Of a stretch of DNA of 64,000 nt, positions 1 through 64,000 are shown piece after piece. Position numbers and translations under genes: made by a program. Each line of letters begins with the position of its first letter. Position 1 is the stretch's first letter. The stretch covers positions 640,001 to 704,000 of the forward strand of contig BK006948.2 of assembly GCA_000146045.2 (NCBI GenBank), written 5' to 3'. The notes under the pieces are model-generated. The model did not search any database. It was not told the origin of the DNA and worked only from the letters and a program-made list of their open reading frames with translations. The stretch is from TPA_inf: Saccharomyces (lineage: Eukaryota).

Positions 1-1992
1 TGACGAGTACAAGCTCATTGCTGTACCTAAAGATAGATCCTTGTCTAAAGGAACAGTCAATTTCGTCAAATCCGACCATCCAACTTCCATATCGTTGGAT
101 AGACATAGTCCATTTTCGAAAAGCGTCAACTTAAAGTAGATCAGAGAACAAAAAAACACCAATGTTTTGGAAAAAAGCCCTGCCGTGAGGCTCATTGATA
201 ACGCCATATGTGGCGGTAAGTGCGGGTTGGAGGCTTCGAATTTCTCTGGGTAAAGTGCTTTGTCGATACGATAGCATCGAATTGTGGTATTCACAATGAT
301 GGAAAAATTGATCAAAACCAATTGAAACGTATTATTTTTGGATTCTATGTTTCTGACTTTCAGCACAGAATGTATTAGTGCATAAAACGACAATAATAGT
401 CCGACTGCCATACTTAAAATTCTACTTTCCCTTAATGGAACTTCTTCCGATATATTTTCACCTGTGTAATGTCCAAGTGGACCAAGTTCTTCTTCTACAA
501 AATTGATAATTCGCTTGGAATAAGCTTTCAAATCCGGGAATTTATCTCTATCATAAAGAGTTAACAACATTGGCCTTGTAAGTTTTAAATATCTTTTCAG
601 CTTCCCCTCATATGTTTTACTTTTACTATTCAATATGCAATGATCTTGGTTTTCGTCTAGATAAAATTTGTTAATCAATAAGGGTCTACCAACGTTACAA
701 GATATGTTATAATCGATAAATATTGCCATTAACCAGACATTTTCTAAACTTTCGATGCTACCCATAAAAACCTCATGTTCCTTGAAAGTTTCTCTAATGT
801 TTAAATGCAACCCTATTGTAGTAACCGTAGTAACTAAACATTCATTTATATTAACCAAATCGGAGCCATCTCCACCGAATGAATATGTTTCACGATGGTA
901 GTAGAAAAGTATTAACATTTGTGCACGCTCAATGTAGAACACCTTAGCGGTGGAGGCCCCCTTTAGTAAAGTAAAGAACTTCTCAATTGGGGTTGGGACA
1001 TCTGTATGGAAGTATTTCAGACATAGGATTAATAGTATCACAGCAGCTTTGTAATAATTTTTCTTTGGATTGGATAAAATATAAACTATGGATCTGTCAC
1101 CTTCCGCCTTTACCTCTTTTTCGGGCATGAAATAATCTAAAAAGTCTCTTCTAACTTTTGCCTTATCAAGAATCACGTTGATCTCATTGCATGCTCCATC
1201 ATTAAAGAAATCATCTAAAATAGACAAAGCTTTGTTATATGATGGTAGGAAACGACATATCTGTTTGATTAATGGATCTGGCTGCCAATCCGACTCATCC
1301 AAAAGGCCTAGTTCCCTGCACATCGTTTTTTGGTTGTTTTGCTTCCATTTATTTCTTTCTACTTTAACCTTCGCCCATAATTGTTTATATTTTTCAATGA
1401 ACCCCCAATTACTATTTGCAATTTGGGTTCTCATAGAAGTGGGGCCGTATAGTGTTGATCTTCCGGAATGTTTACTTTGTAGGTAGTACCGGTCGGCATA
1501 TGGATTTATTACACCATCGGGTAATGGAGATGAAGTTTCAGTAGAACCTCTACCTACACTAGTGCCTAAAGGAGGGAAATTTGGCGAAGTGTACATGGAG
1601 CTCGCAGACGAATTAGTGTTTTTTTCAGCTTCTAGAATACGTATTTTGTTTTCTAGTTCTTCAACTTTCTTAAGTAAATCGGCGTTAGGATAGGGACCAT
1701 AGGTAGCTTTCTTTTCGATGTTTTTGTTGAATTCTTCAGCATATTGACAGGTTGTTAAGTTTCTAGAAATGCATGTAGAACACATAGGTTTTTGCTGATC
1801 ACAACGAAGTTTTCTCCTTCTGCAAAAGCCACAAGATTTTATAAGCTTGTTTCTCTTCTTACCGCTAGTAGAAGTTGGTGTTCCTGAGTTACTTCCATTG
1901 GCTCCACCGGCCGTACTATTACTATTATCGCTTGGCGGCGTAACGTTGGTGGCCTGGAAACTTCCCAACAAAGCATCGCTTCTTCTTTTCAT
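1..1992 (-). CDS. YRR1: Zn2Cys6 transcription factor YRR1. Only the N-terminal ~664 codons are present; the C-terminus runs off the left edge of the window.
   Basis: Minus-strand ATG at 1992 (plus-strand 'cat' at 1990-1992). The translation begins MKRRSDALLGSFQATNVTPP...KSCGFCRRRKLRCDQQKPMCSTC, a Gal4-type zinc cluster. The reading frame stays open to position 1. It is missing from the ORF track because it is edge-truncated. Confidence 0.85.
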   Translation of the reverse strand, partial: MKRRSDALLGSFQATNVTPPSDNSNSTAGGANGSNSGTPTSTSGKKRNKLIKSCGFCRRRKLRCDQQKPMCSTCISRNLTTCQYAEEFNKNIEKKATYGPYPNADLLKKVEELENKIRILEAEKNTNSSASSMYTSPNFPPLGTSVGRGSTETSSPLPDGVINPYADRYYLQSKHSGRSTLYGPTSMRTQIANSNWGFIEKYKQLWAKVKVERNKWKQNNQKTMCRELGLLDESDWQPDPLIKQICRFLPSYNKALSILDDFFNDGACNEINVILDKAKVRRDFLDYFMPEKEVKAEGDRSIVYILSNPKKNYYKAAVILLILCLKYFHTDVPTPIEKFFTLLKGASTAKVFYIERAQMLILFYYHRETYSFGGDGSDLVNINECLVTTVTTIGLHLNIRETFKEHEVFMGSIESLENVWLMAIFIDYNISCNVGRPLLINKFYLDENQDHCILNSKSKTYEGKLKRYLKLTRPMLLTLYDRDKFPDLKAYSKRIINFVEEELGPLGHYTGENISEEVPLRESRILSMAVGLLLSFYALIHSVLKVRNIESKNNTFQLVLINFSIIVNTTIRCYRIDKALYPEKFEASNPHLPPHMALSMSLTAGLFSKTLVFFCSLIYFKLTLFENGLCLSNDMEVGWSDLTKLTVPLDKDLSLGTAMSLYSS

Positions 1993-2713
1993 TGTGACGC
2001 TATTCTTATTGGCACGGCTGAGGGCAATAAACTTTCCCACTTTCTCGTTGATCTTGTTGTTCCTTTGATCTAACTTTTCTCTTGTAATTCCGAATTTTTG
2101 GCGTTTTGGTAATTCCAAGGGGAAGTTGTCTATTACATACGTCTAGTGATGTGGAATACTATAAATGTCTTGGTATTGTTATCCTTTTCCCCGTATATCA
2201 GCCTCTACCCCATTAGTAATATGGCATGGAACCTTTTAACGTTTTTCTAATTTCCGCGGATTTAACTCCGTTCACTATGATTTCTGCCAGTATGATACTG
2301 GCAGAAATCTACATTCGCTATATATAAAGAGGATATACTGGTAATAACTACAGCTTCCATGTGAGCTTAAAACGATCATGCTCATCTTTCTTCATCTTGA
2401 TAGAGATTGGTAATGCTGTCATACTCCCGTGATTATAAAGCAGAATGAGAAATATTGAGACAACCGTAAAAACAGCTACTGCCCAGAATTTAAACCTTCA
2501 AACTTCATCATCAGAAAGGTATACTGTGTAAATAATGCGTAAATAGTAGGAGCATGGTGTTCTCTTGTCGTTGAAAGAACATCTGCGGCGAGCACGTGCG
2601 GCTTAATTCTCAAACGTCTCGCGGAGGTAAATAGTGTAAAGGGAAGCCTCAACTTTAAGACATGAAATCACACTGAAATAACGCCTGAAAGGTCAGGAAC
2701 AGTGAGTACGTAG

Positions 2714-3307
<594 letters not shown>

Positions 3308-3393
3308 CTAGCACATACATATATATGTATATACGTCATGGTCGTCAAGCCACCGCAAACATATTTATCTATTCCTTCGCAAATATGCTCTTT

Positions 3394-4338
<945 letters not shown>

Positions 4339-4565
4339 TTATTATTATTTATGTCCCTTTATGATGTTTACTTGGTTGTTTTACCGCACATGTTATTATT
4401 TCATTTTTTTGACTTTCCTTTCACTTTTTTTCCCATTGTTTGTTACCTTAACGAAGAGCGACAAAACGAACAAAATACTGAAAGGTGTATTTTGATGGTA
4501 AATAATTATTGACTTATTTCAACAAACGGGCTACTAACTCACTCGACGGTTGACATACTTTAGTC

Positions 4566-6896
4566 ATGGCTGATAGACCTGCTATTCAGTTGATAGATGA
4601 AGAGAAGGAATTTCATCAAAGTGCATTACAATATTTTCAACAATGTATTGGAAATCGTGATGTTGGTCTAGATTACCATGTCATCTCAGTTTTCGGTTCT
4701 CAATCGAGTGGTAAATCGACTTTACTTAACGTCTTGTTTAACACCAACTTTGATACCATGGATGCTCAGGTGAAAAGGCAGCAGACTACTAAAGGCATTT
4801 GGTTGGCTCACACTAAACAGGTTAATACAACTATTGAAATCGATAATGATCGTCCAGATATTTTTGTGCTAGATGTTGAGGGCTCCGATGGTTCAGAAAG
4901 AGGTGAAGACCAAGATTTTGAGAGAAAAGCCGCTTTATTTGCCATTGCAGTATCTGAAGTTCTTATAGTTAATATGTGGGAGCAGCAAATTGGGCTATAT
5001 CAAGGTAATAATATGGCTTTATTAAAAACAGTTTTTGAGGTCAACCTTTCCCTATTTGGCAAGAATGATAATGACCACAAGGTGCTGTTACTTTTTGTAA
5101 TTAGAGATCATGTAGGTGTGACTCCACTCTCGAGTTTGAGTGATTCCGTTACGAGAGAATTGGAAAAAATATGGACAGAGTTAAGTAAACCTGCTGGTTG
5201 TGAGGGTTCTAGCCTGTATGATTATTTCGATTTAAAGTTTGTCGGGCTAGCTCATAAGTTGTTGCAAGAAGACAAATTTACCCAGGATGTCAAGAAATTA
5301 GGTGATTCGTTTGTGATGAAAGGTACGGAAAACTATTATTTCAAACCTCAATATCACCATAGGTTGCCATTAGATGGTTGGACTATGTACGCAGAAAATT
5401 GTTGGGATCAAATTGAACGTAACAAGGATTTAGATCTTCCAACTCAGCAAATTCTGGTTGCTAGATTTAAAACTGAAGAAATATCTAATGAAGCTCTAGA
5501 AGAGTTCATTTCAAAATATGATGAATCGATTGCTCCTTTAAAGGGTAACTTGGGATCTTTAACATCTCAGCTAGTGAAGCTAAAAGAAGAATGTCTGACA
5601 AAATATGATGAACAAGCATCGCGCTATGCAAGAAACGTTTATATGGAGAAACGAGAAGCTTTAAATACAAAGCTGAATTCACATATTTCAGGTACAATTA
5701 ATGAGTTCTTGGAATCATTAATGGAAAAGTTATGGGACGATTTAAAATTGGAGGTGTCTTCTAGAGACAAAGCTACTACCTCTTTTGTAGAAAGTGTGGC
5801 GGCAGGTAAGAGTAAGATTGAGAAAGAATTTAACGAATCAATGGAGACCTTCAAAAAGTTAGGGCTACTAATATCAAACGAAGAGATTACCTGCAAATTT
5901 TCCGACGATATTGAAGAAAGAATCAAGCAACTACGTGATGCTGAATTGAAAGCAAAAATCGGTCGTATTAAAAAAAATCTGGTTCCCGAATTAAAGGATC
6001 ATGTGATTCATTTACTATCACATCCATCCAAAAAGGTTTGGGATGATATAATGAACGATTTTGAATCTACTATCAAAGACAATATATCTGCGTATCAAGT
6101 GGAAAAAGATAAATATGATTTTAAAATTGGACTTTCAGAGAGCGAAAACGCGAAGATTTACAAAAATATTAGAATATTGGCGTGGAGAACCTTGGATACC
6201 ACAGTACATGACTACCTGAAAATAGATACGATTGTTAGTATATTGAGAGACAGGTTTGAAGATGTATTCAGATATGATGCTGAAGGTTCTCCAAGATTGT
6301 GGAAAACAGAAGAAGAGATTGATGGGGCATTCCGTGTTGCAAAAGAACATGCCCTGGAAGTTTTTGAGGTTCTTTCACTTGCTGTAACCTCAGATAACGT
6401 TGAAATTATTCCTGATGTACCAATGGCTGAAGAGGAAAGCGGCGAGGACAACGAAATATATCGGGACAACGAAGGTGTGTTTCATTCCCGTCGTTTCGCA
6501 CACATCTTGACTGAATTGCAAAAGGAGAATGTTTTAGATCAATTCCGCAGGCAGATTAACATTACTGTTCTGGATTCGAAAAGGTCTATCATCACTACTA
6601 GAACGCATATTCCACCTTGGATTTACGTTTTGCTAGCCGTATTAGGGTGGAACGAATTCGTGGCTGTCATAAGAAACCCCTTATTTGTAACCCTTACCTT
6701 GATCTTAGGTGCAACCTTTTTTGTTATTCATAAGTTCGGCCTCTGGGGCCCTGTTGTTAATGTTGTTCAAAGTGCAGTTGGTGAAACAAGAACTGCAATA
6801 AAGGATAAACTAAGGCAATTTGTCGTTGAAGATCATGAAGTGAAGGAATCTTTTGAAATGAAAGATTTCTCAAAAAACGAGCAAAAAGAAAAATGA
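4566..6896 (+). CDS. SEY1: SEY1, a dynamin-like GTPase for ER membrane fusion (atlastin/RHD3 family), 776 aa.
   Basis: GTPase P-loop GSQSSGKST. Two C-terminal transmembrane segments (WIYVLLAVLGWNEFVAV, VTLTLILGATFFVIHKF). Length 776 aa. Confidence 0.95.
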   Translation: MADRPAIQLIDEEKEFHQSALQYFQQCIGNRDVGLDYHVISVFGSQSSGKSTLLNVLFNTNFDTMDAQVKRQQTTKGIWLAHTKQVNTTIEIDNDRPDIFVLDVEGSDGSERGEDQDFERKAALFAIAVSEVLIVNMWEQQIGLYQGNNMALLKTVFEVNLSLFGKNDNDHKVLLLFVIRDHVGVTPLSSLSDSVTRELEKIWTELSKPAGCEGSSLYDYFDLKFVGLAHKLLQEDKFTQDVKKLGDSFVMKGTENYYFKPQYHHRLPLDGWTMYAENCWDQIERNKDLDLPTQQILVARFKTEEISNEALEEFISKYDESIAPLKGNLGSLTSQLVKLKEECLTKYDEQASRYARNVYMEKREALNTKLNSHISGTINEFLESLMEKLWDDLKLEVSSRDKATTSFVESVAAGKSKIEKEFNESMETFKKLGLLISNEEITCKFSDDIEERIKQLRDAELKAKIGRIKKNLVPELKDHVIHLLSHPSKKVWDDIMNDFESTIKDNISAYQVEKDKYDFKIGLSESENAKIYKNIRILAWRTLDTTVHDYLKIDTIVSILRDRFEDVFRYDAEGSPRLWKTEEEIDGAFRVAKEHALEVFEVLSLAVTSDNVEIIPDVPMAEEESGEDNEIYRDNEGVFHSRRFAHILTELQKENVLDQFRRQINITVLDSKRSIITTRTHIPPWIYVLLAVLGWNEFVAVIRNPLFVTLTLILGATFFVIHKFGLWGPVVNVVQSAVGETRTAIKDKLRQFVVEDHEVKESFEMKDFSKNEQKEK

Positions 6897-7125
6897 TATG
6901 AAAATATTTTTTGATCGAATAATTTATTTCAATTTACCGTGTTTACTTTTTTGTTATTATAGTTATTATTATAATTACTGTTCTCCTAACGTGTCTGTGT
7001 GTTTGTATATAACTATAGGGAACTATTTATATGACATTAAAAATATATGCAAATGCATATCGCAAGCTTATGAGTTGTGTGAGTGGCTTCAATAAATCTG
7101 ATAGATTTACACTAAGCAAAACATT

Positions 7126-8502
7126 TCAGGTTGATATAGCATTGATAGATGTTTTCCATTCATGAATCTGTTTCTCTAAAGATTGTTTCTCCTCATTTGT
7201 GAATTTGCTGAATAAAAAATGCAATACAGTCTCCCAAAATTGTTCAAATGTTCTTAAGTCATTCAGATTTGTCGGTTTTGATTTCAAAACTGTTGGTAAG
7301 CTCTTCCACTCATTCTTCTTTATCTTTGAACAAGTGAAAAGTTCCGAAAATACAGACACCCAAAACAAATAAATGTAATTCGAAGCGTTTTCTATGGTAG
7401 TTAATTTATCTGGGTTGTAATCTATGAATCCAATATCTTCACCATATTCCTTTCTTAAAGTGTGGTCAATAGCAAAGAAAATAGTTTCTTTTACTTGCTC
7501 AAACACATTTTGTGAGACTTTATCGAATTGCAAAGGGGGCGTTTCTATTCCAGGAATATGAGCATATGATGTGACATTCTGATCGAAATTATTTACTGTA
7601 GAGTCACGCAGATTAGCAAATCTCAGTTGGTTTTCTTCATATGCTCTCATTGCAATTATTTTCGCATCCATGTTCTTCCTAAATGAAACAGTTAATATAT
7701 CTTCAGTTAATGCCTTTGTACAAAGATTCTTATCATTCGAAAGCAAAATAACAAAACAATTTAAAATCTCTTTGAAGTACAAGCAACAGTCCAATATCGA
7801 GTCATCCTTTAAACTGCCTGGATTCAAGCTTTGTTTCAATTTTTGACCTATTAAACCGGAATCTAAATTGGCTAGATTCTTATAAATCCAGTCGTTCCCC
7901 CATCTGGCCAATGTGCCTATTGTCCTATCATGTTCCTGATTAGTTGTATCGTCATTGTCCCTAGCAATATCAGGGCTCTTTTTTAGTCCGTCCAGTTCTT
8001 GGATTACGGTGGTTGGTACAATAATCAAATGATGATAAGTGCTGGACAGTGATCTCAATTTTTCTAAAGTGTTTAGATGCGAAATAATAAAGTTGGTGTC
8101 GACTACAAAGGCAGTTTTCAAAGTAGGTGGATTTAACAGCGGTAAATCGTCATTGATTTTTGGCATATAATTAGCGACAGATTGTGCTTCCATCTCCCTC
8201 TGGCTAGAAAGATATTCAGAAATCATTTCAACGTCGCTTTCATCATTCAAGTCACACATCGGAATATCGCCTTCTTCGTCGTGATTTATACAGCCATTAC
8301 TATCGCCTGATTGGCCTCTATTTTCATGTGAAGATGTGGATGCTATGATGTTGTCGATGTCTTGTACCGTATATTTACCGTGTGGTCTTAAGCTAGCGAT
8401 ATCTTTAATCGATTCGGAGATTTTGTGAGATACCGAACCATTGAAAGTTTCTGATCTTATATGGTTGTTACCTTTTGGAAAAGCTCGTTTCTCATCGGTC
8501 AT
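7126..8502 (-). CDS. SWT1: SWT1, a PIN-domain RNA endoribonuclease involved in nuclear mRNP surveillance, 458 aa.
   Basis: 458-aa ORF with the PIN-like segment FVVDTNFIISHLNTLEKL. Its position between SEY1 and RPS28A matches chromosome XV. Confidence 0.9.
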   Translation of the reverse strand: MTDEKRAFPKGNNHIRSETFNGSVSHKISESIKDIASLRPHGKYTVQDIDNIIASTSSHENRGQSGDSNGCINHDEEGDIPMCDLNDESDVEMISEYLSSQREMEAQSVANYMPKINDDLPLLNPPTLKTAFVVDTNFIISHLNTLEKLRSLSSTYHHLIIVPTTVIQELDGLKKSPDIARDNDDTTNQEHDRTIGTLARWGNDWIYKNLANLDSGLIGQKLKQSLNPGSLKDDSILDCCLYFKEILNCFVILLSNDKNLCTKALTEDILTVSFRKNMDAKIIAMRAYEENQLRFANLRDSTVNNFDQNVTSYAHIPGIETPPLQFDKVSQNVFEQVKETIFFAIDHTLRKEYGEDIGFIDYNPDKLTTIENASNYIYLFWVSVFSELFTCSKIKKNEWKSLPTVLKSKPTNLNDLRTFEQFWETVLHFLFSKFTNEEKQSLEKQIHEWKTSINAIST

Positions 8503-8803
8503 GGATTTGGTAAGCAGCTGGAGCCACTAATGTTAGGCCTACGTATATAAAATTCTTGTCTACCATAGAAGGCCCATAACAACTAACGCGGAAGAACTCA
8601 ATATACCCAAAAAGTATATCAATGCGGGTATGGTTTTTCGCACCTAAATAATTAGTGAATATATCACGAGTTACAATAGAGTTATTAGTATTATTGTATT
8701 ATAGTGATGTACTATTTAAAGAAGACATATATAAGAAACAAAAGGCACAAATATATAAGATAGATTTTGTATAGCTGCAACCTTCAATCTGCAAATAAGC
8801 TTC

Positions 8804-9007
8804 CTAACGCAAACGACGAGCTTCACGTTCAGATTCCATTAGAACCAAAATGTCGTTTTCTCTAACTGGGCCCTTCACGTTTCTGACAATAGTTCTGGAA
8901 GTGTCTTCCAAGAATTCGACACGGACTTGGGTGACACCACCACGAGAACCGGTTCTTCCTAAAACTTTGATGACCTTGGCTAAAGTGACTGGGGTTTTGT
9001 TATCCAT
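8804..9007 (-). CDS. RPS28A: Ribosomal protein S28 (eS28), 67 aa.
   Basis: Translation [67 protein letters not shown]. The track ORF is extended upstream to a GTG at 9055; the real ATG is at 9007. Confidence 0.95.
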
Positions 9008-9158
9008 GATTGCTAGCTTGGTTTTCTGCTTTTGAGAAGAATCGAAAACGAACACAACTGTAATTTACAATAAATCATCTATTAGACTGAAATTTCATTT
9101 TCTTTATTCCAAGTAGTTCAACGACCAAGAAAAAAAAAATTTATCAAAAAAGTGCGTG

Positions 9159-9171
9159 GTCACTCTAGACG
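9159..9171. promoter_or_regulatory. Abf1 consensus site (RTCRYNNNNNACG) in the RPS28A/GLN4 divergent promoter.
   Basis: GTCACTCTAGACG is a perfect match to the consensus. It lies about 155 bp upstream of the RPS28A ATG, and RPS28A is an Abf1-dependent ribosomal protein gene. Confidence 0.5.
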
Positions 9172-9302
9172 GCCGCGTCTGTACAAATGAAAAATTTGAC
9201 ATCGCAGGGTATAAAGATTGGGATTGATATGCTTAAAAGGGATTTGATGCTTGTTTTAATGAGAAAAAAATATCAGGAGTATAATAACGTCAATATATTA
9301 AA

Positions 9303-11732
9303 ATGTCTTCTGTAGAAGAATTGACTCAGCTGTTTTCACAGGTTGGGTTTGAAGATAAAAAGGTGAAGGAGATTGTCAAGAATAAAAAGGTTTCTGATTC
9401 ACTTTACAAATTGATTAAGGAGACTCCTTCGGACTATCAATGGAACAAATCTACTAGAGCGCTAGTACACAACCTGGCATCTTTTGTCAAAGGTACAGAT
9501 CTACCCAAGTCTGAATTAATTGTTAACGGCATCATTAATGGTGATTTGAAGACATCTCTGCAAGTCGATGCCGCATTTAAATATGTAAAGGCTAATGGCG
9601 AGGCATCCACCAAAATGGGTATGAATGAAAACTCTGGTGTTGGTATTGAGATTACAGAGGATCAGGTTAGAAATTACGTCATGCAGTACATTCAAGAAAA
9701 CAAGGAAAGAATTTTAACTGAACGCTATAAACTGGTGCCAGGTATTTTTGCCGATGTTAAAAACTTAAAGGAGCTGAAGTGGGCCGATCCACGTAGTTTC
9801 AAGCCAATTATCGACCAAGAAGTCTTAAAACTTTTGGGTCCAAAGGATGAGAGAGACTTAATCAAGAAGAAGACCAAGAATAATGAAAAGAAGAAAACCA
9901 ATTCTGCCAAGAAGAGTTCTGATAATTCTGCATCATCCGGTCCAAAGAGGACTATGTTCAATGAAGGTTTCCTAGGTGATTTGCATAAAGTGGGTGAAAA
10001 CCCACAAGCTTACCCAGAATTAATGAAGGAACACCTTGAGGTTACTGGTGGCAAAGTTCGTACAAGGTTCCCTCCGGAGCCCAATGGATATTTGCATATT
10101 GGTCATTCTAAAGCTATTATGGTTAATTTTGGCTATGCTAAATATCACAATGGTACCTGTTATTTAAGATTTGACGATACCAACCCCGAAAAGGAAGCTC
10201 CTGAATATTTTGAATCCATTAAGAGAATGGTTTCTTGGTTAGGTTTTAAACCATGGAAAATTACTTACTCAAGTGATTATTTTGACGAGCTTTATCGCCT
10301 CGCTGAAGTGTTGATCAAAAACGGCAAAGCTTACGTTTGTCATTGTACCGCCGAAGAAATTAAAAGAGGTCGTGGTATTAAAGAAGACGGTACTCCAGGT
10401 GGGGAGAGATATGCTTGTAAGCATCGTGATCAGTCGATAGAACAAAACCTGCAAGAATTCAGAGATATGAGAGATGGCAAGTACAAACCTGGTGAAGCTA
10501 TCTTAAGAATGAAACAGGATCTAAATTCACCAAGCCCACAAATGTGGGACTTGATTGCGTATAGAGTTTTAAATGCTCCACATCCAAGAACGGGAACAAA
10601 ATGGAGAATTTATCCTACTTACGATTTTACACATTGTTTGGTCGATTCAATGGAAAATATTACACATTCTTTATGTACTACTGAATTCTACCTATCTAGA
10701 GAAAGCTATGAATGGTTATGTGATCAGGTTCATGTGTTCAGACCCGCTCAAAGAGAATATGGTCGTTTGAATATCACCGGTACAGTTTTATCCAAAAGAA
10801 AAATTGCGCAATTGGTGGATGAAAAATTCGTTAGAGGCTGGGACGATCCTAGACTATTCACGCTTGAAGCTATACGCAGACGTGGTGTTCCTCCTGGTGC
10901 CATTTTATCCTTTATCAACACATTAGGTGTTACCACAAGTACCACAAACATTCAAGTTGTGAGGTTTGAGAGCGCTGTTAGAAAGTACCTAGAAGATACC
11001 ACACCGAGATTAATGTTTGTGTTGGATCCTGTTGAAGTTGTTGTCGATAATTTATCTGACGATTATGAAGAATTGGCAACTATTCCTTACAGACCTGGTA
11101 CTCCAGAATTTGGTGAAAGAACTGTACCATTTACAAACAAATTCTACATTGAAAGGTCAGATTTCTCAGAAAACGTTGATGATAAGGAATTTTTCAGATT
11201 AACACCAAACCAACCAGTTGGTTTAATTAAAGTCTCACACACAGTTTCTTTCAAAAGTTTGGAAAAAGATGAAGCTGGTAAAATTATAAGAATTCATGTC
11301 AACTATGATAACAAGGTTGAAGAAGGTTCGAAACCAAAGAAACCAAAAACTTATATTCAATGGGTTCCTATCTCTTCAAAATATAATTCTCCATTGAGAG
11401 TTACTGAAACTAGGGTTTACAACCAATTGTTCAAATCTGAAAATCCATCTTCTCATCCTGAAGGCTTCTTGAAGGACATCAACCCAGAAAGTGAAGTCGT
11501 TTATAAAGAATCTGTCATGGAACATAACTTCGGGGACGTTGTCAAGAACAGTCCATGGGTCGTTGATTCTGTTAAAAACTCGGAATTTTATGTTGAAGAA
11601 GATAAGGATTCCAAAGAAGTGTGTAGATTCCAAGCTATGAGAGTAGGTTATTTCACTCTGGATAAAGAGAGTACGACTTCTAAGGTTATTTTGAATAGAA
11701 TAGTTAGCTTGAAGGACGCAACTTCCAAGTGA
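9303..11732 (+). CDS. GLN4: Glutaminyl-tRNA synthetase, 809 aa.
   Basis: Class I aaRS HIGH motif (PEPNGYLHIGHSKA) and KMSKS-like motif (VLSKRK), with an N-terminal appended domain. Length 809 aa. Confidence 0.95.
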   Translation: MSSVEELTQLFSQVGFEDKKVKEIVKNKKVSDSLYKLIKETPSDYQWNKSTRALVHNLASFVKGTDLPKSELIVNGIINGDLKTSLQVDAAFKYVKANGEASTKMGMNENSGVGIEITEDQVRNYVMQYIQENKERILTERYKLVPGIFADVKNLKELKWADPRSFKPIIDQEVLKLLGPKDERDLIKKKTKNNEKKKTNSAKKSSDNSASSGPKRTMFNEGFLGDLHKVGENPQAYPELMKEHLEVTGGKVRTRFPPEPNGYLHIGHSKAIMVNFGYAKYHNGTCYLRFDDTNPEKEAPEYFESIKRMVSWLGFKPWKITYSSDYFDELYRLAEVLIKNGKAYVCHCTAEEIKRGRGIKEDGTPGGERYACKHRDQSIEQNLQEFRDMRDGKYKPGEAILRMKQDLNSPSPQMWDLIAYRVLNAPHPRTGTKWRIYPTYDFTHCLVDSMENITHSLCTTEFYLSRESYEWLCDQVHVFRPAQREYGRLNITGTVLSKRKIAQLVDEKFVRGWDDPRLFTLEAIRRRGVPPGAILSFINTLGVTTSTTNIQVVRFESAVRKYLEDTTPRLMFVLDPVEVVVDNLSDDYEELATIPYRPGTPEFGERTVPFTNKFYIERSDFSENVDDKEFFRLTPNQPVGLIKVSHTVSFKSLEKDEAGKIIRIHVNYDNKVEEGSKPKKPKTYIQWVPISSKYNSPLRVTETRVYNQLFKSENPSSHPEGFLKDINPESEVVYKESVMEHNFGDVVKNSPWVVDSVKNSEFYVEEDKDSKEVCRFQAMRVGYFTLDKESTTSKVILNRIVSLKDATSK

Positions 11733-12009
11733 ATGATTTAATGTGCATATATGTATATATTTATATATATATCCTATTGGTTGAAAATGATGTAATAGTG
11801 TAAATTTTTTAATTATATTAGATAATAAAGACCAACTCATAATATTGTTACGTATTAATGATATATAACTGGGGATGTATAATTATAATGAAAACAAAAA
11901 TGGAATATAAACCATACTCCGATGATAGAAACATTATATCGCCTTTTCTTTTCGATGTAGTATTTCTTTTTACAAAAAAATCATTTTTGAAGGAAAATAT
12001 AACGTTAAT

Positions 12010-13884
12010 CTACATGGATTCAAACTCTGTATCGATATATCTACCATTCCTTAGCAACGTCTTGCATAACATGGGCATTATTTCCACTTGCAAGGGTTCC
12101 AAAGGAAACTTTTCACCATCCACTGAAAATAAACCTGACTCCACTTTTGGTATAATCTTATAAGCCAATATTTTTGAGTGAATAACTTCTGGCTCTAATA
12201 CATGAGAACCTTTATCCAAGGATAATAAAATTGGTGTCATTCTTGTCACTGGGATTCTTGCATCCGTTATGACTAAATCAATGGTACCATCCGCTGGTAA
12301 AGCAGCGGGAAAAAATTTGGTGTCCTTAGCAATATACGGCATTTTCCCTGTGTAAAAGATTGTTAAGTTATCAGTTAGCTCTGAATCCATTTTCTCCCAG
12401 TCTCTAGGTACTGGTTCCGTCATCGGATACTTTAATTTAAAGTTGTCCTCGTTGAGAAAATTCGGTGAAAGTTCATCTTTTGTACTGTTGTTGATATTGT
12501 TTTTAGATAGTAAATCCGGCGAAGAGTTTGGGCTAGGATTTGGTTCGAAGGTTAAACATCCTTTGTTTTTATCTTTATTTTCTAAGAAATGAACTTTTAA
12601 TTCCTTTTTAGATTTGGCAGCATATTTGACGAAAACTTCGCAGGGATATTTCTTACCTTGGATAATGTTGAATGCTACACCCAAATTAAACCTAACGGGA
12701 CCCATCCATCTGATGAATTCAGTGTTAATATCAGATTCTGCAATAACGCCGTACGTCTGACTCAAAAAGGATAATCTTGGCCATTCGTTCATATAAGAAG
12801 GTTGGGAACAACACATTAAGTCTATTCTTGTTTCAATGGATTTGACAAGGCACAGAGCGGCGTACGATGGGTTATTTGTCCAATGACATGAAATGCTCAT
12901 AGCATTTCCTGAACCGCAAGGTAGCTGAGTTACGGCTAGTTTATTGAACGCATCCACTCTGTCGGGTCTTCTATAAAGCCCATTAATTACTTCGTATGGA
13001 ATACCATCACCCGAGGCACATGCAATGGTATCGTATTTGCTGATATCTAAATCTTTGGCAATATCGATGGCGTGACGGGCATATTTTGTGTATGCAATTT
13101 CTATTTTGCAGCCACTTTCCACTAGTATTGGCCTTGCTTTTGTCAGGAATAAATTTTTAGCAGTACCTTTACCACCGTGGGGATTAATAATGACTAATAT
13201 CGATCTGTTTCTCTTGGAATTTTCATAACTTTTTTCCAGGATTTCTTCCACAGTACCAGAAGAAATGTTCTCCTCTCCGGTATTTGCTCTCGATTTCCTA
13301 GAAACGTGATCTATTAACAAGGTTAATTTTTGTGGTATAACATCATGGCCCTTGGGTACAGCAAAAGTTAACTCAATTAACTGTTGATTATCTTTTATCC
13401 CTAAAGATGGTGAGTTATCCTGTGAATCATCGGGAGACACCTTCACAGTGTTCGTTTTTGTATCCCACTTGTCTTTTTTGGGAAATGACTGTGATTCGCT
13501 TACAGGAGCCTTATCATTGCTCAAACTATGATTCTCAACGTCGTCATTTTCAGACGAAGAACTCAGATTTTCCGTTTGAAAAGGATTCGAAGAAATTTTG
13601 CCATTATTGAAGCCTTTCTGACCGACATTCACATATTTTGCGTTCAAAATTCTGTTGAACGGAATGGTAGTATTAAGAGGCAACAGTTCCAGGGAATCAT
13701 CCTCATCAAAAGAACCTCCATCAGAGCTCAAAGTTCCATCATCCAGACAGGACAAGCAGCTCAACAAGGATAAAGAATCTCCGCTTCTGAGTTGACCATG
13801 CTTATTGAACATATGGTGTGATTGCGATTTGATCAATACACCTTCATCGGTCAAGATAGCCCTAAGTTTTTTCTGCACCACCAT
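12010..13884 (-). CDS. LCB4: Sphingoid long-chain base kinase (DAG-kinase catalytic fold), 624 aa.
   Basis: 624-aa ORF containing the lipid-kinase motif [12 protein letters not shown] and SGDGIPYEV. It is convergent with GLN4. Confidence 0.93.
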
Positions 13885-14209
13885 TATCTATAGTAGATTC
13901 TTCGCGTACTTTTCGCTGCTAGACTTTTGTGTTCTTGATAACCTCCAGGATCAGTACGTTAGACAAGGGAAAGTATCAGATGGGTTAAACACGAATTTTC
14001 ACCTTCTTGTATGCCTTTCTTCCGTTAAATCATCTTTTTGCTTCAAGACCCTTGCAGCACGTTTTTTTCAGGCTCGGCAGTAGGGTGACACCCATGGTTT
14101 ACAAGGCGATAAAATGACAAATGCCAGGTGGTATTGTAATAATAACGGCAAGAGTATAGAAAGTCAGAGGGGAAAGCACATTGAATGGTCCTGGTAAAGG
14201 GAGTTGTTA

Positions 14210-16570
14210 ATGAGTAAGCGGGGTAGTTTACAGGATAGAGCTTCCCCATCGGAGGAAACTGTAAAGAAGGCGCAGAAGAGACGGAAACCAATAAAGTCAT
14301 GCGCTTTTTGTAGGAAAAGGAAATTACGTTGCGACCAGCAGAAGCCAATGTGCTCAACTTGTAAGACGAGGGGTCGTTCTGGTTGCCTGTATACAGAGAA
14401 ATTCACCCACAAAATAGAAACAAAAGAGTTATTTGGCAGTACTCCGAACATTGAACTGTTGAAAAGGATTGAGGATTTAGAGAAAAGACTAGATGACAAA
14501 GAGTTGACGGAGAAGGATGTAGCGCTTAGTACGAGCCCATTTAGGAACCCTTACGCTAATTTTTACTATTTACAATGTAAAGGCTCGGGAAGAAGAATAG
14601 TATATGGTCCTACATCTTTGAGAACGCATCTCTCAAACGATGATAATCGGTTTGTAAACACGTATAATCAGCTCTGGTCCAAAGTGAAAATCGAGAGAAA
14701 CAGATGGAAGGCTAGGCATAAATGGACAATGAAGCCAGAAACTCAACTCCTAGAGGGACCGCCGTTAGAAAAGACAGGCTCTGACATCTTGCAACAGGTT
14801 TGTAACGTTTTGCCATCTTTTGAACAATCGTCAAAGATTATAACAGACTTTTTCAATACTGAACTGGAAACTAATGAAGTTAGTGAAGTATTAGATAAAA
14901 CCAAAATAATAAACGATTTCACTTCCTCGTTTCTTCCAAGTGACGAACTGTTACCCAACGGTGAAAGGCGGATTGAAAAGTTATTACCATCGACAAAGAA
15001 AAACTATTATAAGATTGGAGTTATTTTGATGATACTGTGTATTCGCCATTTCTACAAAAATACTCCGGAAGAGATAGAGAAATTTCTCATCATGCTGACG
15101 GGACTGTCAACAGCTAAAGTATATTTCATTGAACGCGCTCAATTTCTCTTATTGAAATACTATCATCGAGAACTAATTTGGGCGTGTGGAGACGATTCGC
15201 ATATGATTAGTCTAGTTGACTTATTATGCAGCACGGCAATTATGCTGGGTTTACACTTGAATATAAGAGAAATATACAAAAATCAAGAAAATATTGTGGG
15301 GAGTATGGAAAGTTTGGAAAATTTGTGGGTTTGGATTATATTATCAGATTTCAATGTTTCTTTAAATATTGGGAGATGTTTGGCGATTAACTCATCCTAT
15401 TTTCAAGTCGATGAATGCGAGAATGGTGAGAGGTTGCCTAAAAATACAAACAATTATTCATCGACGGTTTTTTTCGATCAGTCAAATTCCTGCATGGGCA
15501 AGCTTAAAAGGTTTTTAAGATTAGCTCGACCAATGCTAGATCAAATTTATGATAGAAGCGCATTTCCAGACTTAGCCGAAAATTGTAAAAAACTAAGAAA
15601 CTTTGTAGAGACTGAATTCCACCCAATATCATATTACACTGACAGTGAGTTAATATCTAAAGTTCCTTTGTGCGAGATTAAAGTGCTTGCGCAGGTTTTG
15701 AATTTGTTGTTGACGTTTTATTCCTTGAGGTATTTGATTTACAAGGAAAAAAGCGTTGTTTTAGAGAACAACATCCTGCAAACCATTTTGGTCTCTTTTT
15801 CCCTTGTCATCAATACGACCATACTGTGTTTTAACCTAGATGAGAAGCATTTTCCTGAGTTTTTTGATCATAATTGCGTTCATTTACCGCCATTTATGGC
15901 CTTGTCTTTAGTATACACAAATTTCCTTTTTCCTAGGGCCTCTACTGGCTTTTGTGCGTTTTTGTATCATAAGTTAACTCTTTTTGAGAAGGGCTATTAT
16001 CTATCATCCAACATCAAAGATCAAGAAGTCACAGATTGGGATTTGTCAACCTTGAATATCCCGTTGGATAAAGCTATGAACTTACTTACTGCTTTCAAAA
16101 TACATTCAGATATATTTGCTAAATGGTCTAATGATAACAACAAGCAGTTAAGAATTATTATGGCTCGCTCTTATACATTTGTTATCAACATCGCCCTGGA
16201 AAGCATATATAGAGCTGTTTTGGAAAAAGTAATCAAATATAGAACCGAGGTCGAAAACACATGGTTACAACAACTCCAAGACGAATTGAATGGGTCCTAT
16301 TCGCTCACTGACAATGTAAATACTCCAATCGATCCCAGTTTAAGTGACCTGGGCGTCACAAGCGCCAGTCCATTGGCGGGAAATTCTCCAGGATTACCCC
16401 CGGAGGAAGTGCGAAATAACAGCGAAAACGCTTCGCATAACAATGAAACTGGGCCAATTGAGACTGAACTGGCACAGACAATATCCAACGAATTTTGGAC
16501 GGCGTACAACCTTGGCTGGGAGGAACTAATGAGTCAGCCAGATTATAAATATTTATTTGATACGCAGTAG
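14210..16570 (+). CDS. YRM1: Zn2Cys6 transcription factor YRM1, a paralog of YRR1, 786 aa.
   Basis: Zinc cluster KSCAFCRKRKLRCDQQKPMCSTC. The track ORF starts at TTG 14204; the first ATG is at 14210. Confidence 0.9.
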   Translation: MSKRGSLQDRASPSEETVKKAQKRRKPIKSCAFCRKRKLRCDQQKPMCSTCKTRGRSGCLYTEKFTHKIETKELFGSTPNIELLKRIEDLEKRLDDKELTEKDVALSTSPFRNPYANFYYLQCKGSGRRIVYGPTSLRTHLSNDDNRFVNTYNQLWSKVKIERNRWKARHKWTMKPETQLLEGPPLEKTGSDILQQVCNVLPSFEQSSKIITDFFNTELETNEVSEVLDKTKIINDFTSSFLPSDELLPNGERRIEKLLPSTKKNYYKIGVILMILCIRHFYKNTPEEIEKFLIMLTGLSTAKVYFIERAQFLLLKYYHRELIWACGDDSHMISLVDLLCSTAIMLGLHLNIREIYKNQENIVGSMESLENLWVWIILSDFNVSLNIGRCLAINSSYFQVDECENGERLPKNTNNYSSTVFFDQSNSCMGKLKRFLRLARPMLDQIYDRSAFPDLAENCKKLRNFVETEFHPISYYTDSELISKVPLCEIKVLAQVLNLLLTFYSLRYLIYKEKSVVLENNILQTILVSFSLVINTTILCFNLDEKHFPEFFDHNCVHLPPFMALSLVYTNFLFPRASTGFCAFLYHKLTLFEKGYYLSSNIKDQEVTDWDLSTLNIPLDKAMNLLTAFKIHSDIFAKWSNDNNKQLRIIMARSYTFVINIALESIYRAVLEKVIKYRTEVENTWLQQLQDELNGSYSLTDNVNTPIDPSLSDLGVTSASPLAGNSPGLPPEEVRNNSENASHNNETGPIETELAQTISNEFWTAYNLGWEELMSQPDYKYLFDTQ

Positions 16571-17103
16571 AGGAGAAGTTCTTTTACAAAAAAACATGCT
16601 TGCGACAGCAGCTAGATAGAAAACTTGCATATTGTAATGGAAGACAGTCGAGAGCAAGCCATTGGCTTGGACTTGCGCTTGGACCTATCTTTCGGACCAA
16701 CTATTTAATGATTAGTAAGACAAAAATGACATTTAAGCATCTATAAAATAAGAAAAATAAAAAAATGAAGGGAAAAAGCTAAACACTAACTTCTTGACCA
16801 AACAAACAAGGAAAAGCCAGTAATTGCGTGAACAAAAGGCACCTGCAATTGTTCTGATGGATGTACTTTGTCCAACCTATTCTGCAAGAAAAAGAAATCA
16901 ACTCCAAAGAAGTATGGAGCTTACTGGCACTCTAGCCTCCAAAAGCTGTTAAAGTGTTCATTCGATTGTCAAAAATCTTCCCCATAATAATCACCCACCT
17001 CAACAAAATACTTCCACTTAATTATTGATCGATTAGAGCTAGCGTCAGTGATTATATGCTAGTCCGAAAGGACAGCCCCATGACAGCGGCCGCGCAGACG
17101 CCT

Positions 17104-18325
<1,222 letters not shown>

Positions 18326-18746
18326 AGGTAGAAGAGCAGCACTATTTTTTCATGTGCTGAACTTCAGGAAGCGCCGGCTTATATAAATGTCTTATTTAAA
18401 TGTTTGTGTATACATCTCAATGGATTTTGAATTTTAACATAGAATGCGAATGCACAGTAACATAGTACATTCAGTTGCTATTTTCCGTATAAGCTTTCTT
18501 TCCCTTATAGCATACATAGCCTTTGACGTATTGCCAGCCTTTTCAAAGAAATGCGAAAAAATAGTGCATTACCACCTACGTAAGGTAGGCTGGAGAAAAA
18601 GATAAACTTTTGCATTCTCTGCTCACCATACCGCGAAGGAAAGTAGTTATAACGTGTCCCGTTTTCAACAAGGTTTTCTGGTATATTGTTAACGGTGGAG
18701 AAAGCATCTAGTATCAATTACTTCCAGAGTACACACAACGAATGTT

Positions 18747-19601
18747 ATGTCTGTCCAAGATACTAAAGCGGTAGAGTTTTCTATGGGTCACATCAGATCA
18801 TCCTCTGTATCCCTGGTAGCAGAGGCTACTTCAAACACGAATAGTGAAGACAAATTATCTAAGGTCCAACTCTACGAAGATTTGTGCCGGTACGAGGATA
18901 CATTGAGTAAGTTGGTGGAATCTGTAGATCGTTTCAAACCAAACCTTGATATTGCCAAGGATTTGATCAGAACTGATGAGGCCTTGTTTGAAAACGTCAA
19001 ACTGTTAGCTGAATATGACAATATCTACCGCAACTTACAGAAGATTGACAAAGACTCTGAAGAACTAGATTCTAAAACCAGGAAGATATTGGAAATTCTA
19101 AATGAATGTCATGACGAGTTAAAAGCACTACCGATGCTTGAACAAGTAGAGTTCGAGAAAAACACAATTTTACAGCAAAGATCGAAAATCAATTCGACAG
19201 AGTTGTTGGATTATGCCACCAAACTCTCCAAGTTTACCAAAATACCACCAACGTTCGACAAGGGAGCTGTGGGACCCAACAATTTTATATGGCCCGCAGA
19301 GGATGCCCTACGAAGAGGAATGCTTGCTATGGCCTCATTACATAGTAAAGAGCTAACTAGAATACCCGGTGAAGAAGTAGAAGAAACAGAAGTACCGACC
19401 GTACCGCCATCTCAAAGTGAAGAACAAAAAGGGCAGATGGCCAAGAAAGAAGGTACACCAAAGACAGACTCGTTTATATTTGATGGTACTGCTAAAGAAG
19501 TTGGTGATGAGGCAGACAATACCAAAGATAAAGAAAAGGAAGAAAATAATGATGATGCCCTAGATCTTGATCTTGATCTGTTTGATCCGGACGACTTCTA
19601 G
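18747..19601 (+). CDS. MED4: Mediator complex subunit 4, 284 aa.
   Basis: 284-aa ORF with an acidic C-terminus ...DALDLDLDLFDPDDF. Position matches YOR174W. Confidence 0.9.
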   Translation: MSVQDTKAVEFSMGHIRSSSVSLVAEATSNTNSEDKLSKVQLYEDLCRYEDTLSKLVESVDRFKPNLDIAKDLIRTDEALFENVKLLAEYDNIYRNLQKIDKDSEELDSKTRKILEILNECHDELKALPMLEQVEFEKNTILQQRSKINSTELLDYATKLSKFTKIPPTFDKGAVGPNNFIWPAEDALRRGMLAMASLHSKELTRIPGEEVEETEVPTVPPSQSEEQKGQMAKKEGTPKTDSFIFDGTAKEVGDEADNTKDKEKEENNDDALDLDLDLFDPDDF

Positions 19602-19814
19602 TTGCAGTGTCTTGAATCTCTTCCTCGTTAGGAATGAAGAAAAAAAAAAGTTAGACAATAATTCGTGTAGGTAAAAGCGTATATAAAATTACATATATAA
19701 TTTACTGCAATATGTCAAAGTGTATGAAAAACATTTGAAAGTAAGTTCCCACAGGAACTGGAAAATAAGACAACAAGACTGTGACTTCCACACGCATCTG
19801 TCGTTTTTGGCCAT

Positions 19815-21674
19815 CTACTCTTCCTTTTTTGAAATAGGCTTTGGTGAGTAACCACTAAAACTCATTTTTCTCACACGTTCACCTGATCCACTTGCAGCGT
19901 TAGAAAATTCCTGCTTGAATCTTTCAAAAGCTTTAGAAAGGTTTTCCTCTTCTATTTCAAGACCATTTTTATTTCTCCATTCTTTGTAATCTTTGCAGAA
20001 ATCTTCCCAATCTTCCTTAGCATTGTCCCACTTTTCTAACTCAATTGGTGGAATACCTAAGTTCATTTCTTCTTCTTCTGCTGTCTTTCCCTTTTCATGT
20101 TCAATCTTTGCCTTCAATATACCACCCAAGTTTGGAGAGCTTGCAGAAATATCTTTTTCCAACTTCTTTTGTTTTCTAATGAATATTTCTTTAGGTTGTT
20201 TGGATTTAAAAAATTCAGTAACTTGTTTAGCATATGGTCCTCTGAATAGGAAAAATGAGAAAGCAACAATAATATGAACATAGAAATAAACAGAGCCCCA
20301 TACCATTAAAGATGGCTTCAAATCAAGGATAATAAATGGTTGCACCATGTAACCAAATGCTAGTTTAATTGCATATATGCCAACTAAATCGTAGATTTTT
20401 TTAGAAGGCAAAGGAGTGACACCATCTTCTCGCAAGAAAATTGGTCTAAAATTGCGTCTGTAGATTTTACCACATGTTTGGTACAAAGCCCCTGTCGCAA
20501 AAGTCAGATAGTACCCAGGTCTGGTACCATGCCAAAATGCGGAAGTTAGGAAAGTAAACAAAGTTGAGCGGAAACCAGGTTTTTTGCCCTTCTTTGTGAC
20601 ACGTAAATAAACAGAGTATTTTAGCCACTTGTTAGTATTCATATTCCATGCTTCCAACATTTCACGCGTATTCTGCGCCGTTTCTACGGTCCAAATGTCA
20701 ATATTTCTGACACGATCCCATCTGATCTTTTGTGTCTTTGAATCATAACCATTATAACCCAAACCGCACAAAATACAAGATCCTTCCGAAATAGTCCAGG
20801 CAGCGTAGTACTTGAATCTATGGATGAAACCAAGCAAGAATAAGTAATGGATTCTGAATATAAAAGATCTCGTTGGGAAGCCATCTTTGTCCAAAACGTA
20901 TTTTACGGGGAAGTGCTTCATTCCTAGTGTACTTAAAATCATCCAAGCAAGACCTTGAACAACTTTCCATAATGCAAGTTTACCATTCTTTGGAATCTGT
21001 CTTCTTTCACCAGGGTGGTGTCTTCTCATAGGCTTTTTGCTTTCAGGCAAGTCACGGAACATCTCACAATTCAACCAGCTGTCAAAATCGGCATAATCGA
21101 AACTTGGGCCAGTTAGCAACGTTGAATAGAAAAATGCATATGCCAGGAACTTTAATAAGGGTGGATGACCTCTGACAGCACGAGATTTTTGATGCTCAGT
21201 CAAATCTTTGAAATCGCTTTCGCTAGTGCATGAACCATCATAGTACGACCATGCAAAAGAAGTTAGTTTCATGGCTAAAACCATTTGTGAACTTGTAATG
21301 TCAACGGTAGTTTGAGTCTGTTCGTTAAGGAATTGGGCGTGTATATGATTTATTGCCAAATGACCCATAACAAACATGAAATTCAAGTGTGGCATAAACT
21401 TGGAACGGTAAAATCTTGAGATCAAGTAAGTAAACATGGTACTAATAAACAGGGTCCTGAATCCACTTACTAGATTCAGCACACCGAATAAGTAAAACAT
21501 CGACATAGAAATGATAAAACAACATTTTAAACCTATACGCTTCTCGGGAATTCTCTTCAAAATAGCATTCAGTGGGAACGATCCCAATAAGCAGATAGCA
21601 TATCGCAGTGTAAAACTATCAATCCCATAGTTGGTAATTATCTTTGTTAAAACAGCGTCCACAGGATTGTACAT
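19815..21674 (-). CDS. ALE1: Lysophospholipid acyltransferase of the MBOAT family, 619 aa.
   Basis: Multi-pass membrane protein with the MBOAT histidine region (FWHGTRPGYY). Length 619 aa. Confidence 0.93.
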   Translation of the reverse strand: MYNPVDAVLTKIITNYGIDSFTLRYAICLLGSFPLNAILKRIPEKRIGLKCCFIISMSMFYLFGVLNLVSGFRTLFISTMFTYLISRFYRSKFMPHLNFMFVMGHLAINHIHAQFLNEQTQTTVDITSSQMVLAMKLTSFAWSYYDGSCTSESDFKDLTEHQKSRAVRGHPPLLKFLAYAFFYSTLLTGPSFDYADFDSWLNCEMFRDLPESKKPMRRHHPGERRQIPKNGKLALWKVVQGLAWMILSTLGMKHFPVKYVLDKDGFPTRSFIFRIHYLFLLGFIHRFKYYAAWTISEGSCILCGLGYNGYDSKTQKIRWDRVRNIDIWTVETAQNTREMLEAWNMNTNKWLKYSVYLRVTKKGKKPGFRSTLFTFLTSAFWHGTRPGYYLTFATGALYQTCGKIYRRNFRPIFLREDGVTPLPSKKIYDLVGIYAIKLAFGYMVQPFIILDLKPSLMVWGSVYFYVHIIVAFSFFLFRGPYAKQVTEFFKSKQPKEIFIRKQKKLEKDISASSPNLGGILKAKIEHEKGKTAEEEEMNLGIPPIELEKWDNAKEDWEDFCKDYKEWRNKNGLEIEEENLSKAFERFKQEFSNAASGSGERVRKMSFSGYSPKPISKKEE

Positions 21675-22397
21675 GTTGGAAGCGATCAGCAGCAGAATTA
21701 AATCACCACGGTTTGTCTTGGCGTATGCGGTTTGTCTTCTTGCTTGACCTGTGCCTGTATTTTGTCCTTGGCTTTAAATCTGTTTAATAAGAACCCTTTA
21801 TTTAGATGACCATTGTTTTCGACGGTTTGTGGTTTCGACGCGCAATGTGAAAGATCTTCAATGTTTTGTTGAACAGTAAAGCAAAACAGCTCAACAGCAG
21901 GACAAAAAAAGCTAAAAAAGAACTCTTCGCACTTTTAACAAGCAGTTTTACTGAACAATTTTAGAAGTAAATTTCAGGAAGGTTCAACAGCTTTACATGA
22001 AAGAGGATGCTGGCCATTTTTTTTTTTTAAAAAAGTTTTTTATATACACAAACTCAGTAAAATAATTACAAATATGTAGCATGTGTAGGATGCCTTGAAA
22101 CATCTCCGCTGGCAATAGCCGTTAGACATGCCCAATCTTCAATGGTCACCGTAAGCCTTATATGACGAAGGAGTTGCTGCCCTTCGTTTTCTCATGCTGC
22201 TTTTTTTCGTAGGGGATATGGGATTGAAGAAGGAGGACGCGAAGGAATACTTTTGGTCGGTCAAGGTCACTCTTGGCTTGACACCAAACAAGCGTAAATT
22301 CTCGTGTTCCACTTGAGTCGGTTTACAAGAAGTACAGAAATATTTAACACATACCTGCTATTTGGACAAATTTAGCAGTAAAAAAAAGAACGTTTAA

Positions 22398-23582
<1,185 letters not shown>

Positions 23583-23811
23583 TAAGGGCCATTCATCCCA
23601 CAATCTCAATATCAGTATATTCTCTTATTTATTAATTGAGGTTGCGTATTTATGTTTTCTTTGTGGTATATAATATATCATTATTTATTGCATTTTAAAA
23701 CTTTTTTTTTCATTATTTTTCTCTGTTGAATGCAGTCAACATCTCCCTTAATATTCGATACTCATCTTTAATACTATCAGCAAAAAGTTTAAGATAAAAT
23801 ATTCTTAAAAA

Positions 23812-23885
23812 CGATTTCGCCCAGGATCGAACTGGGGACGTTCTGCGTGTTAAGCAGATGCCATAACCGACTAGACCACGAAACC
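23812..23885 (-). tRNA. tV(AAC): tRNA-Val (anticodon AAC).
   Basis: The reverse complement reads GGTTTCGTGGTCTAGTCGGTTATGGCATCTGCTTAACACGCAGAACGTCCCCAGTTCGATCCTGGGCGAAATCG. It has an A box (TGGTCTAGTCGG), a B box (GTTCGATCC) and a 7-bp acceptor stem with one G-U pair. Confidence 0.85.
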
Positions 23886-23994
23886 ACTATTTGTTGAAAT
23901 CTTTAACAAGCGAGGAAACTTTAGTGAAATATTAAAAGGACTAAACCGGACCGGTTCTTCTATTTCTACATATCTAATCACCCAATGTAGTTTT

Positions 23995-24325
23995 TGAATA
24001 TTTGTGAATAGTTGGATAATTGTTGGGATCCCATTGTGCACAAAGGCCATAATATTATGTCTACAGAATATACTAGATGTCCTCCCTATAGGATATAGTA
24101 ATCCTCTAAATGGAACCGATATTTCTACATAATAATATTACGATTATTCCTCCTTCCGTTTTATATGTTTCATTATCCTAGCACACTATCAATCTTTGCA
24201 TTTCAGCTTCCATTAGATTTGATGACTATTTCTCAATCTTTATGTTATCTCCTTACGCCGCATGTGATAATATACTGCTAGTATGACTACTAGTTGATAG
24301 AAGATAGTTGATTTTTACTCCAACA
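23995..24325 (-). mobile_element. Solo Ty1/Ty2 delta LTR in reverse orientation, about 331 bp.
   Basis: The reverse complement matches the delta consensus from TGTTGG...ACTAGTA... through ...GGAATCCCAACAATTATC...TTCA. Termini are TG/CA. Its 5' end lies 110 bp upstream of the tRNA-Val 5' end. Confidence 0.8.
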
Positions 24326-24475
24326 AAAGTAACAATATTATTTAGAACTATAGATTCCATTTTGTGCATTCCCATATTCTCGAGGAAAACTTTTAGTATA
24401 TTCTGTAGACATAATATTATCGCCTTTGTGAACAATAGAATCCCAACAATTGTCGCAAATTTACCAATTTTCTAG
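24326..24475 (+). mobile_element. 3' fragment of a delta LTR, forward orientation, about 150 bp.
   Basis: Matches delta from ...AATATTATTTAGAAC... through CTCGAGGA.AACTT.TAGTATAT...GGAATCCCAACAATT.... It directly abuts the reverse delta, which is the pattern expected from nested insertions followed by LTR-LTR recombination. Confidence 0.7.
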
Positions 24476-24814
24476 ATTGCAGTCACCTTTTCAATTAATC
24501 ACTAGTGTTTCACTTGTAACATTGTCGTTGTTGTTTAACGTATTCTGTCCCGTGCCAACTATGACAAAAATGCAATGATTTCAGCGGTTAAATACGAAGC
24601 GCAACAAGAGTTAGCGAAAAATAAGTACCACCATTCTACGCTACCATTACTTACTGAAATTAGAGACAACTGTTATCTATTGGCAGATGTTCATACGGGG
24701 CTTTCAAATATTGATGAAATTATGTGATGTTTAGAAGAAGATTCGAACTGTTTTCAGTAGATTTGGTAACTGTGCAACCATAACTCATGCCATCTTTTGA
24801 CGTCATACATAGTT

Positions 24815-25146
24815 GTTGGAATAAAAATCAACTATCATCTACTAACTAGTATTTACGTTACTAGTATATTATCATATACGGTGTTAGAAGATGACGCAAA
24901 TGATGAGAAATAGTCATCTAAATTAGTGGAAGCTGAAACGCAAGGATTGATAATGTAATAGGACCAATGAATATTAACATATAAAATGATGATAATAATA
25001 TTTATAGAATTGTGTAGAATTGCAGATTCCCTTTTACGGATTCCTAAATCCTCGAGGAGAACTTCTAGTACATTCTACATACCTAATATTATTGCCTTAT
25101 TAAAAATGGAATCCCAACAATTATCTCAAAATTCACCCACTCTTCA
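24815..25146 (+). mobile_element. Full-length solo Ty1 delta LTR with an intact 5-bp target-site duplication.
   Basis: Runs from TGTTGGAATAAAAATCAACTATCATCTACTAACTAGTATTTACG... to ...GGAATCCCAACAATTATCTCAAAATTCACCCACTCTTCA. It is flanked by identical 'atagt' at 24810-24814 and 25147-25151. Confidence 0.85.
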
Positions 25147-25784
25147 ATAGTAATTCTATAACAACATCAATACTAGTCAATATACAGTAGTTGATTCTTA
25201 TTTCCCACCAGTGTAATCATTTTATTTTATTAAATCGTCCCCAACAAAAGTGGGCTCTCAAAATTCATCACATTTAAATGCATATAGGAAGAGCAACAGT
25301 TGGTTTGCATCTGATGTTCCTTAAAGATTTCGACATAATGTGCGAAGTAGATAAAATGGGTCATTTATTAATAGTTATTTCATTATTAACCAGTTGTGGT
25401 ACAAATGCAACTAAAGAAAAAAACTACTAAACTATCCGGGAAATGCGCCTTAGATTGCACTTCTTAATTCTTATTTTCGATTTTTATTTTTCCTTTGATA
25501 ATCATAAAGAGAAACGACGATCATTTCTAAAGCCATTTCTGCTAGTATACCGTTAAATAAGAAAAATAAAGCCAAATATTATAATTTTTCTAATGTGAAT
25601 CCATAAATATCAAAGCATGCAAAAAGGGAAAGAAGTAATGTCTTGGATTTATATAGCGTATTTGTCTAAGGGGAGCCAGCTTTAAGAAAAAAAAAAAGTA
25701 AAAAAAAATTCTTAAACATAATGTCTTTTTAATGTTTGTAGGTTAGGTTATAAACCTTAATTGTTTGGTAAGTGAACGAAATGC

Positions 25785-27179
25785 TCAATTTGTAACGTGT
25801 TCATTTTCTTTAAGTCTTGGTGAGTCAGTAACATACTTTATGCACTTTTTTGTCGCAATTGGATAACATTTACTATTTTTGTCCAGTGTTTTCATACTGC
25901 TTTCGATTAAGCAAAGTACATTATCAAGTGCCTCTGCCTCAGAACAAGAGGGGTCATTAATTTTGGAAGTCTGCAACTTTTGTTCCATAAACTCTTTGAC
26001 TTTGTGATAGCGATCCTTCAAATGGGCATCTTTCGGGCCTTCCTCTTGGATCATTGCAGTTGAGAAGCTGTTTTGAGCGGTAAATTGAGTCTGAAGCGAC
26101 CTCTCCAAATGTTCTATTTTTTTCATGCTCTTGTCAATAATAAAGTTCAATTTTTTGCATTCGTCCTCTTTTCTATTATACTCTTCCTTGACATGATTCA
26201 TGTATTTCTCTATATAGGTATATTTTTGAAAATATTGTTTCTCTTTCTGAGAGTAATGGGCCTTCTCTGCCTTTAAGTTATCGTTCATGTTTAATAAAAC
26301 TTTAATTTCATTCTTGAGTTTTTGCACCTCATATTCCTTTTGTTTCATTTGTTTGGAATAATCATCTTGCAACTCCTGAAACTCGTGACATAAACGCCTT
26401 CCACGTTCCTGGAGTTTATAATAATCCCTTCGCAAAATGTTGTTTGCCGTTTTTTCTTCAAGCAACTGTTGTTGTAAACTGTTGATGGAAATCTTATTAT
26501 CGTCAACTTCCTCTATTTCCTCAATGAAACTTTTGAGTGCTTCTGTTTCTTTCAGTTTGTTTCCATCGTCAGCTTGTCTCAAATTTTGCTTTGTGACCTT
26601 CAGCAAGTGATCGATTGCCATTTGAAGGCTTTTTTCATTAAGTTCTTTTTTTTCTAGCTGTTCATGGTAGTAAAGTGAATCTATTGCATTCTTGCTCCGT
26701 TCACACTCAGCTTTTCTGTTCGTTTCATGGGTTATCCCTACAGCAAGCGTTTCGAACGTCTGCGCCAAATCAGAAATACTATTTATGGATACATGCTTAG
26801 TTGGAATGTTACAAAGCGCATAGCAACGGTTAACCGCGTCATTGACCTCTTTCAGAGTTTCATTTTTCGATTCTAACTTAGTTTCATTATCAAAAGAATT
26901 CTTCGAAGCCCTTTTTCCCCTTGGTGACTTTAAGCTAGACTTGTTGGGGGTAATAGTGGTGCTTATCGATGATGGGATCGACCTTTTGACGGTGTTATTC
27001 TTGTTGATTTCATTTACTTTTTTTCTTTGATCAAAAATGTTAACATCATCATCACCAAACCTTACATTTGGCTTAGATGGTGTCATTTCTTTGTAAAATG
27101 AATCCTTGTAAGGGGAAATCGCGTGAGAATTGTTGTAATAATCCTCGAAGGAGTTGCTATAGCTTGTATCTTCTGGCAT
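25785..27179 (-). CDS. MPC54: Meiotic outer plaque (spindle pole body) component, coiled-coil, 464 aa.
   Basis: 464-aa ORF rich in coiled-coil. Position matches YOR177C. Confidence 0.88.
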   Translation of the reverse strand: MPEDTSYSNSFEDYYNNSHAISPYKDSFYKEMTPSKPNVRFGDDDVNIFDQRKKVNEINKNNTVKRSIPSSISTTITPNKSSLKSPRGKRASKNSFDNETKLESKNETLKEVNDAVNRCYALCNIPTKHVSINSISDLAQTFETLAVGITHETNRKAECERSKNAIDSLYYHEQLEKKELNEKSLQMAIDHLLKVTKQNLRQADDGNKLKETEALKSFIEEIEEVDDNKISINSLQQQLLEEKTANNILRRDYYKLQERGRRLCHEFQELQDDYSKQMKQKEYEVQKLKNEIKVLLNMNDNLKAEKAHYSQKEKQYFQKYTYIEKYMNHVKEEYNRKEDECKKLNFIIDKSMKKIEHLERSLQTQFTAQNSFSTAMIQEEGPKDAHLKDRYHKVKEFMEQKLQTSKINDPSCSEAEALDNVLCLIESSMKTLDKNSKCYPIATKKCIKYVTDSPRLKENEHVTN

Positions 27180-27401
27180 GGCCTTATACGAGAAGTTACA
27201 GAGACTAACAACTTATCTTAGTCAGTTCAGTCGTAAAATTAGAATAATGTTTATTAATTTGAAAAAAAAGCATTTTTATCACTCTTTAAATTGGCTGCTT
27301 TTATAGTAAGTTTCTCCTCTTTCGACAACTTATTTACTGGCACAATATGATAGAGCCGAGGGCGGCTAGAGATCAGGCGAAAATGTGTGGCTGGGCTTAC
27401 G

Positions 27402-27410
27402 TACACAAAA
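27402..27410. promoter_or_regulatory. Middle sporulation element (MSE, Ndt80 site) upstream of MPC54.
   Basis: TACACAAAA matches the consensus DNCRCAAAW. It is about 225 bp upstream of the MPC54 ATG. MPC54 is a middle sporulation gene. Confidence 0.5.
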
Positions 27411-27556
27411 AATATTGGGGCCGCTCAAGAGCCCAAAAGTAATTACAGTCATGTTTTTTTATCAAAATAGCATCGAAAAAAAATTTAGGTAAGGCTTTAC
27501 AAAACACAACACTTGTAATTGTAGATAATCAATGTTATTTATTAATGATGAAATGT

Positions 27557-27588
27557 ATATATAGATATATATATATATATATATATAA
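27557..27588. repeat. (TA)n dinucleotide microsatellite.
   Basis: 'tatatagatatatatatatatatatatata', about 14-15 TA units, lying between the GAC1 3' end and the MPC54 5' end. Confidence 0.9.
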
Positions 27589-27859
27589 GTTAAACGCCAA
27601 ACTTGCTTCAATGTAATATAGTACCGATTCTTGGCTGAACTGAAGTGTGTGGTCGGTAAAACAACAGCGTAGATGCTTTTAAAAAAATTGTAGTATCACA
27701 GTTATATGTATAGCAAAGAAAAAGAGTCGCCTCTAAAAAAAAAAAAAAACTCCATAAAAACAACAAAAAGAGACGGACGCGGTTAACGAAGTAGTAACTT
27801 GATGAAAATGAATAAAAAAGAATAAAATTAACAAATAGAAAAGTTGAATCTTTTAAAAC

Positions 27860-30241
27860 TCAAAGTCGCCATCGATCAACCTCTTGGGAAAGGATGGGTG
27901 GAGATGAACTGAAAGTATTTATAAATGGGTTGGTATTTCTGTGATGATCAATCAAAGCGTCATCACTGAGACATGCAGATTTATCATCCTCATCTAAGTA
28001 AAAGTGAGGAGGAAACGAATTATTGTCTATTTCTCCCGCAATCTGATTACTATCACTATCTTCGTTTTCATAGTCAAAAATATCAGAAGCTTGGGAAATT
28101 CCCGAGAAAGGAGCTGCGCTCGAGAATGAAGTAGATTGAAGATTCGGCGACGAGGGATGATTGTAGAAACAATGGGAATCCAATAATGATTGATAGTTGA
28201 CATATTTGAGATCACTCTTCCCATTCGAATGATCGTTTAGTATTGTACTGGCCCGGTTCTGAGATGAAGATGGTGCACTGGTGCTGTTTGCAGATGATTT
28301 ATTCTCCTTAACTGTTCCATTTTCTTTTGAGGGTTTGATTAACGTGTCTGTGGAATTGTTGATAGTCGAAGTTTTATTATTTTCGTCCATAGTAGTATCT
28401 GTAATAACACTTTGTTTGTCCTCATATGAATCCTCCAAAGAGGTAACCAAATTTTTACTATCGTTGTTATTAATAGTATTCTCATTTCTAAAGCCTCCGA
28501 AGAATGATGGAGTAGAAATCTCCGGCATTAGGGAATTTAATGAATGATTAAACAAATTGGCCGTTGTGAAGGTATCATTAGGTTCATATAGGTTCGCATA
28601 ATCAAAATTATCGAGCTCAGTAAGTGGGAAACTACAAGAGGCGGAAGAAGAATTTGTGGAGGAATTGTTTGAAGAAGCAAAGGATAATGAAGAGGAAATG
28701 GAGGAAGATGATGAAGAATATGACGATGAACCAGAATATAGTGATTGATGTTGAGATCCTAATATTGGTAGGTCAATACTATTACTGGCCGTTGGTGGGG
28801 CGAGCACATTGTTCTTATCTTTAGTTATTTTACCAGTTCTGGCGGTGTCGTTAGCCAAAGCAGAAGAAGGAGGAGGAGGGGTAGCATTTTCAAGTTTATC
28901 TAAAACAACGTTCAATCTCTTGGGCTTAACCCAGCTTGTCGTATCATTATGATAAAGATGTTTCAATGGAGATGTATTATAGTAATCTGTATCCTCGCTG
29001 AACTTTCTTGATTGAGGTAAAAACCTTGAAAGAGTGGGATTCGAGGAGACGAACCTTGCTTTCATTTCCTTCGGCGACATGGCTGCATCTGTTTGAGAAG
29101 CAGGCTCGACGACAACTGGAATCTTTTCCTTCGTTTCACCGCCCTTCTTGAAGGTAGTCATGAAAAGGTGATAATTTTTACCATTATTATTATCATAATA
29201 TGTTTCATTATTAACGTCATACCTGCAGCATAATTCAATGTTGAGTGGACAGCTGCTTGTATTCTTTTCCATAGTAATGATTCTTTTGATGAGTAAAATG
29301 TACTTCAAACTATTCAAATCAATTGTAAATTTAAACTCATCAACATTCGAATTTATCGTTCTATTAAAGTTGGCGGTAACGTAATGAATATCTCTCCAAG
29401 AGTTGAACGTAAATTTAATTTCCAAATACTTTTCAAAACTCAAGTTTTTGACGTACACTAGACCTGTAATTTTGCTTGAATCATCGCCTAATTGAGTGAG
29501 AGAATGCAGTTTTACATTTTGGCCATTTAAGTACTTTGTGAGCTGACCTTGCAAATCGGAGGCCGATAATGTTTTGGTAAATAGTGGAGGGGCTATCTTG
29601 AAGGGAACCAAGTCTGTGCAGTGAAGTTTCCAATCACATATATTTGTTGCCTGAGTAGCCAGTGAAGAGGTAGCAGATTTATTTTCAGAAGTTTTTCCTC
29701 GGGTAGATAAAGAATTATAGGTATACCCATACTCGGCCTGGCTATTGATGTGCTCGTCAATATCATCCTCATCTTCTGAATCATAAAGGTCCAACTTGAA
29801 CATGTTGTTTAAGGAATTCATATAACGAAACTTCTTTTCATTTTTCAGCAAGTTTGTGACCAACGAAGAATCATTGAACCAGCAGTCCTCATTGTTGAAA
29901 AGCTGGACGTCATCAGCAGCGGTATTGCTATCAACAGGGGATAATGTGGGTGAGTTTTCATTTGAGATAGAACTTGGCTCCGCGTTTTTATCAAATCTCT
30001 TAACAGTTGTTAATTCAATAGCAAAACGTACATTTTTCTCAGGTGATGTGCAGAAAATTTCTGACTTTGATCTTGAAATAGGTTCAGGGTGTGATATTTT
30101 CAAGGATGACTTTAATTTCCTAATCGGAGGGTGAGTGGGGCGACTTATAAGGCTGTCTGACATACTTTTAATCAAATCGTTATGAGGGAAAGAAGGTCTC
30201 GCCTTAGCTGGCGATAACGTAGTAGCAGTTTGTATTACCAT
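27860..30241 (-). CDS. GAC1: Glc7 (PP1) regulatory/targeting subunit for glycogen synthase, with a CBM21 domain, 793 aa.
   Basis: 793-aa ORF with Ser/Asn-rich tracts and a CBM21-like central region. Position matches YOR178C. Confidence 0.9.
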   Translation of the reverse strand: MVIQTATTLSPAKARPSFPHNDLIKSMSDSLISRPTHPPIRKLKSSLKISHPEPISRSKSEIFCTSPEKNVRFAIELTTVKRFDKNAEPSSISNENSPTLSPVDSNTAADDVQLFNNEDCWFNDSSLVTNLLKNEKKFRYMNSLNNMFKLDLYDSEDEDDIDEHINSQAEYGYTYNSLSTRGKTSENKSATSSLATQATNICDWKLHCTDLVPFKIAPPLFTKTLSASDLQGQLTKYLNGQNVKLHSLTQLGDDSSKITGLVYVKNLSFEKYLEIKFTFNSWRDIHYVTANFNRTINSNVDEFKFTIDLNSLKYILLIKRIITMEKNTSSCPLNIELCCRYDVNNETYYDNNNGKNYHLFMTTFKKGGETKEKIPVVVEPASQTDAAMSPKEMKARFVSSNPTLSRFLPQSRKFSEDTDYYNTSPLKHLYHNDTTSWVKPKRLNVVLDKLENATPPPPSSALANDTARTGKITKDKNNVLAPPTASNSIDLPILGSQHQSLYSGSSSYSSSSSSISSSLSFASSNNSSTNSSSASCSFPLTELDNFDYANLYEPNDTFTTANLFNHSLNSLMPEISTPSFFGGFRNENTINNNDSKNLVTSLEDSYEDKQSVITDTTMDENNKTSTINNSTDTLIKPSKENGTVKENKSSANSTSAPSSSQNRASTILNDHSNGKSDLKYVNYQSLLDSHCFYNHPSSPNLQSTSFSSAAPFSGISQASDIFDYENEDSDSNQIAGEIDNNSFPPHFYLDEDDKSACLSDDALIDHHRNTNPFINTFSSSPPILSQEVDRWRL

Positions 30242-30767
30242 GGTTTAAGCTCTTGTTCTATAGTAAGTTCCAGTTCCAACTTGTTTACAAAAATGAAGTT
30301 AAAATACAAAAATAAAAAATTCTCACCATCTACTAAGTACCAGCCTCTTATAGACAGTTAATGTGATGTATTATTATATCGATGATTAGCTGTAGCAATA
30401 ACTGTGTTTAATGCCAGAGGAGAGAAAAGAAAAAAAATATAGTTTTGGTAATGGATCAAAAAAGTTACAGAAGTAATCTTAAATCTCTCTTTTTGTTTTA
30501 TCGTTATCCGTTCCTTAACAAAAGTAAGAAAAAAGATGTAAGATAGACTATGGAAATAGTATATTATGCGTTATGTAATGGAAGGAAACTACAGATACGT
30601 ATATATATATATCAAATGCAGTGAAACTAAGGATACAAAAGGAGGTGAATGATGCCTGAAATAGCAATCCCTTATATAACAAATCACGTATAAGCATGAG
30701 AAAAGCTTTCCCCAGATTGCGAGAAAAAAAAAAAGATAGGGAGGGAAGGGAATCTAAGATATCAAAG

Positions 30768-30787
30768 AAAAAAAAAAAAAAAAAAAG
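30768..30787. promoter_or_regulatory. Poly(dA:dT) tract of 20 nt in the GAC1 upstream region.
   Basis: A run of 20 A on the plus strand, which is T20 in the GAC1 sense. A further A12 run lies 35 bp away. Confidence 0.6.
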
Positions 30788-31844
30788 TAAAATTAGAGAG
30801 GAAAGACTGCGACAAATAGAGAAAAACTGTTGATTCGGGTTGTATTCGTTTCTTTTAGCAGTAGTTTTCTGTTGATTTGACGTACGTTGATTCACCCCCT
30901 GATGTTTTTTAGGCCACTGCCCCACTCTGCTGCAGATAACCGCCCATAACCCAGTGAGTATTTTTTTCGCCGCGTCCTCCTTGATTGTCTGTCTGGTGTT
31001 CTTTTAGCTTGGCTGTTACCAGCCTGCAGATCCACGCCACGCCATCTCACTTACGGACGAGGACGCTCTTCATTTGCTGCATTCATAAGAAGGGGCAAAA
31101 AAAAGAGGTTTGTCGCCGCTTTGGAGCAGCGCGTCTTTCCGCGGAAGAAATATAGTTTTCGGACCGAGAAGAAGCCACCACATCCCACTACTCGCTCAAT
31201 ACGATGTGTGGAGAATGCATGGTCTCTACGCATTTTGTATGACGGAGCTTACGTAAGCCGTTTCCTGCGGGGTGCGTCAATAGACCTTGACACTGCTGTG
31301 GTACTCCCGCCTTTCCTTTGTTTGCGTAACAGATCTCGGAAATTACATGGTGCGTGCTCGGGCTTTTTGTGATAAGAGTACTCCAGCACCGATTATTGGT
31401 GTTTACGGAGGCGCTTCGTAGCATTGCAGATACACACAAAACTAAGAGTAATAAAAATAGCTACGTAAAACAAGATTGGTTAAACTTTATTGTGCCGCTT
31501 GTGTACATTCGTATTCCGAAAAAGTAAGGTGAAATCACCGTCACCGATGCTCATGCAGCTACTCCTCACCTTTTAAGGTTGAAATCCGCTTGTCCTTGAG
31601 TAATATTCCTACGTATTATGGAAATAATGTACGAATCTGTGTCTATGTATGCCTCATAATTACAACAGTGTTGTTGCTTCTTCCTTATTTAGCCATAGAT
31701 ACGCTGGTTTGCGTTCTCCGCCCCCGCACCTACCATTTCCTTGGCGAAGTAGTTATATGGGGAAAACTCAACAACTTGTTACATAATCCACCAATAATTC
31801 AGATGAAAGCACATACAAGAAAATAAAAAGGTAAGTAATGACGT

Positions 31845-32411
31845 TCAGCACAATGGAGTTGTTAATTTCTGGCCAATGCTTAGTATGCTCTCCACTCTTC
31901 CCTTTAGTGGGTTCGAATTACAATCAATCAGCTTCATGGTGGAGAAATCGATCGTGGCTTTACTCTTGCCTATGGTGACGCTACCATTCTTTACATTTTC
32001 TTTTTTTCCTATTCCTTCATCGATGCTAAAACTGTCTCCAAATTGTTCTCGAAACAGATTTTGCAATTCTTGGATCTTCCAAACGTTATGGTTTCTCTCT
32101 TTCAATTCTGATTCAGATAGCACGTTCTTGTCGCTTGCACACAAACCGATGATCATTATTACTATACTATCGGCAATTGTTTGGCTTATCATTGACTTCT
32201 GTGTCCACTCAATTGAAACGCTGCTCGCAGATATTTCTACTTCGACGTCACCCAGCATTAACAGTTTCGTGGCATTTTCCGTTGCAGTTGTTTCTATGCA
32301 ACCGAACGTTTGGACAATATGAAGGTACAAATCATTAGTTCGATCTGTCCCACTGTTATTTAGATTAATTCTTTGATGAGTTCTGTCACTTTTGTCCTTG
32401 GGTAAATCCAT
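31845..32411 (-). CDS. SYC1: SYC1, a subunit of the APT subcomplex of cleavage/polyadenylation factor (similar to the Ysh1 C-terminus), 188 aa.
   Basis: 188-aa ORF MDLPKDKSDRTHQRINLNNSG.... Position matches YOR179C. Confidence 0.85.
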   Translation of the reverse strand: MDLPKDKSDRTHQRINLNNSGTDRTNDLYLHIVQTFGCIETTATENATKLLMLGDVEVEISASSVSIEWTQKSMISQTIADSIVIMIIGLCASDKNVLSESELKERNHNVWKIQELQNLFREQFGDSFSIDEGIGKKENVKNGSVTIGKSKATIDFSTMKLIDCNSNPLKGRVESILSIGQKLTTPLC

Positions 32412-34351
32412 TTTACGTTATAATGCAAATTACGTGAGCCGCTCTTGTTCAGTCATAGTGCAGACATGCAATTTTATCTCCGTTTCCTCTTATTTTTTTC
32501 TTGTTTTTCTTGCTTTCTTCCTTTCCCGAAGAAGAACATCCGAAGTTAAAAAAAAAAATCTCAAATTTGAGACTATTTTATTCTATCGTTGAATGAGTGA
32601 ATTTTGTAAAGAAGTAAGTGAATTGATTAGATAAAGCATGTTTATCACATAAAGTCTTTTTTCATAGTAGCAACGATGCTTGATACCATTATGATTTATA
32701 TCTTTTATCCCCATCGTCGGTTATCTAAAAATTAAAATCAAAAAAAATACATAATCATTGTATACTACGATATCGCCTTTTCGGCTAGATTTCATATGCA
32801 TCCCTCTCGGAAAACAACAACAGCACATATGCATAAAACCACTACTTTTAAAGACTCGACTTTGAGTGGCCTGGGTTACACAACTTGCGATATTTCGATG
32901 TTTTCTTCCCTAAGCGTCGCAGTTGAACAAAACATCGGCTAAATTCTTTTCTCTTAGCAGAAACTTCATAGAGTTCATTAATAGTGATGGCTCCTTTTAG
33001 GCTAGGGACCTTTTTCTGAAGTTCTTTCTGTCACTATCCTCCGCAACCGCCTTTAAACTATTGAATGATTACTTTGCTAGGCCAATTTTTTTCGATCATT
33101 AAAATAAATTCTGAATATACCATGAAAATAAAGTTGCGCTTGTGACCTTTTTCGAGAAACACCATTTCACTTGATTTTGCATAGTTATTAGCGAAAATAG
33201 CACGATTTTTTTTTTTTCGATGCATTTTCCCTTTGCTCTCCTTACCTGCAAGGTTAGCGCAAGCAAAATGTCAAAGATGCGTCTAATATAAACATGTATA
33301 TATAGTCCAAGTGCATTCAAGGAATACTATCGTAACAACTTTTTTATCCTCCTTCGATTATGCAGTATCAATTGTCGAAGAAAAAGCTTAGGTCACAATA
33401 TGGTCGAAGGACGGCATATCATGATTCTAAGAATGCCTTTCTTTCTAAAAAGATGACGTTTGGTTCTATTTCAGTTATTCCCAGTTTGCTACCCATTTTT
33501 CTTTTCATTCCTCGAATACTTCCAACAAACATATAAAAATTTTCGTAATCGTTGACCTATTTTGGGGAGTTCCTTTTTTCTTCTTTAGAACTCCCTTTGG
33601 TTATATTTATTACTACGCAGATTTCGAGTAGTTGTCACATCAAACAGAATAAAAGGGGTATTGTAAATTTACTGACTTTTCCATCAATCCCGTATGAATG
33701 GATGGCTTACATATCTTGGAACGCAGACTTCGAAATTAAGTATTTAGGAGTGAGAATGTGCGTTAGCATTTTGTCTCATATCTAAATATTCAAGTTTAAC
33801 TTGTATTATTTGTCCTCAGTACAAGAGGTGTACGGCTTTTGAAAGTCCACTCCCCCATTTTTATCCGGATCTCTGCCGCTGGATTCTATTTTGTCACAAA
33901 GTTTGTGCCTTGGAGAGCGCCGTTTGCCAGCCCGTCATCAGTAGGACCCTTTTGTGCGGCTGCCAAATTTTCTAGAGATACCGCCGCGGCCGCCTCTTGT
34001 CTGGAAGAATTTGCATTGCCAAGGAAATTGATTCAGTTCATTAAGTACAGTTGTGAAGCACTTTAGTTACTTAACATGAATGACAGTTTTATTAGGTGTA
34101 AAAAAAAATCCTTTTTTTCAGAGAGCTATTTGTAAATATTATATGAATATTAAAAAACATCCTTTTTGAGTAAGAATTCCTATGAAACAAAATGGAACAA
34201 TTTCACTTATATTGTAAGCGGATTTTACAACAGATATAAAATATTGTGCGCCAACATTAAAGTATTAAAGAACCCGGAATTTAACAATTGCAGAAGTATG
34301 ATCGTGTAGTAGATTTTTTATGTTAAAATCCTATCTCTAAATGCTATATTA

Positions 34352-35167
34352 TTATAACTTGTGGCGCCTGTTTCCCTCTTGAAGCTGTTTAAATCTTTTG
34401 AATGGCTCGCCGCTTGCCCAAAAAGGCAAGGTTCCGTTAGTCTCCATTGCTTGTGCTTTGATAAGCTTCTGTTTCATTTCACTGTGTAACAATTCTTTCA
34501 TACCTAGTACACTTTTCGGATAAAGCCCTTCTAAATTCTGCTTTATGTCCTGAAGAACTTTTTCATTGAATGTTTCAGTATTTGTCAATTGATAATTTTT
34601 TGTAATAATAGTTCCTATCAATTCTTTAAATAGAACTGGTGTGCTGAAAATCATATGTTCGTTTGCAGAATTTATACCCAGTTTTTGAGTTAAGGTAACA
34701 GAAGTTCCCACTTCTGCGACAAAACCGAGATTGCTGAAGGGAAAAAGAAGAAATACTGAATCGTTTTGCGAGTAAACAATGTCACAAAGAGCAACTAGCG
34801 ATGCGCTAAGTCCGATGGCCGGTCCATTCAAACAGCACACCAGAACCTTTTTATGGATTGCAAATGCGTTCGCCACAAATATGTTAGGAGAGCTTATAGC
34901 AGATACCAGCTTTGAGACTTTCTCCACTTCGCTTGTAACGTCTCCATCGTTTAGCTTGTTAACTGCTGAAAACTTACCTCCCGAGGAGAAATACTTGCCT
35001 GAGCTTTGTAGAACAGTAAACAAAACAGAATCAATATCGTTTGCCTTATGCAGTAATAGTGCAATGTATACAAAATCCTCGAAAGTTAAAGAGTTCAAAT
35101 GTTTTGGATCAATTAATTTGATTATGAAAAAGGGACCATTAATATGGTAGCACACACGACTGCTCAT
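34352..35167 (-). CDS. DCI1: Peroxisomal delta(3,5)-delta(2,4)-dienoyl-CoA isomerase (enoyl-CoA hydratase/isomerase family), 271 aa.
   Basis: Crotonase-fold sequence with a C-terminal -HKL, which is a PTS1-like tripeptide. The track start at 35197 is 10 codons upstream; the 271-aa form begins MSSRVCYHING at ATG 35167. Confidence 0.85.
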   Translation of the reverse strand: MSSRVCYHINGPFFIIKLIDPKHLNSLTFEDFVYIALLLHKANDIDSVLFTVLQSSGKYFSSGGKFSAVNKLNDGDVTSEVEKVSKLVSAISSPNIFVANAFAIHKKVLVCCLNGPAIGLSASLVALCDIVYSQNDSVFLLFPFSNLGFVAEVGTSVTLTQKLGINSANEHMIFSTPVLFKELIGTIITKNYQLTNTETFNEKVLQDIKQNLEGLYPKSVLGMKELLHSEMKQKLIKAQAMETNGTLPFWASGEPFKRFKQLQEGNRRHKL

Positions 35168-35324
35168 AGTTAGAAGATAACTCACTAGACTTAACACCAG
35201 AAAATCCTACTCTGTAATAAAATAATCCCGGGGTAATGGATTGGATTTTTCTATCAGGATCGTTTACGTATATATAATACACTGTCGGAGTTTAGCGCGC
35301 TTACAGCCGCTACTTGTGGAGTCC

Positions 35325-35343
35325 TTTTTTTTTTTTTTTTTTT
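35325..35343. promoter_or_regulatory. Poly(dT) tract of 19 nt in the DCI1/LAS17 divergent promoter.
   Basis: A run of 19 T. Confidence 0.6.
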
Positions 35344-35938
35344 GGGGTTTCAGACATCCAGTAAAGAATAGAAACAAGCAACAAACTTCAGAACTGAAAC
35401 AATGCTTTTTTAAGTTATCGCCTAAATATATTCAAAAAATATAGATATGCTAGATTTTCAATTATACCAAAGTTCATATTTTCAAAATGAATGTTAACAA
35501 AAAGACAAGTTGATGGCCCTTTTTCATAAAGTATGCGTTTAGTTTCAAGTAACGCCGGCTGACGTGGACGATTTATCAAAGAAGTGGTTTTGGAATACTC
35601 TTCTTTTGCAATTAGAAAAAAGGCAAAACTAAATGCAATGCAAGCAGTTGCCCATGGTACTTGAAATTGTGTCTCTGGTTTAAAAGATCTATGATATAAG
35701 TCTTAACTGATCTTATAGTTGTTTTTTTTTGAATTTTCCAAATAGTTTATATGATCATTGAATACGTGCGAGACGTCCGAAAAGGGGCCAGTCAATACCT
35801 ATGAAAAAAAATCATGAATATGTAATAATAAATATTGAATGTAGAATATACATAGTAGAAAAGGAAGTGCTGTAGCGATTGCCATCTCCGCTACAAATTA
35901 CAGTTCGTTACTTTAAGTGTTGATAGGCGTGATTTAAT

Positions 35939-37840
35939 ATGGGACTCCTAAACTCTTCAGATAAGGAAATTATCAAAAGGGCTCTACCAAAAGCGTCGAA
36001 TAAGATTATTGATGTTACGGTGGCTCGACTATACATTGCATACCCTGATAAAAATGAATGGCAGTACACTGGACTTTCAGGAGCTCTTGCTCTAGTAGAC
36101 GATCTTGTGGGGAATACTTTTTTTTTGAAATTAGTTGACATCAATGGCCATAGAGGAGTTATCTGGGACCAAGAATTGTATGTGAATTTTGAATACTATC
36201 AAGACCGTACTTTTTTTCATACATTTGAGATGGAAGAATGCTTTGCAGGTTTATTGTTTGTAGATATTAATGAAGCATCGCACTTTTTAAAGAGAGTTCA
36301 AAAGCGTGAAAGATATGCTAACAGGAAAACTTTGTTGAACAAAAATGCTGTAGCATTAACCAAGAAAGTAAGAGAAGAACAAAAATCTCAAGTGGTGCAC
36401 GGCCCAAGAGGGGAGTCATTGATTGACAATCAAAGGAAAAGATATAATTATGAAGATGTGGACACAATTCCAACTACAAAGCATAAGGCTCCTCCCCCTC
36501 CTCCGCCAACGGCCGAAACATTTGATTCAGACCAAACAAGTTCATTTTCCGATATCAATTCGACAACAGCATCCGCACCGACTACCCCAGCCCCTGCTCT
36601 TCCTCCTGCATCTCCTGAAGTAAGAAAAGAAGAAACGCATCCAAAGCATAGTTTACCGCCTTTACCAAATCAGTTTGCGCCATTACCAGACCCTCCACAA
36701 CATAACTCTCCACCTCAAAATAACGCGCCTTCGCAACCCCAAAGCAATCCATTTCCATTCCCAATTCCTGAAATTCCCTCGACACAGTCTGCAACAAACC
36801 CATTTCCATTTCCGGTACCTCAGCAGCAGTTTAATCAAGCTCCTTCAATGGGCATACCACAGCAGAATAGGCCCCTTCCACAGTTGCCTAACAGAAATAA
36901 TCGGCCTGTGCCACCTCCTCCGCCAATGCGTACCACTACTGAAGGTTCAGGTGTTCGCCTACCTGCTCCTCCACCTCCGCCAAGGCGTGGGCCAGCACCA
37001 CCGCCTCCACCACATAGGCACGTAACCAGTAATACCCTGAATTCTGCCGGTGGAAATAGCCTCCTTCCACAGGCCACTGGAAGAAGAGGGCCAGCACCAC
37101 CACCTCCTCCAAGAGCATCTCGCCCCACACCAAACGTTACGATGCAACAAAATCCACAACAGTACAATAATTCTAACCGCCCCTTTGGATATCAGACAAA
37201 TAGCAACATGTCATCTCCACCCCCTCCTCCAGTGACAACTTTCAATACCCTGACACCACAAATGACTGCAGCAACTGGACAACCTGCAGTTCCCCTTCCT
37301 CAGAATACTCAAGCACCTTCGCAAGCCACAAATGTGCCAGTGGCACCACCACCTCCTCCGGCATCTTTAGGCCAGTCGCAGATACCTCAGTCAGCACCCT
37401 CAGCACCTATTCCGCCAACGTTACCATCGACGACGAGTGCTGCACCACCTCCGCCACCAGCATTCCTAACTCAACAACCTCAATCTGGAGGAGCTCCAGC
37501 TCCACCCCCACCTCCTCAAATGCCAGCTACATCAACATCCGGAGGCGGTTCATTCGCTGAAACTACTGGAGATGCAGGTCGTGATGCACTTTTAGCTTCA
37601 ATTAGAGGGGCAGGTGGCATAGGCGCTTTGAGAAAAGTTGACAAATCGCAGCTAGATAAGCCCTCAGTTTTACTGCAGGAAGCACGTGGAGAATCTGCTT
37701 CACCACCAGCAGCGGCTGGAAATGGAGGCACACCTGGTGGACCTCCGGCTTCTTTAGCAGATGCGTTGGCAGCAGCTTTAAACAAAAGAAAAACTAAAGT
37801 GGGAGCTCATGACGATATGGACAATGGTGATGATTGGTAA
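35939..37840 (+). CDS. LAS17: LAS17, the yeast WASP homolog and an actin assembly factor, 633 aa.
   Basis: N-terminal WH1 domain, long polyproline tracts including three RGPAPPPPP repeats, a WH2 motif (RDALLASIRGAGGIGALRKV) and an acidic C-terminus DDMDNGDDW. Confidence 0.95.
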   Translation: MGLLNSSDKEIIKRALPKASNKIIDVTVARLYIAYPDKNEWQYTGLSGALALVDDLVGNTFFLKLVDINGHRGVIWDQELYVNFEYYQDRTFFHTFEMEECFAGLLFVDINEASHFLKRVQKRERYANRKTLLNKNAVALTKKVREEQKSQVVHGPRGESLIDNQRKRYNYEDVDTIPTTKHKAPPPPPPTAETFDSDQTSSFSDINSTTASAPTTPAPALPPASPEVRKEETHPKHSLPPLPNQFAPLPDPPQHNSPPQNNAPSQPQSNPFPFPIPEIPSTQSATNPFPFPVPQQQFNQAPSMGIPQQNRPLPQLPNRNNRPVPPPPPMRTTTEGSGVRLPAPPPPPRRGPAPPPPPHRHVTSNTLNSAGGNSLLPQATGRRGPAPPPPPRASRPTPNVTMQQNPQQYNNSNRPFGYQTNSNMSSPPPPPVTTFNTLTPQMTAATGQPAVPLPQNTQAPSQATNVPVAPPPPPASLGQSQIPQSAPSAPIPPTLPSTTSAAPPPPPAFLTQQPQSGGAPAPPPPPQMPATSTSGGGSFAETTGDAGRDALLASIRGAGGIGALRKVDKSQLDKPSVLLQEARGESASPPAAAGNGGTPGGPPASLADALAAALNKRKTKVGAHDDMDNGDDW

Positions 37841-38190
37841 TGGAATGCAAACAAAGATGAAACTACTGTTATAGAAAATATGTAATTTTATGTACTCACT
37901 ATTAATGATCAAAGTAATTGCTCTTTTTATGTATAGTTTCTTTAATCGGAGGAAATTTTGATATAGGTTCAAAGGCGGTCAGTGATTGAATGATCAAGGT
38001 AATAGTCGGGCTACAATGATGGCCATCCCTATGGCCGTTTCAAATGTTTGAGAAAATGATGTATAGTAAATCCTAGATTTTAGCAGTTCGAATCAAAAAC
38101 CCATGTAAAAAGGGTAAATATTTCCTAATTATAATATTTTTGTTTAATTACACATGTAGAACAATAAAAGTATAGAATTTTAGATAGTAT

Positions 38191-38793
<603 letters not shown>

Positions 38794-38871
38794 TTTGTAT
38801 AATTTGTTTATCTAGTATCTTGAGGAAGGAGTGCTAATTCAGAATCTTCATCCTTAATATTGAAGATTGGG

Positions 38872-39261
38872 ATGAGATTACTTCACCATGGTGAATACGG
38901 GACAAAACTAATTGGAGGAAAATGCAGCATAGATGGGAAACTCGGTCACCCTTGCCCGCTAAGCAGAAGACGCAAAAAACATCTGCGCGAAAAAGAAATG
39001 GGTCCACAATATGTACGGATGTATGGTCCCAAAAGAAAAGCCATAATAAGGACAGGAAACCCGGATGACGGCATTAATTTACCTGACACCGGCCGAGGCA
39101 CCTTAACTGCAGCCACAATTTGGTCACGAGCTTACCATTCAAATTATTCTTACCTTGTACGCCCAAAAGTAGTGACTCTTTCTAAGCATCGCGAATTAAT
39201 GACTACTTTTCTTTTATACGTTTTATATGTATGTATATATATAAGTGCCTTCATAAAATAG
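38872..39261 (+). CDS. FYV12: FYV12, an annotated ORF of unknown function, 129 aa. Its coding status is questionable (see findings).
   Basis: ATG-initiated 129-codon ORF; the track ORF is extended to TTG 38860. It occupies 390 of the 563 bp between the divergent RPS30B and SER1 start codons. Confidence 0.4.
   Translation: MRLLHHGEYGTKLIGGKCSIDGKLGHPCPLSRRRKKHLREKEMGPQYVRMYGPKRKAIIRTGNPDDGINLPDTGRGTLTAATIWSRAYHSNYSYLVRPKVVTLSKHRELMTTFLLYVLYVCIYISAFIK
39010..39022. promoter_or_regulatory. Rap1-like site upstream of RPS30B.
   Basis: TATGTACGGATGT has one mismatch to KRTGTRYGGGTGT (the reverse complement of ACACCCRYACAYM). It lies about 217 bp upstream of the RPS30B ATG. A weaker second copy overlaps it at 39017-39029. 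Confidence 0.35.
39173..39178. promoter_or_regulatory. Gcn4 core site TGACTC upstream of SER1.
   Basis: 'gtgactctt' lies about 180 bp upstream of the SER1 ATG. SER1 is under general amino-acid control. Confidence 0.3.
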
Positions 39262-39356
39262 ACAAAGACATTAAGGAGCCTTTGAAATTACTTAATTGAA
39301 CAACACAGGTCTAATTAGTTGATCAATCATCGATTAACCATTAGTGATAAGAAACA

Positions 39357-40544
39357 ATGTCTTTGGAAAGAGAGGAACCACAACATTTCGGAGCAGGGCC
39401 AGCTCAAATGCCTACACCAGTTTTGCAACAAGCTGCTAAAGACTTAATCAATTTCAATGACATAGGTTTGGGTATCGGTGAAATTTCTCACCGTTCGAAG
39501 GATGCCACCAAAGTGATTGAAGACTCTAAGAAGCACTTAATCGAACTGCTAAATATTCCTGACACTCATGAAGTGTTCTACTTGCAAGGTGGTGGCACTA
39601 CTGGTTTTTCTTCCGTTGCTACTAATTTGGCAGCTGCATATGTGGGTAAGCATGGGAAGATTGCACCTGCCGGTTATTTAGTCACCGGTAGTTGGTCTCA
39701 GAAATCTTTTGAAGAGGCAAAGAGATTGCACGTTCCTGCTGAAGTTATCTTCAACGCTAAAGATTATAACAATGGCAAATTTGGTAAAATTCCGGATGAA
39801 TCCCTTTGGGAAGATAAAATCAAAGGTAAGGCTTTCTCATACGTGTACCTATGTGAGAATGAAACTGTTCATGGTGTTGAATGGCCAGAATTACCAAAAT
39901 GTTTAGTAAACGACCCCAACATCGAAATTGTTGCTGACTTATCCAGCGACATTTTGTCTCGTAAGATTGACGTTTCTCAATACGGTGTCATCATGGCAGG
40001 CGCCCAAAAAAACATTGGTTTAGCAGGCTTAACCCTATACATTATCAAGAAATCCATCCTTAAGAATATTTCTGGCGCTTCTGATGAAACATTACATGAA
40101 TTGGGAGTACCAATCACCCCTATTGCATTCGACTATCCAACGGTGGTGAAGAACAACTCAGCCTATAATACAATTCCAATTTTCACTTTACATGTTATGG
40201 ATCTCGTGTTCCAACATATTTTGAAGAAGGGTGGTGTTGAAGCGCAACAGGCTGAAAATGAAGAAAAGGCCAAGATATTATATGAGGCATTGGATGCAAA
40301 TTCAGATTTTTACAACGTTCCAGTGGATCCAAAGTGTAGATCAAAAATGAATGTCGTTTTCACCCTTAAAAAGGACGGCCTTGATGACCAGTTTCTAAAA
40401 GAGGCAGCTGCTCGTCATTTAACCGGTTTGAAAGGACATCGTTCAGTTGGTGGGTTCAGAGCCTCCATCTATAACGCGCTTTCAGTGAAAGCTGTACAAA
40501 ACTTGGTAGATTTTATCAAGGAATTTGCTGAGAAAAACGCTTAA
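39357..40544 (+). CDS. SER1: Phosphoserine aminotransferase (class V PLP aminotransferase), 395 aa.
   Basis: 395-aa ORF with the PSAT PLP-lysine region (GAQKNIGLAGLT). Position matches YOR184W. Confidence 0.93.
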   Translation: MSLEREEPQHFGAGPAQMPTPVLQQAAKDLINFNDIGLGIGEISHRSKDATKVIEDSKKHLIELLNIPDTHEVFYLQGGGTTGFSSVATNLAAAYVGKHGKIAPAGYLVTGSWSQKSFEEAKRLHVPAEVIFNAKDYNNGKFGKIPDESLWEDKIKGKAFSYVYLCENETVHGVEWPELPKCLVNDPNIEIVADLSSDILSRKIDVSQYGVIMAGAQKNIGLAGLTLYIIKKSILKNISGASDETLHELGVPITPIAFDYPTVVKNNSAYNTIPIFTLHVMDLVFQHILKKGGVEAQQAENEEKAKILYEALDANSDFYNVPVDPKCRSKMNVVFTLKKDGLDDQFLKEAAARHLTGLKGHRSVGGFRASIYNALSVKAVQNLVDFIKEFAEKNA

Positions 40545-40684
40545 TATCAGCGGAATATGCCTGTAATTTGGTTCAAAGAAAAACTTTTTCAAGTCATATG
40601 TAAGTTTTAAATAAATCAGTTTACGAACATGCACAAGAATAACTTCTCTTCTTTTTCTTGAAATAAAGGCCGAATTATACGATA

Positions 40685-40863
40685 TGATATGAGACGTTCT
40701 AATTACAATACGATACCGTGAGATAAAAATAGCGATATCCTCGTACTCAAAGAAGTCTAATTGTTTTAGCCCGTTGATCAAAAAAATAAAATGTATTTTT
40801 ATTTTTTTGTCATCCAGCTCAAGATCGTAATATTGGCAATTAACAACCGAGCGAGGCACAGGG
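40685..40863 (+). ncRNA. SNR36: Candidate H/ACA box snoRNA, possibly SNR36.
   Basis: An H-box-like AAAGAA at 40749-40754 separates a 64-nt 5' segment from a 103-nt 3' segment. An ACA at 40858-40860 sits 3 nt before the proposed 3' end. From memory, SNR36 lies between SER1 and GSP2 on chromosome XV. I did not verify the secondary structure. Confidence 0.4.
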
Positions 40864-41443
40864 CAAAGAGAATGTGGGTGAGACTGAACTATCTCTCCCA
40901 ATATATTATACTTTTTTTTGTCGCGTCTACCAATTAAATGAAAACATAATTGGGAATACTTTCCTCTTCTTATATTTTATCTTAACTCGTTTCCGATCTT
41001 CTGATATTCTATTTGTATATGAATAAGAACATTATTGTAATCGAAAGAAGTATCTCTTTTCAAGAGGATTACTTTTCATTGAAAACTTTTGGACGGGCAA
41101 AAAAAAAAAAGCGCCAGCAGGAAGAAAAAAGGAATCTAGTAAAAAATAAAAATTAGGTTTATAAAGTAGTAAGTGAAGTGCAAGAGGGAGCGTTATTGGA
41201 CGATCATATTGTGATCGGATCCCGTTTATTGGTCTTTGATTCAATTTAAAAGAAAAGAAATGTACAGGTTAAACTTCAACATACCAAAAAAAAATTACAA
41301 TGTGGCAATTAAACAGAGAAGAACTAATTCTTTAAAAATAGACTTTCAGAACTATATATTAAAAATAAAAGAAATTTCAAAAAAAAATTTTTAGATTGAT
41401 GTGAGAAGAAGCAGAATATTTTCGTATATAAATTTTCATGTTT

Positions 41444-42106
41444 TTATAAATCAGCATCGTCTTCATCAGGTAATGGTAAAGCAGTGGCTTGGTCCATTTC
41501 TTGCTGGTATTGGTGCATTAGTTGCTCGTCAACTTGCACCTCAGGTGGGGCCAATGCAGGAGACGCAACAAACTCCAATTGTGGGTTACCGGCAAGTTTT
41601 CTAGCCAACCACAAGAAAGGCTTTTCAAAATTATAATTGGATTTTGCAGAAATGTCATAATATTGTAAGTTCTTTTTTCTATGGAAAGTGATAGTCTTGG
41701 CCTTGACCTTTCTCTCTTTGACATCGACTTTATTGCCACATAGCACTATGGGAATATTTTCACACACACGGACTAAGTCTCTATGCCAATTAGGGACGTT
41801 CTTGTAAGTGATTCTGGATGTGACATCGAACATAATAATTGCACATTGAGCATTGATGTAATAACCATCCCTTAACCCGCCAAATTTTTCTTGGCCTGCG
41901 GTATCCCAGACATCGAACTTAATTTCACCGAAATTAGTATAAAAAGATAGAGGATGAACTTCTACTCCGATAGTTGCAATGTATTTTTTTTCAAATTCAC
42001 CGGTCAGATGTCTCTTCACAAAGGTAGTCTTACCAGTACCTCCATCACCAACAAGAACTAACTTGAAAGTGGGAACCTCGGCATTGTTTTGAGCAGGTGC
42101 TGACAT
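41444..42106 (-). CDS. GSP2: Ran GTPase, 220 aa.
   Basis: Translation [53 protein letters not shown]...DDADL. The 220-aa length and N-terminus fit GSP2 rather than GSP1. Confidence 0.93.
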
Positions 42107-43110
42107 TACGAACTTATATAGGTAGTCACAGGTTTATATCTTTATTGTGCTTAGCCGAACACTTACTTTCTCTCAAATTCCATCAAGAATTATTGTTTAT
42201 TCCTCCAGAAGAGATCAAGTACCATTTACACTATTTTTTGTATTTAAGGGGTGGCAGAATTCAGGATGCCACATGCGGCTTTTAATGATAGCAAGCTTAT
42301 ACAGCGGAAGACAAAAAAACGGGTAACTGACATTGTATATATTCACCTTGAAAATAAGTGCTAACGCCATGTAAGGGTATGGCCCGCTTAAAGGGCAAGT
42401 TCACTCCGCTCAAGATACAAAACTGAAACGATGAAGAAAAAAAGAGCATCTTGACCTCCCGTGACTCATTAAGACCACTTGAGACCACTTGCTCTATGTG
42501 TATCAACCTATAAACTGTATATCTTTTGCATTTTGCACCTCCTTAAGGAAAGAAACTCCCTTCGAAAGTATTATTTCCCTGTGGCCCCTTACTTCTCTAA
42601 TTGACAAGACAGAATTTTCTCGATAATTCCCTGGATAAAGTGTCAGTTTATAGAGTAGATCTCACTTGCCTTTTGACTGCTTCCGCAAGCAGAGGGATCG
42701 TAAGTTGTACACACCATTGCCTTGGCTATTACCACCACAATGTCGTGGCAATAGCGGAACCGTGCGGATGTAGCCATTGCTGCAAGCGAAAGCGCGGAGG
42801 TTAGCGGCAATGGCGTTCAAAACGGGATGGCTTCTTCGCCAAGTACACGGAATAATATCCAGATAGAAGTATTTTTGTGCGGTAAAGGGTACCACATCTG
42901 CAGCAGCGCAATGAAAATTGCGTATCAACAGCAAAAGAAATACTTAAATAGCATGTTTAGCACTTTTGATATAAAAAGGGGCCGCAAATGTTCTGGCGTA
43001 TTACTGTTTTTTCTTGTCAAATGTGTCACTAAGCAAGCAACTTGTAATCAAGACCTCAATTCAAGGTTAGTTTACTCCTTCTCTCAAATACTACGTAACA
43101 GATCTTATTG

Positions 43111-43545
43111 ATGACTTTGGCTTTTACGACCTTCGCTATTTCCAAGATAAACAATTCGTCCACGAATGAAGATTCTAAAGTCATGATACTGTGCGATGAG
43201 CATCACCCTTTCGAGAAGGGTTACTTTAAGTCCGCCATACGAGCCTTCGGCAACAGCATTAAGCTAGGATTAATGGGTAACTCGCGACCAGAAGACGCAG
43301 CGTCCATATTCCAAGATAAAAATATTCCTCACGATCTGACGACGGAAGAATTCAGGTTGCAGCTGGTCTGTATGGCTTTTTCCTGGTTCATATTTGGTCT
43401 CTTCATCGCCTGCTTACTACTTTGTATCACGCTTGTGCTAACATCGCGATATCCTGGAGAAAATGAAAACAAAGCCACGGAAGTTGTGCCATCCAGTAAT
43501 ATTGACGACGAAGAAAAGCAATTATCGCTTTCCGACATGATTTAG
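43111..43545 (+). CDS. Uncharacterized small membrane protein (YOR186W), 144 aa.
   Basis: ATG at 43111; the track ORF starts at the TTG 43108. One predicted transmembrane segment (LVCMAFSWFIFGLFIACLLLCITLVL) near the C-terminus. Confidence 0.7.
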   Translation: MTLAFTTFAISKINNSSTNEDSKVMILCDEHHPFEKGYFKSAIRAFGNSIKLGLMGNSRPEDAASIFQDKNIPHDLTTEEFRLQLVCMAFSWFIFGLFIACLLLCITLVLTSRYPGENENKATEVVPSSNIDDEEKQLSLSDMI

Positions 43546-44029
43546 TACTACGTGGAAGAAAGGAAAAGAAGCTGCTTTTCTCATTTAAAACATTTAGTTT
43601 ATATACTTCGCCTCTGGAGGACTTTTCAATTTATGCAATATGTGAGCACTTCTCTATTCTCGATTAGGTCTCTGATATATACATATACATAAACATAAAG
43701 CAGTAAGTTGGGTCTATTATACTGACAACCCTGTTACCCGCATTGAAATTGACAGGCTGCCCATTGATTGGTCAGTTTCCCACTAACCCGCGCTGGAGCT
43801 GATTTTTCATATTTTTAAGGATTTTGTTTTAGCACCCATCCGACCTCAGTCAATATATCCTTTCGCGACCAGGCTTTCCTCCCTTTTGCTGCTAACTGGT
43901 TACAGATTTTCCTATTTTTGGTCATTTTTATCTTTGAAACTGATTAAGCTGAAAAAATTTGAGCTTCTTTGTTGTAAACTATTTTGTGCTTTCAGTTTTA
44001 TTCTAGCTCGACAAAGGTAACAGACAAAA

Positions 44030-45343
44030 ATGTCAGCTTTATTACCAAGATTACTCACAAGAACAGCTTTTAAAGCTTCTGGGAAACTTCTGAGGCTCTC
44101 TTCAGTAATTTCTAGGACCTTTTCTCAAACTACTACTTCCTATGCAGCTGCTTTTGATCGTTCCAAACCGCATGTAAATATAGGTACGATCGGCCATGTT
44201 GATCATGGGAAGACAACTTTAACCGCAGCCATTACGAAAACGTTAGCCGCAAAAGGTGGTGCCAACTTCTTGGACTATGCTGCCATCGATAAGGCTCCGG
44301 AAGAAAGAGCTCGTGGTATTACAATTTCTACTGCACACGTGGAATACGAAACGGCCAAGAGACATTATTCTCACGTCGACTGTCCAGGCCACGCTGATTA
44401 CATCAAGAATATGATTACCGGTGCTGCTCAAATGGATGGTGCTATCATTGTTGTAGCTGCTACCGATGGACAAATGCCCCAAACTAGAGAACATTTACTT
44501 TTGGCCAGACAAGTTGGTGTCCAACATATTGTCGTTTTTGTTAACAAGGTTGATACCATTGATGATCCAGAAATGTTAGAGTTAGTCGAAATGGAAATGA
44601 GAGAACTTTTAAACGAATATGGGTTTGACGGTGATAATGCTCCAATTATCATGGGTTCTGCCCTTTGCGCTTTGGAAGGTCGCCAACCTGAAATTGGGGA
44701 GCAGGCCATCATGAAACTTTTGGATGCAGTGGATGAGTATATTCCTACACCTGAAAGAGATTTGAACAAGCCTTTCTTGATGCCCGTTGAAGATATCTTC
44801 TCTATCTCCGGTAGAGGTACTGTGGTCACTGGTCGTGTGGAAAGGGGTAATTTAAAGAAAGGTGAGGAATTGGAAATTGTTGGTCACAACTCCACCCCAT
44901 TGAAAACAACAGTTACTGGTATTGAAATGTTTAGAAAGGAATTGGACTCTGCTATGGCAGGTGACAATGCCGGTGTTTTACTTAGAGGTATCAGGAGAGA
45001 TCAATTGAAGAGAGGTATGGTCTTAGCTAAGCCAGGTACCGTTAAAGCCCATACAAAGATTCTAGCCTCTTTGTACATTTTATCCAAAGAGGAAGGTGGT
45101 AGACATTCTGGGTTTGGTGAAAACTACAGACCACAAATGTTTATAAGAACAGCTGATGTTACAGTTGTGATGAGATTTCCTAAGGAGGTTGAAGATCATT
45201 CTATGCAAGTTATGCCAGGTGACAATGTTGAAATGGAATGTGATTTGATCCATCCTACCCCATTAGAAGTTGGTCAACGTTTCAATATCAGAGAGGGTGG
45301 AAGAACTGTTGGTACCGGTCTAATCACACGTATTATTGAATAG
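44030..45343 (+). CDS. TUF1: Mitochondrial translation elongation factor Tu, 437 aa.
   Basis: EF-Tu G-domain motifs [14 protein letters not shown] and NKVD, with an N-terminal mitochondrial presequence. Confidence 0.95.
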
Positions 45344-45766
45344 ACTTATTGATGCAACTGGAGTATATTTCTATATATTCTGTTCATTTCCCCTCTCATA
45401 ATATATACTTGTTTCGTTAAAATTTTATACGTGTAAATAAAGTGCCATAAATTTTTCAGCTTTACTTTTGGTAGAGTCCTGCTAGCACTAGATTTTACAA
45501 TTTCATGTGCACACACCAAGGACGTGTTCTTATGTATATGTAAAAGATATCAAGGCGTTTTTGAATGCGTTTTTGTTGATTTGTTTACTTTCCGGCGTAT
45601 TCCTACGAAAAAAGCAAAGAAAAATACAAAAAAACGAAACATTCGCAAATGATGACAACTTGAAACCGCCAAAAGTCATCGCTTGGGAATTTTGAGGCAA
45701 GAGGCTGCTTCTATAAAAGTTTTCTTTACATGGCAAAAGGGTATTCGTATTAGGATAGTATTGGTT

Positions 45767-48700
45767 ATGAACGATATGGCAAAACCTCTCCCAACTCCAC
45801 CGACTGCTGAGATCAGGAAAAGTCGATCCAATTCACCAAAAAAAGCTCAGAAAACAAATCTAAGTCCAAACAAAAATCAGAATAATGAGAAAAATGTACC
45901 TAGATCAAACGGAAGAACCAAAAACGAACACAATAGTATGGATGACGAAGAGTTTGAATTCTTCCATCAATTTAGTCGGGAGAAAGTTAAAGGCGTCATA
46001 CACGTAATCACCGCTGAACTTAAGGAAAAAGGTCCAGATGTTGAATTTTTAATGATACCGTTCAGGCCGGAACAGACGAACGACAAATTGCTGACATTAC
46101 TAAATCAGCTATTCCCACTAGGAAACGGTCAACCAGTCAACGAAAAAAAACAGCTCAGAATTGTTTCCAAGGCCGATGTCTGGACTTTATTTCAATGCTT
46201 AAAATACATTTGGTGCAGACTTCCAAATTCAGAAATCATAGGCTGGAAATCTTATTTGGAGTTTAAATTCAGGGAAGAAGATAAAAAATTTCCTCGAAAA
46301 TCATTTTTGGAAATTATGCCTCAATGTCTAGCTTCCCCAAATCATGCATCAATCGTTTACGATTTTTTTGACTTGATTATTTCAATTTCATCAAATTCAA
46401 GAGTTAATAAAATGAGTGCTAGAAAAATATCGAAGATGTGTGCAATCTGGGCGTTTAGTAAACAGATACCAAATTCTGATATCCAAGATTACGATTTTGA
46501 ATCAGCCGCCATGAAGTCTTTTGCCCCCAACAATTCCATACAAGATGGGCTAGATCAGTGGATTCCGGCTTCAGATGCCATGTTTCACCTACTCTTAGCA
46601 TTTCTAAGAAGTTTTGTCCCTCAAGATCTTGAATCGGCAAAGCTGCCGCGCACACTTAAGAGTTTACTATTCAATAATCAGTATCCTCCAAGAAAATCAA
46701 CAGCGTACACATCAGAGACAATCCTAACCATTCCTCTGGTAACTTTAAAAACAGACGTCTTTTCGAGAAAACCTTGGCAATTATTGGAGCGTTGCAATGA
46801 TCTTCTTGATTTCAGTGATCATGATGCATTCGAAGCAAGAGAGGACTACGCTTTATTAAAGTCTTTATTCAGAAAGAAAAATACAGTGGAGGGAATTAGC
46901 AGGAAAATGTCCCAGGAGTCAAGAAGGTTGATGAAAGCAATGTCTACCAAACATTCAACATTTCAACCAGGTTGGGCTCCCAGAGAATGTATTGAAAATA
47001 TTTCTCATTTAAAAGAATGTATTGAGGTTAAAAGACTAGATATCGATGATTATTTTATTTGGACTTGGTTATCGTCCCTTTCTTTCGAACAAACATCCGA
47101 AAAGAAAAAAATTTTTGGAAGATCTATTATATTGGAATTTGAATTTGATGGATTTAAAAAATGGGTGGTTTTCCAAGAATGTGATATAACGTTAGATTAT
47201 AATAAAAAGGGTCAATTGAAGAAAAAGACTTCTGCACAGTCACCAACGACCGAAAAGGAACTACCTCCTGATGACTTTGAATTAGAAGATCCACCTCTCT
47301 CCAAATCTCCTACACTATCTCAGACCTACAAAAAATTCCAAGCTGAGGTACCTCAGCAAAGTACTGTTCGAAGGGATTCAGCACCCGATAACCAAGGAAT
47401 CTATCACACAGTCATTAGTAAAAATGCATTGACTAAAAATAAGCATAATGTGAATTTGCATTCTTTTGAACATAAAATCTCCAAATGGAATCCTCTAAAC
47501 AACCTGCGAAAGAAAAGCGGTAGTAACTCTAGTAGTTCATCATTTGAGGAAAAAAGTAAAGACGCTCCCATCCGCGAAGAATACCATACCAACAAAAATC
47601 ACAAATCGAAAAAAGAAGAGCGAGTACTATCTCAGTTTAGCACACTTAATCCTGATGAATATCAGTTACCAGTAATAGAGACCGGTTCATCAAACTTTAA
47701 GATTGAAATACCGGAATTAATGTACGAACACGATGATGACGACAGTGACAAACTTAAAAATTCCCAGAAAAGAGCTACCGACTCAGCTATTGAAGAATTA
47801 AACGGTATGGTTGAAGAAATGATGATTAATGAGCCAGACGATGTAAAAATCTCCATAACTGAGGCAGAGACTTTCGAATCATTGACAAAGTTTGATCAAT
47901 ATAAGCCATCCAATATAACTGACGATGACTTACAAAGCAGCCATTCAAGCGCCGTTCACTCATTGAAGCTAAGTACAAATACAAATGATTCTTGCGCTGA
48001 TAGTTCCAAATACACCGCTGATAGGAAATTAGCGGAACCTAGAAAGATTTCTGAGGAATCCAAAGTCAACGACGATTCATCATCATATTATTCTCCAAAT
48101 ATCAACAACTTGCCGGCATCAAGAATGCCTAGTCAACCCACTTATTCAAATTCGGATTCGAAAAAGGCATTTACGAATGAGTCTCGCCTGAACGTCTTAC
48201 AAGGTGCAGTCAGTCCATCTCAACAGGTAACACCAAAACCATATAAAAATGCGCCTGGAGACTGTGTATCTCCTGTTCAGCAAAAATACTATCAGAACGA
48301 TCGTAGAAATGAAATGTCGCCTGCAAGTGCACCAGTTCCACCTTCTGCATATTCACCTGCGAGGTCTCCACAATTCTCCACCAATTCGGCTGGATTCAAG
48401 CAGAACACGATTAATGTACCCGTTGGGTATAATGATCCTGCTCACGTTTTAGCAAATCAACCACATATGACATATCGGGACCAGCATAATTATCCATCTC
48501 ACCAACAAAAACAACGTCCCTTCCAAAACAATATTGTGCCCCCAGAACTAAAGTCCAGAAATCAACGGGCAGATGCTTCACCTATTCCCCAACATATGGT
48601 GCCAGTAAAACAAGGTGTGCCCAATCTTCCATCTAACGTTCCATTATATCAACAAATGGAACGAATGAACCCTAACCACCAGCACCCTGTAAATACTTAC

Positions 48701-49180
48701 AAGGTAACTCAGCCGCCGTATCATAATAACACAACAAATGCTTATGGGAACAGCCGGGCAGGCAATGCTCATATGTTAGATGGAAAGTGGAGCAATAATC
48801 CGCCGCAAATGGTACCAAAGGGAGTTCGCCCCAATCAATATCCACAGCAGCACGTTAATAGGTATTCACCGCAAGCTCAACCTGTCGTACCTGCGGAATA
48901 CTACAATGGACCTCCACCTATGCGAGCACCTCCAATGATGTCCCATATGGTACCAGCTCAGGAGCCGATACGTTACACAGCTGGTGCTAACAGGCGTAGT
49001 TTTCCCCAAGGCATGCAGCAGAATGCCTATTCCGTACCCGCTCAGCCTATGGGGGCTGTAAATAGTGAATTTTACCTACCAGAAGCTCCTCAGGGAAACA
49101 AACTGCATGGAAATATTAACAAAAGACAGGAGAGAAAGAAGCTATATGATAACATTAGAAGCGGAAATTTCGGCATATAG
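45767..49180 (+). CDS. MSB1: MSB1, a bud-site/polarity protein, 1137 aa.
   Basis: Starts MNDMAKPLPTPPTAEIRKSRSNSPKK...; the track ORF is extended to the TTG at 45683. The C-terminal half is long and rich in Ser/Asn/Pro/Gln with low complexity. Confidence 0.88.
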   Translation: MNDMAKPLPTPPTAEIRKSRSNSPKKAQKTNLSPNKNQNNEKNVPRSNGRTKNEHNSMDDEEFEFFHQFSREKVKGVIHVITAELKEKGPDVEFLMIPFRPEQTNDKLLTLLNQLFPLGNGQPVNEKKQLRIVSKADVWTLFQCLKYIWCRLPNSEIIGWKSYLEFKFREEDKKFPRKSFLEIMPQCLASPNHASIVYDFFDLIISISSNSRVNKMSARKISKMCAIWAFSKQIPNSDIQDYDFESAAMKSFAPNNSIQDGLDQWIPASDAMFHLLLAFLRSFVPQDLESAKLPRTLKSLLFNNQYPPRKSTAYTSETILTIPLVTLKTDVFSRKPWQLLERCNDLLDFSDHDAFEAREDYALLKSLFRKKNTVEGISRKMSQESRRLMKAMSTKHSTFQPGWAPRECIENISHLKECIEVKRLDIDDYFIWTWLSSLSFEQTSEKKKIFGRSIILEFEFDGFKKWVVFQECDITLDYNKKGQLKKKTSAQSPTTEKELPPDDFELEDPPLSKSPTLSQTYKKFQAEVPQQSTVRRDSAPDNQGIYHTVISKNALTKNKHNVNLHSFEHKISKWNPLNNLRKKSGSNSSSSSFEEKSKDAPIREEYHTNKNHKSKKEERVLSQFSTLNPDEYQLPVIETGSSNFKIEIPELMYEHDDDDSDKLKNSQKRATDSAIEELNGMVEEMMINEPDDVKISITEAETFESLTKFDQYKPSNITDDDLQSSHSSAVHSLKLSTNTNDSCADSSKYTADRKLAEPRKISEESKVNDDSSSYYSPNINNLPASRMPSQPTYSNSDSKKAFTNESRLNVLQGAVSPSQQVTPKPYKNAPGDCVSPVQQKYYQNDRRNEMSPASAPVPPSAYSPARSPQFSTNSAGFKQNTINVPVGYNDPAHVLANQPHMTYRDQHNYPSHQQKQRPFQNNIVPPELKSRNQRADASPIPQHMVPVKQGVPNLPSNVPLYQQMERMNPNHQHPVNTYKVTQPPYHNNTTNAYGNSRAGNAHMLDGKWSNNPPQMVPKGVRPNQYPQQHVNRYSPQAQPVVPAEYYNGPPPMRAPPMMSHMVPAQEPIRYTAGANRRSFPQGMQQNAYSVPAQPMGAVNSEFYLPEAPQGNKLHGNINKRQERKKLYDNIRSGNFGI

Positions 49181-49623
49181 AAACACTTTGTATCTGAAAT
49201 TATCATCTTTATGAAATCTCAACAGTTGTAAAATTTCCCGAATATTTATACATATATATGTGTATGTAATTACAAGTATTTAGGACAATAAGGAGAGATT
49301 TAAGTCTACTACATAATTTTTAACTCCTACAAATGGCAGGTTACGTTGAGTAAGAATATAACATTTTATTTTCCATATTCAACATCATATGCATTTTATC
49401 ATCTCATCCTCTTAGTCACTAATTTTTCTAACGCTCATAACAAAAGGTGCGTTACGCCGTCTAGAGCTTTTCTTGAACGTTAAAACTTTACCAAGCAGTT
49501 GACGGGTAATCATTCTCATAATCCAAGTAATTTTAAAGATATCAACAAAATGTACTATAATGCCAACACATTCTTTACTTATATTGGCCGGAAGATAAAT
49601 CCAATTTCTCGAGTAATTGTGGT

Positions 49624-49974
49624 ATGTCCCAAGAAAGTAGTGTTTTATCAGAATCGCAAGAACAACTAGCCAATAACCCTAAAATAGAGGATACAAGCCC
49701 TCCCTCTGCCAATTCGAGAGATAATAGCAAACCTGTACTTCCGTGGGATTACAAGAATAAAGCCATAGAGATCAAGAGCTTCAGTGGTTATAAGGTAAAT
49801 TTCACCGGCTGGATAAGAAGAGACGTAAGAGAAGAACGTCAAAGGGGAAGCGAGTTTACTGCATCTGACGTTAAAGGATCAGATGACAAAGCTACAAGGA
49901 AAAAAGAACCAGCAGATGAGGATCCTGAAGTAAAACAACTTGAAAAAGAAGGAGAGGATGGACTGGACTCATAA
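49624..49974 (+). CDS. IES4: INO80 chromatin-remodelling complex subunit Ies4, 116 aa.
   Basis: 116-aa acidic ORF MSQESSVLSESQEQLANNPKIEDTSPP.... Position matches YOR189W. Confidence 0.85.
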   Translation: MSQESSVLSESQEQLANNPKIEDTSPPSANSRDNSKPVLPWDYKNKAIEIKSFSGYKVNFTGWIRRDVREERQRGSEFTASDVKGSDDKATRKKEPADEDPEVKQLEKEGEDGLDS

Positions 49975-50507
49975 GGTAATGTCAACAGCTTAAAGTTGTT
50001 CTCAGGGCCCCACACTTTCTAGTTTGGCACGTCATTTATGAAATTCACAAATTGGTTACATTAAGTACTAAATCTGGTAGCCGACCAAAAAAGAACAACA
50101 AATATACAATTGTATGAGTAAATATGCAATATAAATCAAATGTATTTAGTTAAAGGGCCAGAAGTAAGGCTACAGACTGTAAAAGAAAATTAGATGGAAA
50201 CCCTCTTCAGGAAAAAAGGACATTATAAAAGATACAGCCAAGAAGTGGGCGTTTATAAAACAATTATATAACATGACCGTCGATTATATTCTGACAGGAA
50301 TGGCGACGATTGCATCGTTATATTTCATTTCATTCCCAACTCAACGATACTGGTATCAAAAAGCCTCTCTGTTCATTATTTGTCCCACTACAAGCGACTC
50401 TCTTATTTTTGGCGGTCTCTGCCAGCTTAAGAAAAAGCGGTTACCAAACGACACTAAAAGAAGCGGCGCGTCTGGTTCATTAGAAATTTGTCAGTAATGC
50501 TGTCAAT

Positions 50508-50516
50508 CTTTGTGTA
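50508..50516. promoter_or_regulatory. MSE-like element upstream of SPR1.
   Basis: The reverse complement TACACAAAG matches DNCRCAAAW at 8 of 9 positions. It is about 180 bp upstream of the SPR1 ATG. Confidence 0.35.
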
Positions 50517-50694
50517 AAAAGTCTTTCCATCAGTTGCCACCCCTTTTGTAGCAACTTCCATGCGTAGAACAACCTCACATTCATTATTTTTTTTACCCTT
50601 CTCTTTTAATTGTTCAATTGCGAACAGACCATCCAAAGATTCGAAAGAAAGACTGAGGTGCTCCGCATAAAATCTTTATAAACTTTAGAAGTAA

Positions 50695-52032
50695 ATGGTT
50701 TCGTTCAGAGGGCTGACTACACTAACACTACTTTTTACCAAATTAGTAAACTGTAATCCTGTTTCCACAAAAAATAGGGACTCTATACAGTTTATTTATA
50801 AAGAAAAGGATAGTATATACTCTGCCATCAACAATCAAGCCATCAATGAAAAAATTCATGGAGTCAATTTGGGTGGGTGGCTAGTATTGGAGCCGTATAT
50901 TACACCTTCTTTATTCGAGACTTTCCGTACTAATCCGTACAACGATGACGGTATTCCTGTTGATGAATACCATTTTTGTGAAAAATTAGGCTATGAAAAG
51001 GCAAAGGAACGCCTTTATAGTCATTGGTCGACGTTCTATAAAGAGGAAGACTTCGCGAAAATTGCTTCTCAAGGCTTCAATTTGGTTAGAATTCCTATTG
51101 GGTATTGGGCCTTTACAACGTTGAGTCATGATCCCTATGTTACCGCCGAGCAGGAATATTTTCTAGACCGGGCTATCGATTGGGCTAGGAAATATGGTTT
51201 GAAAGTATGGATTGATCTTCATGGAGCCGCTGGTTCACAAAACGGATTTGATAACTCAGGGTTGAGGGATTCATATAAGTTTCTGGAAGATGAAAATTTA
51301 AGCGCCACCATGAAAGCTTTAACGTATATTTTAAGCAAATACTCAACAGACGTATACCTGGACACCGTTATTGGAATCGAATTGCTCAATGAACCGTTAG
51401 GTCCAGTTATTGACATGGAAAGATTGAAAAATTTGCTTTTGAAGCCGGCTTATGACTATTTGAGAAATAAAATTAATAGCAACCAGATCATTGTAATACA
51501 TGATGCTTTTCAACCTTACCATTATTGGGATGGGTTTTTGAATGATGAAAAGAACGAATATGGCGTCATAATTGACCATCATCATTATCAGGTGTTCTCG
51601 CAGGTGGAATTAACAAGAAAAATGAATGAACGTATCAAAATCGCCTGCCAATGGGGGAAAGATGCCGTAAGCGAGAAGCATTGGTCCGTAGCAGGCGAAT
51701 TTTCAGCGGCCTTAACAGATTGTACAAAGTGGTTAAATGGGGTTGGTCTAGGTGCCAGATATGATGGAAGTTGGACCAAAGACAATGAAAAATCTCATTA
51801 CATAAATACGTGTGCAAACAACGAGAATATTGCCTTGTGGCCCGAAGAGAGAAAACAGAACACTAGAAAGTTTATCGAGGCTCAATTAGATGCTTTTGAA
51901 ATGACTGGTGGATGGATAATGTGGTGTTACAAGACAGAGAATAGTATCGAATGGGATGTTGAAAAATTGATTCAACTCAACATTTTTCCGCAACCTATCA
52001 ACGATAGGAAATATCCTAACCAATGTCATTGA
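50695..52032 (+). CDS. SPR1: Sporulation-specific exo-1,3-beta-glucanase (GH5), 445 aa.
   Basis: GH5 catalytic region (IELLNEP, GEFSAA). A paralog of EXG1. Length 445 aa. Confidence 0.93.
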
Positions 52033-52474
52033 AATTTTGTGGCATATATTTAAGGTCTTGGGAATGTGATGATTATTATTGGAGAAAAAATTGCCATCTA
52101 AAACTCTTTATATAACATGATGAGGTATACAAATAAAAAATACTTTATATCTTATAATTATGCAAATAAAAGTGCTTCCATCAACCGCTACTTCACTTTT
52201 TATCTGAACTATGAATGGGGAGCTCATGATGATTACCTGTTGATATTACGTGAGGCGGAAGAGAAGCACGAGACACGGGTCACTCTCGATATTACCGGAC
52301 AGTTTACTTAGACTATGTAACGAATATGAGAGGAAGAAAAACAATAAATAAATACAAACCTCTCCGCAGTTTTATGAAAGAACAGGACAGGGCGTCTATA
52401 CCGATTTTTACATCTATCTTTTGAGTGCTTGAAAGGAGACGCTGGACTATATCTTTAGGTTAAACATCTGTCAA

Positions 52475-55400
52475 ATGGCAGCAGTACCCACCATCGACCT
52501 TACACTAGCCGATTCAGATAATGAAGACATATTCCATTCTTTTTCGTCTTCAACAAGTGTGGATAAGATAGACATTAGGAAAGAAAATGGGAAATTAAGA
52601 ATGGCAGGCTTGGAAGTCGCCCAATCTAATGACGATGCAGCACGTCAAGCATTCCATGTTTTCAAGACGAACATATCAAATAATGAAACCTTCGATACTA
52701 TTCTTTCAAAGAGCAAGACAATCACAGACAGTACCTTCAACAATGAAAAATCTTCCAACGAAGTAAAACAGCAGCAAGTCTTGAAGGAAGAAACGATGGG
52801 ATCTTCCAACGATGAGAAGAAAACACAAGAGAGCAGCCCAAGCGCAGAGATGATAAAACTTTTTTATGAAAACGATGATGTGCCGTTATCCGATAGTTTT
52901 AAACAAAAAGAGGAAGGTAAAAGAATAAATCAGGATGAGCAAGTGAAGGAAAATATCTGTGGCATTTCTTCCTCATACGTCTCCAAAGACTACGATGGCG
53001 TTGAAGATGATTTCGAGCCTAATACTTGCCAGGACAGCAATTTGGATTTTCAAGAGGAGAAGTTAAACTTGAATAACAAACCGTCACAGCAACAGTTCAG
53101 CGACCCAGAAACAAAAGATAACAGTTTGAAGAGCGAAAACAAAGACCAAATAAAAGGAGTCACAACAACAAGTTATCGTGATTTACCTATTGAATCTAGT
53201 GCTTTCCAGGATTCTGAAACTCAAAATAACTCCAAAAACACTATACCTAACATCGTAAATGAAAAGCGAACGCCAGCATTACCGTCCAATCTAAGCTCTG
53301 TTGAGAGTTCCCTTAAAAACGAGACGGCCAAAGTAGAGGGGAAGACGACCGTTCGTCTTCCAGGACTTCAAAATAATGTTGCCTTACTTGAGCAAGAACA
53401 AAGTGAACTATTCAAGCACTTTAGTGAACAACCTGTCGATATTAGCGATTTTGGTCGTAAGATTAAAAGGAAGCATAGCGGAGATTTTGCAGATAACAAG
53501 ATACTTAAAAGACCGATATTGCCCTCAAAAAATATGGACCACACAACACATAATTCACATGATTCCGAACAGAAAAATAGCTCGATTATTATTCTTTCAG
53601 ATGAGGACGAATCTGGTGCCGGTATCAATGATATAGAAAGTCCTTTGAAAGTTTCTGAACCAAATACAGCTGATGCGCTTAGGAGCAGTGTACCAGAAGT
53701 CATATCTTTACTTGACCTACCCAATATTGACTTGAATAACTCAGTAATAAAAGAAGCAAGTGGCAGCAATTCAATTCCTACATCAGAAACAGACGCACAA
53801 TCCTCGAGTTCGTCAGTTCTTCAAGGAACTATCATGACAGAACAAGCTACTCAATCCTCTCAACACGAATGTAACAGTTCACTTGATACTCTAAAAAAAA
53901 ATCATCAAAAATTATTGAAGGATTTGAATTCTAGAGAGTCTGAACTACGTAATGCTCTCAGTTGCTGCAAGACAAACTCTGAAATTTTAAGAAGGAAACT
54001 AAGTAGAAGAGAAAAGGAGGTCTCTGATGCTGAAAAACATTGGCAGTTATTGTTGACATCGATGGCTAGAGGGGGAAGAACTATCAGCTCAACTCAGCAG
54101 ATATTAGTTGATGAAGCTGAGAACCAATTAAACAAACTGAAGGAAAAAAGACAGTTGACAAAATCGAAGCTAGATTCAATCAATTTGAAAATGTATAATT
54201 ATAACGAACAATGGAAGTCCTTTGTGCATTCGAAAAATATAAACCTGCAGAAATCTTTGGCTGCCCTTGAGCGGTCAGCCAGGGATAGTAAAGCTTCTGC
54301 GACCGTAAATAAAAGAAACGAATGCCTGGCTGAGAAAGAAAAGCTAGACCAAATGTTAAAAGAAGGAACCCTAAGCTTCAGTACCTACAAGCAGTTAACA
54401 GGGGAGATCCAGCAGAAACTGAATGACTTGAAACTGGGGGACCAACGCACAACTGATATCAATAGTGTATTGCCAATAGTACGGCAACCTCTCGCCAAAA
54501 GAGATTTATTTATTAAGTCCATTGATACTGCAAAAGATTTATTAGCCAAGAACACATCCAGGACAGAAATGACGAAGAGAATTCTTTATAGACATTTGGA
54601 CAACTTGGTCTCTTATAAAAACTTTTTTGAAGACGGAAGATCCTTAATAGATATAAACAGAAGACACGTTGCACATGAATCGGCCCAAATATTGTTCACC
54701 AACGGTGTAAAGATGCCCATTGTTTTTGAAACATTACAAGATTACGGCATCAAGTTTTCTAATCCAGCCATTGTCAATCCTGACAGAAGAGCCCAATATT
54801 TTAAAAGCATCGAAGTTGCACGCGATCTCATATCAAAGTCTACTAGATCAGAGGATGCTAAACGAAAGATTACTCGATTTTTGAATATAATTGAAGAATT
54901 TCGTAAAGATATTGACACCGGATTTCCACCTACTCCTTTAAAAAGGGAAGGCGTCGGAAAAGCTGTTGTTGGGCTAAGACAACAAGGACTTAAGATGGAC
55001 AGACTATATGAAAATTTGAGAAGATATAAGATTCCAATAACAAGTGAAGAATTACTGCAGCAAAGCTATTTATTTCCGGTAAACGCAGATCAACGACCTC
55101 CTTCAAACTGGAACATCGTGGAAAATACCGAAGATACTAGTTCTACAGCCAATGATCTATCGATGCAAGATGAATTTCACATCTCTAATATGCATGCAGC
55201 AGAAGATCAAGAACAGATTAGGGCTCTTTTAGAGAATGTCAAACAATCTGAATCCATTATAGACGGCGAAGCACTTACTCCCGAGGATATGACCGTAAAC
55301 TTATTAAAACACCAGAGGCTGGGTCTGCATTGGTTGTTACAAGTTGAAAACTCCGCAAAAAAAGGGGGTCTGCTTGCTGACGATATGGGCCTGGGTAAAA

Positions 55401-57334
55401 CGATTCAAGCTATTGCATTGATGTTAGCAAATCGCTCAGAGGAATCCAAATGTAAAACCAATTTGATCGTCGCACCAGTCTCAGTCTTGAGAGTTTGGAA
55501 AGGTGAATTAGAAACGAAAGTAAAAAAACGCGCAAAATTTACTACATTTATTTTTGGAGGATCAGGTAACGGAAAAGTTAAGCACTGGAGGGATTTGGCA
55601 AGATATGATGCTGTTTTGGTATCTTATCAAACTCTAGCAAACGAATTTAAGAAACATTGGCCGAAAAAACTGGATGGTGAACAAAATCAGCTACCAGCTG
55701 TGCCTCATATACAAGCTCTTAATAGGTTGAAAACCTCAAATGAATACTACTCTCCATTTTTCTGCAATGATTCAACGTTTTACAGAATTTTACTGGACGA
55801 AGGCCAAAACATCAAGAACAAAAATACAAGGGCTTCTAAAGCGTGCTGTACTATAAATGGAATGTATAGGTGGGTCTTGTCTGGTACGCCGATTCAAAAT
55901 AGTATGGATGAGCTTTATTCCTTGATAAGATTTCTAAGAATTCCACCCTACCACAAGGAGCAACGGTTTAAATTAGACATTGGAAGGTTTTTTCAGAGAA
56001 ATAAGCAATATCAATATGATAACGAGGATAGAAAAAACGCATTAAGAAAGGTTAGAGTCCTTCTAAATGCCATTATGCTTCGTCGGTCTAAGGCTGATAA
56101 GATCGACGGCAAACCTTTACTGGAGCTCCCTCCTAAAATTGTGGAAGTAGATGAATCACGCCTGAAGGGAGAGGAATTAAAATTTTACACAGCTTTGGAA
56201 TCAAAAAATCAAGCACTCGCTAAGAAATTGTTGAACAATTCTACGAGGGGGAGCTACTCTAGCGTTCTCACATTACTACTTCGCTTAAGGCAGGCTTGTT
56301 GTCATTCAGAATTAGTTGTGATGGGAGAAAAAAAAGCGGAAGGTACAAAGGTAGCTAACGGCAAAAGCTTTGAAGATGACTGGCTCAGGCTCTACTATAA
56401 AATCACTCACATGAGCGGAGAAGCGCAGGCTCAGGTTATTACTTCAATGAATTCTATGACATGTTTCTGGTGCATGGAACAATTAGAACCAGAAGCGATG
56501 TCCGTTCTGACAGGTTGTGGTCATTTGATTTGCGACACTTGTATCGAGCCCTTCATCGAAGAGTCATCCATGCTACCTCAGGCCAAGAAAACCAAAGGTG
56601 GGGCATTTGCTATCCCATGCAAAGATTGTCAACGTTTGACAAACGAGAAAGATATTGTTTCGCACAAGTTATACGACCAGGTAATAAACCAGGGATTTAC
56701 TGAGGAAGATTTGCATGCAGAGTATTTAAGTGAAATGGAGAAACAAAAAATACAGCAAAAAAATGTATATGTGCCAAATTTTGAGAGTTTAGAACCATCT
56801 ACGAAGATAGAGCAATGTATACAGGTTATTCAAAGAGTTTTTGATGAATCAGCAACCGAAAAAATTATTATTTTTTCCCAGTTTACAACATTTTTTGAGA
56901 TTCTCGAACATTTTCTCAAAAATAAACTGAATTTTCCCTACTTGAAATATATTGGATCAATGAACGCTCAGAGAAGATCAGATGTTATCAACGAATTTTA
57001 TCGTGACCCTGAGAAAAGGATACTTCTGATTTCCATGAAAGCCGGTAACTCAGGACTAACATTGACATGTGCGAACCATGTAGTTATAGTTGATCCATTT
57101 TGGAATCCTTACGTCGAAGAACAAGCTCAAGACCGTTGCTATAGAATTAGTCAAACAAAAAAAGTCCAGGTGCATAAATTGTTTATAAAGGACTCTGTTG
57201 AGGATCGTATTTCTGAATTACAGAAGAGAAAGAAGGAAATGGTCGATTCTGCCATGGACCCAGGCAAGATAAAGGAAGTGAATAGTTTAGGGCGTCGGGA
57301 GTTAGGATTTTTATTTGGTTTAAACGCTCTTTGA
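52475..57334 (+). CDS. ULS1: ULS1, a SWI/SNF2-family DNA translocase carrying a RING finger (SUMO-targeted ubiquitin ligase), 1619 aa.
   Basis: SNF2 N-terminal motifs ([18 protein letters not shown]), a C3HC4 RING (CFWCMEQL...CGHLICDTC...CKDC) and helicase-C motifs ([23 protein letters not shown]). Confidence 0.93.
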
Positions 57335-58767
57335 AGAACTTGGTGAATTTTGAAGCATTATTGCGATACACATATGTATATGTTGATAATTGGTGGCTAA
57401 GCTTCTAGTTTGTAGGCTTAAGTAACTTCACTCGTTGGCACTTACGAGCTTGGCATTTAATGGAACAGAAAATAAGCCGTAAATCGGCCCTACTTTAAGT
57501 ATAAGAAATATGCGAAATTTGATATGATCGTTTGAATTACTTTTTGAAAAAGAAAATACCATTAGTAACATACAATATAAGAAGCTCGTCTCCTGGATTT
57601 GGAAATCCACAAAAGATTATCAACAATGCCACGAATAACATAATTGCTTCCCCCTCCTGTTAATTGCTTTAACTCATTATTGCATCGTTAACAGTTGTTA
57701 CTAAATTTGATTTTTGTTTCTCATCATATATGTAATCTTCAAACGCCAGTATAATTATACGCTCGCAACAGCTACCATACATTAATGAACCGATGAAAAT
57801 ATCCCGTTTGATGATAACTGGCAATTAAATGACAGTATTAATTAATAATCAAAGCTGATCTTATATTCCTATAAAAGAGAAGCGTATAAAACACACGTGG
57901 ATTGGGGGTGCTTTATACGTAAACTGTGATTTCAGTAATTTTCGCTGTAAGATCAAAGTAAAGACACATTCCCTTATATGTAAAGTTCAAATTCATTGTT
58001 CCACTAATAGACCGTCAACTTTTCTTTTGGATTTTCAGCCCGAACAGGTTGCTTATTATTAACTTCCTTACAACAAGGTACAGTCAGTGCATTATATAGA
58101 TCTATACAACCATGTGCCTTTGTGTTTTCTAAGGCTATACTGAAAATAAATTGGTAATTTATAATTTCTATCTTCACGCGCTTTCTCACTAACAAGACTT
58201 GACCTCTCAAATAAGTGGCGCAGATGCTCTAGAAAAGGTTTCTTATCAAATAAGTTTTGCTCTTTAATCGCACAATGCAATGCAAGTTATTTTTTTTTTT
58301 TTGATTTAATGACTTTCGATTTCCTCTCATAGGCAACCGGTACTTATCATAAGTACGTAATAAGAAAAGTATGTCGCAGGACGTCATAAGCTCAGACTTG
58401 AACAAAAGAGTAACAAAATCGCCTCCACCTAATTTTCAGCCCTACTAGAGCCTGATAGGATATCGGCACTGAAGCTGATAAGAGAATCAATGAAAATATC
58501 ATCCTCAACAGAAATACTGAAAAGAAGCGGTAGTTTTTTTTTCTTGTTACAATTATCAGCCAAACAAAAACAGTGATCTGAATCGTCAATCAAACATTAG
58601 TGGAAGAATGAAATAATCGAAATGACCTCTATATCCTGTACGACCAACAAGCTTAATAGTAGTGTTTCCTGGGACTAAAGAGTGTGTTTAATTATCTCGA
58701 ATTTTAATACTAGCGAAAGATCTTGAATGAACACTAAGTATGATCATTTTATTAGGTTTTTTGCTCA

Positions 58768-60567
58768 TTAGGCAATTTGTTTTTCACTGGAAGTAGAGGA
58801 TTCCTTTTCATTATCTTTCTGATGAACAATTTCAAACACTTTTGTGTTTTCTGAACTAGTTTTTGTCAACTCAGGTAGTTCATCATCGGAGCTCTCAGGT
58901 TTGTATTCGTGTCCACTTGTGAAGCATTCGCCTAATGTGTAAGCACGGATTTCTTCTTCAGAAATTTCACTGTATGGAACCATGCCCTTCTTCCTTGCTT
59001 CTTCGTCGGTAAACGCACCGTAGTAATCTTTGTCATCATGTTTGACAGTAATTTTGAATGGGAAGAGGAGGCATAGTCCCCAATAGACGAAAAAGGAAAT
59101 CAAAAAGGAGAAGAAAGAATCACCATAGAAAAAATTTATAATACCAGTGTTGTGGAAATAGTCATTATTGACTTCCCAAGCGATACCAGGTAGACCGGGA
59201 GCCATACCACACACCCAGGCAACGATAGCTCTCCAGTTGACACCCTTGGTAAAATAGTATTCACCCTTTAGAACAAAGGCATTGGTAACGGAGTATTGTC
59301 TCTTCCTGATGAGGAAATTATCACAGATCATGACAGTGATAATAGGTGTCATTACGACACCGAAAGAGCTCATAACAGTCAAGAAAGTAGAAGAAGAGTT
59401 GTAAAAGTTCCATGGCAAACAGGCCCAGGAGACGCATGCGGCAAAAATAGCACCTCTCTTAATATCAACATATTTCGGTAATAAACCAGCCAAATCCATA
59501 CCACTGGCAAACCCACAGTTGGAGATGGTATATGAAATTTGAGACATTACAAAACAAAAACCACAGAAGAATGTAGCTGCACGCGCGCCTGCAGAATAGT
59601 TAGTTGTCAACCAGTTGTCAAAGATGTCCATAGGCATCCAAAATGTTTGACCGTATAATTTTTCACAAGCAGAAGCACCAATGATACCGAATACTGGGAT
59701 CAAGGTTGCTGGTATTAGTAAAGCAACTATAGTACCAGTCCAGATAGCGCAATTAGAGGAACCAAATCTGGAGAAGTCACTTTGATTGGTACAGCCTGGA
59801 GAAACAGAACCGTACCAGTACGAGATCGTATAAACCCAAGCCCAAGCCTTTTTAGAGCCAGTAACTGTGGAATGAGTAGAAGTGAACAAGTCACCAACAC
59901 CATGTGCGCTCTTAGTTAAGTAAATTACCATACCCAACATGGCGAAGAAAGTACCAACACACGACCAAATTAAAATATAGTTCATATGGTATGGCTTCAT
60001 AAAGTAACAGAACGCGGTAAGGATATGGAAGATAATGAAGCCGATCAATTCCTTGGTGGTCATGGCAACTTTCGAGGACAAAGTATTGGGCAGATGCAAA
60101 TAGTGGTGAGACCAAGAATCTAATATCATGTTTACACAAAGCCCACCTAACCAAGCGTTGGAACCATAATAGACAATACTCATCAATATTCTGATAATGA
60201 TACCAAGAGCTGAACCGTAAATCCCAAAGACGAATCTTTGAGCTAGAGTGAAGCCGACCTTCCAGTCATAGCCAGGACAAGAGTTGGCTAAAGCAAACAG
60301 GATGGTCAACAAATCAGCAATAATAAACGCACCGATGGTCTCTGAGTAACTTAACCCAACAGTTAATGCAGACGAACCGCCTATCCACATACCAACGTTG
60401 AAGGACAGAACACCCCAATACGCAAAATTAGACCAAAACCCCCACGTTTGATTAACAGACTTGATAGGTTGCAAATCAGGGTTCCTTAAAAAATTCACGG
60501 AGGCCCTATTTTTAACAGGAATTTCCAAAAATCTCAAAGCCCTGGAGATTCTCGTACCGAAACTCAT
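58768..60567 (-). CDS. THI72: NCS1-family (nucleobase:cation symporter-1) thiamine/nucleoside transporter, 599 aa.
   Basis: 12-TM permease, 599 aa. Position and length match YOR192C. Confidence 0.88.
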   Translation of the reverse strand: MSFGTRISRALRFLEIPVKNRASVNFLRNPDLQPIKSVNQTWGFWSNFAYWGVLSFNVGMWIGGSSALTVGLSYSETIGAFIIADLLTILFALANSCPGYDWKVGFTLAQRFVFGIYGSALGIIIRILMSIVYYGSNAWLGGLCVNMILDSWSHHYLHLPNTLSSKVAMTTKELIGFIIFHILTAFCYFMKPYHMNYILIWSCVGTFFAMLGMVIYLTKSAHGVGDLFTSTHSTVTGSKKAWAWVYTISYWYGSVSPGCTNQSDFSRFGSSNCAIWTGTIVALLIPATLIPVFGIIGASACEKLYGQTFWMPMDIFDNWLTTNYSAGARAATFFCGFCFVMSQISYTISNCGFASGMDLAGLLPKYVDIKRGAIFAACVSWACLPWNFYNSSSTFLTVMSSFGVVMTPIITVMICDNFLIRKRQYSVTNAFVLKGEYYFTKGVNWRAIVAWVCGMAPGLPGIAWEVNNDYFHNTGIINFFYGDSFFSFLISFFVYWGLCLLFPFKITVKHDDKDYYGAFTDEEARKKGMVPYSEISEEEIRAYTLGECFTSGHEYKPESSDDELPELTKTSSENTKVFEIVHQKDNEKESSTSSEKQIA

Positions 60568-63429
60568 AATGGTGTAATGCTAGAGTTTTTTTTGCTTGAT
60601 AGTATATCAGATATGAGAGCAATAGATGATGATACAAGTTCTACAGTGGAAAATAACATGGTACACGCTCTTGGCAACATTGAAATTACAGCTCTCATAT
60701 ATAAAAAATGGAAAGAAAAAAGAGAAGAAAAAAGAGAAGAAATGAATTCTATTATGATAGCGAATGCAAAATATTCGTCCACATTCTTTTATCTATTGTC
60801 TTCCTTCTTTCTGTGCAACTACCAGAAAAAGCTATTTCATCTAGTCGAGTAGACTAATTAATGAATTATCTCGTCTTCCATATAAATTAATAAGGCAACC
60901 AGCAGGAGACGCCTATTGTTAAGCGTATTACGAAACCTGCGGATCTGTGCGCTATTGTTATGCCAGTGAAGGAGCCTGTCATCATGCACTCATGTGCCCG
61001 CGCGCGCGCTTCTGTGACTACAACTTATTGTAGGGCGTAGTACACTGACGCCTAGCGCTCAAAATACACATATGCAGTGTGGCCGACTATGCGATGAAGC
61101 GGAACAGTCTATCTTATGTGAATGGTTGCAAAATGCCGTTATATGGATACTACGGTGCGAACACGTATTTATAATAGGATAATCTTGTATCTATTCGTTT
61201 TATGCTACTAGTTCTAACCTTTAGGAAGTGTCCTTCACAATATCAGCCCTACATGCAGTGGTCTTCGTAAATCCTGTGAGGTTTTGTCTCATTTCTCTAT
61301 GCTGGAAGGGCTTCGTAGAAGATTCCGCAAAATAATGGAATTGAAGCCCTGCGCCAAGCAAGCCTCACGAGGATCGTCGGTTCTGAGACGTAACCACGCT
61401 CTTGAATCTTGTTTATGTGATCAGCAATGACGTCTTCGGTGGTAATACCATTTCATTCCGGAAAAGATGAGTTTGTAGTCGGTTAGGGAGTACCGTGGCG
61501 TCCTTTCCTATTTCTGCAAATTTGCTGTCCATGTTGGCAACTACTCTCAAAGGTGGCAACTGCTTAGTAAATAGCCATATCGCTCAGAGATACATATCAA
61601 GAAACTCTAGCCAGATGATCACGAATCCCGAAGCGATGTAATTTTCCGTGAGGCAGTCCTGAATCAGGCCGTAGATTGACTATTAGCATCTCTTTTTGAG
61701 TATGCTAAGAAGTAGAGGGCTACCTTATTCCCACACACTTTTTACCACGGGCGAAACATTTATTTTCAAGTCCCAGCACAGTGATGGGATGAAGTCCAGG
61801 ATGCGTCATACGGTCCTATGGCAAACTTCGGGGAAGGTTTAATATGCTGCTTTCAAGCAGGATTAACGGTAATCAACTCCCTAGGCAAATTGGCTCAACT
61901 CTGCCTATCTATCCACTGAGGATTTCAAATCCACCGAATGGGAGAATATGTCAGTGTCCATTTTGGAGTAAGGTATGAGTTCTTTTTTCGTCAGCTTTTC
62001 TTCTATATCTTACAATTGCTTATCTTAAACCACCGATATTTTTGCAGTCCCTTCATCATCGAGCACAATGGCCTATACGTTGAAATTTTGGTTTTGGTTT
62101 GAAGCCCACTCATCTTGGCATCGCTGACGTGTTTTCTTCCAAGATTTAAAGAGGACTACTCGGTGCAGGTGGACATCTCGAATGAATATGTTACCTAGCT
62201 TGATCTCCTCCATCAAATTACAACCTTTTTGCAGTGAATTTTGATACATGGATTTCGGAGCTTAAACACGTATTAACTGAAATTCAGGCATGGCGAGAAA
62301 ATTCCCATCAGAACTTGAAGAATACTCTAAATACTACTGAGATAAACCGAGAGGTGACGTGAAATTCTTCCCAGATGTTCAATATATTATGAAAAACCAT
62401 CCAGCTGAATTACCTCATTTGCAGATCAATTTCAAAGGCTTCGGTTCGGGGATAATGAGACATTCTGTCCAAAATGTCCCATTTATTACAGCCTCGGAAT
62501 TAAGGTGCTTGATACTGTTCTCATAAACATGTGACTGCATTGGTGGTTGATGGAGTAATGATACCACTGAGCGGTTTCAAATGCTAAAAGTCTTTTGAAG
62601 CTATCACAGTTACCCTCGGATTTGGCAGTCTAATTCAAGTGCCGTAGATACCGTGGCATTGAAATATTCGAGGCAGTTATTAGCAATGCTCAAGAGGATA
62701 TTATGCGGAGTGCTACCCTATTTGCATTTTTATGATGTCATTGACGATGCGAGAAAGTCTAACATGATTAGATTGGCACCTGCACATTATATATTGCGTT
62801 TCTGAACTTGTACATTGTAATGAATGTGTTTAGGAAACCGATGAGTAAATCATAAACCAAGGTGGGATCTCATTATCAATTTTTTTTTCATATCAGTTAC
62901 AATAAATATAACTTGAATAATTTTTCAATGATTGTCGAATTTCTAAAACATTCACACATTCTGAGAATAATAGAGCAAGGTTTTCGAAGATACAAACCCC
63001 ATTAGCACCCTAATTTGTTGTACTTGTGTTTTTTCACCACTAGCACATCGTTTTACGATTCTTGAAAGGCTAGATGGAATAGTGCAGAGCCCAAAGGATA
63101 ATATCCATAGTTAAACAGCCGTTCTTTGCGACCTGAATGATTGCTTACTTTGATTTTGTTGCATTACAGGCTTTGGTAATAGCAAAGTTTGTCGCCAAAT
63201 CTGTTTTACCGTTAGAAAAGCTACTTCTCTTCAAGACGTCATTCTCAGCTTGACCTACAGAATGCTACTTATCCAACATATCACGTAAAATCTAAGATAT
63301 ACTATATGATAGAAGCGCAGATTACCGGATCTAAAATAATTGTCTGGGTATTTATTCATGTGGGTTATTTATCCAAGCAAGAATTTGACCCAACGTGCTC
63401 TATCTTGTTTGATTCACTAAGGTTTCTAC

Positions 63430-63651
63430 TGTGAATTCTACGAATTTTGTGATAATGGTAGGGTTTCCATTCTTTTCAAAGGCTGTAATATTAGGTATAC
63501 AGAATATACTAGAAATTCTCCTCCAGGATATAGAAATCCCCAAAATGGAATCGGTAGTTCAACAAATAATATTACGATTATTTCTCAATCTTTATGCCAT
63601 CTTCTTTCACCGCATGTAATAGTATACTAGTAACACTAATACTATTTAACA
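63430..63651 (-). mobile_element. Ty1/Ty2-type delta LTR, reverse orientation, with an internal deletion; about 222 bp.
   Basis: The reverse complement reads 'tgttaaatagtattagtgttactagtatact...ggaggagaatttctagtatattctgtatacctaatattacagcctttgaaaagaatggaaaccctaccattatcacaaaattc...'. This is delta-like at both termini. Confidence 0.65.
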
Positions 63652-63764
63652 GATGACATTTTAGAGTTGGAGGAGAACTTCTAGTATATTCTGTATATAT
63701 AATATTATAGCCTTTATCAAAAATGGAATCCAAACAATTATCTCAAAATTCACCAATATCTTAC
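63652..63764 (+). mobile_element. 3' fragment of a delta LTR, forward orientation.
   Basis: '...ggaggagaacttctagtatattctgtatatataatattatagcctttatcaaaaatggaatccaaacaattatctcaaaattcacc...'. It abuts the reverse delta, the same nested architecture seen at 23995-24475. Confidence 0.6.
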
Positions 63765-63773
63765 GTTGATTCT

Positions 63774-64000
63774 GTTGGAACGAGAGTAATTAATAGTGAC
63801 ATGAGTTGCTATGGTAACAATCTAATGCTTACATCGTATATTAATGTACACCTCGTATACGTTTAAGTGTGATTGTGCCTATTGCAGAAGGAATGTTAAA
63901 CGAGAAGCTCAGACCATACTGAAGCTGTGTTAAAGACCTATTAGTTGAACATGATATGGTAGGTACATATATGAGGAATATGAGTCGTCACATCAATGTA
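63774..64000 (+). mobile_element. Start of a Ty4-type LTR (tau-like), truncated by the window edge.
   Basis: Begins 'tgttggaacgagagtaattaatagtgacatgagttgctatggtaacaatc...', which I recognise as a tau 5' end. Assigned from memory. Confidence 0.45.

Follow-up and report, generated by a model that had tools for sequence, protein, structure and literature searches.

FYV12 (YOR183W), which is annotated as a protein-coding ORF on chromosome XV of Saccharomyces cerevisiae, appears to be a chance ORF that is specific to this species and lies on the divergent promoter shared by RPS30B and SER1, and we put the probability of this reading at roughly 0.86. The anatomy of the locus, the pattern of its conservation and the lack of a coding signature were determined in this analysis, and the occupancy of the DNA by transcription factors was taken from the literature. 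A preliminary description of the same DNA had proposed that FYV12 was promoter DNA rather than a protein gene, and that proposal was supported, as the evidence from frame conservation, substitutions, codon usage, polymorphism and ChIP-backed motifs was all in agreement. The window referred to throughout is the whole stretch of 64,000 nucleotides that was analyzed, in which each position equals the chromosome XV position minus 640,000, a conversion that was anchored on YOR182C (678191..678793; PMC7357790 supplement).

The local gene order is a LAS17-like gene (35939-37840, plus strand), RPS30B (minus strand), the FYV12 ORF (plus strand) and SER1 (plus strand), and the positions of the individual features are collected in Table 1. 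The start codons of RPS30B and SER1 are separated by a gap of 563 bp, of which the FYV12 ORF takes 390 bp with remainders of 78 bp and 95 bp on either side, and the coordinates given for this arrangement in the preliminary description were all exact. The ORF overlaps promoters only and no coding sequence. On the plus strand there are 78 bp ahead of the FYV12 ATG, followed by the start codon and intron of RPS30B, and it was confirmed that with so little free DNA any promoter belonging to FYV12 itself would run into RPS30B. The sequence ATGGTACGT at the RPS30B start codon is kept in all seven Saccharomyces species. The sole match in an Rfam scan of positions 36000-42000 was snR36, which is outside of the intergenic region.

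Table 1. Features of the RPS30B and SER1 intergenic region and of the flanking genes, in window positions.
Feature	Position	Strand	Remarks
RPS30B exon 2	38191-38379	-	Translates to the S30 protein; 63 residues in total
RPS30B 5' splice site GTACGT	38785-38790	-	Directly after the ATG
RPS30B start codon	38791..38793	-	Plus strand reads 'cat'; exon 1 consists of the ATG only
RPS30B 5' leader and core promoter	38794..38871	-	78 bp outside the FYV12 ORF
FYV12/YOR183W annotated ORF	38872..39261	+	129 codons; ATG at 38872, stop ends at 39261
GACGCA motif	38969..38974		~35 bp from the Rap1 site, on the RPS30B side
A5 run deciding the FYV12 frame	38990..38994	+	A4 in natural isolates and in S. paradoxus
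ChIP amplicon 'UAS of RPS30B'	39007..39169		Primers KK1027 and KK1026; wholly within the FYV12 ORF
Rap1 site, RPS30B UAS	39009..39022	-	216-229 bp upstream of the RPS30B ATG, pointing towards RPS30B
Gcn4 ChIP-seq peak	39101..39200 (chrXV:679101-679200)		PMC7773203 S4 Data
SER1-side island GCAGCCACAATTTGGTCACGAG	39109..39130		Within the Gcn4 ChIP peak interval
SER1 UAS island TGACTCTTTCTAAGCATCGCGAATTAATGACTACTT	39173..39208	+	TGACTC at 39173-39178; Gcn4-like TGACTA at 39200-39205
SER1 TATA element TATATATATAAG	39234..39245	+	In the last nine sense codons of FYV12, ~115 bp upstream of the SER1 ATG
SER1 initiation region and 5' leader	39262..39356	+	95 bp, from the FYV12 stop to the SER1 ATG
SER1, phosphoserine aminotransferase	39357..40544	+	395 aa; served as positive control in the tests of coding conservation

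The orthologous SER1 loci of six other Saccharomyces species, S. paradoxus (L009), S. mikatae (L002), S. kudriavzevii (L003), S. arboricola (L012), S. eubayanus (L010) and S. uvarum (L011), were fetched by way of their SER1 proteins and compared with the window. Reading from the ATG that aligns with that of FYV12, the frame remains open for 40 codons in S. paradoxus, 1 in S. mikatae, 65 in S. kudriavzevii and 21 in S. arboricola, versus 129 in S. cerevisiae, and each of these four sister species has between 8 and 13 indels across FYV12 whose lengths are not divisible by three. Upstream of SER1 in S. uvarum there was no plus-strand ATG ORF of at least 50 aa. The FYV12 frame is thus broken in all six of the other species examined. 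No gene is called between the position of RPS30B and SER1 in the annotated records of S. paradoxus, S. mikatae, S. kudriavzevii, S. eubayanus and S. arboricola; the S. uvarum locus carries no weight with regard to gene calls because it is from an unannotated metagenome contig. The substitutions between S. cerevisiae and S. paradoxus are distributed over the first, second and third codon positions as 22/27/23 in FYV12 versus 14/5/88 in SER1, and an excess of third-position substitutions in FYV12 was looked for and not found in any of the four species comparisons (22/27/23, 36/38/26, 47/50/47 and 38/34/39). The invariant columns within the ORF number 51/44/41 by codon position.

Codon usage gave the same result. 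A log-odds score was derived with 18 long ORFs from the window as the training set, and 82 length-matched pieces of those ORFs served as the control. FYV12 scored -0.07 in frame, which falls short of the value for its +1 frame (0.07) and below all of the real-gene pieces (mean 0.227, minimum 0.008). A search of 5.8 billion proteins identified five clusters that match FYV12, of which the named ones (P0003-P0005) are from S. cerevisiae, while P0001 and P0002 are 98% and 91% identical to FYV12; the largest cluster, P0001, has 41 member sequences in which the ORF is intact, as it is in S288C. The Pfam search of the FYV12 product retrieved no family at E values up to 1. When the 563-bp region was subjected to dinucleotide shuffling, an ATG-initiated ORF of at least 129 codons arose in 0.08% of the shuffles; for a length of 100 codons or more the share was 0.9%. 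An ORF as long as FYV12 is therefore rare at any single locus, which counts against the chance reading. As yeast has roughly 5,900 intergenic regions (PMC11326039), however, the rate of 0.08% would be expected to yield a few such ORFs over the whole genome by chance.

Within S. cerevisiae, the protein models of FYV12 differ from one another by frame as well as by residue. Three isolates (L016-L018) have a 1-bp deletion in the A-run at 38990 that closes the frame from the ATG at 38872 after 54-57 codons, and two of these (L016 and L017) have an extra G at 39183 as well. In the 128-aa variant P0002 the frame is kept open by two compensating frameshifts. The laboratory strain 74-D694 has a nonsense allele in which E42 is changed to TAA by a SNP at 678,996 (PMC3240633). 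Since S. paradoxus also has the shorter A-run, the frame found in S288C depends on a derived 1-bp insertion.

An alignment of the intergenic region from the five colinear species revealed short invariant islands amid many substitutions and indels, and these islands match transcription factor sites, not codons. The invariant runs of at least 8 bp are CATTTTGTAT, ATATGTACGGATGT, CCACAATTT, GTCACGAG, TGACTCTTTC and CATCGCGAATTAAT. On the side of the RPS30B leader, the conserved blocks are CATTTTGTAT (38791-38800) and TCCTTAATATTGAAGATTG (38851-38869), both present in 5/5 colinear species. The FYV12 ATG itself is conserved in five species, though it is located within a conserved core-promoter block.

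The element that defines the RPS30B side is a Rap1 site, which reads TATGTACGGATGT on the plus strand (39010-39022) and ACATCCGTACAT on the minus strand (39011-39022). The pattern ACAYCCRTACAY has a single match in the 64-kb window versus 0.07 expected, and ATATGTACGGATGT (39009-39022) is invariant in all five colinear species, in which the site is positioned 216-236 bp from the RPS30B ATG. A second candidate Rap1 site that overlaps the first at 39019-39030 (ATGTATGGTCCC) was rejected, as it is conserved in no other species. GACGC is conserved in 5/5 colinear species, and based on what is known of ribosomal-protein promoters we take the GACGCA at 38969-38974 to be an Fhl1-type motif. In order to place published occupancy data on this DNA, the ChIP primers KK1027 and KK1026 (PMC7357790) were mapped onto the window sequence, and the forward primer, KK1027, was found to start on the Rap1 site. 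The amplicon at 39007-39169 is ChIP-positive for Fpr1, Fhl1 and Hmo1, and RPS30B heads the table of Fpr1 targets from ChIP-seq, with an eratio of 264.6 (PMC7357790). RPS30B has also been shown, as a published browser example, as a Category II ribosomal-protein promoter that is bound by Ifh1 and Sfp1. The Rap1 site that had been noticed earlier within the ORF is therefore present, unique in the window, conserved and inside a published ChIP amplicon. As such, the RPS30B promoter is of the Rap1-dependent type, based on an oriented and conserved site in the sequence and on Fhl1 and Ifh1 occupancy from the literature.

On the SER1 side, the runs CCACAATTT and GTCACGAG and the TGACTC island TGACTCTTTC are invariant in 7/7 Saccharomyces species, and CATCGCGAATTAAT is invariant in five. 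The Gcn4 core TGACTC had been pointed out in the preliminary description as expected for SER1, and it is indeed present, conserved and under a ChIP peak; the hexamer by itself is not statistically meaningful, and TGACTC alone was discarded as evidence because its count in the 64-kb window (16 observed versus 26 expected) is not above chance. The copy at 39173-39178 carries weight because it is invariant in seven species and lies under the Gcn4 ChIP-seq peak, and the Gcn4-like TGACTA sits 27 bp downstream of it. Melcher et al. reportedly footprinted Gcn4 on three sites of the SER1 promoter in 1995. The title of that paper, as cited in PMC5845861, places SER1 under both general control and serine repression. 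The Gcn4 peak (chrXV:679101-679200) has the HOMER label 'promoter-TSS' and is assigned to a position 207 bp upstream of YOR184W/SER1 (PMC7773203), and YOR184W is also listed in the differential-expression tables of the same study (PMC7773203 S1 and S4 Data). A TATA-like run is found at the equivalent place of the SER1 TATA element in all of the species aligned. The SER1 promoter is that of a Gcn4 target, with a conserved TGACTC-type element and a TATA element seen in the sequence and in vivo binding known from the literature.

A small and clean natural experiment, which divides the shared promoter according to the gene that is served, is provided by S. uvarum and S. eubayanus, in which RPS30B is inverted onto the SER1 strand and is ~1.4 kb further upstream. 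RPS30 and SER1 are still divergently paired in T. delbrueckii and L. thermotolerans, with only short ORFs in between, which makes the order seen in S. cerevisiae the ancestral one and the inversion a derived state. Upstream of SER1, both rearranged species retain DNA homologous to the FYV12 region leftward to ~38890, and the leader-side blocks CATTTTGTAT and TCCTTAATATTGAAGATTG were not found upstream of SER1 in the alignment of either species. Within the homologous DNA the Rap1 site remains as a relic, decayed to ATGTACGCGTGT and ATATACGCGTAT, and GACGCA has been lost, but CCACAATTT, GTCACGAG and TGACTCTTTC are unchanged despite the departure of RPS30B. At its new position in both species, RPS30B is preceded by another, different Rap1-like site, ACATCAGTACAT, which lies ~210 bp ahead of the ATG. 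The decay of the Rap1 and GACGCA elements together with the fixity of the SER1 islands divides the ORF into a left part that serves RPS30B and a right part that serves SER1. This argues, from sequence comparison, that neither half of the FYV12 ORF owes its conservation to a protein.

With regard to how the rearrangement came about, an inversion breakpoint inside the ORF, with the Rap1 site on one side of it and the SER1 UAS on the other, was considered and ruled out by the seven-species alignment, given the homology to ~38890 and the Rap1 relic. A simple inversion model was also set aside, as it fails to account for ~350 bp (L011:374-726) and ~850 bp (L011:1614-2450) of the S. uvarum locus. 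These two stretches are without a counterpart in S. cerevisiae, and no tRNA and no ORF of more than 62 aa was found in them.

Based on these observations we propose that Rap1 bound to ACATCCGTACAT, ~220 bp upstream of RPS30B, would nucleate Fhl1, Ifh1 and Fpr1 and thereby drive RPS30B leftward from a promoter of the Category II, Hmo1-limited type, with GACGCA and A-runs in the interval from the Rap1 site to the core promoter. In the opposite direction, Gcn4 on TGACTC and TGACTA (39173-39208), along with a further factor on the island at 39109-39130, would direct SER1 rightward from the TATA element at 39234-39245. The ORF written across both sets of elements is open in S. cerevisiae alone, and in S288C it depends on the derived insertion in the A-run.

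This arrangement bears directly on what has been recorded for FYV12 deletions. An ATG-to-stop deletion, such as that of the knockout collection, removes the Rap1 site, GACGCA, the Gcn4 sites, both SER1 islands and the SER1 TATA, and the native upstream DNA that is left amounts to 78 bp for RPS30B and 95 bp for SER1. Because the UAS elements and the TATA are removed, fyv12-delta should have the effect of deleting the promoters of both RPS30B and SER1, and would be expected to behave as a hypomorph or null for these two genes. The phenotypes recorded for the deletion are sensitivity to K1 toxin and failure to enter quiescence (the latter in PMC4528334), and they probably arise through RPS30B and/or SER1. 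A defect in quiescence entry was also reported for several ribosomal-protein deletions (PMC4528334), and a phenotype that is common to such deletions fits the promoter reading of fyv12-delta. In addition, the promoters of knockout cassettes can add effects of their own on neighbouring genes (PMC9754628).

The main alternative to a chance ORF, which we consider unlikely, is that a protein gene of low expression arose de novo and recently inside the promoter, in S. cerevisiae only, that it overlaps the transcription factor sites, and that FYV12 as such a gene itself contributes to the K1-toxin and quiescence phenotypes. Both S288C and many isolates have the ORF open, the non-coding state of the syntenic DNA in the sister species is the signature of de novo origin, and the C-terminal 20 residues of the product (MTTFLLYVLYVCIYISAFIK) are hydrophobic. 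Hydrophobic termini are common in de novo ORFs that are born from T-rich DNA. A meta-analysis of ribosome profiling found that most annotated ORFs, even non-conserved ones, are somewhat translated, with ~100 non-conserved annotated ORFs reported as mostly translated and detectable (bioRxiv 10.1101/2021.07.17.452746). However, there is no space for a promoter of its own, the expression of YOR183W was not estimable in a study in which its RNA-seq coverage was low or absent (bioRxiv 10.1101/101154), frameshift and nonsense alleles segregate within S. cerevisiae, and the signals of codon usage and codon position are absent. The recorded phenotypes cannot separate a gene from a promoter here, because the full deletion removes both UAS elements and the SER1 TATA. 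A related scenario, which we judge to be decidedly unlikely, is that FYV12 is a very young gene written over the working Rap1 and Gcn4 sites of the bidirectional promoter. If so, it would be a coding sequence that originated within the cis-regulatory DNA of a pair of older genes and is constrained by that DNA, such that the Rap1 site would encode the residues YVRM and the TATA box part of the hydrophobic tail.

Two further explanations dispense with a recent protein. Non-coding transcription has a precedent in the serine pathway, where SRG1 regulates SER3, and a plus-strand regulatory non-coding RNA across 38872-39261 might modulate SER1 in the same way, with the ORF being incidental. The serine repression of SER1 that is named besides general control in the title cited in PMC5845861 is in keeping with this, but no plus-strand promoter element was found upstream of 38872, the low or absent RNA-seq coverage of YOR183W counts against a transcript, the conserved islands are already explained by the ChIP-supported Rap1 and Gcn4 sites, and the sequence features require no RNA; we therefore regard it as very improbable. 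That FYV12 is an old protein gene which diverged too fast or was lost in the other species has the conserved ATG at 38872 in its favour and nothing else. It is refuted by the syntenic alignments, as the homologous DNA is alignable in six species with the frame broken differently in each; moreover, the pre-duplication outgroups keep the RPS30/SER1 pair with only short ORFs between, and the S288C frame rests on the derived 1-bp insertion, so that we give this explanation almost no credence.

If FYV12 is promoter DNA, its phenotypes should be reassigned to reduced expression of RPS30B and/or SER1, and gene counts, enrichment analyses and lists of de novo genes should class it as a dubious ORF. 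QTL studies and screens have tested it as a candidate. There was no discussion of FYV12 as promoter DNA in the open-access full texts that were searched, of which only five mention the name, and the supplements of genome-wide surveys may already list it as non-conserved.

Several known systems resemble this locus. FYV12 is like the dubious ORFs of the 100-codon yeast annotation in having more than 100 codons, no homologues, an unconserved frame and a location on regulatory DNA, but unlike them it keeps a gene name, a description as a 'protein of unknown function' and phenotype annotations, and is not classed as dubious in the annotation. The expectation that its deletion perturbs RPS30B and SER1 likewise corresponds to the neighbouring-gene effects that are known from the knockout collection. 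Like the de novo gene MDF1/FYV5, it is species-specific, has syntenic DNA that is non-coding and was named in the K1-toxin screen series; the difference is that MDF1 has direct protein-level functional evidence (PMC4250933), whereas we found none for FYV12, which also carries disabling polymorphisms. Judged on alignments, FYV12 is lineage-restricted in the manner of a transient ORF, with the frame present in one lineage and alignable non-coding DNA in its relatives.

The two halves of the promoter can be compared with well characterized classes in the same way. As in other Gcn4-activated promoters, SER1 has TGACTC and TGACTA ~150-185 bp upstream, a TATA downstream of them and a ChIP-seq peak over the sites, and it is among the amino-acid genes in Gcn4 data sets; it departs from that pattern in that neither site is the full palindromic TGACTCA and in the presence of an extra flanking invariant island (CCACAATTTGGTCACGAG). 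RPS30B resembles a Category II Rap1/Fhl1/Ifh1 promoter in having a single Rap1 site ~220 bp upstream that points towards the gene and is followed by GACGCA and A-runs, and in that the published Fpr1, Fhl1 and Ifh1 occupancy maps to its promoter DNA. It differs from that class in having only one good Rap1 site, in being back-to-back with an amino-acid biosynthesis gene and in that its UAS doubles as an annotated 'coding sequence'. The promoter types, the class of chance ORFs and the neighbouring-gene effect are all familiar, and what their meeting at this locus provides is a caveat on annotation that leaves general principles as they were.

The orientation of RPS30B in both S. uvarum and S. eubayanus was found to be flipped relative to LAS17 and SER1 when their loci were compared with window 38191-38793. 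Upstream of the inverted gene is a Rap1-like site (ACATCAGTACAT), ~210 bp 5' of the ATG, that differs from the S. cerevisiae site. A simple inversion was rejected as a model for this rearrangement, since it fails to account for two S. uvarum flanks of ~350 bp (L011:374-726) and ~850 bp (L011:1614-2450) that have no S. cerevisiae counterpart. Neither flank contained a tRNA, and all ORFs in them were of 62 aa or less. One possibility is that the relocated RPS30B promoter derives from an exchange with the RPS30A locus.

Coordinates of features at the RPS30B/SER1 locus and of the inverted RPS30B regions (L011 and L010, SER1 loci of S. uvarum and S. eubayanus)
Feature	Position	Strand	Remarks
Inverted RPS30B region, S. 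uvarum	L011:939-1600		
Inverted RPS30B region, S. eubayanus	L010:567-1205		
48-codon ORF (MQHRWETRS...)	38922-39068	+	+1 frame relative to FYV12
snR36, H/ACA snoRNA, full-length	40685-40866	-	Rfam RF01242, 188.7 bits

In isolates with an A4 run at 38990-38994, where S288C has A5, the "FYV12" protein models take their N-terminus from the 48-codon ORF, and as such the annotated FYV12 start and its first ~25 residues vary among strains according to the presence or absence of one A.

On the SER1 side, an island at 39109-39130 (GCAGCCACAATTTGGTCACGAG) was unchanged across the seven Saccharomyces species, and on the minus strand it reads as AAATTGTGGC adjoining CTCGTGAC. The consensus for Met31/32 is AAACTGTGGC and that for Cbf1 is CACGTGAC; from these, AAATTGTGGC and CTCGTGAC, respectively, each differ by one mismatch. 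These resemblances hint at a putative Met4-type input to SER1. At this locus (~38380-39356), YOR183W is among the genes tied to a Pho4 ChIP peak, for S. cerevisiae or C. glabrata Pho4 (bioRxiv 10.1101/101154). No CACGTG E-box was evident in the intergenic region, the closest E-box-like sequence being GTCACGAG at 39123-39130.

Immediately 3' of SER1 sits snR36. A mechanical TTG ORF of 139 aa (40482-40901, minus strand) overlaps it and is presumably spurious.

In S. paradoxus (GCA_002079055.1, L009:1857-2227) RPS30B is annotated as an unspliced gene of 87 aa, versus the spliced 63-aa protein whose first exon is the ATG only, and this call looks like an intron mis-annotation. At the N. castellii SER1 locus the RPS30 gene is absent upstream and a PDR-type ABC transporter occupies its place, which agrees with this RPS30 copy having been lost following the whole-genome duplication.
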